DNA of 63,818 nt, the filler included, from Globobulimina sp. (taxonomy: Eukaryota), in assembly GCA_003354225.1 (NCBI GenBank). It is 33 parts of 33 records of this genome, joined end to end, with 100 filler letters (N's around TTAATTAATTAA, not from the genome) between each part and the next. Parts side by side here need not be neighbours in the genome. Positions count along the whole stretch, not along the records: positions 48,433 to 50,268 come from PIVH01011395.1; 32 more parts are not named here. One strand, given 5' to 3'. The notes under the pieces are model-generated. The model made no database searches, was not told where the DNA came from, and saw only the letters and a list, made by a program, of their open reading frames with translations. The position numbers and the translations under genes were made by a program. Shown here in pieces: positions 1-63,818 of this stretch (position 1 is the first letter of the stretch; every line of letters begins with the position of its first letter).

Positions 1-1304
1 GTTTCTTCAAATTATACCTCAAATTATAATGCCAATATGACAGCTGCTCAAAATGTAAACAATCCAATGTTTAATAACAGAGCGATGGTGAACAATAGTA
101 ACAATCCATTTAAATATCAAAATCCTACGCAAACAACCGTTTCGTTAGAAAATTATAATTATCGTGACATACATTGTAATAATATGAATAATATGAACAA
201 TGTGACGAATATTAATCGATTAAAAATTGAGAGTACCTCAGCCGCAGCAGTCACAGTCCCAGTCGTACCACAACGAATAAGCACTACAAGTATTAGTACC
301 AAAACTAAATTTGGATGTTTACGAAATATAGCAAATATATCAATTGCTAATAACAATAATAAAATAAGTAATATTAATTATAATAATATTAATATGAGTT
401 CACTATCACCGATATCCGCAAATAGTAATCACAGTAATCATAGCTGTCATAGTCACAGCCATAGCCATAGCCATAGTATTCATTCTCCGCTATCTCCCAT
501 ATGCATATCGCCCAGATCGCCCCCTAAATTAATAGCCACCAAATCTGCGTCGAGTATTAACAGTAATACGTCAAATAAGTCCAGGTCATCCTCCTTATCC
601 TCGATTAGTTTATCATCTGCAAATATGCGTAAATATAAATGTGATCGTTGTATGAAATCATTTAAACACAAATCGAATTTAAAAATTCATCAAATTATTC
701 ATACTGAAAATGCATTGTCGTGTTCATTTTGTTCGAAAAAATTTGCCAGAAAATCCAATTTAAGACAACATTTAAGAGTTCATACAGATGAAAGGTATGT
801 GAATTTGCATAATTTGCACTCTGTGTTTGAATTGTACTGTATTTGTTGTGTGTTGTTTTTCCTTTTCAGACCATATGAATGTCAACATTGTAAAAGACGG
901 TTTAAACAGACTCATAGGTTTGTTTTTTGCGTCGACGTCTAGTCAAATGTTTATGTATTAACATCTATTTTGTACGTTGTTAGTTTAAAGGATCATATCC
1001 GAACTCATACCGGTGAGAGACCATTCCAATGTGAATTTTGTCCAAAAGCATTTAAAGTGAAACATAATTTAGTGGCACATCGAAGATTGCATAGTTTAGT
1101 TACTGTTTATTGCTGTATACAGTGTATTAATACATGCAGTATATAGCTGGAGAAAGGCCATTTGAGTGTGACCGATGTCCAAAAGCGTTTGCATCAAAGT
1201 CTTCATTAAACGGACATTGTAAAAAACTTCATCCTGTGTTTTGGCCACAAGCAACCCACGAAAAACAAGAAAAAGTACAAACTGAAAATGAAAATGATAA
1301 ATAA
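1..1304 (+). CDS. C2H2 (Kruppel-type) zinc-finger protein, 5 fingers, N/S/H-rich N-terminus, probably 5'-partial; introns 795-869, 918-983, 1094-1146
   Basis: CxxC..HxxxH repeats with HTDERPY and HTGERPF linkers are restored in frame by three GT-AG introns; TAA at 1302-1304. Confidence 0.92.
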
Positions 1305-1839
1305 ATATTTAGGTACTTTCATTTCAGTGCAAATTAATTAAAATAATAAATTAATTAAAATGCAAATTAAATACAATATAAAACGTATTGCTGTATATAT
1401 TAAAATAAACTTAATTCTATTTAGGTCAATTAGTTTGTTTATATTTGTAACCCTTTTTTTTTATGGCTTTAAATTAATTTGCTTTTTTTTTTTCCTCTAA
1501 TCGTCAGATATAATCATTTTTGTGCTCTTATCTGTGTTTATTTTTGTTTTTTAAAACTTTTGTAATATTTGTAACCTATCTGTAATTATGACATTGTTAC
1601 GTGTTTGTGAGTGTGTGTGTTATTATCTGTTTGTTTTTTATTTCCCTGTTGTGATAAAGTGATATATGTTTGTTAACTTGTATTGTTTTTTATTTGTACG
1701 CCCAACTTTTATTTTTTATTACAAACATCATAGTAAATGATACAGTAATGGTTTTTTTGTTTTTTTTTTGTAAGAATGAGAGAATTGTTACGTGATTAGG
1801 TTTTGTTTTTATTTTTGTTTTTGTTTTTGTATTTTGTAG

Positions 1840-1939
1840 NNNNNNNNNNNNNNNNNNNNNNNNNNNNNNNNNNNNNNNNNNNNTTAATTAATTAANNNNN
1901 NNNNNNNNNNNNNNNNNNNNNNNNNNNNNNNNNNNNNNN
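1840..1939. other. Artificial contig-joining spacer N44-TTAATTAATTAA-N44 (first of 32 copies, about every 1.94 kb)
   Basis: The same 100-nt spacer recurs 32 times. The 12-mer puts stops in all six frames, and contig lengths fall steadily from 1839 to 1835. Confidence 0.99.
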
Positions 1940-2568
1940 CAATGATAGAGCTTACCGTTTAGCTGTACTTGGCCATGACAAATGTCACAAAATATTTTCA
2001 TGTGTGATGGTGCCACCATTTCTGACAAAGAATTGCCGCAAATACAGGTACAGAGCATATTTGATTGTTGTGTGATGACTGGTTTTGTGCTTTGATTATT
2101 TTCGATTGGCTTTGTTTCTGACTCGGTTTGCGGTGATTCCATGCTCAGAGCCACTGCTTCTACGGCTTCTTGTTCATTTAATCCGCTATCCATCAATTCT
2201 TTGATTGCTAATGAATGTTCTGTTTGTTTTTCAATTATTACATCATATATTCTTTTAATATGTTTTGCTTTGTTTGAATTCAATATTAATCGGCTCTGAT
2301 TATGGTTTCTTTCAAATCCACAAAGATATAATAAATTGAGATACAACGAATTCTTCAATTTTTTCATCAAAGCGTTGAAATTAATGCTGTGATATTTGGG
2401 TTCATCCTTCATCGCATTCTTCATGATTTGCAATATTAACTTCATCGGTTTGTCTCGCTCATTTCGACTGCATACATAACATTATTCACATATAATTTTG
2501 TAAACACCATGAAAAAAATGCACAAACCGTATGTTCCAAATATCCAACAATGTACTCTCTAAATCCAT
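1940..2568 (-). CDS. PUB domain, UBA-like helix and Cys-rich (ZZ/C1-like) finger protein, 3'-partial; intron 2468-2527
   Basis: PUB-like KNAMKDEPKYHSIN...LYLCGF; UBA-like LMDSGLNEQEAVEAV; CxC...CDIC...LYH. The 60-nt GTTTG..GCAG intron joins MDLESTLLDIWNIR to the ORF in frame. Confidence 0.65.
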
Positions 2569-2620
2569 GCATAAAAGATGATATTTCTGGATATTTATAA
2601 AAACTTTTTGACTCAGATCA

Positions 2621-3777
2621 ATGGTGAATATTCGCTTTGTGAAATGGGTTACATTTATCATCTTCTGTCTTCTTATTGTATTGTATGTTTGTTTGGATCT
2701 ATTTGCAATGGATTACCTGGAAGATGCAAGTACTTATGATGTTATCACGTCGGAATCCAATATTATAGAATCCAGCATTAATAATAATATTGGCACATTG
2801 CAATTGATTGAAAATCATACAAATCTGTCACAAAAATGCAACAAACGCATCAATGGCTATGTTGAACACCGACAATTTGGTTTTTACTGCGATGCGATGA
2901 TATTTGATGAACTTAAATTAATAACATTTATTGCAGCAAAGTCAGGTTCGAGCATGTTTAGATATGGAATACTTAAATTATTAAGGAATTATATGCCCAG
3001 AGAGCTTAGAAAGAAAATAAATAGCCAAATTCCGGCAGTATGCACATTAAACGACGAGTTCCCATTTAATTCGAATATAATTATATGGAAAACTCATTTA
3101 ACAAAATATTTTTGTTCTAATCAATATTTAAAAATTATGATTGTAAGAGATCCATTGACTCGATTATTATCTGGTTATTTGGATAAATGCATTGAGAATT
3201 ATGATGGATATAGGAATAAATCAAAATCGTTTATGCATAAATATTGGCATACTCCATGTCTCACATTTTTATTATCCATAGGAATTGATGTTAAATATTG
3301 GAGAATTCGATCAAATCACAGAGAATATAAAAAAATGACTGTTTCTACAAAAAATAAGTTACATCAAAACAACACATTTAAGCGGTTTGTGAAATGGATT
3401 GCAAATCAAGCAAAGCCACAAAGCCTCGATAACCACTTTAAACTATCACATTATTTTGCGGATATTGAATATTTTATTAATTTTGGGAATGAATGGTGGC
3501 ATATTTATGATATTCATGATATGAGCGGATGGGATATTATTTTGCATAAATTGATTGGAGATAAGACGTATTTCAATGCGTGGGAGCAAATAAAAAGTGA
3601 TTTGAATATGGATGGATATGATAAATATGAGAATTCAACCCATAATCCATCCGCTCCTCTGGATCAACATGAGACTCACGCAAAGCAAAATGTTCTCATA
3701 TATTATAATGACATTGAGATATTAACCACTGCATTGGAATATGTCTGGAAAGATTATTATATATTCAATATCCAATT
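2621..3777 (+). CDS. Golgi type II carbohydrate sulfotransferase (Sulfotransfer_2/CHST-like), 3'-partial
   Basis: N-terminal TM anchor; 5'-PSB AAKSGSS; 3'-PB VRDPLTRLLSGYLDK; DNHF motif. Confidence 0.85.
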
Positions 3778-3877
3778 NNNNNNNNNNNNNNNNNNNNNNN
3801 NNNNNNNNNNNNNNNNNNNNNTTAATTAATTAANNNNNNNNNNNNNNNNNNNNNNNNNNNNNNNNNNNNNNNNNNNN

Positions 3878-5715
3878 ACATTTGCAGACTGATTGGCACC
3901 GCCGTTGTCACCACCACCATATGCCTTATCATAATACTGTCCTCTATAATCTTCGTAAGATCCTTTAACTGCAATCTCAAATATCTCCCGGAGACTCCTC
4001 GACCATAAACTGTTGCTTATCAATTTATAAATAGCTTTAACAACACTAAGACACGAAAATCCGGCAGAAATTGAAAATTGCAACGTGCTAAAGCTATCCT
4101 CAAAATTTCTCATCCTATAAAACATATATGACTGCAACAATAATTGTGGCAGCGCCTCGAACAATGCTTCTGTTGCTATATATAAATCAACAGCAACTAA
4201 TCTCCGCGCATTATCTTTGCTGATAGTGACACCGAACAACACTTTAGCTTTGATATATCCATCAAACAAAGAATCTTTTACGATTAATAATGGCATTCCA
4301 ATAAACGGAAATAAAAACACATCCCATATCAAATACAAACACTGTGGCGGTGCTCCGAACAATAACAGACAGAAAATAAGGGAGTTTGTTTCGCTCTTAT
4401 CCGCTTGCGACTGAAACTGTGCACCGTCAGAAAGAGCTCTTAGTAAAGGGTAAAGGACCACTAAAATAATTAACATATCCGCAAACACCACAAACATGAA
4501 TGGCCAAAACAAAATCCCTATTACAGGCCACATACCATACACCAACACGAGACAACAAATCACAGTGCACCCACGAATCACTAAACCATAAAGTCCATTC
4601 ACACAACCTTTAGTTTATCAATTTAATTTTATATATACAGTACTTTAATTTCGACGTCAAGTGATTATAAGATACGAGATACGAACCTCTGGTATATTCA
4701 GCATATGTAACCCAAAATGAACACCACCCAAATAATGGAACTAATGCAGAGCCGATTACGTTGTATATAGACGTGCTTGGCTCTGATTTTATTGCCACTC
4801 CGATCTGTTCGATGGCGAACCAAAGATACTGATAAACGCGCATCGAAAAATACACAATACAAAGGCCAGTGTATGCTGCAAAATAATCACCGCGAGTATA
4901 AAAAACATAAATGGTCCAACAGTCAGTGCCGAGATCCATCACTGGCGATAACGATATACACATTTTGAACAACCTCCACAACGAAAGTAGCAACTTCATG
5001 CAGCAACTCACAGCGACAGCACTTCTTTTCTTTCTCTTTAATGCGGAATGTATAAAACAGAGAATTTGGCGCTGCCTTTGGTGAGGCTGCACTGCTCAAA
5101 GTCACTGTTTTTGCATCTGGTGAACAAAGATATTGTCCCGGCGCTGATTCCAACTCGAAACGAAACACTCCGTTGGATATTTTGTGTGCTGTGAACGCAG
5201 TGTTCATCAAACGAATTGTTTTGAACATCATTGAGGTGAATGTGAAATTTCCGTTTGGCTGTTTTATTGCTTTCCAACGACATGCTTTCCACGCCGCTCC
5301 ACAGGCGGATACCAGTTTGTTTTTCCCGACATTAATCGTGGCATTGTTACGTGTTTTGAGAATGATAACGGCATTCTTCTCGAAATTGTAAGCTTGGGTG
5401 AAAGGCCAAATTCCTGTGTTCGATCAGTGTGTTGCAAAACATTCATGGTACATTTAAACAAGTTTAATTGTTCCTTAAAACAACTTTAATACGTTGTGTA
5501 AAACAACAAACACATTGTGCAAACATATTAATTTTGTATAAATAGATACCTTTGTATTTGCGCTTGGTTTGTCTTCGATAACAGCACGCTTTCATAAACA
5601 TACAAATACCAAACAATATGTATGCTGCAAATACTGCCACCGGTAGATATAATGTGATATATTCGTCAATATCTATGCATGTCTTCCACAAAACTAGCCA
5701 TTTTCTTTGTAAGTC
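3878..5715 (-). CDS. XK-related multipass membrane protein preceded by a TM helix and a beta-trefoil-like domain; partial at both ends; introns 5414-5549 and 4608-4686; apparent frameshift near 4945
   Basis: MDLGTD helix and EALFEALPQLLLQ are XK-family motifs. The introns join the exons in frame. The frame switches between VYIVIA and PVMDLGTD. Confidence 0.6.
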
Positions 5716-6194
5716 NNNNNNNNNNNNNNNNNNNNNNNNNNNNNNNNNNNNNNNNNNNNTTAATTAATTAANNNNNNNNNNNNNNNNNNNNNNNNNNNNN
5801 NNNNNNNNNNNNNNNTAATATAATTTTTTTTTCTTTTTATTGAATGTGTATTTTAAAACCAATGATAAACCCACAAACAGCGACAACCATGAAATGTTGT
5901 ACAGTTTTTCGTTTTAAAATTGTCTTTACTTCAGCAGCTTAATTCGAAACATGGCTAATATACTTTTGCTTTTTTTTGGAATTAACAATTATGAATAATG
6001 CCACTGGGTTACAACCAATGTACATGTTTGATTTACCTTAAAATGGTTGGGTTGGCGCTTGGTGCTGATGTACGTGTTGCACTCTCAACATTAAGTACAG
6101 TATTTTGGTGAAATATAAACTTTACATATAAGAAATTAAAGTGCTGTACATAAATAATTAAATGTAAAATAATAATTTAAGGTTTATAATACAA

Positions 6195-7653
6195 CTAATT
6201 TACAAAAAGAAAATACGCTAAAACCATACAAAAAGAATAGAAAATGGCAAATTTTTTATAACCATATTCCAAAACAAGATCCTTTTCTAAACTATTTTTA
6301 TCTTTTTTGACAGTTGGATCTAAAATAACGGCATTATAATATTTAATAACTTTTGGATTAATCGATGGATTATACGTAAAATATATGCTCGAATCATGCG
6401 GATACATATGTTTCTCCACTAAATATTGCTGAAATATCATAGCGTTTCTTTCAAAAGCTCGAAAAAATGCAGATTTTCTTTGTAACCAATATCGTAATTC
6501 TTGAATATAATAACATATGGCATCAAATTGGATTAATCTTAAAAATACTAACGTGAAAATAGCAATGCACATATCAAATAAATCAGCTTCAAAGCCATTT
6601 TCTTGGACATGCGGGATTTGCGCAATCAAATCCGAATGATTTTGAATCTCATTCTTGCCATAATCTAAGAGATGAAGCCACGGTGTTTGAATGGTTGAAA
6701 AACAATAATAATAGATTTGTTGCAAAATATTGAGTTTCGAAGATATAATTTGGAATAAATTCAATTTTTCTATTATTTTATAATAATGCAAAGCATGAAC
6801 AATGGTCGGATATTTATTTGAAAACGCTTCACCAAAAAATTTATATTTTGCACTTAAATTATTTTTATGGATCTTAAGCATAGTGTCTTGCGGCGGTAAT
6901 TTTAATTTATTTGCCCACACTAATGATAACCAACGAGAATTAACCTCCGAATATAATAAAATCGAATATAGGACAGGTCGGACATAGCCAATGTAGGCAA
7001 CCGATGGGTCATAACAATTAAACACATATTCATACGCATTTTTGATATCATTTAATTTCTCATTGCCAGCAAAAAAACTTATATTTGGTGTATAACCGCT
7101 ACAAAGTATTATTACATCAATATCTTTCACAGTGGTCTGATCCGCAAATTGTATCTCTTTATTATCAACATTTACAACAGCCCCTTTGGCGACAATTTCA
7201 CCCATTTTTACGTATTTTAATACATCGGCACTTTTATTCAAATTGATTGCCAAATATTTTGTATTGCTGCCAGTTTTCCAGTGGTGAATAGCATGATTGT
7301 CATAGGCAAAAACATCGCCGCTCGTACAATAGCTGCAACCGAATACCATGCCCGGTTTGCCCGCATCCATTGGCGATATCCAATTAAATAATGGCGTAAA
7401 TACTGAGTCGTAGGCTGCCACCGCATTTCCTAAAGATTTACCAAAAAATTGACCTCTTTTTTTAAAAAATTGTTGGCCATTTCGAATGGACCAATATGTA
7501 TTCTTTGTGAATGGATGAAAATGTAATGCAAAATCCGCCGCTGTATCGCCACCACCAATAATTAATAAATTCTTATCTTTGACTAAATCGACGTATTTCT
7601 GTAATCTTTTGATATCGCAGCCATTGATTAATATGCCGCCAAATGAAGAGGTT
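6195..7653 (-). CDS. Flavin-containing monooxygenase (FMO-like) with hydrophobic C-terminal extension, 5'-partial
   Basis: The frame is open to the contig edge and contains the NADPH motif KNLLIIGGGDTAAD, WSIRNG, DVIILCSGY and AYIGYVRP. Confidence 0.85.
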
Positions 7654-7753
7654 NNNNNNNNNNNNNNNNNNNNNNNNNNNNNNNNNNNNNNNNNNNNTTA
7701 ATTAATTAANNNNNNNNNNNNNNNNNNNNNNNNNNNNNNNNNNNNNNNNNNNN

Positions 7754-9591
7754 GGACAACATGGAATTAATATTATTATCGCGTGGATTGTGAGCACAGA
7801 TTTGTTCTAAAAAACAGAATTCTTCGTTGTGATTTGCATTTATTTCCGGTGATGGTAATACTGCATAATTAGATATGTAATGTTTCAATATTGGTTCGCT
7901 GTTATTATATAGCTCCGATTGGTCGGATTTATGTTCTATTTCGGCCGCGGACTGTGTTTCTGTGATAGTGGCTACTTTGGGAGGTTTATGCGCTGTTTTT
8001 TTTGTTTTTGTTTTTGTTTTGTTGGATATGGATTGTATGGAGTTTATATATTGATAATATTTTGAGAATAGAGAGTGATATGATGTATCTAATGATTTAT
8101 TATTGTATAAATAACCAAAAGGTTGATTATTATCAGTGGTGGTATAATTAGTTAACATCGCAGTGATTTTCAGGTTTTTATTGTTTTTTGTGTTTGTCTT
8201 TAACAATATATTTGATATCGGCTTTATTAGCCATTCAAATAAATATCGTTTCATTGGTATTAGTTTGGATTTGTCGATAATCTCATGAATTAAACTTAAT
8301 TTTGAATATAATTTATCCAATTTATCGGTAATATGCCCATTTTCTGTCTGGTGGATTAAGAGAAAGGAACAGATCATTTTGACATAACTCAGTCTACAAA
8401 ATGCCATTTCATCGCTGACAGTTTGATTTTGTGCCATTAAATAGTTTATTAATTGATACATACCCTCTGTATTCATCCATTGTTTATAGCCCAAATCATC
8501 CTAAATATAATATAATAAATAAAATGAATCGAATCAGATGTTTATATCCTTGCACATAGACATACTATGAGGCAATTTAAGTGGTTTTCATGTTGGTAAT
8601 AACTTATTTTACCAATACATAACACCAAATAAAAGGTGGCGACATCATGGATAGGATTGGCGTAATCCAATACTTTATGCAATAAGCGATATAATAATTT
8701 GTAGGCCGAGTGAGATATGATATATTTGTTATGTCTCTGTTGAATATCATTTGAATTATTTATTTTGTTTATTTTGTGAAAGACAGCTATTAATGTCATG
8801 TGTCGATGTTGTTTATTTTTTATATATTTCTTGATTTTATCCCACGTATTTCTCGCTAGCGCTGATTTACAATTATTTAAATTTGGTGCAATTTCATGCG
8901 AATTGTCTATAAATTGCGAGATTAAATTGAATATCACAGATTGCAGTGTATTTGAACACAAATCTAACTCATAAATGGGTGATGGAACATTATTGTTCAA
9001 ATAATTATACATTAAATGTCCATTATGCTTATTATAATTATCAACGATTATAAATGGTAATGGTATGGATGAGGTTATAGATAACGTAATAATTGGTGGG
9101 ATTAAATGATTTAAATCTTTCATTTTATGATTATTTCTATTTCTTAATGTATTGTGCATTACAAATTCATTGACAATGCTATCCTTAAAATATAATTCCA
9201 ATGGAATATCAACACAGCAATTATATTTTGATATATTTATATTGATTTTCTTATTATTATTATTCGTTATTCTATCCATTGAATTTATTGTATTTGAATA
9301 AAAACTACAGGATTGAGGCAATATTGTTGCCCCCAAATTGAACGCATATTTCTCGCCGTTATGTGATATCTCAATTGTTGTATTGCCGAACAATGGTTTG
9401 TTGGCTTTTGATACATTAAATACTGTGTATTAGTGTATATTACAACAAGTGAATGTTGGATACAAACGACTCACATAACTTGTGACAATAAAAGTTGTAA
9501 CAGATTTGTGTGACATTATCCCGAGATCGAGTGTAAAAGGATGTGGAATATGACTCAAAACTTCAACCAAAAAAACTACGCATAAAACAAT
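7754..9591 (-). CDS. Uncharacterised N-rich protein, partial; introns about 9423-9479 and 8501-8565
   Basis: Two long ORFs are joined in frame by GT-AG introns. No family confidently recognised. Confidence 0.55.
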
Positions 9592-9845
9592 NNNNNNNNN
9601 NNNNNNNNNNNNNNNNNNNNNNNNNNNNNNNNNNNTTAATTAATTAANNNNNNNNNNNNNNNNNNNNNNNNNNNNNNNNNNNNNNNNNNNNCCACAATTA
9701 GTGCAATCTTATATGAAATATTTCCCAAAAAATGACAAAATATTTGATCGTTGTAATACAAAATAAAGTTCAAAGTTATAAATATTTTTCGATCGGTGTT
9801 AAAATTTCTGAGAATTATGTTTTTGAGAAATCAGGCCATTGATGG

Positions 9846-11081
9846 CTAAGTTACAATGATTTTTGTATTATTACATCCCAAACTTATGCATTTAATACTT
9901 TTCCCACCCGTGCATTGCTTAACAATATCATTAATGCAAAGCGGCGTTTCCACTTTGGACAATTTCGTATGCAAACATTCATTATACGCATTACTCCCAA
10001 ACAGAAAATGCATATCATTTGCCAGCACACAATACGAATGATTTGTGCCACAGCCAATACCCGTCACTCCATACGAATAATTTGCCAAATATTCTATCAC
10101 AGTTGGTTGCCTTATCTCGCTCCGTATCACATATCCACACTGTCCATATTTATTATTCCCCCACGCATACAACGCATGGTTCCACCCAATCGCTAAGTTA
10201 TGATCTGCCCCACACTGAATATCTTTAATTCGGATTTTACTATTTATAAAAAACGGTATTTGCACGGGTTCATACACCATAGATTTGTAATTATAATCAC
10301 TCTCAGCGATGCCGAGCTGGTATGTTTCGTTGTCTCCATAGCACCAAACTGTGCCATCGGATTGCAACAGTAAAGAGTGTGAATATCCCGTCCTGATTCG
10401 CACAATGTTGTTGTCTTTAAATGTTTCCATTTCTTGCCAGAGCACATTATCCATGTATACGTGCGTAGAAAACACTTTATTGATACCGAAAAATAAAATG
10501 ATAATCTCCCTAACATCGGTGGGTATTACGCGCGTTGTCCATTGATTGATGATTACTGCTACATTGTCATAATTGCATGCTATTATTGCAAATGTGTGAG
10601 AAAATGTAGATTGTATATCCTTTATGTGATATCTGTCTAAATATTCAATTAATACAGGCTCAAATTGGTCTGTTTTGTGGCCTAAGCCCAATTTGCCATA
10701 CATATTTCTGCCATTTGTGTAGATCTTGTTTGTGTCTGAGATCCAGAATGTGCAGTATCTGTTGACGTTGACACAGACTTTCTCAATGTTTATGTTGTTT
10801 GCAATAAAATAATCAATTGTGCGTAGTGCAGTGATGTTTGTTGTGTTGCTGTAATTGTTATTAAACACAGCACACGACCCATGTGAGTTATGCCCTGCAG
10901 ACCAGTGTTGTTTGTTCGAGTGAGGATCAGTGACACAATAGATGCTGTAGTCTGCTCCGGAATATACATCCGTCACAGATTTGTCAGAGTGAATACGGGT
11001 TAGTTTACTAAATGATTGTGTGGAGTTGACTCCAAATTCTGCATACGAATTTTTACCAACAACGTAAAGCGACAAAGCCAT
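9846..11081 (-). CDS. RCC1/BLIP-II repeat beta-propeller protein
   Basis: Repeated motifs GRNMYGKLGLG, TGYSHSLLL...GDNETYQLG, CGADHNLA...WGNNKYGQCG, CGTNHS. Confidence 0.9.
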   Translation of the reverse strand: MALSLYVVGKNSYAEFGVNSTQSFSKLTRIHSDKSVTDVYSGADYSIYCVTDPHSNKQHWSAGHNSHGSCAVFNNNYSNTTNITALRTIDYFIANNINIEKVCVNVNRYCTFWISDTNKIYTNGRNMYGKLGLGHKTDQFEPVLIEYLDRYHIKDIQSTFSHTFAIIACNYDNVAVIINQWTTRVIPTDVREIIILFFGINKVFSTHVYMDNVLWQEMETFKDNNIVRIRTGYSHSLLLQSDGTVWCYGDNETYQLGIAESDYNYKSMVYEPVQIPFFINSKIRIKDIQCGADHNLAIGWNHALYAWGNNKYGQCGYVIRSEIRQPTVIEYLANYSYGVTGIGCGTNHSYCVLANDMHFLFGSNAYNECLHTKLSKVETPLCINDIVKQCTGGKSIKCISLGCNNTKIIVT

Positions 11082-11140
11082 GATCAAATATGTTGATGAA
11101 TATATATTATTCTTGTGCCGTTGTCCTCAGTTCTAAGACC

Positions 11141-11529
11141 ATGGACTTGTTATTTATTCTGTTGATATTGGTAATCAACATATTTTGTAATGACTCTGAC
11201 GGGTTGGGGTCTGAATGGATTCAAAAAGCATTTGATCAGCACAAAGGAGTGCTTGGTAAAGTAAGCGAAATTGCAAAAAAAGTAAACGAAATGAAACCTC
11301 CTCCACCGTTAAAAAGACAACATCCATTATCCGATCCCGATGATATTTTTGATGCATTGGAAGAACCTGAACAAGAACAAGAAGTAAATGATTATCCCCC
11401 AATGAAGACATTGGATCCATCAAATATACTCAATGAACGCGATTATGGTTCCAACCAATTCTCAAATCCAATGGAAATGCACGATGTTGAAACACAGCAT
11501 TCTTTCCAACATCCAATCGATATGATATC
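11141..11529 (+). CDS. Secreted protein of unknown function, 3'-partial
   Basis: Signal peptide MDLLFILLILVINIFC; frame open to the contig end. Confidence 0.55.
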
Positions 11530-11629
11530 NNNNNNNNNNNNNNNNNNNNNNNNNNNNNNNNNNNNNNNNNNNNTTAATTAATTAANNNNNNNNNNNNNNN
11601 NNNNNNNNNNNNNNNNNNNNNNNNNNNNN

Positions 11630-13262
11630 GAAAATCGCCGACCATTAAAAACATTTTGGCCGATGACATAGGAAGTGTTGCATTGCAATTACCCTCTAAA
11701 TATATGCTTATTTTCTCAAGTAATATAATACCAAAACGAGCGATGAATGATGAAAATAATTCTATAATTTGTATTATTTGATATTTTTGAACAGGAAATG
11801 ACATTAATTTTGTAATAATTGGACTAATTATATTAAATGAATCAAATACAGAATTTGTAAAATATAAATTAGTTTCTTTATCAAAGTGCGATTTGTCCAT
11901 ATCCCATATTGTATTTTCTAAGGCATTTTCAATTAGCCCTAATGTATTATTATTTGATAATCTCTTTATTTCATAATTTATAAATAATTCTAAAGTCTCC
12001 GATTCAACTGCATGTACCGCATGTACTTCCGCTTGTGTTTCTGTATAATTGTAATTATTGTATACCAATACCAAAGTACTGCAGATTTGACGATATAAGT
12101 CTACTAATTTATGCATTGATGCTATGTGTGTTTCATCAAAATTATCCACTAAATTCCCAACCATCAATGAAACTGAATGCAAAACACAATTTCCAATGTA
12201 AGCAAACAGGCGGAAATCAAAAAAAAATTCTTCAAACAGATTTTCAAAATGATCCTCATGCAATTTTAAGACAATATGTACTTTTTCTAGAGTCAATATC
12301 GCCTCACCACAGCTCTTTGTGTTTGTATCAATATATTCAGTCGTAAATCTCTTTATAGATTTCTTTATCAAAACAAAAACAAAAATAAAAATTATTTCAT
12401 CCATTTCATAAGAACATCATAACTTAACTTCAATTCCAGTGACTAAGATGCAATTCATAGAGTTTATGATTTTGTTGAGTTTTTCATCCTTACTCAAGTG
12501 TCCGCTTTGCAACGCTGTTAACAATTTGTTGTATAGCTATAGTTGTGTGAAGCTAGGAAAAAGAGAATATAACATACCGTCAATTTCGCATCCTAATTGC
12601 AGCAAATCTATTAATGCAGATAAGAAATCCATATCTGACTCTTTTTTAAATAATTGGATGTATCTCTCGAGGTATGATGTTACAAATACTTTAATCCCCT
12701 TTTGCAGAGCTTGCATTTGACTCTTCTCTTTGTCTGAACATTGTACTTTATTTGCATTTGAAGATATTCTCAAAACAATAACATCTAATTCAGAACGCAA
12801 TTCACATATTTTCAGAAACTCTGGCAATTTGTTGTTGCAATCTTTACCATCTGGAATGTCCAGCAGTTTTTTGTATGTACTCAAGGCATTGGCATTGCAC
12901 TTAGTTGTTTCGAATTCTTTCACTTTGCGTTGCCAAAACGCTCGTTCTTTTGCCGAGATATTGGTTGTAAATTTGATAAACTGCCGCACCAACTTTAATA
13001 ACTCACCATTTGGAGCTTTGACTTTTAACTTCCAGCCATATAATAAATCATCGTCAACTAATACCAAACATTGCGAGTTTTTATCGGAAAAATACATTTT
13101 ATCAACTTTATGTAATGCATATTCGCCAGCTGGTTGATCAAAATGTGGACCAGCCCAAAATTGTAGAATTCCATTTTCAAATAGATTGACTTTATGTGAA
13201 TGCCAATCCCGGACCAAATTGTCTCTTTTGCGTAAAATTCCGGTGTGAATTAATTTAGCCAT
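11630..13262 (-). CDS. N-terminal PH domain plus helical region, with an in-frame TAG at 12537-12539; intron 12351-12428; 3'-partial
   Basis: PH-like HTGILRKRDNLVRDW...LQFW. The frame stays open after the TAG and splices in frame (GTTAAG..AAAG) to the 11630-12350 exon. Confidence 0.6.
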
Positions 13263-13567
13263 TTTATGTTGAGAAAGAACAGTTAATTATCTATTTTTAG
13301 AATTTTCTTCAACACATTTCTCATAATTGTTGTTTGCATATTGATTTTTTCCATTTTTCGTATAATTTGGCTATCTGCTTGTTTCACTTTCAAAAAAGAT
13401 GTGGAATTGTTGGTTTAGCAGCATTCTTATTAACCCTTTAAGCAGCACGTGGACCTGCGATGGACCCNNNNNNNNNNNNNNNNNNNNNNNNNNNNNNNNN
13501 NNNNNNNNNNNTTAATTAATTAANNNNNNNNNNNNNNNNNNNNNNNNNNNNNNNNNNNNNNNNNNNN

Positions 13568-15271
13568 GACATCATACAATGTGTTGGAGAACAATCGAAA
13601 AAAGCGCACTCTGGCCATTACAAAACCGATTCACATTCTGCTGGCGTATGGGTCCCTGACTCGCACGCTAAAAACTGCAAATTGTGCAATGATAAATTTA
13701 GTTTTGTAAACCGCAGACATCATTGTCGTAGATGTGGCGGTTTAGTATGCAGCAAATGCAGTAAATATAAATTACCCAATGCCGATAGTGTGATGCAACG
13801 AGCTTGCAAGAAATGTTATTTTCAGTTAAATGTCAGTGATACTACGGACGCAAAGTCAAATGCAACGGCATCCGGTGCAGAGGATGATGATGAGGACGAA
13901 GATGATTTTGAAAATGAAAATGCTGCCTTACATTGCATTGCTTATTATGTGGACAATGCAGATGAGAGTTTTTCCACTGAGGATATATTTAATAAGTTTG
14001 GCCATGGGGTTGGTAGTTATGTGCTGGTGCCCGCCGACCAGGACTCGTCAAAGAGCGAATATTATACGGTGACCTTAGTGGTGTACACCCAAACTGGCTT
14101 CGAGAGTTTCAATGTCAGCTTATTTGAGAAAAAGGGCGGTATGATGTACAGATTGGAGAGCAAGAAATTGAAAAAGAAAGACTTCAATGATATGAATGGT
14201 TTGATTGCCTATATTGAGAAGAAAGAAAAGTTGATCTTTTCCTACGCCATCCCACGCAACGAAGTAGAGACTAAATATAATAATAAGAAGTTGTCCAAGT
14301 GGGAGAGTGTGAGTAATATTGGTATGAATAGCACCGACAGTTATGGCTATGGCAATGGTTACGGTGGCAATAATTCGACGACTGTGTATTCGCCACAATC
14401 CATTGAACGTAAAGGATTGGAGAATTATCCCAAAGGCAAAGCCCTGTTTGATTATGAAGCGGAGGTACACGGCGACTTAACTTTGCGTGCCGGGGATATC
14501 ATCTATATATTAGATAGGGAGGAAGAGGATGGATGGTGGACGGGTATGATTGGGAATAGACAGGGATTGTTCCCTAGCACCTATGTGGAAATTGTAGAGG
14601 AGAAACCTTTGCCTTCGATACATAAAAATGAACCAAATGAGGGCGATACGCTTGTGGCGAGATATGACTATGAAGAGGGTGGAGCGGAAGAGTTAGCCTT
14701 CAATATTGGCGATAAGATTATATTGCAAGCCAAGGATGAAAGTGGATGGTGGTTAGGCAAGTTGGAGAAGACGGGCGTGGTTGGTTGGTTTGCGCCGGAT
14801 TTGGTGGTCCCATTGGACGAACAAATCACGCCGGCGGATACAAATGAGACTAATAAAGCGACCTTTTCCTTTCAGGAGAAGACCAATACAAAGCAGCAGC
14901 ACAAAACTACGAAAACGAAATCACCAAAACATGGCAAGAAATATGGCAAAACTGGTGGCAAAAAAGTGGCGCCGCCAAAGGGGACCTCCAATAAAACAAA
15001 ATCTAAGAAGAATGCAGTTGCGGCGCCGCCAAAGAAAAACACGAAGATGGATGCGGAGGCGAAGTCTGCCGGGGATATGGATGTTGTCTGTATATCTTAT
15101 AAAAAACTAAAAGCGAAACAATATGGAAATGTGAAAGTGGATAAGACCAAGTTGGAACTGTATCTTTCAAACAAGGAGTTTTTAGAAATTTTTAAAATGT
15201 CAAGGGCTGAATTTTCAAAAAAACCTGGATGGAAACAAAGGAATTTGAAGAAAGACAAAGGATTATTTTGA
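13568..15271 (+). CDS. FYVE, SH2-like, two SH3 and villin headpiece protein, 5'-partial
   Basis: FYVE WVPD..CKLC...RRHHCRRCG..C; SH3s ALFDYEA..WWTG..GLFPSTYV and ARYDY..WWLG..GWFA; headpiece LELYLS..F..IFKM..W.Q..LKKDKGLF. Confidence 0.9.
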   Translation, partial: DIIQCVGEQSKKAHSGHYKTDSHSAGVWVPDSHAKNCKLCNDKFSFVNRRHHCRRCGGLVCSKCSKYKLPNADSVMQRACKKCYFQLNVSDTTDAKSNATASGAEDDDEDEDDFENENAALHCIAYYVDNADESFSTEDIFNKFGHGVGSYVLVPADQDSSKSEYYTVTLVVYTQTGFESFNVSLFEKKGGMMYRLESKKLKKKDFNDMNGLIAYIEKKEKLIFSYAIPRNEVETKYNNKKLSKWESVSNIGMNSTDSYGYGNGYGGNNSTTVYSPQSIERKGLENYPKGKALFDYEAEVHGDLTLRAGDIIYILDREEEDGWWTGMIGNRQGLFPSTYVEIVEEKPLPSIHKNEPNEGDTLVARYDYEEGGAEELAFNIGDKIILQAKDESGWWLGKLEKTGVVGWFAPDLVVPLDEQITPADTNETNKATFSFQEKTNTKQQHKTTKTKSPKHGKKYGKTGGKKVAPPKGTSNKTKSKKNAVAAPPKKNTKMDAEAKSAGDMDVVCISYKKLKAKQYGNVKVDKTKLELYLSNKEFLEIFKMSRAEFSKKPGWKQRNLKKDKGLF

Positions 15272-15505
15272 TCCTACAACCGGCCACTTTTTTTTTGTAG
15301 ACTTTTTTATTGAAAATTTGACTTTCATTCAATTGTATATGTTTGCTATGTTTTTTATTTTTTTACCTTTTTTCTGTTTTTTTTTTTTTTTTTTTATTGT
15401 TTTTTNNNNNNNNNNNNNNNNNNNNNNNNNNNNNNNNNNNNNNNNNNNNTTAATTAATTAANNNNNNNNNNNNNNNNNNNNNNNNNNNNNNNNNNNNNNN
15501 NNNNN

Positions 15506-15796
15506 ATCGATATCAATTTCTAACTCATCCGATGTCTTAATATGTATTGCACGGTCCATACCCATTGCCATTGCCGTTCGTAACTGTTCATTGCATTTGG
15601 TTGGGCCAATAGTGATTGCAACTAATTCTGTTGCGATCTTCGCTTCTTTAATGCGCACTGCTTCTTCCACTGCAATCTCACAAAATGGATTCATTGACAT
15701 TTTGACTGCTTTTTTGTCCACGCCCTTCCTATCTGCACGTACTCTGATTTTAACAGTATAATCTATCACACGTTTAACTGGAACTAGAACCTTCAT
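15506..15796 (-). CDS. ETFB: Electron transfer flavoprotein beta subunit, 3'-partial
   Basis: [17 protein letters not shown]...[18 protein letters not shown]...[15 protein letters not shown] is highly conserved in ETF-beta. Confidence 0.96.
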
Positions 15797-15918
15797 GTTT
15801 TGTTATACAATTAATTTAAACTGAGCACTCAAAAACAATTAGCGCGCTAACGATATGACGATATGTATCCTTGCACAGTAATTTCTAAAATACAATAATT
15901 TACAGATTGAAATAGCTG

Positions 15919-16416
15919 TCACTTTTCCGAAGTAAACTCATCTTCGCCAAATTTAAAAGTAGAATTCTTAGCATGCGCAGATTTATTAAATTTGCCTTTA
16001 ACAACAATCATTTCCAAATCGACATTCTCGGCGGAAGCAGCCTTGATCATATCCGTAAAATGCACTGCTTTTTTACTGTTATATTTATTTGCTTTATTGT
16101 TATATTGAATTAATTTCACTGCATTTATTCCATCCGGATTCACTTGAATGCGCACAAATTTATATTTAATCACAGCTTCATCATAAGCGCCTTCCTCATG
16201 TTGATCAACTCTTAAATAAACAAGATTTCCTCCCGCTGTTTCGCTCATTACTTGGTCCATTCCTGTGGCCACACCTTGCGATTTAACTGTCGTTTTATTA
16301 CCATTTAAATCCAAAATATAATAATTAATTGGTGGATTTTTGCGTTTTCCAATAGTTTTCCAGCATTGTTCTGGACCGACTGCCTCTTTGGCTTCTTGTT
16401 TAGCTTCCTGTGCCAT
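15919..16416 (-). CDS. ADF-H (coactosin/cofilin-like) domain protein
   Basis: Size about 165 aa; pattern YYIL...KSQG..G...VYLRV...KYKFV.I...PDGI. Confidence 0.55.
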   Translation of the reverse strand: MAQEAKQEAKEAVGPEQCWKTIGKRKNPPINYYILDLNGNKTTVKSQGVATGMDQVMSETAGGNLVYLRVDQHEEGAYDEAVIKYKFVRIQVNPDGINAVKLIQYNNKANKYNSKKAVHFTDMIKAASAENVDLEMIVVKGKFNKSAHAKNSTFKFGEDEFTSEK

Positions 16417-16637
16417 CACGATTCACGAGAAAATATTGAAAACTTTATATATATATGTCAAAAACTTTTACTATCTCACATTTTTCAAATTTTGCTTCAG
16501 TTTAGCATACTGTCCATCATCCAACAACAAAGAACAAGATACAACACACATAATGATTATGCCCCAAGAACATATAAACAATGATTGTTTACTCCAAAAT
16601 ATGCGCCAAGTAAAACGGCCATGTCCCACACGAGGCT

Positions 16638-17343
16638 TTGCCCCATCAATCAATCGACGTCCCACGCGACCTTAATCGATTCAATTCAACTCAATGTGTT
16701 TGTAATTCGTTAGTTGCAAACAACAACAATGATATACTGAAACATCGATCAGTATGTCGCTTCCCATCGTGTATGTATACAATTATACTGTTTCTAAAAC
16801 AACAAAAAACACAAATAATTTTCTGAAATTTCTGATGAATATTCCTCTGATTACACAGTTGTATGTTGCCGTCGATGCTATGCCATCTTTTTAAGCAAAA
16901 AAGAATTAAAATATCATCAGCTTAAATCAGTGAAATGCAGAGACCGTATCAGGAATATTAATGAATACAAATGCAAAGATAAAGCAACCTCATATTATTT
17001 ATGTGATTATAAGCAATGCAATAAAATATTTAATAATTACAGAGTATATTACAAACATAAAAGAAATCACATCAAATCATATAAATGTTTATTTTTTCTT
17101 TGTGACAGGTCGTTTAGCAAAAAAATGGACTTATTTATTCATGAAAAAATACACAAAAATACACGGACTGAGATATGCGAATATTGTGATAAACGATTCG
17201 TTCATCCATCAAATTTACATAAACATATTAATTACATTCATAAAAAAATTACACAAATTCAACCATTTATTTGCAAGAAATGTGGCAAGAAATTTAAAAG
17301 AAAAGATTCATTAATTAAGCATTTACAATCTCATTTAAATAGA
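16638..17343 (+). CDS. C2H2 zinc-finger protein (4 or more fingers), 3'-partial, 5' structure uncertain; probable intron about 16770-16858
   Basis: Fingers CDYKQC..HKRNH, CLFFLC..HEKIH, CEYC..HINYIH, CKKC..HLQSH. Confidence 0.8.
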
Positions 17344-17443
17344 NNNNNNNNNNNNNNNNNNNNNNNNNNNNNNNNNNNNNNNNNNNNTTAATTAATTAAN
17401 NNNNNNNNNNNNNNNNNNNNNNNNNNNNNNNNNNNNNNNNNNN

Positions 17444-18968
17444 AAACGATGAAAAGGAAAATGAAAATATGAGTGATGAATATGAAAACGAATACGAATA
17501 CGAATACGAATACGAATATGAATATGAATATTATCACACAAAAATGAATCACGACATTGAATGGAACACCACACCAAACGACCAACTATTCATTATTTCG
17601 AAAGACTTATTTGATATCGATATAAATGACAGCATTGCCATTGGTGTTGGTATAGATGATAAGAAAAAGAACAAAACAAACCATCAGAAGTGGAAAAAGA
17701 ACAAAAAAAAGAATAACAAAAAGGAGAATGAGAATAATAAAAGTGTTGCAAATGCGATTGTGGAGAGCAAAGAGAATAAATCATCATCACATTCACATTC
17801 ATGGACGGAATCATTAAACTCAATGTTGACGCACGCAAAGCATCGAATGTATACAATGTTAGCAAACCCATCATTTAAATGGGATTCGCGTAGTAATCGA
17901 CACTTATTCACATTATCGGCAGCTGCAACGGACCATGTATGGATTATGGGCAATCAGTACATATTTGATACTATAAACAATCGGGACATTATGCAAAGCA
18001 TTGTGTTGGATATTTATAGCAAAATATGGATAACATACCGCAATAAGTTCCAACATATATTGTCCTCATCGTATACGTCTGATGCTGGCTGGGGATGCAT
18101 GCTAAGGACCACACAAATGATGACAGCACAGGCTCTCATCATATTATATTTTGGTTACGGATGGAATTTAAGCAAACTTAAGCTAAATAGCAACAACATA
18201 CGTATTTATTATGACATATTGAGCCTATTTAATGACAGTCTGTGCAGTGAGAAATATCCATTGTCTGTGCATAACATGGTGTCGTATGGCACTGTGCTGT
18301 ACGATAAGGCCGTCGGTCATTGGTACGGCCCGATGCAGACTTGTATTATGATCAAGAAGTGCATTGAGAATAATCCGTCCTTAAATGCAATGATTGAAGT
18401 GATTGTGAATGATTGCGGCATTATTTATAGGTCCGATATTGATATATCATCAAATAAATATGCCTTAATTTTCTTGCCCTTGCGACTGGGCTTAGATGCT
18501 TTAAATATTAATTACATAGAATCGATTAAGCGATGCTTTCATTTGCGAGAATGTATTGGAATCATCGGTGGCAAACCACAGAGATCGTTATATTTCATTG
18601 GTTATCAGACGGATAATTTATTTTATTTGGACCCGCATACCGTTTTTCCAACGCCAAATCTGAATAAATCATTATCAAAACAAAAATGTGTGTTTCATTG
18701 CCAAGAAATAAATTCATTGCTCGGCAAACAATTGGATCCATCCATGGCCATCGCATTTTTTATTAAGCCAAACAAAGAGTGTTTGGATGCGTTTTGGCGC
18801 AACGCAGCCAAATTAATGGATTATGAATATTCTATATTTTCCTTAGCAGAACAACGACCAAATTATGAAAAAATATTTGATGTATTTGATACTAATAATC
18901 ACCACGACCATGGCCATGACCATGCGAATAGTGATTCAAACTTTGATGATGAATGGGAGAAAATATAA
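17444..18968 (+). CDS. ATG4: Cysteine protease ATG4 (peptidase C54)
   Basis: WITYR; catalytic Cys in SDAGWGCMLRTTQMM; WYGP; GIIGGKP; YLDPH (Asp/His); C-terminal LIR-like DDEWEKI. Confidence 0.96.
17475..17533 (+). repeat. GAATAY hexamer repeat encoding (EY)n
   Basis: Tandem GAATAC/GAATAT units seen directly. Confidence 0.9.
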
Positions 18969-19553
18969 TATTCATATAAATTGTTTTTTTGTTTTTCTTA
19001 TAGTCAGTCTTTGCTTGCCACAACAGAGGCGAGTCAGAGTTTTCAAATTGACCACTGCTAACTAAATTTTTTCTAACTGTCAAGTTTTTAATCTTGGATG
19101 ATCACTTAAGATTAAAACCAGCTTAAATATGTTTTTTGAAGATTAGGAAGGAAAATAGGTTAATAATAAAATGTTTAAGGTAACATTTAACTTTTTGCTT
19201 TTCAGTTTGAAATTACTGTTTTTACTGTAAACTCTTTGAATTTACAGTTTTTTACAGATTATTCAAAATAAAAAAATCTTANNNNNNNNNNNNNNNNNNN
19301 NNNNNNNNNNNNNNNNNNNNNNNNNTTAATTAATTAANNNNNNNNNNNNNNNNNNNNNNNNNNNNNNNNNNNNNNNNNNNNAAATTTAATGCGTCTTTTT
19401 CTTTTATTTGTTGGAAAATGTAACTTTCATTTGACATGGTAAAATTATCAAAAACAGTAAAGTAGATTTAGAAGTTTGTTTAGTAAATGTTGAAAATAGA
19501 ATGAATATATTATATGGAAAGTTTTTATCGAGTAGTCGAGAGTTAGCAACATC

Positions 19554-21218
19554 ATGGCAGACGAGAACGAACCACTTCTTGCAGAAAACGTAGAATTAGT
19601 GGGAGGAGCAGCAGATGTTACTGCAGCCACAGCAACTATGGATTTCACAGTGAAATCCTCTGTTTTTGGGAATGCTGAAGGTCGAGTGACGTTCGCGTGG
19701 TTATTATTTACGAGTTTATATTGGACCATAATTATATGGATACCCACCTTAAAAGAGATGTCCTTTGCGACTGAAGGATTAGTGGTTTGGTGTTTTGCCT
19801 GCATTGGAATGATATCCTGTTCCTACACATTATACGAAGGCAAATATCCATCGGGTGCCACCTCAACAGATCCATTCGAAATATCCGGCATTGGGCGTTA
19901 CACCGCGGCATTATTAATAACAGCCATTATCGCAGATATGTGTGCATTAATATTCATTGTTGCGGCCAATGATTTTGATTTTTCATCCGTATATAACGCG
20001 ACTCGATTAATTTTTCATTCAATCAGCGTGTTTTGGGCATCTTTGTTTTTTTTTAATAAATTTTATCGATATCATTCGTGGATGGCAATAAAAGCATTTT
20101 TTATGGAGTGGGCAGATATTATTTGGACTATCATTGTGTCGTATACATTGCGTGAATTTTCATTGGATGAAGGAGACGAAATGACAGCTGTTCATTGGAC
20201 ATATTTCAGTTTTGTCTTCATTGAATTGTGCGGCTGGATGTTTCCAATGATGTTAATCAAAAATTGGGTATGCAGTATTTAATATTTTCTATTTTGTTTT
20301 GTATACAAATAAACACAAAAAAGGGCGCTCAAAAATATGCGCAAACCGTTTCCTTTCATTTATTAATATTAGATTTGGCGACCGATGTCCCAGTAATTAT
20401 TGTTGTTTTTGCCTACAAAGCGTACAAAGACAGCACATTGGTCTTCATCGACGTGATCTGGAAATCTTTCTTATTAATTCGGAGCATATCCTATTATTTA
20501 GTCAATCAAATGTTGTACAGAACGGGCGCTCGCGAGAAAGAGCAAGAAGAAGAAGCAGGAAATGGATTGTTGGCAATGTCTACTTTATTATGGGTGGCTT
20601 TTGTCTCTTTGTATTGGACCGTGTTGACTTTAACTGCATTGATATCAGAAAATGAGATTGCGACTCAATATCAATATTATACGTGGTTTGCTGGCATGAT
20701 TGGCGTCGCCTGCGTTTACGACACGTGTATGAATGGATATTATGCCAACACCAAGCGGGGCAGATCCATGGTGGCCTTTTCTTGCACATTTATTTGTAGT
20801 GACTGGATCTTGCATTCTTTAGCCATTTTATATTGGGACAATGCGACGTGGACAGTATTACTTTGTATGGCTTTTCATGCCATTGCCATCTTATGGGCGT
20901 TGATATTTTTTTATGGAGACGCCCTTAAACGGGGTCTGTGGATCGCGTCCTTTTCGTTGGCCTGGGAGTGGATTGACATTATGTTGATGTACATTGTGAT
21001 TATTATCTTGCACTCCGAGTTAGAAACTTGTTTCTCGCAAACTATTTGTAACGGATATTTTGTGATTGCTTCGCTCAAATTGTATTTATGGTTTTTTCCG
21101 ATTATGTTTGGCTACGCCGGCACGGAGTGGTATATTCACGCTCATATGGTGATATTGGATACATTTACGGACTTACCGCTGCTTATTATTCTCATTGCCA
21201 CCGAGGGATATAAGGTGC
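19554..21218 (+). CDS. Multipass membrane protein made of two tandem homologous TM units, 3'-partial; intron 20268-20323
   Basis: Motifs occur twice: W..F.SLYWT, FH.I...WA..FF, EW.DI, W.FP.M, H..ILD..TD.P. N-terminal dileucine ENEPLL. Confidence 0.8.
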
Positions 21219-21318
21219 NNNNNNNNNNNNNNNNNNNNNNNNNNNNNNNNNNNNNNNNNNNNTTAATTAATTAANNNNNNNNNNNNNNNNNNNNNNNNNN
21301 NNNNNNNNNNNNNNNNNN

Positions 21319-23155
21319 TGACCCATTTCATATCAAAATGCCTTGTACTTTTCCCTCCGACTTCTAATAATAATCCATCACTGTTTTTGTTTTCATTTTT
21401 ATTATACGAATACAAGGCATTCATTGCAACATATTTCGATGTTGTTACACTTAAAGGTGCATTGTAACATATCGACATTGGCATATATACCGATTTGTTA
21501 ATAATATGATAATATTCCACTTTTTTACTAAATCCTGTTTTTTTACCGAAACATTGCACCGATTCACTCAAATATCGACCTAAATTAGCTACACAACAAA
21601 ATTACAAAAACATATAAATACTAATTAAATAAATACAACATACCAAGATGTGCATGACGTTGTTTTAGGTGTTCATCTGTTTCCGAGTTAAACGGTATTT
21701 TATGATACGTAGCGTTCAATTCATATTCAATGTGTTCAAAATTTGTGTACAATAAAACAGCAATTAAATGATGAATAGTTATAATTGAACCGCTTTTATA
21801 GTCTTTAAATCCATTTTCTGCTTTTATTTTTTTACAAATATCACACAATAAATAATTATTTGCCTTTTCAAATATTTGATTCCATTGTTGAATATCAATT
21901 GGACATAAACTAAATATACTCACTGATTCCTCTTTTAATGATACATAGCGGGCCGAAATATACCACTCTTTATATTTAGAACCAATATTATATATATCAT
22001 CACCGCTGTTATTTTTCCAATTCTGTGTATAATAATATCTATGGCCAAATTCTAATTTTATTTGTTTTCCATCAACATCATCATCATATTTTTGTTCATT
22101 TTGATGTTGATTGTCATTGCGATGTCGAATAATGCTGTTGTATTTATTATTGTTCGTTTTATACATTTGTTGATATACTTCCTTTGTTATATTGGAATTT
22201 CGTTGCATTGCATTCCTGTTTTTATCAATCCAATTAAATATATGCACCATTTCTTCAATTTCTTTTTCTTTTTTGTAAACTGCTTTTTTGGAGAAAGATG
22301 CCCTTCCAAATGATTTAAATACCAATGATTTACTTACTGTTTTTTTGCTTTCTTGCGTCTTTTCATCAGTGCCTGTTTCTTTATTCATGTCTTTTATTTC
22401 TTTCTTATAAACCTCAGTGCTTAAAATATATCCAATGTCGAATGAATGTAGAAAATAACAAGAGATGGTATCGAGTATTTGTTGAATACAGGTTTCTTTG
22501 GTATTACTTTCAGTGTTTTTATCTGTGGCTGATATAAAATATAAAGCATTGTCTTGTTGTTTGTTAAAATCCATTTTTTGTCGATAATGCCTTTTGATAA
22601 AATAAGATGTTGTTAGATCGGTATCACATTGTTTAATAATTCTATTATAAATATCCTGGAATTGATGTGAATGATTATCGATTAAATGGTGATAATCATT
22701 TATTAGTTCAACATTCGAATATCCATTTTCTTTGTCAAATACATTATTTATAAAACCATACATATGCATTGAATTTGCATTAGTATTACTATCTGTTTTT
22801 TCTTCTTCTTCTTCTTTAGTTTGAGCTGTAATATGTTGATCAATCCATTCTTTATGATATTCTAAAATCATAGAAATTCGAGTTAATGAAATACATTGAT
22901 TTACATCGTTAGAGCCTGTACAACGGGGCCCAATATAATTAGCACCATATGTCAACCACGGTGAACTGGATGAGCCAAATGCCTCAAATGAAGAATTTGT
23001 TCCTATTAAAGGTTCCAAAGTAATAAATTCATCACTGGACATTGCAGCAGCTTCGAAAAACTGTTTTTTAAAAACTTGCTTCACTTCTTCCAAACAAAAA
23101 CTCTTCAAGCTGTGCAATGTCTTACCAACGTTTTTAATTATTGCCAAATCAAAAA
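21319..23155 (-). CDS. Large protein with a C-terminal ADP-ribosyltransferase-like region, partial; intron 21580-21643
   Basis: Helix IAVLLYTN, then after the splice LSESVQCFG..YYH...APLSVTTSKYVA...GLLLE, in the order of ART-fold (R/H, STS, E) elements. Confidence 0.5.
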
Positions 23156-23255
23156 NNNNNNNNNNNNNNNNNNNNNNNNNNNNNNNNNNNNNNNNNNNNT
23201 TAATTAATTAANNNNNNNNNNNNNNNNNNNNNNNNNNNNNNNNNNNNNNNNNNNN

Positions 23256-25092
23256 GGCACACAAATGACATCTTGAAATACGACATCGTGCCATATTCTA
23301 TCCTCCAAATAATTCAACAAAGATACTAACTTTTTCTTCTCTTTCTGGCTATGTTGAGAACGTTCAATAGCTTGTTGATCAAACACTAATTTGGATAAAG
23401 CTTTGTCAGTCCTTTTAATATCTTGTATAAATTCTTCTAATTCCGCAAATTGCTGACTTCTTTGCATCACAACTTGTTGTCCATCATTTATATTTTTCTG
23501 TGATAGATATTTAACCAAATTGGTTAAAAATGAGATGGAACCAATAATAAATATATTTGCTTTTGTTTCATGTTGCTTTTCACCAAAAATCATTTGATAT
23601 TCTATAACGACCCGATGCTTCCATTCATGGAACCTAAGCATGTACAGAAATAATAATATAATATCTTTTACTTAGCAAAAAACACATACATATGAACAAT
23701 TTGGTTGTTTTCTAACAAATATTTGCTGTCATTGCTGGCAACCGAACTGGTATCATTTATGTTTGATGCTGTACTCTGACTAAAATCAGAATTGCCATAT
23801 TGTCCCTGGTTATAGTATGAATAATCACCTTTGCAGACAATATTGGCATTTTTAAATCCCTCATTGGTTCGTGCGCGTATAATTAACGCACGCGATAATT
23901 TAAGAGTATATGACACTTTATACCACTGTACACGATCAAAATGACCCATTAATAAGGAGTCTGGTAACCGTTTGGGAAGGTTTGCAAATTTCTGATTTTT
24001 GAGATTTTGACTCTGACTTTGGACCAACGTGCTCCATGACGCCAACATGGATGATGCCGAGGACTCAAATACTTGATTGCTTAAACTCGATGAACGTACC
24101 AATACGCCTAACTGCACTAAATTGTCGTCTTTAAATAAAGAATCAACTTTGTTTCTAAACCATTTCGCAGGAATTGTATTTTGGATTTTATTGTTATCGT
24201 AGAATTTAAAAAGCTGTGAATGTTCTGTAAACTTATTCGTATAATGCTGGTACAATGACGGCGCATTTTTGACTTCATTCAACGACAAATCATCATCATA
24301 CGCATCATTCTCATCCAATGTCTGTATATCATCAATCTCCGCATCATTCCCGTGTTTCATTTTATGTATTTTATTTTTATAATGGTGAAATTGTGAAAAC
24401 ATAAATGATTTTTCATATTCAGAATGCCGATCAATTTTATTAATATTAATAATGGTTTTATTGTACCGATCATATATCTTTTTTTCATCATCATTGTCGC
24501 CAAAGCATTTCTTATATTGTTGATGCAATGTTTTATGATCTAACAATATCCCATTGGTGAACCTACAAAAAAACTCCAATAGGTCGGAATCAGGAACGTG
24601 CCCAAACGGCGTATTCGGACTAAATTGTCGCTCGCAACTTTGCAATGTGTTGACAGAAACGTCTCGTCTCAAAACCTGTAAATGTTTTCAAAAAAATGTA
24701 CTTGAGTCTGAACCATACTGCACTGCGAATGCATGGCTTACCTGAGCTAGTACGCCACCACCATAGGTTCCAGTGTCCCTTGTGTCCAATGACAAGATGC
24801 CATCGGTGATAATCACAATATTTGGACAGCCTTCGACAGGCATTCTATCCAAACAAAATAAACTATGATGTATAATATCCTCCCAGTCAACATTTAACCG
24901 AGTCCCTTTTTTGTGCGTTTCTCTTAACTGATCGACACACTTTGTTTCCAATTTTAAAAATTCGTCGTACAATTTCACCAACAATGAATCGATTTGTTGC
25001 GTATTCTCATTACATTTTATCTGGTCATTCAATAAAATAACTAATTGCGTATTGGGTAAACCGACCGCAATGATACAAATATATAATATTAT
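23256..25092 (-). CDS. SZT2: KICSTOR subunit SZT2 homolog, N-terminal vWA-like part, internal fragment; introns 24676-24741 and 23634-23689
   Basis: IVIITDG; PFGHVPDSDLLEF; IRARTNEGF; spliced QIVHMFHEWKHRVVIEY. These resemble SZT2 motifs FGHVPN, RLREGY and WKHNMRIEY, recalled rather than searched. Confidence 0.7.
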
Positions 25093-25192
25093 NNNNNNNN
25101 NNNNNNNNNNNNNNNNNNNNNNNNNNNNNNNNNNNNTTAATTAATTAANNNNNNNNNNNNNNNNNNNNNNNNNNNNNNNNNNNNNNNNNNNN

Positions 25193-27029
25193 CGGCAATA
25201 AAGCGTTACAGACTGGAACGAGCAAGAAAGATTACACCAATTTTGACCCGACGGGAGCACATAACACGTTAATATATTCGCCGCATGACGCACATAATAG
25301 TTTTGGGGATCTCAATGGTGGCAAACATCGGAAAGTGCCGTCGACTGCGCCCATTATGAAGGAATATATCGAGACTGTCAATGGCAACAACGAGTATAAA
25401 ATAACCCAGGAGGCGTTGGAGATGCTGAGGAAACAGTTATCGTCGATTATTGAGGAGTTAACTAATCAGAAAATGTTCCGCTTGGATAATTTGAGTAAAT
25501 GGGCGAACAATGATGCCGAGTTTGACGAGTTTCGCACCAAAACCATCGCGGAGCATAAAGCCACCGAAGACGACATTAATCATTGGCGGAGAAAGGCCAA
25601 GAGATTGGATGAACAGGACCAAAGGGTGTTGCGTAGGTAATGATACAGCATTTCTCTATGTATTTATATGTGCATTTATGTGTGTTTTTGTGTTATGTAG
25701 GAGGAATACGGTGAATTTAGATGGAATGTCGCCCAATGCATCAGACTTGGAATCAGATGAAGAGCTGCATCAAAATTGGCAAGATTATGATTACAAGCAC
25801 GATTTTGCCCACATCAACGACCGGATTAAAGATTTGGACGCTTTGTTCTGGACTGAGGACCAGTTTTACCGCAAGAAATTCGAAAATACGCACATTGCCA
25901 ATCGGGATAAATTTAAACTGCTGCAACAGCAATATAGTCAGACTACGCATGAATTGCAGCAACGTAATGACGAATTGACCACCAAAATTACTGCGTTAAT
26001 CCAGCAAAACGACAATATAAACACCTATCAGTTAGGCAGTGAGGAGACCGATAGCGATGATTTAGACAATGATAATATGGCCAAATATAGCAAATATGTG
26101 CCGCCGTCCATCAAACACATCCATGAAAACAGTGAGGTGAAGGACGAGGACATTACAGATGCGAATGCGTTGGAGGATAAAGTCAAGGAACAAAACAGTA
26201 TGATCGACCATTATATCTCTACTGTAAATCGCAAAGATCGCGAACTGCGGCAGTCGCAGCAAGCAATTGAAGAGTTGAAGAGTAAAATCCTTTATCTGGA
26301 GAATCTAACCGAGCAAGAAGAGGAATTTGCCGCCATTCATGATGAACTGCAGCGTACCCGACAGGAAAAGAGAGCGCTGGAAACTAAATTAAGTACGTCT
26401 CATACAAATACATTTCATAGCAATGATAGGTCCGATGACTCTTCGTTTAATGAGCCGATACCTTCGGAACATCCGAGTCCTGTGTTGGCGCCACAGGATA
26501 TGGAGTATAAAGAGGAGGAAAAATCATCCACGCCTAGCAAGGTTACAGTACGCACTGCAACAGCAACACAGTCACAGTCACAGCCGAGATTAAGTATTTC
26601 TGCGCCGTCGAGTGCAAATATAATAAGTCCGCATAATGTATCTGACATAACACCCGATACTATGTATCATTTAACGCGTAGTTTGGATATAGAAGATTTG
26701 CCCATTCCTATCGAGCTCGATGAGGAGCATAAATCTCAGATTGTAAACACGAAGCTCAGTCAGTTGTTTGTCGGCGGCGGTAAACAGTATTGGCAGGACG
26801 TGAAAGAGAGTTATAATATATCACAAAATCCATTTTACCATACCAGTTTAGTCGGTGATGTTGTGTTTGTGTGGTTATGTATGTTAATATGTGTTTTTCA
26901 GATGGATTGTCATCGATTTTCGAGGAGGATTTGGATATATCCGCCATGGGCCTACAGTTCCAGCAGTTGCAGTTACAGGTTGTTGAGACACCGCCCACAA
27001 GTATCTCACAAAATTCCTCTGTATCCAAC
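25193..27029 (+). CDS. Coiled-coil protein of unknown function, partial; introns 25637-25700 and 26846-26901
   Basis: E/K/Q/L heptad-rich segments; the introns join three ORFs in frame. Confidence 0.65.
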
Positions 27030-27577
27030 NNNNNNNNNNNNNNNNNNNNNNNNNNNNNNNNNNNNNNNNNNNNTTAATTAATTAANNNNNNNNNNNNNNN
27101 NNNNNNNNNNNNNNNNNNNNNNNNNNNNNAAAATGTAAAAAATAAATTGAAAATTGTTAATATACAAAATGTAAATCAATGTCAATTGAAAACTGATGAT
27201 TGTGGCCAGGTATTCGATCAAGTTGGTAATGAATATGATGGCGTTGATCTAACAATTGATATTCAAAAAGAAATCAATACAATTTCAATAATATCAATGC
27301 CATTTCAATAACTTTAATTGTCTATATTTCGTAAACCGTATTTTATGTGCATGTTGTTATAATTTTATGTTGTTATTTTTTTTGTTAATTCATTTGCGTT
27401 TGTCATTAATGATCATTTCAGCAAAAGGCAAATAAACATAAATAATCCGAGTCGAAATCTACTATTTTCCCTTTGTTTCCTCTTAGATTTGGTGTACAAA
27501 CACAAATTTACACGGATGTGGTTGTATGATTGTTTAATAGTTGAATTTAATTATTTAAACTTAAAAAAACAAAAGAC

Positions 27578-28840
27578 TTATTCACCAGAATTAGATTTTG
27601 GTAACACTTCAAACGACACATTCCCATTAACATCAGGATATATATTTGCTTCATACTGATATCCAGGTTCTTTAATATGTAATCTGGAAGAACTTAACTC
27701 CAATTTTTCAGTATTCTGAAAAATAAATGGTTTGCCAACATATTCAACTCTGATCCAGGATTCGTTCATATTTTGAAACTTCTCAATAACTTTTGCATCA
27801 AACATTTGATTATCCCAATCCACCAATACTTGATCGCCGGGATTTAATCCTAACAACTTCTCACCGCCACTCCCTTTTCGATTCAATGTCTTTTTAACCA
27901 AATATGATATTTTATCCATACTCCAATAACCAAACAATAACAATATTATCCCCACCGCGCACAGTGCACATTCAATGATAATGCTTCCTTTACGCATACT
28001 GACCACATCAATTAATGATGGATTGACCTGTAAAATTAATGACAATTCATTTACGATTTCATCCCTAAATTTATTATTATCATTCACCAATTGATCATAA
28101 TCTAAATCCATCGACAATTTATAATTTAATCCATATTTATCCCAAACAGTATTATCCATATCAGACTTATCACTGTTTTTCGATACGATATCAATTGATT
28201 TTAATTGATGGATATATTTAATATCATCGTTCTTTTGTTTTGTTGCATTTTGAATGCATTTTGTAATATATGTACATGTTTTTTCTTTATTGGATAATAT
28301 TATATTTTCACATAACTGATCACCGCCAATCGCGAATAATAATCGCTCGAATTTCACTAATTGTTTCATGTTAAAATTATTATTTTTTCTCAGAGAGAAT
28401 TGAATTTTAATTTTTTCATTATTTTCTAAATATAAATCAATATTTTCAATCAACTCATTCCAGGCATGGTCATCTTTTATATCATTATCTTCCAAATTCA
28501 ATGCAATATTAACTGTTTTCGCCGGTTTTTTATTTACATTCGCTTTTTCTGATTTATTTCGATTAAAAATAGGGAAATTACTCAATAATGATTGAGCGTT
28601 GGTGCTTAATGATGATTTGGCTTTGGATGGAGAGGTCTCAATTGTTCCCCCAGCACCATTTTGTTTAATATCATCCCAAAATACAGTCACAATTTTGTTA
28701 TTTGATTGAAATTTTACATCATAACGTCCATATTCATGTTTTTTCACTATTTTCGCTGCATAATATTTCGTCTGGTTCCCATCATACCGTGCTTCCACCA
28801 CAGCACCCACCGGATACTCAATTGTTGGAACATTACCCAT
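27578..28840 (-). CDS. Tudor/Agenet-like, SEA-like, TM and Tudor-like protein with possible N-myristoylation (MGN)
   Basis: YPVGAVVEARY..YYAAKI..YDVKF; F..EL...L.V....I.V...RKGSIII; hydrophobic helix; LNPGDQVLVDW...AKV...WIRVEY. Confidence 0.6.
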   Translation of the reverse strand: MGNVPTIEYPVGAVVEARYDGNQTKYYAAKIVKKHEYGRYDVKFQSNNKIVTVFWDDIKQNGAGGTIETSPSKAKSSLSTNAQSLLSNFPIFNRNKSEKANVNKKPAKTVNIALNLEDNDIKDDHAWNELIENIDLYLENNEKIKIQFSLRKNNNFNMKQLVKFERLLFAIGGDQLCENIILSNKEKTCTYITKCIQNATKQKNDDIKYIHQLKSIDIVSKNSDKSDMDNTVWDKYGLNYKLSMDLDYDQLVNDNNKFRDEIVNELSLILQVNPSLIDVVSMRKGSIIIECALCAVGIILLLFGYWSMDKISYLVKKTLNRKGSGGEKLLGLNPGDQVLVDWDNQMFDAKVIEKFQNMNESWIRVEYVGKPFIFQNTEKLELSSSRLHIKEPGYQYEANIYPDVNGNVSFEVLPKSNSGE

Positions 28841-29066
28841 TTTCAAAATGTACACATTTTTTCTGTGAAAATTAAACTAAAAACTCTTATTTGCCTTATT
28901 TCTCTCATCATGTCTTCGGTTAGAAACCCGCGAAAGCTTTACGTTTCCAACGTTTCAAGGTAACATNNNNNNNNNNNNNNNNNNNNNNNNNNNNNNNNNN
29001 NNNNNNNNNNTTAATTAATTAANNNNNNNNNNNNNNNNNNNNNNNNNNNNNNNNNNNNNNNNNNNN

Positions 29067-30854
29067 GAGCCCAACCCGTAATACCGGGCTTGACGATACA
29101 TTTTTTCATCTGTGGGGGTATACCAAATATATTCCGTTGTATCAGATGTTATATTCCACATTTCAATGGGCCGAGCACTATTTGTTGTATTTAAATTGCC
29201 ACCAACTCCGGGCGTCTCACTCCAATACAACCAATCTGTGGATATATGGATAGTATTTGATGGCGTAGATTCAGGTGATATGCAATCTGGATATTGCTCT
29301 GTGTCCAACCCATTTCCAGTTGAATTTACTAATAAATTCCCATTATTATCCAATAAAATGGTTGAATTTGCTGCCAAATCATACGCGTTATTTTTATAAT
29401 TAACATTTGAGAGATATACAGCACCAATATTTGATAAGAATGTTAGTGAAATATCAGAAGTATTCCAATAAGTAATAGCTTCAACATTTGTTTGTATATC
29501 GACTGGTTTTGGTGGATATTGTGATAATAAACATTTTGAATATAATGATAAAACACCAAATACATCTTTTAATTTATTATATTTTGGATTGTTGACCATA
29601 CCAAATGGATTTATAGGTGCATCATTTGCATATCCGGTAATTACATTCTTTCCAGCATGTCGTCCAAAATTATTCCCTCCGTACATCATATAGAAATTAT
29701 GATAAGTTCCACCTAAGCCATACCATCTTAATATACCATTTGCGATTTGGTCAACCGATCTAATTAAAGTACCACTTTGCCATTCTTGAAACCATGCCTG
29801 ATCTGTATACAATTACTACATAAAACGAATAAGATTTAATAAAAGGTTACCTTCAGTCCACCATAATGGCTGTGCTGGATAAGTTGATTTATGCTCAGTT
29901 ATCCATAGCGGAGAAGGCCAACTAATTCCATTAACTAAATATTTATATAACATATGCTAGTGAGTCATAAATAAATATATTGTACTATTTACCTTGATGT
30001 TCATCCCAAAAACCATTTATTGTTTGGATAGTTGTCGATGTATTCATTTGTGGATTATGCTCACACATTATCCAGGGCACAGAATCGTTTTTAGTTAAAC
30101 TTGTGGCTGTTTGTACTGCCCATTCGACGTATTCTTCACCAAATGTTGCATTGGGGTGATATGTATACTGAGTTGAATAATATAATTATATATAAAGATA
30201 ATTTAATATAAAAATACCTCATTTTCTACTTGGAGCATAACAATTGGTCCTCCGTTGGATGCTAAATAAGGACGAACTTTATCAACAGCAATCTGTAATA
30301 TACGGCCCATTTCATTCATAAATGGTTCATTATATGTTCTAAATTGTATATTTGGAATATCTCTGGTCCACCACGGGAATCCACCATAACTTAGTTATTA
30401 AAAACAATTAAACATAATATAAATATAAAATTATTAGAAATGATAAACGTAACTTCCATTCACCGCAAACATAAGGACCTATTCTTAAATTGACAAATAA
30501 ATCATTCTTTGCTGCTAATTCCATGAAATATGTTATATTCGCACTAAATCCGGACCAAACTAAATCACCTTTTTTCAACGGTTCATGCAAATTCCACATA
30601 AAATCTATTTATATAAATTAATTAATCTAAAAATTATATGATTAAATGTATTAACATGTTTGAATAGTATTTAAATTCATTGATTTTGCCAATTTCATTA
30701 CATGATCCCAAGAGGTATATGTTCCTCTGCCATAATGCATTCCTCCACTGAGCAATAAAATACGTTCACCATCAATAATCCAACTACGTGAGTCATATGT
30801 TACATTCCTCGCATGCATTCTTGCCACCATCAAAATCCACAAAAAAAGAAGCAT
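29067..30854 (-). CDS. Secreted GH35 beta-galactosidase, 3'-partial; introns 30605-30655, 30390-30453, 30168-30217, 29935-29992, 29803-29850
   Basis: Signal peptide; NVTYDSRS; SGGMHY; spliced IQTYFMWNLHEP, LRIGPYVCGEWNYGG, QVENEY, WTE, NFYMMYGG.NFG. Confidence 0.95.
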
Positions 30855-31084
30855 CTCCAAAGTTTTTAGTTTTCAGTCTAAGTCACGAAACTTTTCATAA
30901 ACANNNNNNNNNNNNNNNNNNNNNNNNNNNNNNNNNNNNNNNNNNNNTTAATTAATTAANNNNNNNNNNNNNNNNNNNNNNNNNNNNNNNNNNNNNNNNN
31001 NNNCAAATCTCTAATAATATCAACATTATTTTTGAACAATCAACATGTGGTGACACTGTGACAGAAGGAATTATATATAATTAT

Positions 31085-32677
31085 TTACAATAAAGATTGC
31101 GTTTCGATTTGTTGTTGATTGTATGCTTTTTTTTTACTTTTCCATTTTCTAAAAACTACGTATGACACAATAATCGATCCTGCAATACTTCCAATCGAAA
31201 TACAAACATATATAAACGCATCACTTTCATGCCATGCTTTACTATCCGATGATTGTGATCGCATCAAATCATAATCATATCCAAGTGCACCAACATCCAT
31301 TACATCATCGGCAGTCACACAACTATCAAAATAAAAAAATCCATTATTGATCCTTGACTCAAATAATTTAATATCCAACAATTCCTCCGGAAATGTATAT
31401 ATTCCATATTTCTTTTGATATTTCCACCAAATTAAATCAATCCAGCTATGAAGCAAAAAAAATACCGGATCGACGGGTGAGGCCAAACTTCTTCCAACGT
31501 CACCACCACAATAAACATGCAATGAGCCATGAAATCTTCCTTCGAGATCTACCCGAAATGACTGGTTTGCCGCAGAAAAATTGCTATACGGATATATATC
31601 ATATGGCAATTGTTTATCGATTAATGCATCCCATTCACCAACGGCAGGTAAAGACATTGGGGCTGCATCGCTATCAATATCACGTATCAAACAGGTACCA
31701 TTGGCGCCATTGCGTGGAGGGAATGGCGATTCGCTTGGGACATAATTACCAATTAAACGAGGATCAATTTGAAATTTATCGCAAGATACACCCGATTTGG
31801 GATTGATTGGATTTCCATCTCCACCAATAAATTGTGTGTCATATAAAGCATAAAAAGTAGATATTTCATCTTCTGGATTCCAATATGGTAATCGTAGAGA
31901 TCTGTTACCGGAAAAAAATTGTAATTCTGTCTCCAAATAATATAAAAATTGACGATGCCTTTCACAGAGCAAATGTAGATATAAATCGATCGGTTCGCGT
32001 ATACAAACCCTGACATTTTATACCATTTTTACTGATTTCGTGTTATAAATTTGATGCATACAGCACTGTGTAATAAAATAGCTTAGAACCCGGGCCCGGC
32101 AAAACGTTTTTTGTTTACATATTACGCATTCTTTTCTTGTGTTGTCAGGTTCTAAGCTTTTAATTCGCAGTGATTCAAATACTCCCTTTCAGAGCATAAA
32201 AAATTATATAACCTAATAACAGATATGATATTTTAATATTATGCTACATGTTACTGTATGTATCATTTTTTTATGATTAGCCTGGTGGGCAAACACCGGC
32301 CACTATAAACTATGCTACGTTAACCCGTATAAAATATCAGGGTTTGTATACGCGAACAAATCAAATCAAATGGTCAGATTTGTAACTATATGTACATGTA
32401 ATCAATGATACCATGGTAAAAATCCCCAATTAAAATGAGCATAACCTTGATAATAAAAGAATGATATATTATGAACATGGCAGTAATAATCATATGAGTT
32501 CCAATTTTCATCATATTGCGATGGTGTACTTTTCATACTGTAGATGGCGTGTAACAATTGATTTTTTTCCGATCGGGACCAATGTTTTATGTCTCGACGC
32601 ATAAGCACCTCTTCCTCACAATTCATTGTTGAAAAGAAGAACGTAAATTGCAATAAGAAAAGTAACATTTGCGCCAT
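31085..32677 (-). CDS. Membrane-anchored tyrosinase (type-3 copper protein); intron 31959-32411
   Basis: Signal peptide; CuA H...AHFNWGFLPW|HR across the splice; LPYW; CuB FHGSLH..GG...SPVDPVFFLLHSWID; C-terminal TM. Confidence 0.92.
31993..32357. mobile_element. Non-autonomous TIR element (MITE-like, 365 bp) inside the tyrosinase intron
   Basis: 31-bp terminal inverted repeats GTTCGCGTATACAAACCCTGAYATTTTATAC (31993-32023 and 32327-32357, 1 mismatch); inner IR AGCTTAGAACC (32080-32090 and 32148-32158). Confidence 0.8.
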
Positions 32678-32940
32678 TATTTTAATACAGATGGCAGAGG
32701 CGACAGATAAATAATGTGTCTACTCGATTTTTGACGATATGGTGCAGTTTCGCGAGGATTGTCGACTAAATTGTGGAGGAGATTGTCAGTGGAGGTATGT
32801 TGGAGGTAGAAATTGGATTTTTTAAAACAGTTTCATGAAANNNNNNNNNNNNNNNNNNNNNNNNNNNNNNNNNNNNNNNNNNNNTTAATTAATTAANNNN
32901 NNNNNNNNNNNNNNNNNNNNNNNNNNNNNNNNNNNNNNNN

Positions 32941-34647
32941 TCACCACCTCGGCGCACTTTGCAGATTGGTATTGGGTCGCGACTGCGGCAGCAATTACCA
33001 CCGTTGAAGCTGAACAGTATTAAGTGTGGCGAACATCTGTCAGTGTGGAGCGATGCGAATCGGATTTGTTATGGCAAATGGCCCAAAACCTGGAACAATT
33101 TGCGCGGAAAGACCGGCGTGGTGCATAGTATTGACGTGAATAAGAAAGAAGTGAGCATTGAGTTTATGGATCACGATTTGGGTGTTTTTAACCGCCAATC
33201 GATCCCCGTTCGCGCACTGCATCAACCTATCGAGTCTTATATTGACCCATTGACGGAGCTCAACATCCGCAGCGACGACGTTATTGAGGAGATTCGCGAG
33301 CAAAATGGACCAAAAAAGACCGATATTCAGAAAACTATTCCGATATTTGACATTGGTTCGCATTTTGTGCAGGTGGAGCATGCTTTGAGTATCCTGAAAA
33401 TCCGGAAATCGGTGATTTCGCTGATTCGAAACTGGCCCGATCATGAAAAAGAATTTAATTTGAAGATATTTGGCGGAATTGATACTGTGATTCGTTTATT
33501 GCTGTTAGACGGCGCGGAGGCGCTGTCCAGCGGCACTTCGAAATCCAAGCTATTGGTCAAGAAGAAAAACCATTTAATGGACGATTTTGGAAAGATTTTG
33601 CAACTTTTGAAGGACGAGCAACATAAATTTGATGTGGTGGAGAGTGCAGAGAGCGAATTATATCTAAACTCGCAATTGCGTTTAGTGCGGAATATATTCG
33701 ATAAGAAATCGTGGAAGAAAAAGAACCCGACACGCAGTGATTTGTTAGATACGCAAAACGGCGAAGCACAGACCTTGACGCAGGCGTTGGTGGAAGAGTG
33801 CATATTACATTTTGTGATGGCTGTACACAATCCGTCCGTTGTACTGCAGTTCGAATCTGACCACCTTCCATACAAAGAACAGGCAGACGACAGGAATTTG
33901 GTGTACGTGCCGGGCGCGTTGCGGTTATTGGTGACTTTTGACGAGAAATGCGAGCTCGCCACGGATATGAAGACGTCGTTGCGCTTTTATGCGGATAAAG
34001 AGATGACAGATTTGATTGTGTCGTGTCGGAGGAGCGGCGCTGAAAACTTCCCGACGTTTATTGTGCCTTCGAACAGGTTTTGGTACAAGTTTTCCACGTC
34101 GAATAGCGCGCGGTTTTTTGGGTACAGATTCTTTGTGAAACCCATCGAACGGCACATTGACGACAAACAGGCGTTGGATGACAATAATTTTGAGCTCGGC
34201 TGTTGGTTATTTGAGCTGCTGTTGAAGTATAAGCACATATTACGTGTGAATGAGTTCATTGTGCCGCTATACAACGCAGTGTCCTTTTTCGTGTTAAATC
34301 TGCGTTCCAGCGGCAAAGCAAAGGGGATCGAGCAATTGATTCAATTGTTATTATCTGTGCACAAACAGCAGGAGGAGAAGGAGTGTAATATCAGTTTGAA
34401 TTTGTCCAAGTTGAAGGATTTGGGCGAACAGATGGACGTCGTGGTGGATAAGTTGATGCGCAATGACCGCACGGTGCAGTCGCAAGTGTTGAATTCTGTG
34501 GTGGAGCTAATGGCCATTACGGAATTATTCACCACGTTGCCGACGCCGCCACCGCTCATTCCGAGCTCTATCGATGCTGCGGAAGAGCCTCCCATTTCCA
34601 ATATACATTACAGCAACCTATCGAGTCTTGAGATTCATTTTAGATAG
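32941..34647 (+). CDS. Fragment of a giant HECTD4/ZZEF1-like protein with an SH3-like barrel and a CUB-like domain
   Basis: CUB-like FESDH.PY...VPGALRLLVTFDEKC...FWYKF.T...FGYRFFV; LRGKTGVVHSID...VSIEF. Family assignment is tentative. Confidence 0.55.
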   Translation, partial: SPPRRTLQIGIGSRLRQQLPPLKLNSIKCGEHLSVWSDANRICYGKWPKTWNNLRGKTGVVHSIDVNKKEVSIEFMDHDLGVFNRQSIPVRALHQPIESYIDPLTELNIRSDDVIEEIREQNGPKKTDIQKTIPIFDIGSHFVQVEHALSILKIRKSVISLIRNWPDHEKEFNLKIFGGIDTVIRLLLLDGAEALSSGTSKSKLLVKKKNHLMDDFGKILQLLKDEQHKFDVVESAESELYLNSQLRLVRNIFDKKSWKKKNPTRSDLLDTQNGEAQTLTQALVEECILHFVMAVHNPSVVLQFESDHLPYKEQADDRNLVYVPGALRLLVTFDEKCELATDMKTSLRFYADKEMTDLIVSCRRSGAENFPTFIVPSNRFWYKFSTSNSARFFGYRFFVKPIERHIDDKQALDDNNFELGCWLFELLLKYKHILRVNEFIVPLYNAVSFFVLNLRSSGKAKGIEQLIQLLLSVHKQQEEKECNISLNLSKLKDLGEQMDVVVDKLMRNDRTVQSQVLNSVVELMAITELFTTLPTPPPLIPSSIDAAEEPPISNIHYSNLSSLEIHFR

Positions 34648-35139
34648 GATCATACATTAGATATTAATTGATTAACACTTAGGGAGATATCTGCGCAAAT
34701 ATCCCATGCACATTCTGCACGCTATTCCGTGAACATTCACTTTATTATTCACCCATATAGAGCTAGGTGGTGATATTNNNNNNNNNNNNNNNNNNNNNNN
34801 NNNNNNNNNNNNNNNNNNNNNTTAATTAATTAANNNNNNNNNNNNNNNNNNNNNNNNNNNNNNNNNNNNNNNNNNNNTTGAAAGAAATAAATGTTAAAAT
34901 TCCACATAGAAAAAAATTAAATATTAAAAGCCATTCAACAAAAACAACCTAAAAAACAACCACAAAAACAACCGGAAGGTGGTACTGATTGGCAGTAAAA
35001 TTATTCTGTGTGTTTGCTGTTGCGATACACAATTAATATAATATAAAAAGTGCAAAATATAATGTCTGTAAGTCACAACATATTTGATTTTATTTTAAGG
35101 CAACGTACAAGAAAAACATTTTTGAAATATAAGAGGATT

Positions 35140-36546
35140 TTATTTGAATTTTATCAAATATATTGGAACAGCGTGATAATCCTTTGAAATAACAATGGTG
35201 GGATTATTTTTATTATCCACCATGCAGTCATATGGTTTATTGTTATTGCTTGGATTCGATGGTATTTGTTTCATCGATGGCTTTCCAACAACACATTTCC
35301 CGACAATAATTTTACAAAATAACATATATTTACATCCATCTTTTGAATTTATTGGAGTGTATTTATCATTTGTACTATAAATTGCATGTTTAGCAAAATA
35401 TGTGCCTCTGCCATATCTACTCACTGTATTAAAATCTCTGTCAAATCCTTTGCTTAATATACTTTGAATAGCTTCGTAACTCGAACCATGATATCCATAT
35501 TGCTCAATCATACTCTTTTTTTCTCCATACTCTATGCATTTATTATATAATATCTGTTCATAAACACCTTCCTGTGATCTACTGTTAATTTCAGAAATAT
35601 GCTGTATTGCAAATTTATTATTGCAGCTTAAATAGAATTTTTTTTTAATTAATTCATACTTATTGTCACCACCACCACTTTTTTCATCATCATTACTATC
35701 ATTATCACCAATAACTGCAGACAATAATTGCTGTTTTACGTCTTTCCATGGATGGGGAGATTCTGACGATTTAACAATAATATTTATACCATGCTGTTTA
35801 CATTCATTTTTATGACAACTGCTTGAAACCACTGCAAATATTGGCTGTTGACCATAGGATAATAACTGTTTTCTTACACAATCCACCATTTCCAAACCAT
35901 CTGTCAAACCTTTTTCTTTTCTGCCACCACTGCGCATCATCGATGTTATAATACCGCTGATTTTTATTTTTCTTTTATTTACATTTACATAATTTATGCA
36001 ATCTTGTGTTTCTGCAAAATATTTTAATTTATAACATTCTTTATCAAATAACTTATTTTGATTTTTTGCATTCTGATTAGAATCAACCCAAATTATTACT
36101 GCTTTTTTTGATGATTGATTTTGTTTTATTGCTTTTAATAATTTTGTTTGAACTTCGTTTCTTGGGTTGACTGAGTCTGCAGATTTCACAATAACTTCAA
36201 TGCCATATTTAATGCATTCTGGTTTATCGACTGAACGTGAACAAACTGCGAATATTGGAACACATAACATTGATAATAATAAATTTTGTTTAATATAATT
36301 GATCATTTCGACCCCACTTTGTAAGCCTTTTTCCTTTCTTCCGGCACTTTGCATCATTGATGTTATTACACCAACAATACGTTGATATTTCTTATTTGTT
36401 TGAATATAATTAATACATTCTTCTGTCTCTTTGAAAAATTGCAGTGTGAATCCTGCCTTTTGGATAATTCCTGCTTGTTTTGCAACATTTGAATCAGAAT
36501 CAACCCAAATTATTACGTCTTTGTTATTAATAACTTGTTGTGCCAT
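35140..36546 (-). CDS. PARP-family ADP-ribosyltransferase (H-Y-I, mono-ART type) with two tandem N-terminal receiver-like domains
   Basis: GYHGS, GFDR, YGRGTYFA..A.YS, MLFCKIIVG, YDCMVD, PIYLIKF; duplicated unit of about 110 aa, VIIWVDS...ITSMM...G.EM...PIFAV. Confidence 0.9.
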   Translation of the reverse strand: MAQQVINNKDVIIWVDSDSNVAKQAGIIQKAGFTLQFFKETEECINYIQTNKKYQRIVGVITSMMQSAGRKEKGLQSGVEMINYIKQNLLLSMLCVPIFAVCSRSVDKPECIKYGIEVIVKSADSVNPRNEVQTKLLKAIKQNQSSKKAVIIWVDSNQNAKNQNKLFDKECYKLKYFAETQDCINYVNVNKRKIKISGIITSMMRSGGRKEKGLTDGLEMVDCVRKQLLSYGQQPIFAVVSSSCHKNECKQHGINIIVKSSESPHPWKDVKQQLLSAVIGDNDSNDDEKSGGGDNKYELIKKKFYLSCNNKFAIQHISEINSRSQEGVYEQILYNKCIEYGEKKSMIEQYGYHGSSYEAIQSILSKGFDRDFNTVSRYGRGTYFAKHAIYSTNDKYTPINSKDGCKYMLFCKIIVGKCVVGKPSMKQIPSNPSNNNKPYDCMVDNKNNPTIVISKDYHAVPIYLIKFK

Positions 36547-36997
36547 TCTTTATATAGCTAGCAAAAAAAAAATAAAAACACTGCAAAACGAACATTTAGA
36601 AAATATAAATATAACATAAAATATTTTAAAAGTGAATCATTTTATTTATCAATACTTCATTCGTGTCATTAGGACAAGAATATGCAAAAACACAGCACAA
36701 CAAAAAAATGAGCCNNNNNNNNNNNNNNNNNNNNNNNNNNNNNNNNNNNNNNNNNNNNTTAATTAATTAANNNNNNNNNNNNNNNNNNNNNNNNNNNNNN
36801 NNNNNNNNNNNNNNATAAATAAATTAATAATGTAAAAAAGTTTTTTTGATCGATGCATGATGAAATATGAAATGTTAATTGTAAGGTATATTGTTTATTA
36901 TGGTTGCGAGTATGTTTTTTTATAAATCGAAGCGATTAAATCAAGTTTTCGTTTTTAAAATTATAAAACCTTAAAATGTTCACTAAGAAACCAATGG

Positions 36998-37208
36998 AAG
37001 GAATGCATTTAAGTCAGAGGTTGAGAAGTTGAGAGGTTCAGAAGTTTAGGCGTTGAGATGTTGGGATGTTCGGAAGTTGGTGGATAAAAGTATCGTAGAA
37101 TTGGATTCTTGTTTCATTAATAATTCAACTTCTGAACCTCTCAACTTCTGAACGCATAAACATCCGAACCTCTCAACCTCTCAAACCTCTGACTTTAATG
37201 CATTTCTT
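36998..37208. mobile_element. Foldback/MITE element with arms of about 83 bp built from 8-bp subrepeats; possible TTA target-site duplication
   Basis: The left arm (about 36998-37079) matches the reverse complement of about 37126-37208. The core AGTCAGAGG...CCTCTGACT (37012-37194) is flanked by TTA on both sides. Confidence 0.8.
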
Positions 37209-37265
37209 TGAATATGTTCATGAAAAAAAGAAAAAACTTTTCAAACAACAAGACATTTTCAGTAC

Positions 37266-38651
37266 ATGTTAAACAACAAAACAATGTCCAAACAACCTAA
37301 TCTAACCATGTTAAACAGTGTCCCAGTGGCAGGATATGGTTCTTGTTTATTGGGCGATAATGCCCCTGACATTGCTCCTGGCATTGTCCCTGACATTGTC
37401 CCTCATAATCCGACTGATGCAGAGGCAGACGAATTCTCATTATCAACAAAAAGCAAAAATCCAATGAAATTTAAAAAAGAAGCTGATGATCTTTATGAAT
37501 TCCTTCACCCTGAATATGCCCCTCATATTCCGACAGAGGCAGAGGCACAGAAAGCATCATTATCAACAAAAAACAAAAAATGCATTAAATTATTATTGTT
37601 ATTACTTGCAATTGTATTGGCAATTATATTTATTTTTATTTTCGTGGTTTACAAAGATAATCCAACCATACAAGTCATAGAATCAACTATGAAACCAACC
37701 ATGGAACCAACTTTTGAACCAACTTTTGAACCAAGTATTGAACCAACAACTGAGCCAACATTAGAACCAACATTAGAACCAACATTGGAACCAACATTGG
37801 AACCAACATTGGAACCAACATTGGAACCAACATTAGAACCAACATTGGAACCAACCATGGAACCAACCATGGAACCAACAATCCAACCAATATTGAATGA
37901 ATTGCCTAAACCTGAAATTCCATTTATTTTCGAACACAACAATATAACACAAAATTTGACATTAAATACAAACGCTTCCTATATCCATCCTGATACAACT
38001 CTTGAATGTATGATTGAATTTGATGAAGATGGCAATTTAGATGCAAATGCGTCATATATTAAAATATTTGATGATCGTGCTTCGAATTCCGCAATTAATT
38101 ATAAATTAGATATGATTTTGATTTCAACCTCTCCATTGTTTGAGTATTTGCCTTTAAATTGTACATTAATTCCAGCAGTCATAATAACAGAGATATTGAA
38201 TGAGACAATAAATGGTATTAATATTTTAACACTACATGTTCGAGAAGCAGATATGTTCGAATATATCGATGAATTGGATTGTAACATTAGTAACGGCACA
38301 TTGTATGATATCGACACTGGCACTGATTATGGCGAAATACAAAGGGTTAAAAACTTAGCAAATTATTTTTCAAATACAACCACAATAATCAATGATAATG
38401 GAACTGCCGCAAATATTACATTTACGAACATCACCTACACTGAATTAGAAGCACTTTGCTACAATGTATCTGAAAATGGAACCATTATAAATAGCATACC
38501 TCTGCTCAATGGCCTATGTGACGGATTATCAGTGGTTGATTATATTGGTCAGTCGCAAGGCATTGATGCTGTGCATTTTGGCAATATCACATTGAATGGA
38601 AATGACACCAAATATGGTGTTAATAATGGATCGAGCAGTAGGCGCAGATTA
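37266..38651 (+). CDS. Type II membrane glycoprotein with a PT(L/M/F)E stalk, 3'-partial
   Basis: TM LLLLLLAIVLAIIFIFIFVV; many N-x-T sites; RRRL at the contig end. Confidence 0.75.
37685..37890 (+). repeat. 12-bp coding tandem repeat (GAACCAACATTR), about 17 units
   Basis: Seen directly; encodes (EPTL)n. Confidence 0.95.
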
Positions 38652-38751
38652 NNNNNNNNNNNNNNNNNNNNNNNNNNNNNNNNNNNNNNNNNNNNTTAAT
38701 TAATTAANNNNNNNNNNNNNNNNNNNNNNNNNNNNNNNNNNNNNNNNNNNN

Positions 38752-38970
38752 CGCATTAATTTTATGGTCAACGATTCGAGCCACTCCAAATTGGCGGAAT
38801 GCGTCATCAAATAATGATGCGATATGGGATTGACTATCTGTATCATTTGAATCAATTGCTGATACATACGCTGATATGCTAATGGTCGGAATTTGTATAA
38901 CGGGATATGTCAAATCTTTGCTTTTTACAATTACACACAATGTAATGGCTACTGTAAGCAAAACGAACAT
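38752..38970 (-). CDS. Secreted 2OG-Fe(II) dioxygenase (IPNS/DIOX_N-like) N-terminus, 3'-partial
   Basis: Signal peptide, then IPTISIS...DAFRQFGVARIVDH.I, a DIOX_N pattern. Confidence 0.6.
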
Positions 38971-39762
38971 ATTGACGATGCTGCACTAGAGTTTAACTAA
39001 GTTTTTTTTTTCACAAAACAATATAAATTATCAAGGTACTTTTGAATTATCCTAATTTAATATATATATATTCTTGTTTTGAGGTGTTTGTTTCTAGAGA
39101 TGGCTAATTTTAAGAACAGTTTATTTGAAAGGTTTTTAAACCGACGTTTCGGCATAAAGTTAGAAAAGGTGTTAATTTAAAGTTAGAAAAGTTTTGTTTG
39201 AAATAAACAAAAACTAGACACTAAAAAAGTTTATCCTGTGCATAAAAAAGAATAAGAGAGAAATAAAATGGTATTGGTACCAAATAGAAAGAATGAAAAT
39301 ATATAGAAATAAATGCAAAATGATAAAATAATATGGAGAAAAATAATAATCATCATTAAATGCAGAAGTTTTAGTACCAATCAAAAAATAAAAATAAAAC
39401 ATAAATAATCCAAGGATATAGTATAAAGTCCTGGAAATAAATGAATAATAAGCAAAATAAAAGCAAAACAACAAAAAACAAATAAAACTGGGGCAGGAAT
39501 GTTTGAAATTGAAAAATGAATAAAAAAGAAATGAAAATAATATAACAGTAAAAGACTTAATTCAGGAACCAATCAAATAGAATAAGGTCAAAAGGAAATA
39601 AATAATGATTGTATCGCAAAAAAGTGGGTTAGATTCCAGCCCCAGAATAGATAGTTCATGTTGTAGAATAATATAAAATTTATAGTATTATTTAATATTT
39701 GTGATAATTTAATATAAAATTCGCAAAATAAATATAATAATAATAATAATATGGTGTGTCCG

Positions 39763-40588
39763 TCAATCAATATCTTCCAAAGTGCTAATTTTTTCATCAT
39801 CATCATTGCCGTCGGAGTTGGAGTCAAAGTGACTGTCAAAATTAATAGTGTTAATAAAATTGTTTACAAAGAAACCATTTTCAGAATCAGAGTCATAGAT
39901 AAATGATGAATTGGGAGCTGGTTTATTGACCGATGCGTTCAAAATGTGATTTCTAAAATTGATAAAATCTGTTTTCTGGGATGCTGGGACAGAATGATTA
40001 AATGATGCAATGGTGTTATTGGTGTCAATTGGTTTCAAAGGCATGAGAGGCGGCGGTATGATGGATGTGATTGATGGGCTAAGATGAATGATGGAGGCAA
40101 TAATATCGGCGCCAATGCCGTCATCACTGAAATCAAAATCTGTTTGAGATAAGTTCGGTAAATATAACTCCGATTCTAATAAGTTCGAAGTTATGGTTTG
40201 TGTTAACGCCGCGGATGGATTGGTATCACAAATAAGGAGTGGGGGAATATCAGATGCCGCGGGATTAAAATTCTGAAATTCTTCGGAGTCAAATGGGTCG
40301 AAATAAGAGTCGGAGTCGGAGTCGTCCCAAACTGACAGATTGGAGGGGTTCAAAGGTGGTGGCTGTGGTAGGTGTGATATTGACAGATCAATATCAGTAT
40401 TTGCTTGAATGTCATTATTGGAGATTGCTTCCAATTTATTTAATAAATCTTGAACTTTGTAATTAAAAATGTCTTGAATCGCGAGCCGTTTCTGGAATAA
40501 AAACGCCTGCAATTTCTTAATATTATTTTTATAATTTGATAACTGGACGGTGTCATTGTCAATCATTGTCTGATTAACTTTATATTTA
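39763..40588 (-). CDS. Low-complexity S/D/P-rich ORF of unknown function
   Basis: 267-aa ORF in AT-rich DNA; no family recognised. Confidence 0.4.
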
Positions 40589-40905
40589 NNNNNNNNNNNN
40601 NNNNNNNNNNNNNNNNNNNNNNNNNNNNNNNNTTAATTAATTAANNNNNNNNNNNNNNNNNNNNNNNNNNNNNNNNNNNNNNNNNNNNTTGTACGCAGTG
40701 TGCTCTATACTTTAGTTCGAATCGAGTATACATAATAATAAGATAATACATAATAAATTGAAAATAATATACGGATAATAAGAAATGTATATAAAACACA
40801 CAAAAGTTTTTATCGAAAGATATTATAAAATTTGGATATTACAAAAAAAAAAGAAAAATTATGTTTATTAAAACTTTCCTTATTATATTTTATTTGCTTT
40901 ATTAT

Positions 40906-42524
40906 TTATTGATCACTATCATAAATGATTTGTTTTTTAAATTGTTTTGGATCCGTTCTTTTATAATAAATACAGATAAATGTCAAAATCGAAAGTAATA
41001 TCACAGCCAATAACACTGTATTCACATTCAATCCATACCGATAAAATACATTTGTATCACTACCAGTTTCTCCTACAGCTGCCTCCATAATTGACCCTGC
41101 CGCAGCTTCATAACTCTCACTATCACTGCTCTCACATGTTCCCACCTCACATCCTTTCATTCTTTCCCCGGCACATTTCGCTAAACACTTATTCCCATAT
41201 TCATTCCCATCACAACACACCGTCTCCCGTCCCTCTTTACAGTCACATAACTCCTCACATTCGCCATACTCGCAAGCCACCAAATCTTCCCCTGCGCAAT
41301 GCGCATGACACTGATTACCAAACGTCGTATCCCCACAGCATACGGGAACATATTCATGCGTACATCGGCACGGCTCCTCACAAGTACCGCTGTCACATTC
41401 CGTTGCGCCATCAGCCTCAGCCATACATTCATTTCCATACTCAATACCATCACAACACACTGGCGCATAGATCAATGCACACACCGTTGCACATTCGCCC
41501 TCTGTACACAATCCTACGTCATCCACACCAGAACATCGCGCATTGCATTCATTGCTATGCGTCACACCGCCACAGCATACTGGAGCATAATTGAGTGCGC
41601 ACGCACATTGATCCTCGCATACACCATACTTACAAGCAATCAATTCTGCAGTATCCTTGACACAGGCGGCAGTGCACGCATTTCCATATTGTTCATCCCA
41701 TTGAGCACCCTCTGCCGCTGGACAACACACTGGAAAATATTCCCGCGTACATATACATACTGACGACTCGCATTCACCACTCACACATTCCTTTGCTAAA
41801 TCACAGTTAGCTTCGCAGGCATTGCCATACGTTACGTCGCCTTGACAACATACGGGAGCATAATCTAACGCACATTTGCAATCTCGCAAGGAATTCACGG
41901 TAAATGCAGCTGAATTCGCGGCCTCTTCATCATAACAAGCTTTATTTTTGTCGGTAATATACCAACATTTCCCTTTATTTGCAAAACAACCTTCAGGGCA
42001 CTCGACTTTATTTTCTTTACTTTTCATTTCCACGCTTTCGTCGGAAGAAACTGGTTCGATGCCTTGTGGCGAAGAATCGCTATTTGCACTGCTACAGCGA
42101 CCTGCTGTACATCCACCGGCGAGCGCACAATCTGCCTCACACTGATTGCCATATTCCACACCATAGCAGCATACGGGAGCAATTATCATAGGACAGGCAC
42201 ATACGGGACATTCGCCATAATAACACTGTAATAATTCAGCTGCGCTTCGTTTGCACCGAGCTGTGCAGGAATTGCCATACGTGACACCCACACCACCCGC
42301 TGGTTGCGAGGGACAGCATACTGGGAAATAATCCAAAGTACACGGACATATTTCACATGCGTCTTGCTCGCATGTTGCTGTATCGATACCTTCGCATCGA
42401 GCGACACCTGGATATGCATATGTATATTATATCAAATTGATTTGATTTTTATATAAATGTACGTACATTCATTGGCATAATCAACATCACCACAACAAAT
42501 TGGCGCATAATCCCTAGTACAGGC
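40906..42524 (-). CDS. Membrane-anchored multi-Kazal protease-inhibitor-like protein (9 or more modules), 5'-partial; intron 42408-42466
   Basis: Repeats of CxCxxxYxPVCC..GxTYGNxCxAxC...CxxGxC; C-terminal TM. Confidence 0.88.
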
Positions 42525-42854
42525 NNNNNNNNNNNNNNNNNNNNNNNNNNNNNNNNNNNNNNNNNNNNTTAATTAATTAANNNNNNNNNNNNNNNNNNNN
42601 NNNNNNNNNNNNNNNNNNNNNNNNAAGAATAAAAAAACATAGATAAACAACTGAACACAACAATCCGTCACAAAATAAAATGAAAAACAGAAATATGATA
42701 TCCATATTATCCTTGCACGAAGCCATACGCACTAAAAAAAAATACACATGACACAAAATACAAAAATAATAATATAAAAAATGAAGAAAAATAATTATTA
42801 TAAATTATAACCCAAACCATCAAAAAAAAAATGTTTTCATTTTATTATTTTTAT

Positions 42855-43163
42855 TTATTTGCAAATATATGAAGAAATAAGGTCAACCACAGCGGGAATA
42901 TTTGCTTTTTGTTGCTGTTGCTTTGAATATCCGATTTTTGTTAAATCATTCATTAATTGTTTAGTTAGATAACTTCGCATTGTATGCCTATCAGAGTTTG
43001 AATGCGTGGATGCAATCTCGGCATAAACAGTCAAATTCAACTGACTCATCATCACAAACACTTCACTCATGTCGTCATTCTTATTCTTATTTGCATTCTT
43101 AGCATCATTGTCATTGTTATTGTTCTTTTTATTGCCATCCATATTCATATGGGACTGTGACAT
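42855..43163 (-). CDS. Small protein of unknown function
   Basis: 102-aa ATG ORF followed by a T-rich 3' UTR on the minus strand. Confidence 0.45.
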   Translation of the reverse strand: MSQSHMNMDGNKKNNNNDNDAKNANKNKNDDMSEVFVMMSQLNLTVYAEIASTHSNSDRHTMRSYLTKQLMNDLTKIGYSKQQQQKANIPAVVDLISSYICK

Positions 43164-43310
43164 AATTAATAATGTTGTTCGTCGACTGTTGGGGGCAATG
43201 ACGGGAGGATTATTGCGCTAGAACTAAAATGCAGTGACTAGCTGACTTCAGTGACAATTTTGAGATCAGTCAGCATTGCAACAATCCCACCGACAGAAAA
43301 AACAGGTAAA

Positions 43311-44309
43311 ATGCCAATTAGACTAAGAGCTATAAATGCCACTGTATCGCAGTACTTGAATGGGTATAAATGTATGTTAGTATTACTGGCAATGATACTG
43401 TTTTATGCATTAATATCTCAGTTTACGTTTCCATTAACATCTCAGTTTACGAATATTAATATTGCTTCTATTTCAAATGCATTAAATATAACTCATTTCA
43501 ACCAACATAATAATTCAAATATTAATACATCAACGCGATCGGTATCAGATATATCACAGTTTGAATATGCATCATTTGACCGTAATCATCCAAATCTATA
43601 TATTGTAGATGGATTAGTCAGGTCAGGATCAACTGTCTTATACAATATACTTCGTATATTAATTCGGAATAAAATCGATCCAAATTTACTGTTTGGTGGC
43701 GCAGTGAACCATGGAAATATCAATAAATTTGATAATCAAAACTTTGCCATATTACTCAAGTCACATTGGGACTGTTCCAGATTATTCAAAATGTTATCTG
43801 CCACATTTACTGCGAGATGGAATATTTATTTATTTACAACGAACAGGAAGCTTTCCGATGAAATATGCTCTGAAATATTGTTTAAAATGACTGGTAGTTC
43901 CAAAGCACAAATCATTGGAAGATGTAAGCATCACAAACGACGATATTTTTCATGTCGTAATCATAAATATTTTACGTATGCTCAGAATTATGATTTGGTG
44001 CATAATAAAAACATTTCAAGCATAATTTCTGAGATTGCGTCAGTGCTGAACATTACACATATTCTGAGTAACAATGATAGATTGAGGATTGAATACGAAT
44101 TGAATCATTTAATTCAAATTGAAGCAGGATCGCTGCTGCATCATCCATTGACATTTATCCATCCAAATCATATCCATAAGGAAACGGACAGGAACAAGCA
44201 TTGCAATATGGAGCATATTATGGACGCCATCACATCGGATGAGACATGCAATGCTTTTGATCAATATTTGCAAAACATAACTTATCAAAATAATAATTAT
44301 TATAAATGA
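43311..44309 (+). CDS. Type II membrane P-loop sulfotransferase-like protein
   Basis: N-terminal TM; PAPS loop GLVRSGSTVLYNILR; LLKSH; NRKL.D...S. Confidence 0.75.
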   Translation: MPIRLRAINATVSQYLNGYKCMLVLLAMILFYALISQFTFPLTSQFTNINIASISNALNITHFNQHNNSNINTSTRSVSDISQFEYASFDRNHPNLYIVDGLVRSGSTVLYNILRILIRNKIDPNLLFGGAVNHGNINKFDNQNFAILLKSHWDCSRLFKMLSATFTARWNIYLFTTNRKLSDEICSEILFKMTGSSKAQIIGRCKHHKRRYFSCRNHKYFTYAQNYDLVHNKNISSIISEIASVLNITHILSNNDRLRIEYELNHLIQIEAGSLLHHPLTFIHPNHIHKETDRNKHCNMEHIMDAITSDETCNAFDQYLQNITYQNNNYYK

Positions 44310-44562
44310 TTTATACAAAGTAATAGCACAGTTTTCGAGATTTCGATAATTATTCCAATTTCTACAATGATTCTTAATCCAAATAGGTAAACCCTTTAAT
44401 TTCGAAAATCGTAATACGCAGTCACCGTTTTCCATTACGAGTAAATTTCAACAATCTGAANNNNNNNNNNNNNNNNNNNNNNNNNNNNNNNNNNNNNNNN
44501 NNNNTTAATTAATTAANNNNNNNNNNNNNNNNNNNNNNNNNNNNNNNNNNNNNNNNNNNNTG

Positions 44563-46200
44563 TGTGATTGGACAGGTGAAGTAATTCAATTATTGCCTCA
44601 TATCACTATGCATTGTCCTTTATTTTTGATGGTTTGTGAATTTTGTTGTCATGAAAAAAGAAGATATGAACTCAATGAGCATAAAGAACAATGTCCTGAT
44701 AAACCGTTAGAATGTATTTTGCGATGTAGTTTAGTTTTCATTTTTTTTGTTGCTATACTCCCAATACAAATTAATTGGTATTTTTTCAGAACAAATTATT
44801 AAAAGAAAATTGATGCAAACTCATATTGATGAAGAATGTGGTATGGCACCTACGTCTTGCGGTGAATGTAAAGAAGAAATGTTGAAATTAAATATGATTT
44901 ATCATTTAGATAATGAGTGTGAGGAAGTTGAAGTAGATTGCGAGTATGCTGCATATGGTTGCGGTATACAAATAAAGCGCGGATTATTGAATCAACATAT
45001 GGAGGAAGCAGAGATTTTGCATTTAAAAATGAAAGTTACGATCAATATTATTCTCTTTGTCGTTTAGTAGAGTCTAGTGATCGAGTGCCATGGGTTTGGT
45101 TAGCTGATGTCAACTGACTCAACTCGACCACTAAATTAAATTAAAACCATGTCAACTCTATCACTACACACTGACTTATTTAATAATGCAACAAACAGAT
45201 TAATTTCATGGAAAAACAATTGAAACGTAAATATAAACCAGAAGCAAAAAGAAAGGTAATTATGGTATTGGATCGGTCAGGAATAGTGTCGTGCGATTTC
45301 AATACTGGAAAATCAGAAATAATTCCATCGCCAAGCAGTTATGATCATCATTTATTGACCAAGCATTTTATTTATTGCATTGGGAAAAATGTTGATTTTG
45401 CATCAACGAAAAAGTATGGATTTGCAAAAGGAATCAATGCATATTCCAATGATATATTGTTTGGTTTCTCAAAAGGAAACATTACTTGTGTGAATATGGG
45501 AAATATTAATCACATTGACAATGAATATGAAACTGTTAATTTTAATGGTACAATTTGTATGGACAGATTTACTGCGGTTTATAACAGTGAGATTGGATTG
45601 GTTTTAGTGGGAGGTGGTGAAAGGTGTTATGGTCTAAGAACAATTGATTTTAATACAGATGTTTTTAGTTTCAGTGTTCGTTTCAATGTATTAAAAACAA
45701 AAGTAATTAATCAGCCAGACTGTGGCCATTGGCCAAGTGCTGCAGTATTAAATGATAACAGTTTATTTGTTGCCGGTGGATTCAGGAACGAGAGATTTTT
45801 AACATCCTGTTATCAATTTAATTTTGCGAAACACGAATTTAAAAAATTAAAAAACATGAATCATGAACATCAATTGGGAGGAATTTGTCAGTGGGAAGAA
45901 AGAGGAGATAATATTATTGTTGCTGGAGGGTATCCGGATAATCGCAATGTGCAGCAATACGATATTTATAAAAATGTTTGGATTGATTTACCAAATTTAA
46001 ATTACAAACATTCAGCATACCCCGCATTATTGCCATCAAACAATGTATTATTATGTATTGGAGATGATACTGATTTGGGTGTCATTGAGTTATTAGATCC
46101 AAGAGATAAAAATGGATGGATTTATGTTGATCATGTTGAAAAATATTTTGATTTACCAAATCAAAAAGCATCCGGATTTCATAGTTTTATGTGCGTCTGA
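44563..46200 (+). CDS. TRAF-type zinc fingers, coiled coil and Kelch repeats, 5'-partial; introns 44729-44789 and 45035-45198
   Basis: CDWTG..H...C; repeated H...C....C..C; CEYAAYGC; Kelch motifs LFVAGG, IIVAGG..YD....W..LP. Confidence 0.85.
45067..45175. mobile_element. Degenerate MITE-like hairpin (about 110 bp) inside intron 2 of the TRAF-Kelch gene, flanked by TTA
   Basis: TAGTGATCGAGTGCCATGG pairs imperfectly with CCATGTCAACTCTATCACTA; TTA at 45064-45066 and 45176-45178; the host intron is about 110 nt longer than typical. Confidence 0.55.
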
Positions 46201-46697
46201 TCCATTTATATTATGATTCACAAGAAAATGAAGAAATTGATTTTATTTTTCCTTACTTTTTTTTCCAATTATTTTATTTTTTCCAGTCGCGTTAATCTAA
46301 CAACAATTACTAGCACATAAAATTATAAATTATAAAAAAATAATAGAAAAAATAAAATATGCATATCCGATAACCTAATTATATAAAAAAACATTANNNN
46401 NNNNNNNNNNNNNNNNNNNNNNNNNNNNNNNNNNNNNNNNTTAATTAATTAANNNNNNNNNNNNNNNNNNNNNNNNNNNNNNNNNNNNNNNNNNNNTAAT
46501 TTTGCGATTTGTGGCAATTTCATACTTTTATCAATATTGCTGATATCCCATAAATAGTTAATTTTGACAGTTTTTCATGATTTCCATACATTTTAACATT
46601 TCATCATATTTTTACTTTTACAACTTTTGATACAAAAAAAAAGGGTAAATCAATTCGAAATCCGTAATAGTAGTGACTGCTAGTCAGGATTGCAATT

Positions 46698-47816
46698 TTA
46701 TTTATCAAACGCCAACAACAAAGCATTTATCTTTGTAACAATATCAGTTTCTAGCAACGGTACACTTGTGTGGATTGTATGATTGCTTTGTAGTTTGTGG
46801 ATTGTTTTGTGATGCTTAATGATATTATTATTATTATCATAAAATGCCATTATTAGTATCTCAACATAAATCGTCATTTGCTCGTATTTTTGCAACTCAT
46901 CAAATGAGAACAGCTTATCATTACTCCAATAAAATCTTGCCTTCTTTACAGTAAATATATATTCTACGCATGATTCTATATTTGGTGTCTTGCATATTAT
47001 CTTACATTTTGTATGGATTTTAGAAACCCTTTGAGGAAAATAACACATTTGAAGCAAGATATCAAAATAACCATTGTATCTCCTTCTGTTTCTACCATTT
47101 GGTGCTACCCGCAAACACCACATATTTTCATAAATGTTTGACTCGAACCTCTTTCCTGAATGTGCAAATTTCATCCGTTCCATGCACAGATTGTTAATAT
47201 TCCATTCAAATGACACAAAGCGTTTTTTAAACCAGTGGTTGCATGGTGAGATTGCAAGATGTTGAATAATGGAATTATTTGTACAATCAATATGTTGTAT
47301 CACTTCAATTTCCACTGTAAAAGTTAACACATTTAAATGTTTAATCTCTTCCAAACATAAACAATAATCTGACCATCCTTTACTGTCATCAACCATATAT
47401 ATGCTCATATTGGTGTAACTTGAAAACGATTCGTGACAATACATTCTTCGGCAGACTACAATCTTACTGGTTGGTAATGGCACGGATAATAATTTCAAAA
47501 ATAATGCAAATGAGCCAGTATCTCCATGTCCAAAACCATTGGGCAAAGCATGGAGTTGCCATTTCAATGAAGCCATTTTGAATTTGTTGGATTGGAATTG
47601 TTTTCTTCTCCGAGAATTTATCATTTTTTGTAACAGATTTCGTTTAATGGTCCATGTGTATTTGCCGTAATGTAAATTAAAATGATAACCGAGAAATCGT
47701 TGGATTGCATGTTTAATCTCTGATGGAATGTATAATACGATGCCAATATGACATTGGATATACCCATGCACGATCAACATGCTTCTTTTGTCACACGTAT
47801 TGAATAATGTGATCAT
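46698..47816 (-). CDS. Tandem MATH/TRAF-domain protein with an N-terminal F-box-like motif
   Basis: Two units: YTWTI...FQS..F...KWQL...PNG...G...LFL and FEWNI...FES...WCL...PNG. N-terminal LIVHGYI...IPSEI. Start codon uncertain. Confidence 0.75.
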   Translation of the reverse strand: MITLFNTCDKRSMLIVHGYIQCHIGIVLYIPSEIKHAIQRFLGYHFNLHYGKYTWTIKRNLLQKMINSRRRKQFQSNKFKMASLKWQLHALPNGFGHGDTGSFALFLKLLSVPLPTSKIVVCRRMYCHESFSSYTNMSIYMVDDSKGWSDYCLCLEEIKHLNVLTFTVEIEVIQHIDCTNNSIIQHLAISPCNHWFKKRFVSFEWNINNLCMERMKFAHSGKRFESNIYENMWCLRVAPNGRNRRRYNGYFDILLQMCYFPQRVSKIHTKCKIICKTPNIESCVEYIFTVKKARFYWSNDKLFSFDELQKYEQMTIYVEILIMAFYDNNNNIIKHHKTIHKLQSNHTIHTSVPLLETDIVTKINALLLAFDK

Positions 47817-48555
47817 GTGATCATGTGTAGCTCTGCAACTTGTACAAAAAACTGTAAAGTTGACAAAACTGAAAACATTATTTACATTCATGTTGTGCAC
47901 AATTGTTATATTTCACGGAGTAGCACAAAACAGCATCTCCTAAGACTGTATAGTTATCTTTTTTAAAATTCGCAACATATATACAGTTATATTAAAACTA
48001 GTCATTCTGAAAACAGTGATTGCGAAATCCGAGAAAGTATTTAATTTCTAAATTAACTAATAAATATAACACGCGCACATTTATTTATTGTACATATTAC
48101 GAAGTACCCAAAAGAAAAATTAAGTACGTAAATATATTTAAACATTACAGATTAATTATTAAATAGAATACTATTAAACAAATTTAATGAATACTGATAA
48201 TACACTGGTGATATATTTTTAATGTCATTTAATATATCAATTACTTTCATAATAATCGTTTGTTGTTTTTTATTTTGCATCGCCACATCGCTATACGTAT
48301 CAGATTTAGATTGCAACAGCGCCATTAATTCTNNNNNNNNNNNNNNNNNNNNNNNNNNNNNNNNNNNNNNNNNNNNTTAATTAATTAANNNNNNNNNNNN
48401 NNNNNNNNNNNNNNNNNNNNNNNNNNNNNNNNTCACGGCCCCGGAAACTGAGTGTTGATGCTATGCAAAGTTGATAAGTTTTTTACTGTGTTTTTAGTCA
48501 AAACCACTTCAGTTACTTCATCAATCCATCCTCGCCCATCAATCAATTAACCAAC

Positions 48556-50010
48556 ATGCGAATTATTTTCATCCATAGCGGCAAATACTTTTTTAAAGAG
48601 TTAGGACCTCACTACGGCCCATTGATCAAACACTCCATGAAATTGCTTCCAATGTATGTCCATTTACAACAAATACAAGTCACAAAGCATAAAAAGCATA
48701 CACTTAAAAGCGAGATCTATTTACGTGCAAATACGAAAGAAAAAAACAAATACCGATCCATCCAATCTTTACCAACTGGCTGCATAATCGGCGTGGCATT
48801 AATCGATGCATCATATTGGTTTGCAGCCAAACACTTATCTTCGCCATGGAGTCATGGTCCATATTGCTATCATATCCGCGATGCATTCCGCGTGCCATCG
48901 GCCATTGCATGCCGCGGTAACATGGGTCTCTGGAAAATAAGCAATGGCATCCAACGAAAAATACAATCCATGGCATGCGTCATGGATAAAATCAATGAAT
49001 GGCGGCATACTTATAATATCAATGAGGAATGCAATATTTACTCTGCTTTAACTATCATGCAACCGTTCGCAGAGTGCATTATTCGAAGAATAAAAGACAT
49101 TGAAAATAGGGGACAAAAGGTGTTCAAATTAAGTGCAAATGACGGCGTATTTGAAGGTTGCCGATTTTGCATAAAACGTAGTGAAAAAACAGTGATTGAT
49201 TATGTAAAATATGGGCAACAGTTTGCAATAAGTCCGCAGCATGAAACTATCCCCAAATATATGGCACAGACTGATTTTAAATATCATCGCTCTGCGTCGC
49301 TTCTGCGATGTCAATGTGGCAGAAATAAACGCAGAAAAAAGAGGATATTTAAGGAAGATATCAATGAAAAGCCGCAGAGGAAACGGAAGAAGGTAACAAT
49401 GAAACCATTGCATGAATTGCTAAATTATGAACGTAGAAAACCAATAAAACGAATAAAAAAAAGGAAATTAAATGCATATAATTACTACGGCGACGATTTT
49501 AAAATAGAAAAGAGAAAAACTTATAATTTGCGAGGTGATAAGGCACAGAAAATGAAGTGTTTTCAGGCGTTAATAAATATGGGTTTTGATGAAGAAAAAG
49601 CAAAATGTGCATCGGACAGATGTAAGGATATTGGCCGTGCTCTTAATTATTTGGAGAGGTTGGAAAAAGTGCGAAAAAGTAAAACTCCGCAATTGGGTTA
49701 TTCTGAGTCATTGCCGTTGAGTGCGAAACGAAAACGGAAACTGGAGATAGATGATGTTGATGAGGAGAGAATGGATCATCATAATAATAAGAAGAAGAAA
49801 AGGAGAATGAGTGAGGGTGATATTGATGAGGAATATGAATTAATTAAAGCATTGCGGCAAAGCAATGTGACATATAATGCTGAGAGACAGCGTCGAGAGA
49901 ATGAGAGTGATTGCTATATTGATGATGGATGGAATAGAAACAATGAAAAGAATAAAAATAAGAAATTGTCGTCGTCAATGGTGAGCAAAATACCTCGGAG
50001 GAGGTGTTGA
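48556..50010 (+). CDS. ASCH-domain protein (permuted motif order) with basic NLS region, UBA and UIM; 5' end possibly incomplete
   Basis: IFIHSGK; LPTGCIIG; SPW..GPYCY...RGNMGLWKI; then ALTIMQPFA..I...KDIENR; UBA ALINMGFDEEKA...ALNYL; UIM EEYELIKALRQS. Confidence 0.8.
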   Translation: MRIIFIHSGKYFFKELGPHYGPLIKHSMKLLPMYVHLQQIQVTKHKKHTLKSEIYLRANTKEKNKYRSIQSLPTGCIIGVALIDASYWFAAKHLSSPWSHGPYCYHIRDAFRVPSAIACRGNMGLWKISNGIQRKIQSMACVMDKINEWRHTYNINEECNIYSALTIMQPFAECIIRRIKDIENRGQKVFKLSANDGVFEGCRFCIKRSEKTVIDYVKYGQQFAISPQHETIPKYMAQTDFKYHRSASLLRCQCGRNKRRKKRIFKEDINEKPQRKRKKVTMKPLHELLNYERRKPIKRIKKRKLNAYNYYGDDFKIEKRKTYNLRGDKAQKMKCFQALINMGFDEEKAKCASDRCKDIGRALNYLERLEKVRKSKTPQLGYSESLPLSAKRKRKLEIDDVDEERMDHHNNKKKKRRMSEGDIDEEYELIKALRQSNVTYNAERQRRENESDCYIDDGWNRNNEKNKNKKLSSSMVSKIPRRRC

Positions 50011-50368
50011 CAATTTAGAGTCAATTATTTAAGGGTTTTTTTGAAATGGTCTTATCCCATTGGATAACCCACCGAGTCAGTTGCATATATGCACACTTTG
50101 TATTTTTTCCAAGCCGTTTGTGAACCAACGAGCACTTTGGAATTATCAGCTACTCGCGTGTCAAATGCTGTTGTCACACAACATCACAAAACAATTGTCA
50201 AAAGTCGTGAAATTATAATATATATATATATATACTAAATATATATACACTTCTTTTGCGATTCTGTCNNNNNNNNNNNNNNNNNNNNNNNNNNNNNNNN
50301 NNNNNNNNNNNNTTAATTAATTAANNNNNNNNNNNNNNNNNNNNNNNNNNNNNNNNNNNNNNNNNNNN

Positions 50369-50843
50369 AAAAGTGTATTAATATGGCATCTGCTAAATTT
50401 TTAATACCAAATGCGACAATGTGACATAAAATACCTACAATAAAAGATATTCTCTCACCAATTACGTTTGTTCGTTGCATTATAATTACCACAATATTAC
50501 ACAATGTGTATGTACATAAGCAATATGTTGCAATTAAGAATGTATCTGTTTGTTCTTTGCGGTCAAGTTCGTGAACCAAAATTATAAATGCTGCAGCCCA
50601 TAATATTCCAATTATTGTTTGAAATATACCATAACATTGAACTGCTAAATCATATTGAAAATAACGACGTTTTAACCAACATTCTGCGTGCATACAAGTT
50701 GTAAATGGCCAAACTAATATATCTAATGCATATAATACACATTTTAAACATTTCCTACACTCATTATTTGTGGATTTATTGCTGGTTTGCAACTCTGAGG
50801 TACCAAGTAATGGTGTCATTTGTATAGCTGCTTGAGAAGACAT
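50369..50843 (-). CDS. Multipass membrane protein of unknown function, 3'-partial
   Basis: Several hydrophobic helices; N-terminal MTPLL. Confidence 0.55.
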
Positions 50844-50981
50844 ATATAATAAAAGTTTTTAGCAAAAGTTTTTAAGAGCATGCGTTAGTTGACCAAAAAT
50901 GTTCTATCCTCGCATATAAAATTGCAATAATAATTAAAATGTTATATAATACATGAAATCTCTCGAAAATCATTACATTAT

Positions 50982-52142
50982 TCATAATCTTGATATAATT
51001 TGTTTGGCGTCTCTCCAAACCGTACGTAATATGCCAGGATCTGGTTTATTATTTAATATACTTTCAATTCTATCAATATAATATTTATTCAATTTATTCG
51101 CAGCAGCAATAGAACCCATCGATTGTTGTAATTGATATACTTTTGTTCCTCCCAATATGCACACAGTGACATGTCTATTCTTAATGACCCATCCAATGGC
51201 TAACTCAGCCACACTGATATTCAATTCGTCAGCAATTCTCATTAATTTTTCAACTTTGACCAATTTATCCTCTGTGATATATTTCGAATGTCCTACAAAC
51301 GAACCTAATAAATTCTTACCACTCAAACGCCCATTTCTTGGCATTTGTTTATTATATTTGCCACTTAAAACACCTCTGTCCAATACATTCCATATAGTTG
51401 TTCCAAAATTATATGGGTCTTCAAAAATATCCAAATACTCCCTCTCCAATACATCTCTTGAAAACATGGAATAAAGTGGCTGTTCTATCACAGGCGGCAT
51501 CAAGTTATTTAATTTTGCGATGTAGTATGCTTCAACAATCTGTGTTGGTTTCCACATTGACGTTCCCCAATGGAATGCATAGCCTCTATCTATCATTGCA
51601 TTGAATGAGCGTACAATTTCTTCAATGCTGGTTAATGGATCGGGTCGATGCGCATATACAATATCTACATATTCCAATTGCATTCGTTTTAATGAATCAC
51701 GGATTCCTTCAAATAAATGTTTTCGAGTTAAACCCATTTCATTTACACCAACTTGTGATCGATCAGGACCCAATTTGAGATTCCCTGCTTGAGGGCCCCA
51801 ATACTATAAAAATGTATATGTTTACGTGTTTGGACACATACATTTATGCACTGCATGGATACATACAATTTTTGTTGTTAATACTAAATCAGAACGTCGC
51901 CATAATTTCGGATCTTCTCTTTGTAGTATTTTTAAAGCTTTCCCAAAATTTAGTTCAGCTAAACCACGAATTGGGTTACCATACGCTTCAGCATTGTCAA
52001 AAAAACTAACATAAATACATAAATATAATTGGAAAGGGCAATAATATGCATGTGCAAAATTAAAAGTTAAAATTCTTAACTTTACACCATATGCACGTAC
52101 ACATCTTAATAATTCTAAGGTTTTATCGACAGTGTCATATGT
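50982..52142 (-). CDS. Aldo-keto reductase, voltage-gated K+ channel beta-subunit-like, 5'-partial; introns 52006-52080 and 51804-51866
   Basis: Spliced GVNFFDNAEAYG; RRSDLVLTTKIYWG; GLTRKH...SLKRMQLEYVDIVYAHRPD; WGTS.W; EQP.Y. Confidence 0.92.
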
Positions 52143-52304
52143 CTGTGATTAATTCGATAATTTGGCAAATCACCGCAAATGTTACAGAATGAAAAAACGA
52201 CTTANNNNNNNNNNNNNNNNNNNNNNNNNNNNNNNNNNNNNNNNNNNNTTAATTAATTAANNNNNNNNNNNNNNNNNNNNNNNNNNNNNNNNNNNNNNNN
52301 NNNN

Positions 52305-53772
52305 CTAAATTGCAGCTTATTTGTCATTCTATTTCGTGACATTTATCTGTTGATTATATATTGTATGAATAACCTTTGTCCGTGCTGTATTTCGCAAAAC
52401 TGTTTGAATTTGCAACAGCATATCTATGACATCAAGAAATATCAAATACGAATGACATACATTATCAATGGAGCGATGTGGAGGAATCCTTACCGTCCAA
52501 ACAGCCGCCACATAATAATCATAACAAACGTAGATCAGTTGTCTGCATACAAATGAATGGAAATATGGACATCAATTTGAGTGAAAGTAACAGCGACACT
52601 TCGTATGATTTGCATGTTCCACAACAAATTATCGACATCGAGGCAGAAAACGACGATTTGCAGGATTTTGATGATAACAAATTAAATCGGAACAATATGA
52701 TAATTTCGCTGATATTATGATTAAATGGGAGAGGGATTATTTGCATAACCAACGCAATAAAAATAGGCCTAAACATGTCAACATTGTCAGTGATATCGAT
52801 AAGAATATATATCAAAACGAGGTACGTTCACAGTCGCAGTCTCGTGGAAGCATTGCCAATTTGGGCAAGAAACGACGCGGTTCATTGATACTGACAGCAG
52901 TCGACAACATTCGTGCGGGCATTAAAAATATCACAAATTTGAATTCCAATTTGAAAGAGCGGCAGCAACAAAAAAAAGAGTGCCACAAAGAAGCGCAGTT
53001 TCTGCGAGCGACCAAGAACAAATTAATGCATATTCCAAACTATAATATGGAGGCCGATCGCGACGTATATTATAACACAAAAACTATAGAAACACTTAAA
53101 AACAGCCATCACAAACGATCGCATGACCGGTTATCTGCAATGAGGAACAGTTTAAAATCAATTCTACCAAACAAATTCAGCAATAATTCTAATTATAAGA
53201 AAAATAAAAAGAATATTGTACATAATTATAATTTGAATAACAATTACGAGCCATTTGAATACGCCACAGATACGATGGTCATTCACGTAAAACAAGATTT
53301 ATTGACTACGGATACGGACGATATGGATATGGACGATGATGCATCGATTGCTACGTATGGCACAGCAAAGGATTGCTTGGATGATGAGTTTGAATCGGAA
53401 TTGAATGCGTTGCAATGGAATGTGGAGATGAATCCATCTGTTTCTCCAAATAGCGGCGGTGGCGGTGGCGGTGTACATGTGGTGAATGCAGAGGAGGAGG
53501 AGGAGGAAGAGGAAGAGTCTGTGAGTTTGTCATTGGAATCGATTTCAAATTCGATGGAGGAGGAAGCCTCTCCGGCACCGCCGAGGATTATCAAACAGGC
53601 TTTTCATGGGAGAGGGAGAGGGAGGAAACAGTCCATTCCATTGGAGTTCATACAGGAAAGCGGCGGGAATTCGTCAGATTATGGGTATGGCGGCGCATTG
53701 GGGGTTATGTTGACGAGCGGTGAGGATTTTAGTTGTGATGATATCGATATGATGGCTGAAGCAGTGCTTTAA
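52305..53772 (+). CDS. Low-complexity acidic protein C-terminus with two apparent single-base frameshifts (about 52430 and 52680)
   Basis: Three overlapping ORFs join if one base is added at GA(C)CAT and one at C(A)AAATT. No intron signals there. Confidence 0.45.
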
Positions 53773-54438
53773 TTTGTTTTTATAATTTATTTAACATTTC
53801 TTTGACTATTAAATTGTTTTTACTTTGGTTTTTTAAATATTATTTTTTATCTTGGTGTTGTGGGTGGGTTTGTTTTCCATTGAATATTTTATTCAATATG
53901 AGCGCGGATCGAATGGAGGTTTTTTGGTGAAGTTTACAAAAGTTTAAGTTTATTAGAACAACGTGATGGCAGATCCGGTCCGGTCATCACATCAAAATAT
54001 TTAAAACAATTCAGAAGAAGGAGATTATATATATTCATATTCAGAGAAATATACAAAATGTATTGGATAACTTTTACTGAATTACAAAAAGAGAAAATAG
54101 AGAATTACAGTTAATCAATATGAGATTCACAGAAAATATTNNNNNNNNNNNNNNNNNNNNNNNNNNNNNNNNNNNNNNNNNNNNTTAATTAATTAANNNN
54201 NNNNNNNNNNNNNNNNNNNNNNNNNNNNNNNNNNNNNNNNTACATGTTTGTGAAAACGTTTCCCGTTTGTTTTGTCTGTTTTTACCCTACTAATTGTATC
54301 TGAATGTCATATATCATATGTGTATACCTTTCTATTTATGTGTTTTCAGTTGATCGCATTCATGCTCTCGTAATTCGTAAATATTGTTCATTATTTTTGA
54401 GAGTTTTTAGTTATTACTCCGAACAAAAAACGTCAACC

Positions 54439-56076
54439 ATGAGTTTAAATGGCACGAATTCAAGTTTCTTCCCATTCACATCATTTGAGCCATACAACTC
54501 AACTCAATTTATCACAACAAAGCCACCAATAAAAGTGTTGGGTTTCAATATCAGCGGATTAGAACTGACACTTTTCTACGTTTCATTAAATGTCTTTCTT
54601 TTAATGATTATACTAGTAATGGCCTGTCGTAGTGGAGCCAAAAAAACAAAAGAAGCCCAATTACGAAAACAGCAACGACAAAAAGAACGCGAAGAACAGA
54701 AAATGAAAAAATATCAAGAAAATGCAGAACCAGTTCAAGGAGCGGTCGGGCAACAATTTGAAGTGCAATTAGCAGTGCAACCGTCCTTTGCGAAAGAAGA
54801 CATTGAGAGCGTACATTCGCAAGAATCATATCTCAGCGAAAGAAAAGAAAAGGACGATGTCATCCATTCCCATATACATAACCAACAAAGCAGTGCCAGT
54901 ATAAATGTACTATCCTTCTGTTGTGGTGCCTTTTTTGCTGACATTTTGAACCGCTCATTCATATATTCTGCATTTTTAGTGCATGTCTGGTACGTACTAT
55001 ATAATTATAAGTAGCACATGTCATACATTGGAAAATGTTATATCAGGGATCAAGGCTCAGATTTAGGTGTTATATACACATGGTTTACTGAGCCAGGCGG
55101 CAAATGGAAGTATTTGGGCTGGATCTCCATTGGAATATTAATAAATTACCGTCTATTCAGCGCCTACTCATTGCGCAAAGCGCAACGGGGGTGGCGCGAC
55201 ACCTTATTACAAGTGTTGGATTTGCAATTATTTGTCGATGTATTCCGCTCCTTTGAAGAAGTAAAACCCACCGACTCATTATACTGGATCCGAGCCATGG
55301 AAGCCGTGCTGGAGAGTTGCCCTCAGATGTTGTTACAGTTTGTGTTCTTATACGAAGAAACCAGCATTTTGGTGTGGCTGTCGTTATTTGGCAGTCTGGC
55401 CAGTGTCGTTTTTAGTTTGTTGCATTATACAGACGTCGTATTTAATATCGATACCAGTGCTAACGAAGCAAGCAGCACTTGTCAGGGCATATGGTTAGCG
55501 TTGAAGTGGTACATTGCCTATGCTTCGCGCTTTTTGTTCCGTTTATGTGAGGTGACCTCCAGGTGCATGGTCTTGGCGTTAATATGGAGTGTCTGGAACA
55601 GCATTGACCAAACAAATCTCTTTGGTGCTTACATAGTGGCTGGAATCTATGGTTTTGAACTGCTATTTTATATGTTTTTGACGCAATTTCGAATTCCACC
55701 CTGGGAGATGGCAGCCTTTGTCATGGTGAATATCGATTTGACCCTGACCTTTGAAGGGAGGGCTGGCGCATTAACCAAACCGCTGCGGCACAATCCGTTT
55801 TATGTTTGTTTTTGTAAGCCGGTGGCTGAGATGTTCACGCGGGTTACGTACGACACTGAGCAGTATTTCACTGAGCATCATTCGCGTACTTCGACAGCGA
55901 AGCATTCGAATAAATTGCAGCCATGGAACGAGAAGCAAAACAAGAATATGCTCAAATATGACGCGAATAACCCGTCGCGCCAGAAACTACTCATCGCGCC
56001 GGCTCATTATGTGTACAGATTCTTGGCATCGGTGTTCGAATTATTCTGTGTGTTGACCTATGCTGTGGTGGACGTC
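54439..56076 (+). CDS. XK-related multipass membrane protein with an extra N-terminal TM and coiled coil, 3'-partial; intron 54990-55046
   Basis: Spliced HVW|DQGSD; LLQVLDL; EAVLESCPQMLLQ; FRLCEV..R. Confidence 0.75.
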
Positions 56077-56176
56077 NNNNNNNNNNNNNNNNNNNNNNNN
56101 NNNNNNNNNNNNNNNNNNNNTTAATTAATTAANNNNNNNNNNNNNNNNNNNNNNNNNNNNNNNNNNNNNNNNNNNN

Positions 56177-58012
56177 CCCTCATATGCAGCAACATAGCCA
56201 TATGGGGCCGACTTTGACCATCGATCCACCGCCAAATCCATTGCTGAGTGTGACTCACAGTGATGACAACAACGTGAATGTGAATGTGAATGTGGGCGCT
56301 GTGGCACCGCTTGGTTTGAATCGGAGAGTGTCGACAAAGATCCTCTACACTCAGGAAAGGCTACGCGAACAGATCCGGCAGGCGGAGCAAAGAGAGGAAT
56401 TGGCGAAAAAGCAAGCAAATACGCAACGAATCGAGAATGAGCGGTTAGAGCGCGAGAATGAACAATTAAAGTTCCAGATCAATGCGGCTCGCCAGGCGCA
56501 GGCCGATGCCCTCAAACAATCGCAAGAGGCACTAACCTCAATCCAGCCGCTGCGAGTCGAGAACTCCAAGTTAAAGGAGGCCATCTCGCAGTGGAAGCAG
56601 TTGATCCAACGCAAAGACGAAGAGTTGGAAGCATTGGAGCACGAAGTGGACCATTTGCGATTAGAAAATGAAAAGTTTGAAAACGTACTACGCGATGACA
56701 AGTCGCGTATCGATGACATACAATTTAAATTGGAGAGATCCGATGCCTTATTGTCCGAATTTAAAATAAAAAGCAACCACTCTTTGACGCAAATAAAGCT
56801 CTTAAAACAGGAGAAAATCGCCTTAGAAGATGACAAACGAAATTTAGATTTACGCGTCGCACAAATTAAGGATGAAATGAAAAAATTAAAAAGAAATCAA
56901 CATTCTGGGTTAGGTTTAGACAAAAATACATTAAAACAAAAAGAAGCCGATTTATTTGATATAAATGACATCCAATTAAAGGCACCGCAGGCACAGCCAC
57001 AAGAAATGCAAATTCAAACACAAACCCAAACCCTAACACTACCGCCTCGGTCACAGGCACAAGCAGCGCAATCTGATGATGATGACACTGGCATTGTGCC
57101 CCCAGGCAGTCATGATTTTAATTTTTCTGAAATCGCAACCACCAACGCTACAAATGCTATCTATGAGTTGAATGAGTTGAATGAGCCAGGCCATGGCCAT
57201 AAGTTTACAGATGATGAGGATGAGGAAGAGGAGGAAGAGGAAGAGGAAGATTCTTATATCGATGAAGAGGTCTTCGAGGAGGTGACAGTGGATGTATTGT
57301 TTGAGGAAGAATACAATTACAAATCCTCTGTGTGGTATATGTCGGCATCGGATGTGAAGAATTATCATAAATATTTTATTCAAGCAGATAGTAACAAGGA
57401 TGGAATGGTGGATGGCAATGAAGCCAATAAATTTTTTACAAAATCCAAATTGAATCGAAAAGTCTTAGCCAAAATCTGGGTGCTGTCTGACCAGAAAAAG
57501 CAAGGCAAGTTAACCGAGCCAATGTTTTGCTCCATGTTCCATTTGGTAATGAAAATCAAGAAATCGGGCAATAAGTTATCTGCTCCCAACCAATTACCAC
57601 AATGTTTAACTGAAGCAGTTGTACAAAAATTAGGTACCAAAATACAAAAAAATATAAAAGAAAAAAAAATTATTAAAGTTGAAAATGCAAAGAAAAAGAA
57701 AGCAAAAAGAAGCAAAAAAAAAAAGAAAAAAAATACACCGCCTCCGCTACCACCACAACAAGAACAAGAACAGGAACAAGAGGCACAACAACGACAATTA
57801 ACCACTGTGATTAATTCCAATTTTGCTACTCTTGATAATGGTTTTGGTGATGATTGGGGCAATAATTTCTCATTTGATACACAAGAAACAACAAAAAAAA
57901 CAATGCCAACACAAGAAAAAGATGAAGAAATTGTTCCTCCATCGCAAGGAGCACAAGAAACGCAGCAAAAAGAACATTTTGAGGATGATGACAACTGGAA
58001 CGCATTTGGTAA
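56177..58012 (+). CDS. Coiled-coil plus EH (Eps15 homology) domain endocytic adaptor, partial
   Basis: WYMS..D...Y..YF..AD...DG.VDG.EA..FF.KSKL....L..IW.LSD....G.L...F...FHL. Confidence 0.85.
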
Positions 58013-58112
58013 NNNNNNNNNNNNNNNNNNNNNNNNNNNNNNNNNNNNNNNNNNNNTTAATTAATTAANNNNNNNNNNNNNNNNNNNNNNNNNNNNNNNN
58101 NNNNNNNNNNNN

Positions 58113-58308
58113 TGGGTGACGGTGTAGGTGAAGGAGTAGGCGAAGGTGTAGGTCGCGGTGTGGGTTTTTGCGTAGGTTTCCTGGTAGGTGGTGGTGCTGG
58201 TTGTGGTCCTGGAAAACCACCAGGAGAACCACCAGGAGAATTGTCAAATGAATTTGTGATTTGTGGATGCAGCAATATTGCTATAAACAGCAGCCAACAG
58301 TGTGACAT
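58113..58308 (-). CDS. Secreted or membrane Pro/Thr mucin-like protein, paralog of the adjacent plus-strand gene, 3'-partial
   Basis: Signal peptide MSHCWLLFIAILLHPQITNS is nearly identical to the neighbour's; PTPS repeats follow. Confidence 0.75.
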
Positions 58309-58430
58309 CATCGTAGTGCACACCACACTGACCTAAATATAATAATTTGTAATCAAAATTCGATCAAACGATTTTCTACTAGGATTTTCGTACTTTCTTA
58401 CTGTGCACAGCGGCAGCGCTATTAAAGAGG

Positions 58431-59813
58431 ATGTCGCATTACTGGCTGCTGTTTGTACCAATATTACTGCATCCACAAATCACAAATTCAACTTTTGGTT
58501 TTGGTTTTCCCGCGCCACCACCCACATGGAAACCCACACCGTCACCTACACCGTCACCGACACCTTCTCCCACCTCTCAACCAACACCTTCACCCACTGA
58601 AAACCCTTCGCCTTCGCCAACATATTTGCCTTCAACCTCGCCCACCAATTATCCATCATTGACACCATCCAATATCCCTTCATTTACGCCAACATTTATC
58701 CCTACGGCCACACCAACCGATATCCCTACATTTACACCAAGCAATGTCCCGTCCTTTGGCCCCACCTTCGATCCTTCCGCAATGCCAACCACTGCGCCTT
58801 CGTTTGAGCCAACTGATTATCCCTCATTTATACCCACAAATATCCCCACATTGATACCAACCAACGAACCCTCAACAATTCCAACAACGACACCAACGGA
58901 AGAAACAGAGAATGAGTCCAATGCCGATTTGTATACTTTCAATGAAAACAGCTATGCGGCGCCCGCTATTTTGGTGATTTTGGTCTTAATCATATTCTTA
59001 GGCGTTATCAGTGTTTGCCTCATTTGCAAGAAAAGGAAGAAGATTAAAAAGAAAAACAAGAAAATCATCAATAATATCCATGTGATGGCGGGTCACGGCG
59101 ACGCACAAAATAATATTATGCCTCCCGTACATATGTCAAATATAAATGGCGTGAAAGTACACAGCGTTTCTGACTCAAATCTGAGGATTGAGGAAATAAT
59201 TAATATCACAGCGAGTCAGCAATCGAATATTGTCAGCGATGAGATGGGTGATATGGATATTGACCGTATTGACATCGATGATTTGCAGGCTATGAATGGC
59301 GATGTCGATATTGACGCGTTGCCCATTGACGAAAATGGATATGTTTATAATGATGAATCGGACGATGAGTTTGGTACTGGCGGCGGCAATACGAAGGGGA
59401 CAGCGGGCCGCAATTTGCATGCGATTCAGAATGAAGAAGAGGAGATTATTAACATACGAAAGGATGAGGTTTATGTGTGGTTGAATGATACGGTTGGATT
59501 GACCCAATATTATGAGCTATTCGTACGAAATGGATACACCACCTTAGAAATGGTCAAATGCATCGAGGAAGCGCAGATATTGTATGATTTTGGCATTGTT
59601 TTGAGTGCGCACGTCGAGAATTTGTATGCAGCCATTTTGGCATTGAAACGGGAGTATGAAGGGAATGGGAGAAATGCCAATCAGGCCAATGTCATTCAGT
59701 ATATTTACGAAGATGGTGGGGATAGCACGGAGGAAGGTGCCAATATTAATGATTATATCGAGGACACATCGAGTTCGGATCACTTTGATCAGCATCCAAC
59801 TACCATGAAATAA
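58431..59813 (+). CDS. Type I membrane protein: signal peptide, PT mucin stalk, TM and cytoplasmic SAM domain
   Basis: PTPS repeats; TM followed by a basic stop-transfer; SAM V..WL...VGL.QYYELF..NGY..L........L...GI....H...L. Confidence 0.85.
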   Translation: MSHYWLLFVPILLHPQITNSTFGFGFPAPPPTWKPTPSPTPSPTPSPTSQPTPSPTENPSPSPTYLPSTSPTNYPSLTPSNIPSFTPTFIPTATPTDIPTFTPSNVPSFGPTFDPSAMPTTAPSFEPTDYPSFIPTNIPTLIPTNEPSTIPTTTPTEETENESNADLYTFNENSYAAPAILVILVLIIFLGVISVCLICKKRKKIKKKNKKIINNIHVMAGHGDAQNNIMPPVHMSNINGVKVHSVSDSNLRIEEIINITASQQSNIVSDEMGDMDIDRIDIDDLQAMNGDVDIDALPIDENGYVYNDESDDEFGTGGGNTKGTAGRNLHAIQNEEEEIINIRKDEVYVWLNDTVGLTQYYELFVRNGYTTLEMVKCIEEAQILYDFGIVLSAHVENLYAAILALKREYEGNGRNANQANVIQYIYEDGGDSTEEGANINDYIEDTSSSDHFDQHPTTMK

Positions 59814-60184
59814 AAGAAAATAAACGTTAAAAAATTGATTGTAAGAGTTGTAAAATATTTATGACAAAAAAAGAAGGACGTGTTTAAGTTTTCAGCGTCA
59901 GAAATTGTTTCATCATTCTTTTCACGTTCTGACAATTAATGAAAAATTNNNNNNNNNNNNNNNNNNNNNNNNNNNNNNNNNNNNNNNNNNNNTTAATTAA
60001 TTAANNNNNNNNNNNNNNNNNNNNNNNNNNNNNNNNNNNNNNNNNNNNAATGTAATATTCTATACATCACGAATTTAAAACATGGTGAGTTTAAAATAAG
60101 CTCTTTAAATCAAAAATTTCCAAAAGGCAACATTCTAAACACGTCCTATTCTAAAGTACATATGATTGTACTACAATACTATAA

Positions 60185-61883
60185 TTATTTTTGAACTAAA
60201 GATTGAATCCATGTCGCAACAGCAACAGCACCCGGATCTGCAACACCCTTCAATACCTCACTTGGAACATAACACGATCTGCCAAATTCCGGTTCCATTT
60301 CCTTTGTTGCTTCTGCACCTTTATTTGCTTCATTTGCTGCAATTTTGATTGCTTGATTCATATTTGTATTTTTATTATTTTTATAATATTCATTTAATGC
60401 GCCAACAGCAGGCAACAATGCATCAATCATCGTTCGATTCCCTTGCTTTGCACCGCAATATAAACTTAAATCTTCCACAGCTTGCAATAAAGCATTGGAT
60501 ATTGTCATTCCATTAATGTTTGAACCAGATTCATTTAATTATAACTACATTGCTGTTTAATTCTTATTGATGCAGAAAGAAATAAATATCCATACAATGC
60601 ACCGCTTGATCCACCCATATCAGCCAATGCTACGGCAATATCTCGCAATGTACAATATAAACTATTAAAATTTAAATCATTTATTTTATTCATTACTATT
60701 GTTACACCAAAATCCAATGTTGATCCAGTATCACCATCTCCTACTTTTGCATCCAACGCATTTAATTCAGCTTTTTTTTCTTTGATTGATAGACATGCAT
60801 TTTCTACAAATGTACGTAACATATTTGCTCCATCATTGTTCAAAATAACATCGCCATCGATTTTTATGTCGTCTTTTTCATCATCAATGCATATCGGGAT
60901 TCCACTCATATTCATATATCAACTTTGTTTCCAGCAATCCAATGCAGTCAATATATCATTATCTACTTTTAATAAACTGATGCTAAATCCTCTCATATCC
61001 AGTGATGTCATATATGTGACACAAAATATACGTTTTATATCCAAATTGTATGTATTACTGTCATTTAAAAATTGTATTACATATTTCATGATAATACCCA
61101 TTTCAATATCCGTCGAACCGCCTAAATTATTAATTAATACAACAACATCCTGTTTCTGATTGCTTTTATTTGTTAAAAATTTAATATAATCGCGATTTGG
61201 ATTTTTATCATATAGAATATCAAACATTTTCGGTATTAAATTGGAAATCTTATCGAATTTTATTGTCATTGCTCCAGATTCTCCATGGATTCCTTTATTT
61301 AAATAATATTACAAATGTTTACTTATTATAATTTGTACGTTTTGTCGGCAAAAAAAGTTATGTAAAAAAACTATAGAAACGTTCTTCAGTAAAAAAGGGT
61401 GTGTATATATTCTATATAATATCAAACCTAATCCCAATTCCAATTCATTTGTTTTTATTCTTTCTTGTTTCACCATTCCACTTCCAGGCAAATAACAACT
61501 TGTTGCAGCTATACCAATTGATCCCAAATTGTCAACAACATTTTTTATTAAATACGTTTTTATATCATCTAATTCAACTCCTTTGGATGCTAAATACCCG
61601 GCAATTTTATGTATAAATACAGTGCCGGCAATGCCACGTCTTCCAACCCGGCCTGCTTTATCTCTGCCAATTGCACAGTCATCGCCAATTATAATTACTT
61701 GTGTATTTATATCATATTTCTCTTTTGCAATTTTTGCGGCCAATGTAGAACATAATACATCGCCAGTATAGTTAAAAACAATTAATAATACGCCTTTTGC
61801 GCCAGCAACTGATTTAATAGCAAATACAATTGATTTTGTAGATGGCGATGCAAATATTTCGCCGCATACGGCTGCCGTTAACA
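60185..61883 (-). CDS. TKFC: Dihydroxyacetone kinase / triokinase (Dak1+Dak2), 5'-partial; intron 61293-61427; reading-frame defects at about 60914-60940 and 60536
   Basis: AAVCGEIFASP, NYTGD, GRRGIAGT, spliced GLG|IHGESG, NNLGG, TSLDMRGFSISL, LNALD..VGDGDTG, MGGSSGALYG, RTMIDAL, GRSCY, DPGA. Confidence 0.93.
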
Positions 61884-62360
61884 NNNNNNNNNNNNNNNNN
61901 NNNNNNNNNNNNNNNNNNNNNNNNNNNTTAATTAATTAANNNNNNNNNNNNNNNNNNNNNNNNNNNNNNNNNNNNNNNNNNNNTTTTTTATGGTAGCATT
62001 TAACTATATATGCATGCATTTAAATTTTCGAAAAAAACTGGAGGTAACTGGAGGTTGGAAATGCCAAATGTCGATTTTTTTTAAAACGCATCGACAAAAA
62101 TTTTTGTGCGGAAAGAATTTGAATAGCATCAGTATTGCAGACGTTACAAGCATTTTGATTTTGGCGATTAGTCATCTATACTGACAAAATCTCAAACAAG
62201 TTCCATGTGTACTCATAGTTTCATATATTGGCTTGTTTCATAGTTTAAATTTTCCATAATTTCCATGTATGGTGCTTGTTTGGAAGCGCTTGCAAATCCT
62301 ACAAACTGTGACATTATGTAATTGATGTCCGTAGGGATAAAAACAAAAACTGCAACCTCC

Positions 62361-63818
62361 ATGGCTCCATCAGGAAAAATGTTGCCAATACTTATTTTAT
62401 TATCTGTCTATATCGTATATGCACAAACTAATAACCTTCCCGAATTACCAACTCGTTTCACTGCCATCGTTGAAGCAAATATTATTCAAAAGAACCAGAC
62501 GTTCGTTATTCTTTTTAAAATATTTTATTAATCTTGAACCCAATACACAATTAAATACCAGATGGATAATGGAAGAATGGTATGATGGGACCGCAAATAA
62601 GGCCAAACGAACATTTTATTGGCAAAATTTAATATCTACAACGTATGAAGATTTTAATCACAACAAAGATCAAATGTTGTCCTATGTAACAACGCATGAA
62701 GCTACAGACAATGCTATTTCTTGTACAGTTTAGAACTTATAATTATTAAAAATACTCAAATTAAGCATAACAACACGTACAAATCAGTTGGAGCCGTACT
62801 CACAAAACAGAAGTCCTTTCAATAGAGATGAAACACAGTCTGGTCATTTAATATCATCAGCTGAATGGTTCCTATTTGGAGCAAATTATACTGAAAAATA
62901 TTTGGGCAAAAATTTTGTGAGTCGAGGTATCAGCGCTGAAGCATGGACCAGAAACGTTACATTTTCCTTTCCTTTGGGCACAAAAACCATGAATCAGTCC
63001 TTTGCATTGACGTATTATTTTTCTGTGGAAAGTTGGAATTGGTTCAAATCTTCAGAGCATAGAATCCCGCTTCGTGTGGAGGTTAAAGGACAGAGAACCA
63101 CATATAATGATACTTTTCTGTCTGTGTATGACTATGATCACTATTATGATTACGTACAATTCTTAGCTGATGATTTAACACTTGATGAAGAATTAAAATT
63201 AGATATTACGAATTTTTATGAACAATGTAATGTTACTTCGTACTGTGACACGTATCCAACAAACCAGATATGTTCCCTCACAAAAGGTATTATTTATGTT
63301 TTCTATAAATCTAAAAACACACAAAACACGGCATTATAGGACCTAAAATGCCAACATTGCCGGATCAGTGGTATGCTGTCATGGAAGGAACTAGCAAAAT
63401 TCAGAATAGCTCTGATGACTATTCCTCATGGGTCTATACTGGGACCTGGGTCTTAGAGGAATGGTTTGATTATGCAGCTAATGAAGCTCATTCCGTTAAG
63501 TATTTAATTGTGTGCGTTTAGACTTTACTTAATTGTGGAAATTAAAGGTATGGCACAGTGGTCCTGATTGGAGAGGTGATGCATTGCATCAATTGGACCG
63601 ATTGGATGTGGATCAAAAATGGGTATGGTTTGGCGATGGAGATGATGAGGACTCAGATGGTGACGAGATACAAAATTGTCAATTAACTCCTGGCATTTCT
63701 GGCTTTTCTGGTTATGACTTATTTGTGGCAGAAACCAACGGCCATGTCTCAAAGTCGTCGACTTGGTTTGGAGTTTAGTGTTGCTATGTTTCTATGAATC
63801 TACTTCAGGTAAATGTAC
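62361..63818 (+). CDS. Secreted protein with tandem ependymin/LolA-like units, 3'-partial; introns 62501-62561, 62728-62787, 63287-63339, 63495-63547
   Basis: Signal peptide; repeat starts LPELPTRFTAIVEANI..EEWYD..AN and MPTLPDQWYAVMEG..EEWFD..AN; RGI.AEAW; PLRVEVKG. Confidence 0.65.

Follow-up and report, generated by a model that had tools for sequence, protein, structure and literature searches.

The open reading frame at 48556..50010 (+ strand) of a Globobulimina sp. genomic window, the whole stretch of 63,818 nucleotides that was analysed, encodes a protein whose N-terminal 190 residues are a genuine circular permutation of the six-stranded ASCH (PUA-like) barrel, and the permutation is family-wide. 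We put the probability of this identity, together with an architecture in which the real permuted ASCH domain is followed by a Cys/His cluster, basic stretches, a UBA-like bundle and a UIM-like helix, at about 0.85. The ASCH fold itself is known; what appears to be new, as judged from the literature searched, is the permuted form with a UBA-like/UIM-like tail, which is missed by Pfam's ASCH model.

Gene model and layout of the locus

The window consists of 33 unrelated pieces of ~1.84 kb each, separated by 32 spacers (N44-TTAATTAATTAA-N44), and the gene's own piece spans 48433..50268. Since the pieces are unrelated, the neighbouring "context" of the gene is without meaning. Read unspliced, the ORF encodes 484 aa. 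The gene is composed of two exons and one 57-nt in-frame intron within 48556-50010, and its features are given below; every motif noted in a preceding sequence-only reading of this DNA was found where that reading had placed it.

48556..48653, +: exon 1, with the start codon and the new N-terminus, which is strand beta3 (MRIIFIHSGK, 48556-48585), then a helix at aa 17-28
48654..48710, +: in-frame intron of 57 nt (GTATGT...AAAAG), from contig junctions and the 19-residue insertion
48711..48939, +: rest of the barrel core, with a helix at aa 60-65, beta4 LPTGCIIGVALID, beta5 PWSHGPYCYHIRD... and beta6 RGNMGLWKI
48769-48792, +: motif LPTGCIIG
48844-48870, +: motif PWSHGPYCY
48910-48939, +: motif CRGNMGLWKI
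48943..49041, +: linker from the old C-terminus to the old N-terminus, with helices at aa 130-137 and 140-153 and with W149
49045..49110, +: relocated beta1-alpha1-beta2 of ASCH, ALTIMQPFAECIIRRIKDIENR, including the octapeptide with K180, E183 and R185
49159..49317, +: Cys/His cluster CRFC...H...CQC, a putative zinc site, from conserved residues (CRFC 49159-49170, H 49285-49287, CQC 49309-49317)
49318..49545, +: probably disordered stretch rich in Lys and Arg, holding the NLS-like clusters KRRKKR, RKRKK and KRIK (pattern scan only)
49546..49665, +: UBA-like three-helix bundle with an MGF loop (sub-threshold Pfam, PDB profile, model, Foldseek)
49726-49818, +: second basic cluster (KRKRK, KKKKRR), 5' of the UIM-like helix
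49825..49878, +: UIM-like helix DEEYELIKALRQS (pattern, Pfam UIM_2, model)
49990..50010, +: C-terminal IPRRRC motif and stop codon, shared with relatives

In a 901-nt contig from run X4 (99+% identical, library kind unrecorded), 48653 is joined to 48711, leaving out a segment with GT..AG ends, and the 57 nt correspond exactly to a 19-residue insertion of the window ORF relative to its relatives P0001/P0002. The contigs of another relative (~90% identical) in X6/X7, which are RNA by guess only, are also devoid of the intron. ORF residues ~33-52 are spurious and intron-encoded (19 residues), and since the intron is in-frame and 57 nt long, the mature protein has ~465 aa, not 484. The comparison between the window and the ~90%-identical relative placed 27 of the 40 listed differences at third codon positions (p ~1e-5), and the reading frame is under coding constraint.

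The ASCH segments occur in swapped order

We built a canonical-ASCH profile from 67 canonical ASCH proteins (159 positions) and compared it with all 973 six-frame stretches of at least 30 aa in the whole window, in which it matched only ORF 48556..50010. The whole-ORF match had an E-value of 1e-33, far beyond chance, and consisted of two matches in swapped order, namely aa 52-140 of the window protein to profile positions 57-142 (iE 5.6e-23) and aa 162-190 to positions 7-35 (iE 8.3e-11). The homology to canonical ASCH thus extends over the whole domain (profile 7-142), but the segment that is N-terminal in canonical order, beta1-alpha1-beta2, is located at aa 163-185, after beta3-beta6. In relatives the first match runs from residue 3-6, aligned to profile positions 42-43, and the second covers positions 5-38 without overlap; since the coverage amounts to 5-38 plus 42-152, exactly one domain is present. 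A phmmer search of PDB sequences gave the same picture: 4 of 4 matches were ASC-1/TRIP4 ASCH chains, again as two swapped stretches, and the 49045-49110 segment aligned to residues 4-25 of the TRIP4 ASCH chains. The second profile match reaches positions 46-55 in P0001, P0009 and P0010. As a side observation, an "xFRLH" stretch after ENR in some relatives might be a relic of a duplicated beta3; we take it as a hint only.

The curated model gave a different outcome. Running Pfam ASCH (PF04266) on the native sequence, as the sequence-only reading had proposed, yielded nothing at E up to 10, whether for the window protein or for P0001 and P0002. Of nine family proteins searched with it, one matched (E 0.091), and another 10 gave no match at E up to 0.01. 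PF04266 misses the family because the permutation breaks collinearity with the model.

The chain runs through beta3, beta4-beta6, the C-terminal helix and a new helical linker with an invariant Trp, and then into beta1-alpha1-beta2. The old termini are thereby joined and the new termini lie in the beta2-beta3 surface loop, and the relocated segment brings in the QPF(A) motif and the K-x-x-E-x-R octapeptide. Both the alignments and the models predict that the barrel and its conserved cleft are rebuilt intact.

The relocated segment is predicted to complete the barrel

The fold of ASCH is a six-stranded beta-barrel, as described in PMC5615036. We modelled the domain with AlphaFold2 from the unspliced ORF, the intron-coded loop being the low-confidence part (pLDDT 55-71), and obtained one compact domain with six confident strands (pLDDT 89.8, pTM 0.88). 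The new N-terminal strand beta3 (E2-13) had a pLDDT of 91-97, the core strands were E76-88, E103-118 and E124-127, and the linker helices H130-137 and H140-153 scored 96-98. The relocated part was modelled as E163-169, H171-176 and E182-185, with pLDDT 95-98 over aa 160-190.

ASCH structures came out on top when the model was compared with solved structures. The top 8 Foldseek matches were all TRIP4/ASC-1 ASCH (E 0.02-0.87), and VIA-align against 48,161 chains gave 7 chains with Z >=2, the top 4 being ASCH structures (Z 5.1, rmsd 4.0, 108 aligned; Z 4.8, 4.8, 108; Z 4.4, 3.3, 105; Z 2.5, 3.5, 79). The model thus has a six-strand barrel with flanking helices, with fold-match scores that are moderate (best Z 5.1, Foldseek E 0.02) and that cover the collinear two thirds, the aligners being sequential. 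In all of the top 4, residues ~36-41 (or equivalent) of the solved chain pair with model residue 1, and these residues lie just after the beta2-beta3 loop. The corresponding loop of ZmASCH, Arg33-Leu40, is counted in PMC5615036 among the regions that vary most.

Complex prediction of aa 1-150 with aa 155-200 as separate partners gave a score of 0.81 versus 0.01 for the best control; among solved complexes, 51 of 78 attained this mark, as did 2 of 108 mismatched pairs. The test used one chain split in two and single sequences, and with ASCH structures already solved the score may reflect a resemblance to them, which is, however, the very point at issue. The runs shared at least 79% of contacts, with partner pLDDT at or above 67. 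Residue 164 contacted 125-128, residues 181-184 contacted 103-107, and the helix 172-176 contacted 77-81 and 110-112, with residues 1-12 also in the docking interface. The relocated segment is therefore predicted, by modelling, to pack into the barrel. The claim that 49045-49110 completes the barrel is supported by the profile match at 7-35, the pLDDT of 95-98 and the docking score, and that of a circular permutation by the swapped profile matches, the model and the alignment of ASCH chains from residue 1.

The permuted order is shared by a family of relatives

A set of 151 proteins, consisting of the best 150 of 264 matches and the window protein, was classed by the order of the ASCH segments: 80 were canonical and 40 permuted; the C-part alone was present in 23 and the N-part alone in 6, and 2 had neither. 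The 40 permuted proteins include the window protein and a tandem-like fragment, P0093, so that the permuted order is found in 38 other database proteins among the best 150 of 264 matches. Those members that carry a name are proteins from foraminiferal transcriptomes or MMETSP transcripts. Homologs with the same order, which the sequence-only reading had suggested to look for in rhizarian transcriptomes, thus do occur in transcriptome data, P0001 and P0003 being transcriptome-derived orthologues. Pattern matches were also seen in metagenome contigs (A1, P0036) and viral contigs (A1), among which no relative was confirmed. In a tree on the shared C-part (92 columns), 30 permuted rows fell on one side versus 80 canonical rows (SH-aLRT 99). 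W149 of the linker is kept in at least 90% of 39 aligned sequences. In other family members a SAM or kinase domain stands in place of the tail, and SAP-linked members were found as well.

That the unusual order was made by a chimeric or rearranged contig has a probability close to nil in our judgement. The piece is short and the assembly highly fragmented, as such an artefact would have it, but the contigs from runs X1 (covering 48441-49308) and X4 (covering 48711-49583), which come from different studies, are 99+% identical to the window and have unrecorded library kinds, each carry both ASCH segments in one record, and the same order recurs in the 38 independent database proteins.

The other way to lose the permutation is a 5'-cut gene model, which the sequence-only reading had itself named as its refutation: a normal ASCH domain with beta1-alpha1-beta2 on an upstream exon off the piece, followed by a truncated second copy. 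There is room for this, inasmuch as only 123 nt lie between the ATG and the end of the piece, and the gene has at least one intron. The frame is open from 48478, and AGs behind pyrimidine runs (ends 48497 and 48512) are possible acceptors. A tandem-like ASCH fragment, P0093, also exists elsewhere. However, a QPxA/KxxExR segment was absent from the three forward frames of these 123 nt, as the sequence-only reading had stated, and the chain starts of the relatives speak against a missing exon. Among the 38 permuted database proteins, 17 begin with M-R-[ILV] at the same strand beta3 and 8 more within 27 residues of it (7 after 3-27 extra residues and 1 as MLLTIHSG), the remainder being 2 with an internal module and 11 that begin inside the domain; the transcriptome-derived orthologues P0001 and P0003 also start at beta3. 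None of the 39 permuted proteins (38 plus the window protein) had an N-part motif upstream of the module, including the two internal-module proteins with 315 and 1860 residues before it. In-frame stop codons, TGA TAA at 48472-48477, stand 27-28 codons 5' of the ATG. Moreover, the intron-less X6 contig of the ~90%-identical relative extends 62 nt upstream of 48542, is homologous and collinear with the window's genomic leader, and shows no splicing at the counterparts of the two candidate acceptors; in our own reading, a TAG stands in frame 13 codons ahead of the ATG. Lastly, profile positions 5-38 plus 42-152 make up exactly one domain, and the model is single and compact (pTM 0.88). We therefore consider the 5'-cut model very unlikely.

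A 28-nt mini-intron at 48470-48497 was also considered and rejected, being unsupported and read through in the homologous region by the relative's contig. The contigs listed for X4 leave 48496-48619 uncovered, and a 67-nt X4 fragment lies on 48434-48470 and then runs into adapter; both are uninformative on the 5' end.

With the permutation as the preferred reading, we propose that it would have arisen by tandem duplication of a bacterial/phage-type ASCH domain, followed by loss of both outer ends, and probably once, in the ancestor of the permuted eukaryotic family. The evidence that points to duplication and truncation is one bacterial-looking fragment, P0093.

A Cys/His cluster and a basic, UBA-like and UIM-like tail follow the barrel

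Downstream of the barrel, C202, R203 and C205 of the Cys/His cluster are invariant in 9 sequences and C202/C205/H244/C252/C254 in 3 sequences, with pLDDT 83-91 in the model; the wider family has a shorter form, CRFC-x(6-9)-C-x(3-4)-H. We regard the cluster as a putative zinc site. The following Lys/Arg-rich region varies in length between relatives, with a 12-nt in-frame difference at 49319. At the C-terminal end, IPRRRC is common to the window protein and P0001, and RR(R/S) is kept in P0002, P0004 and P0008.

The sequence-only reading had described UBA and UIM modules in this tail. UBA-like and UIM-like elements are indeed present, but each stays below curated thresholds in the window sequence. 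Pfam UBA (PF00627) scored 12.9 bits for the window protein (E 0.1) against a cut-off of 22.4, and at E up to 1 it matched 4 of 9 relatives, the best being the orthologue P0001 with 22.0 bits. A family profile searched against PDB gave 12 matches, 8 of which were UBA domains (E 0.044-2.4). The region was modelled as three helices (pLDDT 87-91), and M22 and G23 of the MGF/MGY loop were invariant in a 7-sequence alignment, so that both the three-helix bundle and the loop of a UBA domain are found in model and alignment. Foldseek aligned UBA structures with rmsd 1.5-2.0 A over 36-49 columns (E 0.4-3.5), among them the UBA domains of Ede1, HUWE1 and hHR23A (rmsd 1.5-1.8 A, 36-38 columns, target TM 0.63-0.68, E 0.8-3.5).

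The UIM consensus is an acidic run, then phi-x-x-A-phi-x-x-S on a single helix. The window protein, P0001/P0151, P0004 and P0008 all carry the pattern acidic-phi-x-x-A-phi-x-x-S in homologous position, and P0003 and P0038 lack it. The pattern thus persists in 4 of 6 orthologue clusters despite diverging flanks. Across the 37,980 residues of all proteins retrieved it occurs 8 times, 5 of them in the window protein and its relatives. Pfam UIM_2 matched 1 of 9 (E 0.086), and the region was modelled as a single helix (pLDDT 60-67) within a C-terminal model that was poor overall (pLDDT 64, pTM 0.31).

These lines of evidence, from sequence patterns and models, are sub-threshold but convergent, and support the presence of UBA and UIM elements; on balance we favour ubiquitin binding by the tail. 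A generic UBA-like or RuvA-domain-III-like bundle, followed by a chance acidic amphipathic helix that happens to fit the UIM pattern, would account for the sub-threshold matches, for the RuvA domain III structures in the top Foldseek rows, for the P0003 and P0038 clusters with a UBA-like bundle but without the UIM pattern, and for the family members that have SAM or kinase instead of the tail. This explanation is doubtful in view of the bona fide UBA domains among the PDB profile matches (8 of 12), the invariant MGF/MGY loop in the 7 sequences, and the recurrence of the UIM pattern at a homologous site where the flanks have diverged. If the tail does bind ubiquitin, its flexible UBA/UIM part would carry the cleft, in the nucleus or on ribosomes, to assemblies that bear a ubiquitin mark.

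Conserved cleft residues and possible activities

The octapeptide R-I-K-D-I-E-N-R is located at aa 178-185, and its K180/E183/R185 align with the TRIP4 octapeptide. It fits G-x-K-x-x-(E/T)-x-R except for its first position, which is Arg here but Gly in several relatives. At least 90% of 39 family sequences conserve K180, N184 and P170, and the 9 closer sequences show no variation at E183 or R185. The cleft is a probable nucleic-acid binder, with RNA or a modified base as its likeliest ligand. It might in addition work as an N4-acylcytidine-type amidohydrolase, a tentative suggestion based on its having retained the Lys/Glu pair on which other ASCH proteins depend. In a preprint (bioRxiv 10.64898/2026.02.27.708502), the octapeptide Lys and Glu are reported as essential for tRNA ac4C deacetylation by three GKER-type ASCH proteins, TthASCH, EOLA1 and TRIP4_ASCH, and titles and abstract openings of other papers report EOLA1 and YqfB as ac4C deacetylases.

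One may go further and see the permuted barrel as an enzyme first, an N4-acetyl/acyl-cytidine (or related) RNA amidohydrolase rather than a passive reader or adaptor, with the tail controlling stability or location. The conserved residues and the deacetylase reports would be in line with this, but a binder would be expected to conserve its cleft just as well, and the same preprint notes that ZmASCH, TRIP4 and EOLA1 did not hydrolyse ac4C nucleoside in earlier work. TRIP4 ASCH was moreover solved with bound dsDNA, as its PDB entry titles indicate, and ZmASCH is reported in PMC5615036 as a weak ssRNA nuclease. We thus consider the enzyme-first reading unlikely, and a nuclear ASCH reader or eraser that may be recruited by ubiquitin remains our working description.

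A more far-reaching scenario, which we think improbable as a whole, would have a single polypeptide do what the RQT/ASCC system splits between TRIP4/Rqt4 and ASCC2/Cue3: the UBA/UIM elements would steer the ASCH domain to ubiquitin-marked ribosomes or chromatin, where it would bind and possibly deacylate RNA (ac4C-type erasure). In that scenario the permutation would have arisen to free the barrel C-terminus for tails, and the SAM-, kinase- and SAP-linked family would form a protist toolkit of targeted modified-base readers and erasers.

Significance

ASCH domains have lately moved from "predicted RNA binder" to candidate N4-acetylcytidine erasers, and they now also figure in the pathways of ribosome collision and DNA damage. 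The clean, monophyletic permutation explains how curated models could miss a whole eukaryotic family, in which the best 150 of 264 matches include at least 38 clusters (at 50% identity). The permuted family offers a natural example of how permuted domains may come about by duplication and truncation; it also shows that the beta2-beta3 loop tolerates new termini, which would be useful for split or permuted ASCH sensors. Through the fusion to UBA-like and UIM-like elements, ubiquitin signals may be connected with the reading or erasing of nucleic acids by an ASCH domain, and this connection can be tested directly. The sequence-only reading had not recognised the architecture, and a permuted ASCH is indeed undescribed in the literature searched, which consisted mostly of titles and abstract openings; the protein is not unique, however, but one member of a family.

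Comparison with known systems

The same kind of event, in which a core strand was moved to the N-terminus, is described for a permuted clade of N6A-methyltransferases in PMC4738411, though in an unrelated (Rossmann) fold. In that paper, permutation concerns the methyltransferases and ASCH is treated only as a canonical reader domain.

Within the superfamily, the YqfB-type amidohydrolases (GK[T/S]R octapeptide) have their catalytic Lys at the equivalent octapeptide position, as stated in bioRxiv 10.64898/2026.02.27.708502, but they carry Thr for Glu in the octapeptide, are ~110 aa long and have canonical order, and they were absent among the family-search matches. EOLA1/CXorf40A, a eukaryotic ASCH-only protein, resembles the model in structure (Z 4.4 and rmsd 3.3 A over 105 aligned residues, with model 1..145 on chain 36..156), and differs in its canonical order and in having no tail.

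The GKER-type bacterial and phage ASCH proteins (~140-160 aa; ZmASCH, PDB 5guq) are the best canonical sequence matches (E 1e-9 to 1e-5), and the protein-atlas neighbours are phage clusters, some with PF04266. They have in common with the window protein the six-stranded barrel and the motifs QP(W/F)A, G/x-K-x-x-E-N-R, (I/L)H(A/S)GK, LPxGxI(I/V)G, PWxxGP(Y/F) and RGxxG(L/I)W. Their order is canonical, however, whereas in the window protein the first 38 profile positions come after the last, and they are without the invariant-Trp linker helix, the Cys/His cluster and the tail.

TRIP4/ASC-1 (Rqt4 in yeast) provides the best solved-structure match, with the octapeptide K/E/R aligned, and resembles the window protein in being eukaryotic and in coupling ASCH to ubiquitin reading. 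TRIP4 has an N-terminal zinc finger region, and a TRIP4-type zinc finger was not found by Pfam in the window protein. The ASCH domain of TRIP4 is C-terminal and in canonical order, whereas that of the window protein is N-terminal and permuted, and the sequence similarity to TRIP4 is far weaker than that to bacterial-type ASCH (E ~0.5 for a single sequence versus 1e-9). Ubiquitin reading in TRIP4/Rqt4 goes through other domains or a partner subunit, not through a UBA and UIM in the same chain. According to PMC9831982, Rqt4 binds K63 chains through its N-terminal domain and Cue3 through its CUE domain, with disorder in Rqt4 serving to widen the search. The window protein is not an orthologue of TRIP4/Rqt4, but the working logic that we propose for it would be that of Rqt4/TRIP4 with Cue3/ASCC2, and it may work like TRIP4/Rqt4.

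Gene structure and the 5' end

The window contains 32 spacers, each reading N44-TTAATTAATTAA-N44, which divide its 63,818 bases into 33 unrelated pieces, each of about 1.84 kb (about 1836-1839 nt), and resembles short contigs concatenated in length-sorted order. Since the pieces are unrelated, only the piece holding the gene counts as its context, and neighbourhood across the spacers is meaningless.

Features at and around the locus
46698-47900, minus strand: MATH domain ORF, 400 aa (PF22486, E 1.2e-09, aa 80-139), in the previous piece
48333-48432: spacer
48433..50268: the piece holding the gene
48472-48477: TGA TAA, in the ORF frame upstream
48556..50010, plus strand: ORF encoding 484 aa
48654-48710: 57-nt stretch with GT..AG ends (GTATGT...AAAAG)
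50269-50368: spacer
50982-51773, minus strand: ORF fragment of the aldo/keto reductase family, 263 aa (PF00248, E 3.6e-37, profile 76-290 of 291), in the next piece and cut by that piece's end

Every motif that the sequence-only reading had listed was found in its place in the ORF. Contigs of public sequencing runs were then compared with the locus. A contig of run X1 carries the same form as the window, with the 57 nt retained, and a 901-nt contig of run X4 (a separate study, 99+% identical) joins 48653 to 48711, skipping these 57 nt. The stretch was also absent from contigs of a relative in runs X6 and X7 (mostly under 90% alike), and it is in frame and corresponds exactly to a 19-residue insertion of the window ORF compared with the related database proteins P0001 and P0002. 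The GT..AG gap in X4 and this in-frame match thus give a gene of two exons and a mature protein of about 465 aa. Such a tiny in-frame intron leaves the ORF open, so that an ORF-based reading silently gains 19 residues; similar hidden mini-introns may occur in other long ORFs of the assembly.

As the sequence-only reading had noted, none of the three forward frames in the 123 nt 5' of the ATG contains the ASCH N-terminal motif. The X6 contig runs 62 nt further upstream from 48542 and is recognisably homologous to the genomic leader of the window, indicating that the leader is unspliced there; it bears an in-frame TAG 13 codons ahead of the ATG (read from the 30 letters shown). Separately, a 67-nt X4 contig (depth about 231) covers the opening 37 nt of this piece (48434-48470, G+C richer than its surroundings) and passes the piece end by 11 letters, followed by adapter sequence. 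It may belong to the leader of this gene or to the tail end of an adjacent transcript.

Swapped order of the ASCH segments

A canonical-ASCH profile (159 positions, built from 67 canonical proteins) matched the window protein twice and in reverse order, aa 52-140 to profile positions 57-142 (74.5 bits, iE 5.6e-23) and aa 162-190 to profile positions 7-35 (34.9 bits, iE 8.3e-11), bearing out the swapped order that had been proposed by eye. Where relatives lack the intron-coded insert, their first match starts from residue 3-6 at profile position 42-43, and their second spans profile positions 5-38. The two pieces sum to exactly one ASCH domain, cut at about profile position 38 to 42.

Searched with phmmer against 1.84 billion representative proteins, aa 1-260 had 264 matches at E up to 1e-3, including 40 at E up to 1e-10. 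Among the best 150 of the 264, one kind was collinear with the query over both segments and a second kind, proteins roughly 140-160 aa long that carry QPWA at residues 8-20, matched in two stretches. These 150 and the window protein (n = 151) were classed as 80 canonical (67 of which had trained the profile and match it by construction), 40 permuted, 23 with only the C-part (beta3 to beta6 core), 6 with only the N-part (beta1-alpha1-beta2) and 2 with neither. A sequence search of the PDB returned four matches, all ASC-1/TRIP4 ASCH chains in two swapped stretches (E about 0.5), and a nine-sequence family profile returned 12, of which 4 were ASC-1 ASCH chains (E 0.017-0.025) and 8 were UBA domains. 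Pfam gave a weak UBA alone and no ASCH match on the window protein; its ASCH model misses the permuted family. No description of a permuted ASCH was found in the literature searched. The novelty lies in the topology and the architectures, the fold and motifs being already known.

The N-terminus of permuted proteins

The N-termini of 38 permuted database proteins were surveyed, leaving out the tandem-like P0093. Seventeen start with M-R-[ILV] exactly at strand beta3, 7 have 3-27 additional residues before the beta3 start, and one opens with MLLTIHSG; in 2 the module lies deep within a long chain (from residue 316 in a protein of 668 aa and from residue 1863 in one of 2527 aa), and the remaining 11 begin within the domain as fragments or short calls. 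An upstream QPxA..KxxExR segment, which the sequence-only reading had named as an observation that would refute permutation, was absent ahead of the core in all 39 permuted proteins (window protein counted), and an unfiltered hmmsearch with the canonical profile gave no additional N-part match. The closest relatives are transcriptome-derived and start at strand beta3: P0001 (EukProt; Bolivina argentea and Nonionella stella), 49% identical to the window protein, and P0003, an MMETSP transcript, both keep the permuted order.

Predicted fold

AlphaFold2 modelling of aa 1-260 with a 39-sequence family alignment gave a mean pLDDT of 89.8 and a pTM of 0.88, the intron-coded insert being the sole low-confidence part. 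Six strands were confidently modelled (2-13, 76-88, 103-118, 124-127, 163-169 and 182-185), and the last two are separated by helix 171-176, the arrangement that beta1-alpha1-beta2 demands (pLDDT 95-98 over aa 160-190). The top eight Foldseek matches were all TRIP4/ASC-1 ASCH (E 0.02-0.87, 72-81 columns). VIA-align against 48,161 representative chains gave just 7 that reached Z 2, and ASCH structures took the first four places; the scores are middling, as is expected where the collinear two thirds alone can be aligned.

ASCH structures aligned to the model by VIA-align
8alz_A: Z 5.1, rmsd 4.0, 108 aligned; model 1..145 = 464..580
9kyk_A: Z 4.8, rmsd 4.8, 108 aligned
6kir_A (mouse CXorf40A): Z 4.4, rmsd 3.3, 105 aligned; model 1..145 = 36..156
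5guq_A (ZmASCH): Z 2.5, rmsd 3.5, 79 aligned; model 1..142 = 41..146

The register of these alignments is informative all the same: model residue 1 falls immediately past the beta2-beta3 loop of solved ASCH structures. PMC5615036 places this loop of ZmASCH (Arg33-Leu40) among those regions of the six-stranded barrel that vary the most.

The chain was also split, and aa 155-200 were docked on aa 1-150 along with three controls. The score was 0.81 versus 0.01 for the best control, a pass that may stem from likeness to solved ASCH structures, which is itself the point in question; the mark applied is one that 51 of 78 solved complexes attained, as did 2 of 108 mismatched pairs. Contact agreement between runs was at least 79% and the partner pLDDT at least 67. 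Residue 164 contacts 125-128 (the last core strand), 181-184 contact 103-107, helix 172-176 contacts 77-81 and 110-112, and residues 1-12 lie within the interface. The predictor thus builds the segment encoded by 49045-49110 into the barrel as an integral element, as had been anticipated, and the barrel is predicted to be intact despite the permutation.

Origin of the permutation

In a tree of 92 columns of the shared C-part (junction excluded; one permuted row dropped for too few filled columns), a single branch (SH-aLRT 99, one change) set 30 permuted rows apart from 80 canonical ones, which, given the few columns and canonical rows picked by similarity to the query, is consistent with a single origin of the permuted family and is not proof of it. 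P0093, a GC-rich, bacterial-looking fragment of 182 aa, carries the C-part of one ASCH and, behind it, the N-terminal two thirds of another; this arrangement shows that tandem ASCH genes, the expected intermediate toward circular permutation, exist.

Many members (P0009, P0010, P0013 and others) have x-F-R-L-H right behind ENR, resembling 'LIHA' of canonical beta3. In three proteins this stretch is part of the second profile match (to profile 46-55), and the CRFC..C..W.H cluster comes next. It may be a relic of a duplicated ASCH copy.

Tail modules and coding constraint

The Cys/His cluster CRFC...H...CQC comes after ENR, with C202, R203 and C205 invariant in nine sequences, CRFC-x(6-9)-C-x(3-4)-H as its version in the wider family and a pLDDT of 83-91; it is a putative zinc site. 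Between both halves of this cluster lies aa 207-259, the only part of the query matched by P0007, a long tandem repeat of 1057 aa (E 5e-31, 18 stretches) with no ASCH profile match. P0007 may represent a repeat family derived from this segment or a low-complexity artefact.

The basic clusters KRRKKR, RKRKK, KRIK, KRKRK and KKKKRR are NLS-like by pattern alone. The Pfam UBA score was 12.9 bits for the window protein and 22.0 bits for P0001 (cut-off 22.4), and 4 of 9 relatives match. The region is modelled as three helices (pLDDT 87-91), for which Foldseek gave UBA domains of Ede1, HUWE1, hHR23A, USP5 and UBAP1 along with RuvA domain III, none of them with an E below 0.4. The UIM pattern acidic-phi-x-x-A-phi-x-x-S occurs at the homologous site in 4 of 6 UBA-bearing orthologue clusters, with just three further occurrences in about 36,000 residues of proteins scanned. 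A three-helix UBA-like bundle and a UIM-like helix are predicted features of the tail. Other family members carry SAM (P0002), a protein kinase (P0028) or weak SAP and zinc-finger matches (P0040) as tails, and the P0021 cluster (164 aa) is virtually the permuted domain alone.

The reading frame is under purifying selection. Among the 40 differences from the X6/X7 relative that were counted by codon position, with 57 further ones outside this count, 27 fall at third positions, 9 at first positions and 4 at second positions. Each of the three indels has a length divisible by three and lies within the basic or acidic low-complexity tail (in the relative, 12 nt missing at 49319, 6 nt missing at 49775 and 27 nt added at 49817). 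The tail evolves through length changes and the barrel differs mostly at third codon positions.

Proposed function and comparison with known systems

Segment order, family, intron and coding constraint are demonstrated by the data, whereas the function is inferred. The relocated segment holds the ASCH octapeptide, whose Lys and Glu are required by TthASCH, EOLA1 and TRIP4_ASCH to deacetylate tRNA ac4C according to a preprint (bioRxiv 10.64898/2026.02.27.708502), which also mentions earlier negative results on free ac4C nucleoside. K180, N184 and P170 are kept in at least 90% of the 39 aligned sequences. Because the octapeptide is retained, its Lys and Glu are reportedly essential in other ASCH proteins and these residues are conserved, the cleft is taken as functional. 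It probably binds nucleic acid (a probability of roughly 0.7), and hydrolytic activity is put forward only as a somewhat doubtful possibility.

The tail's disordered basic stretches and its UBA/UIM pair may work by a logic like that of the RQT complex, one component of which, Rqt4, is an ASCH-bearing homologue of TRIP4. In the RQT complex, K63 chains are bound by the N-terminal domain of Rqt4 and Cue3's CUE domain, and the disordered regions of Rqt4 broaden the search area, as stated in PMC9831982. The window protein is not a TRIP4 orthologue, however, because its ASCH domain belongs to the bacterial or phage type.
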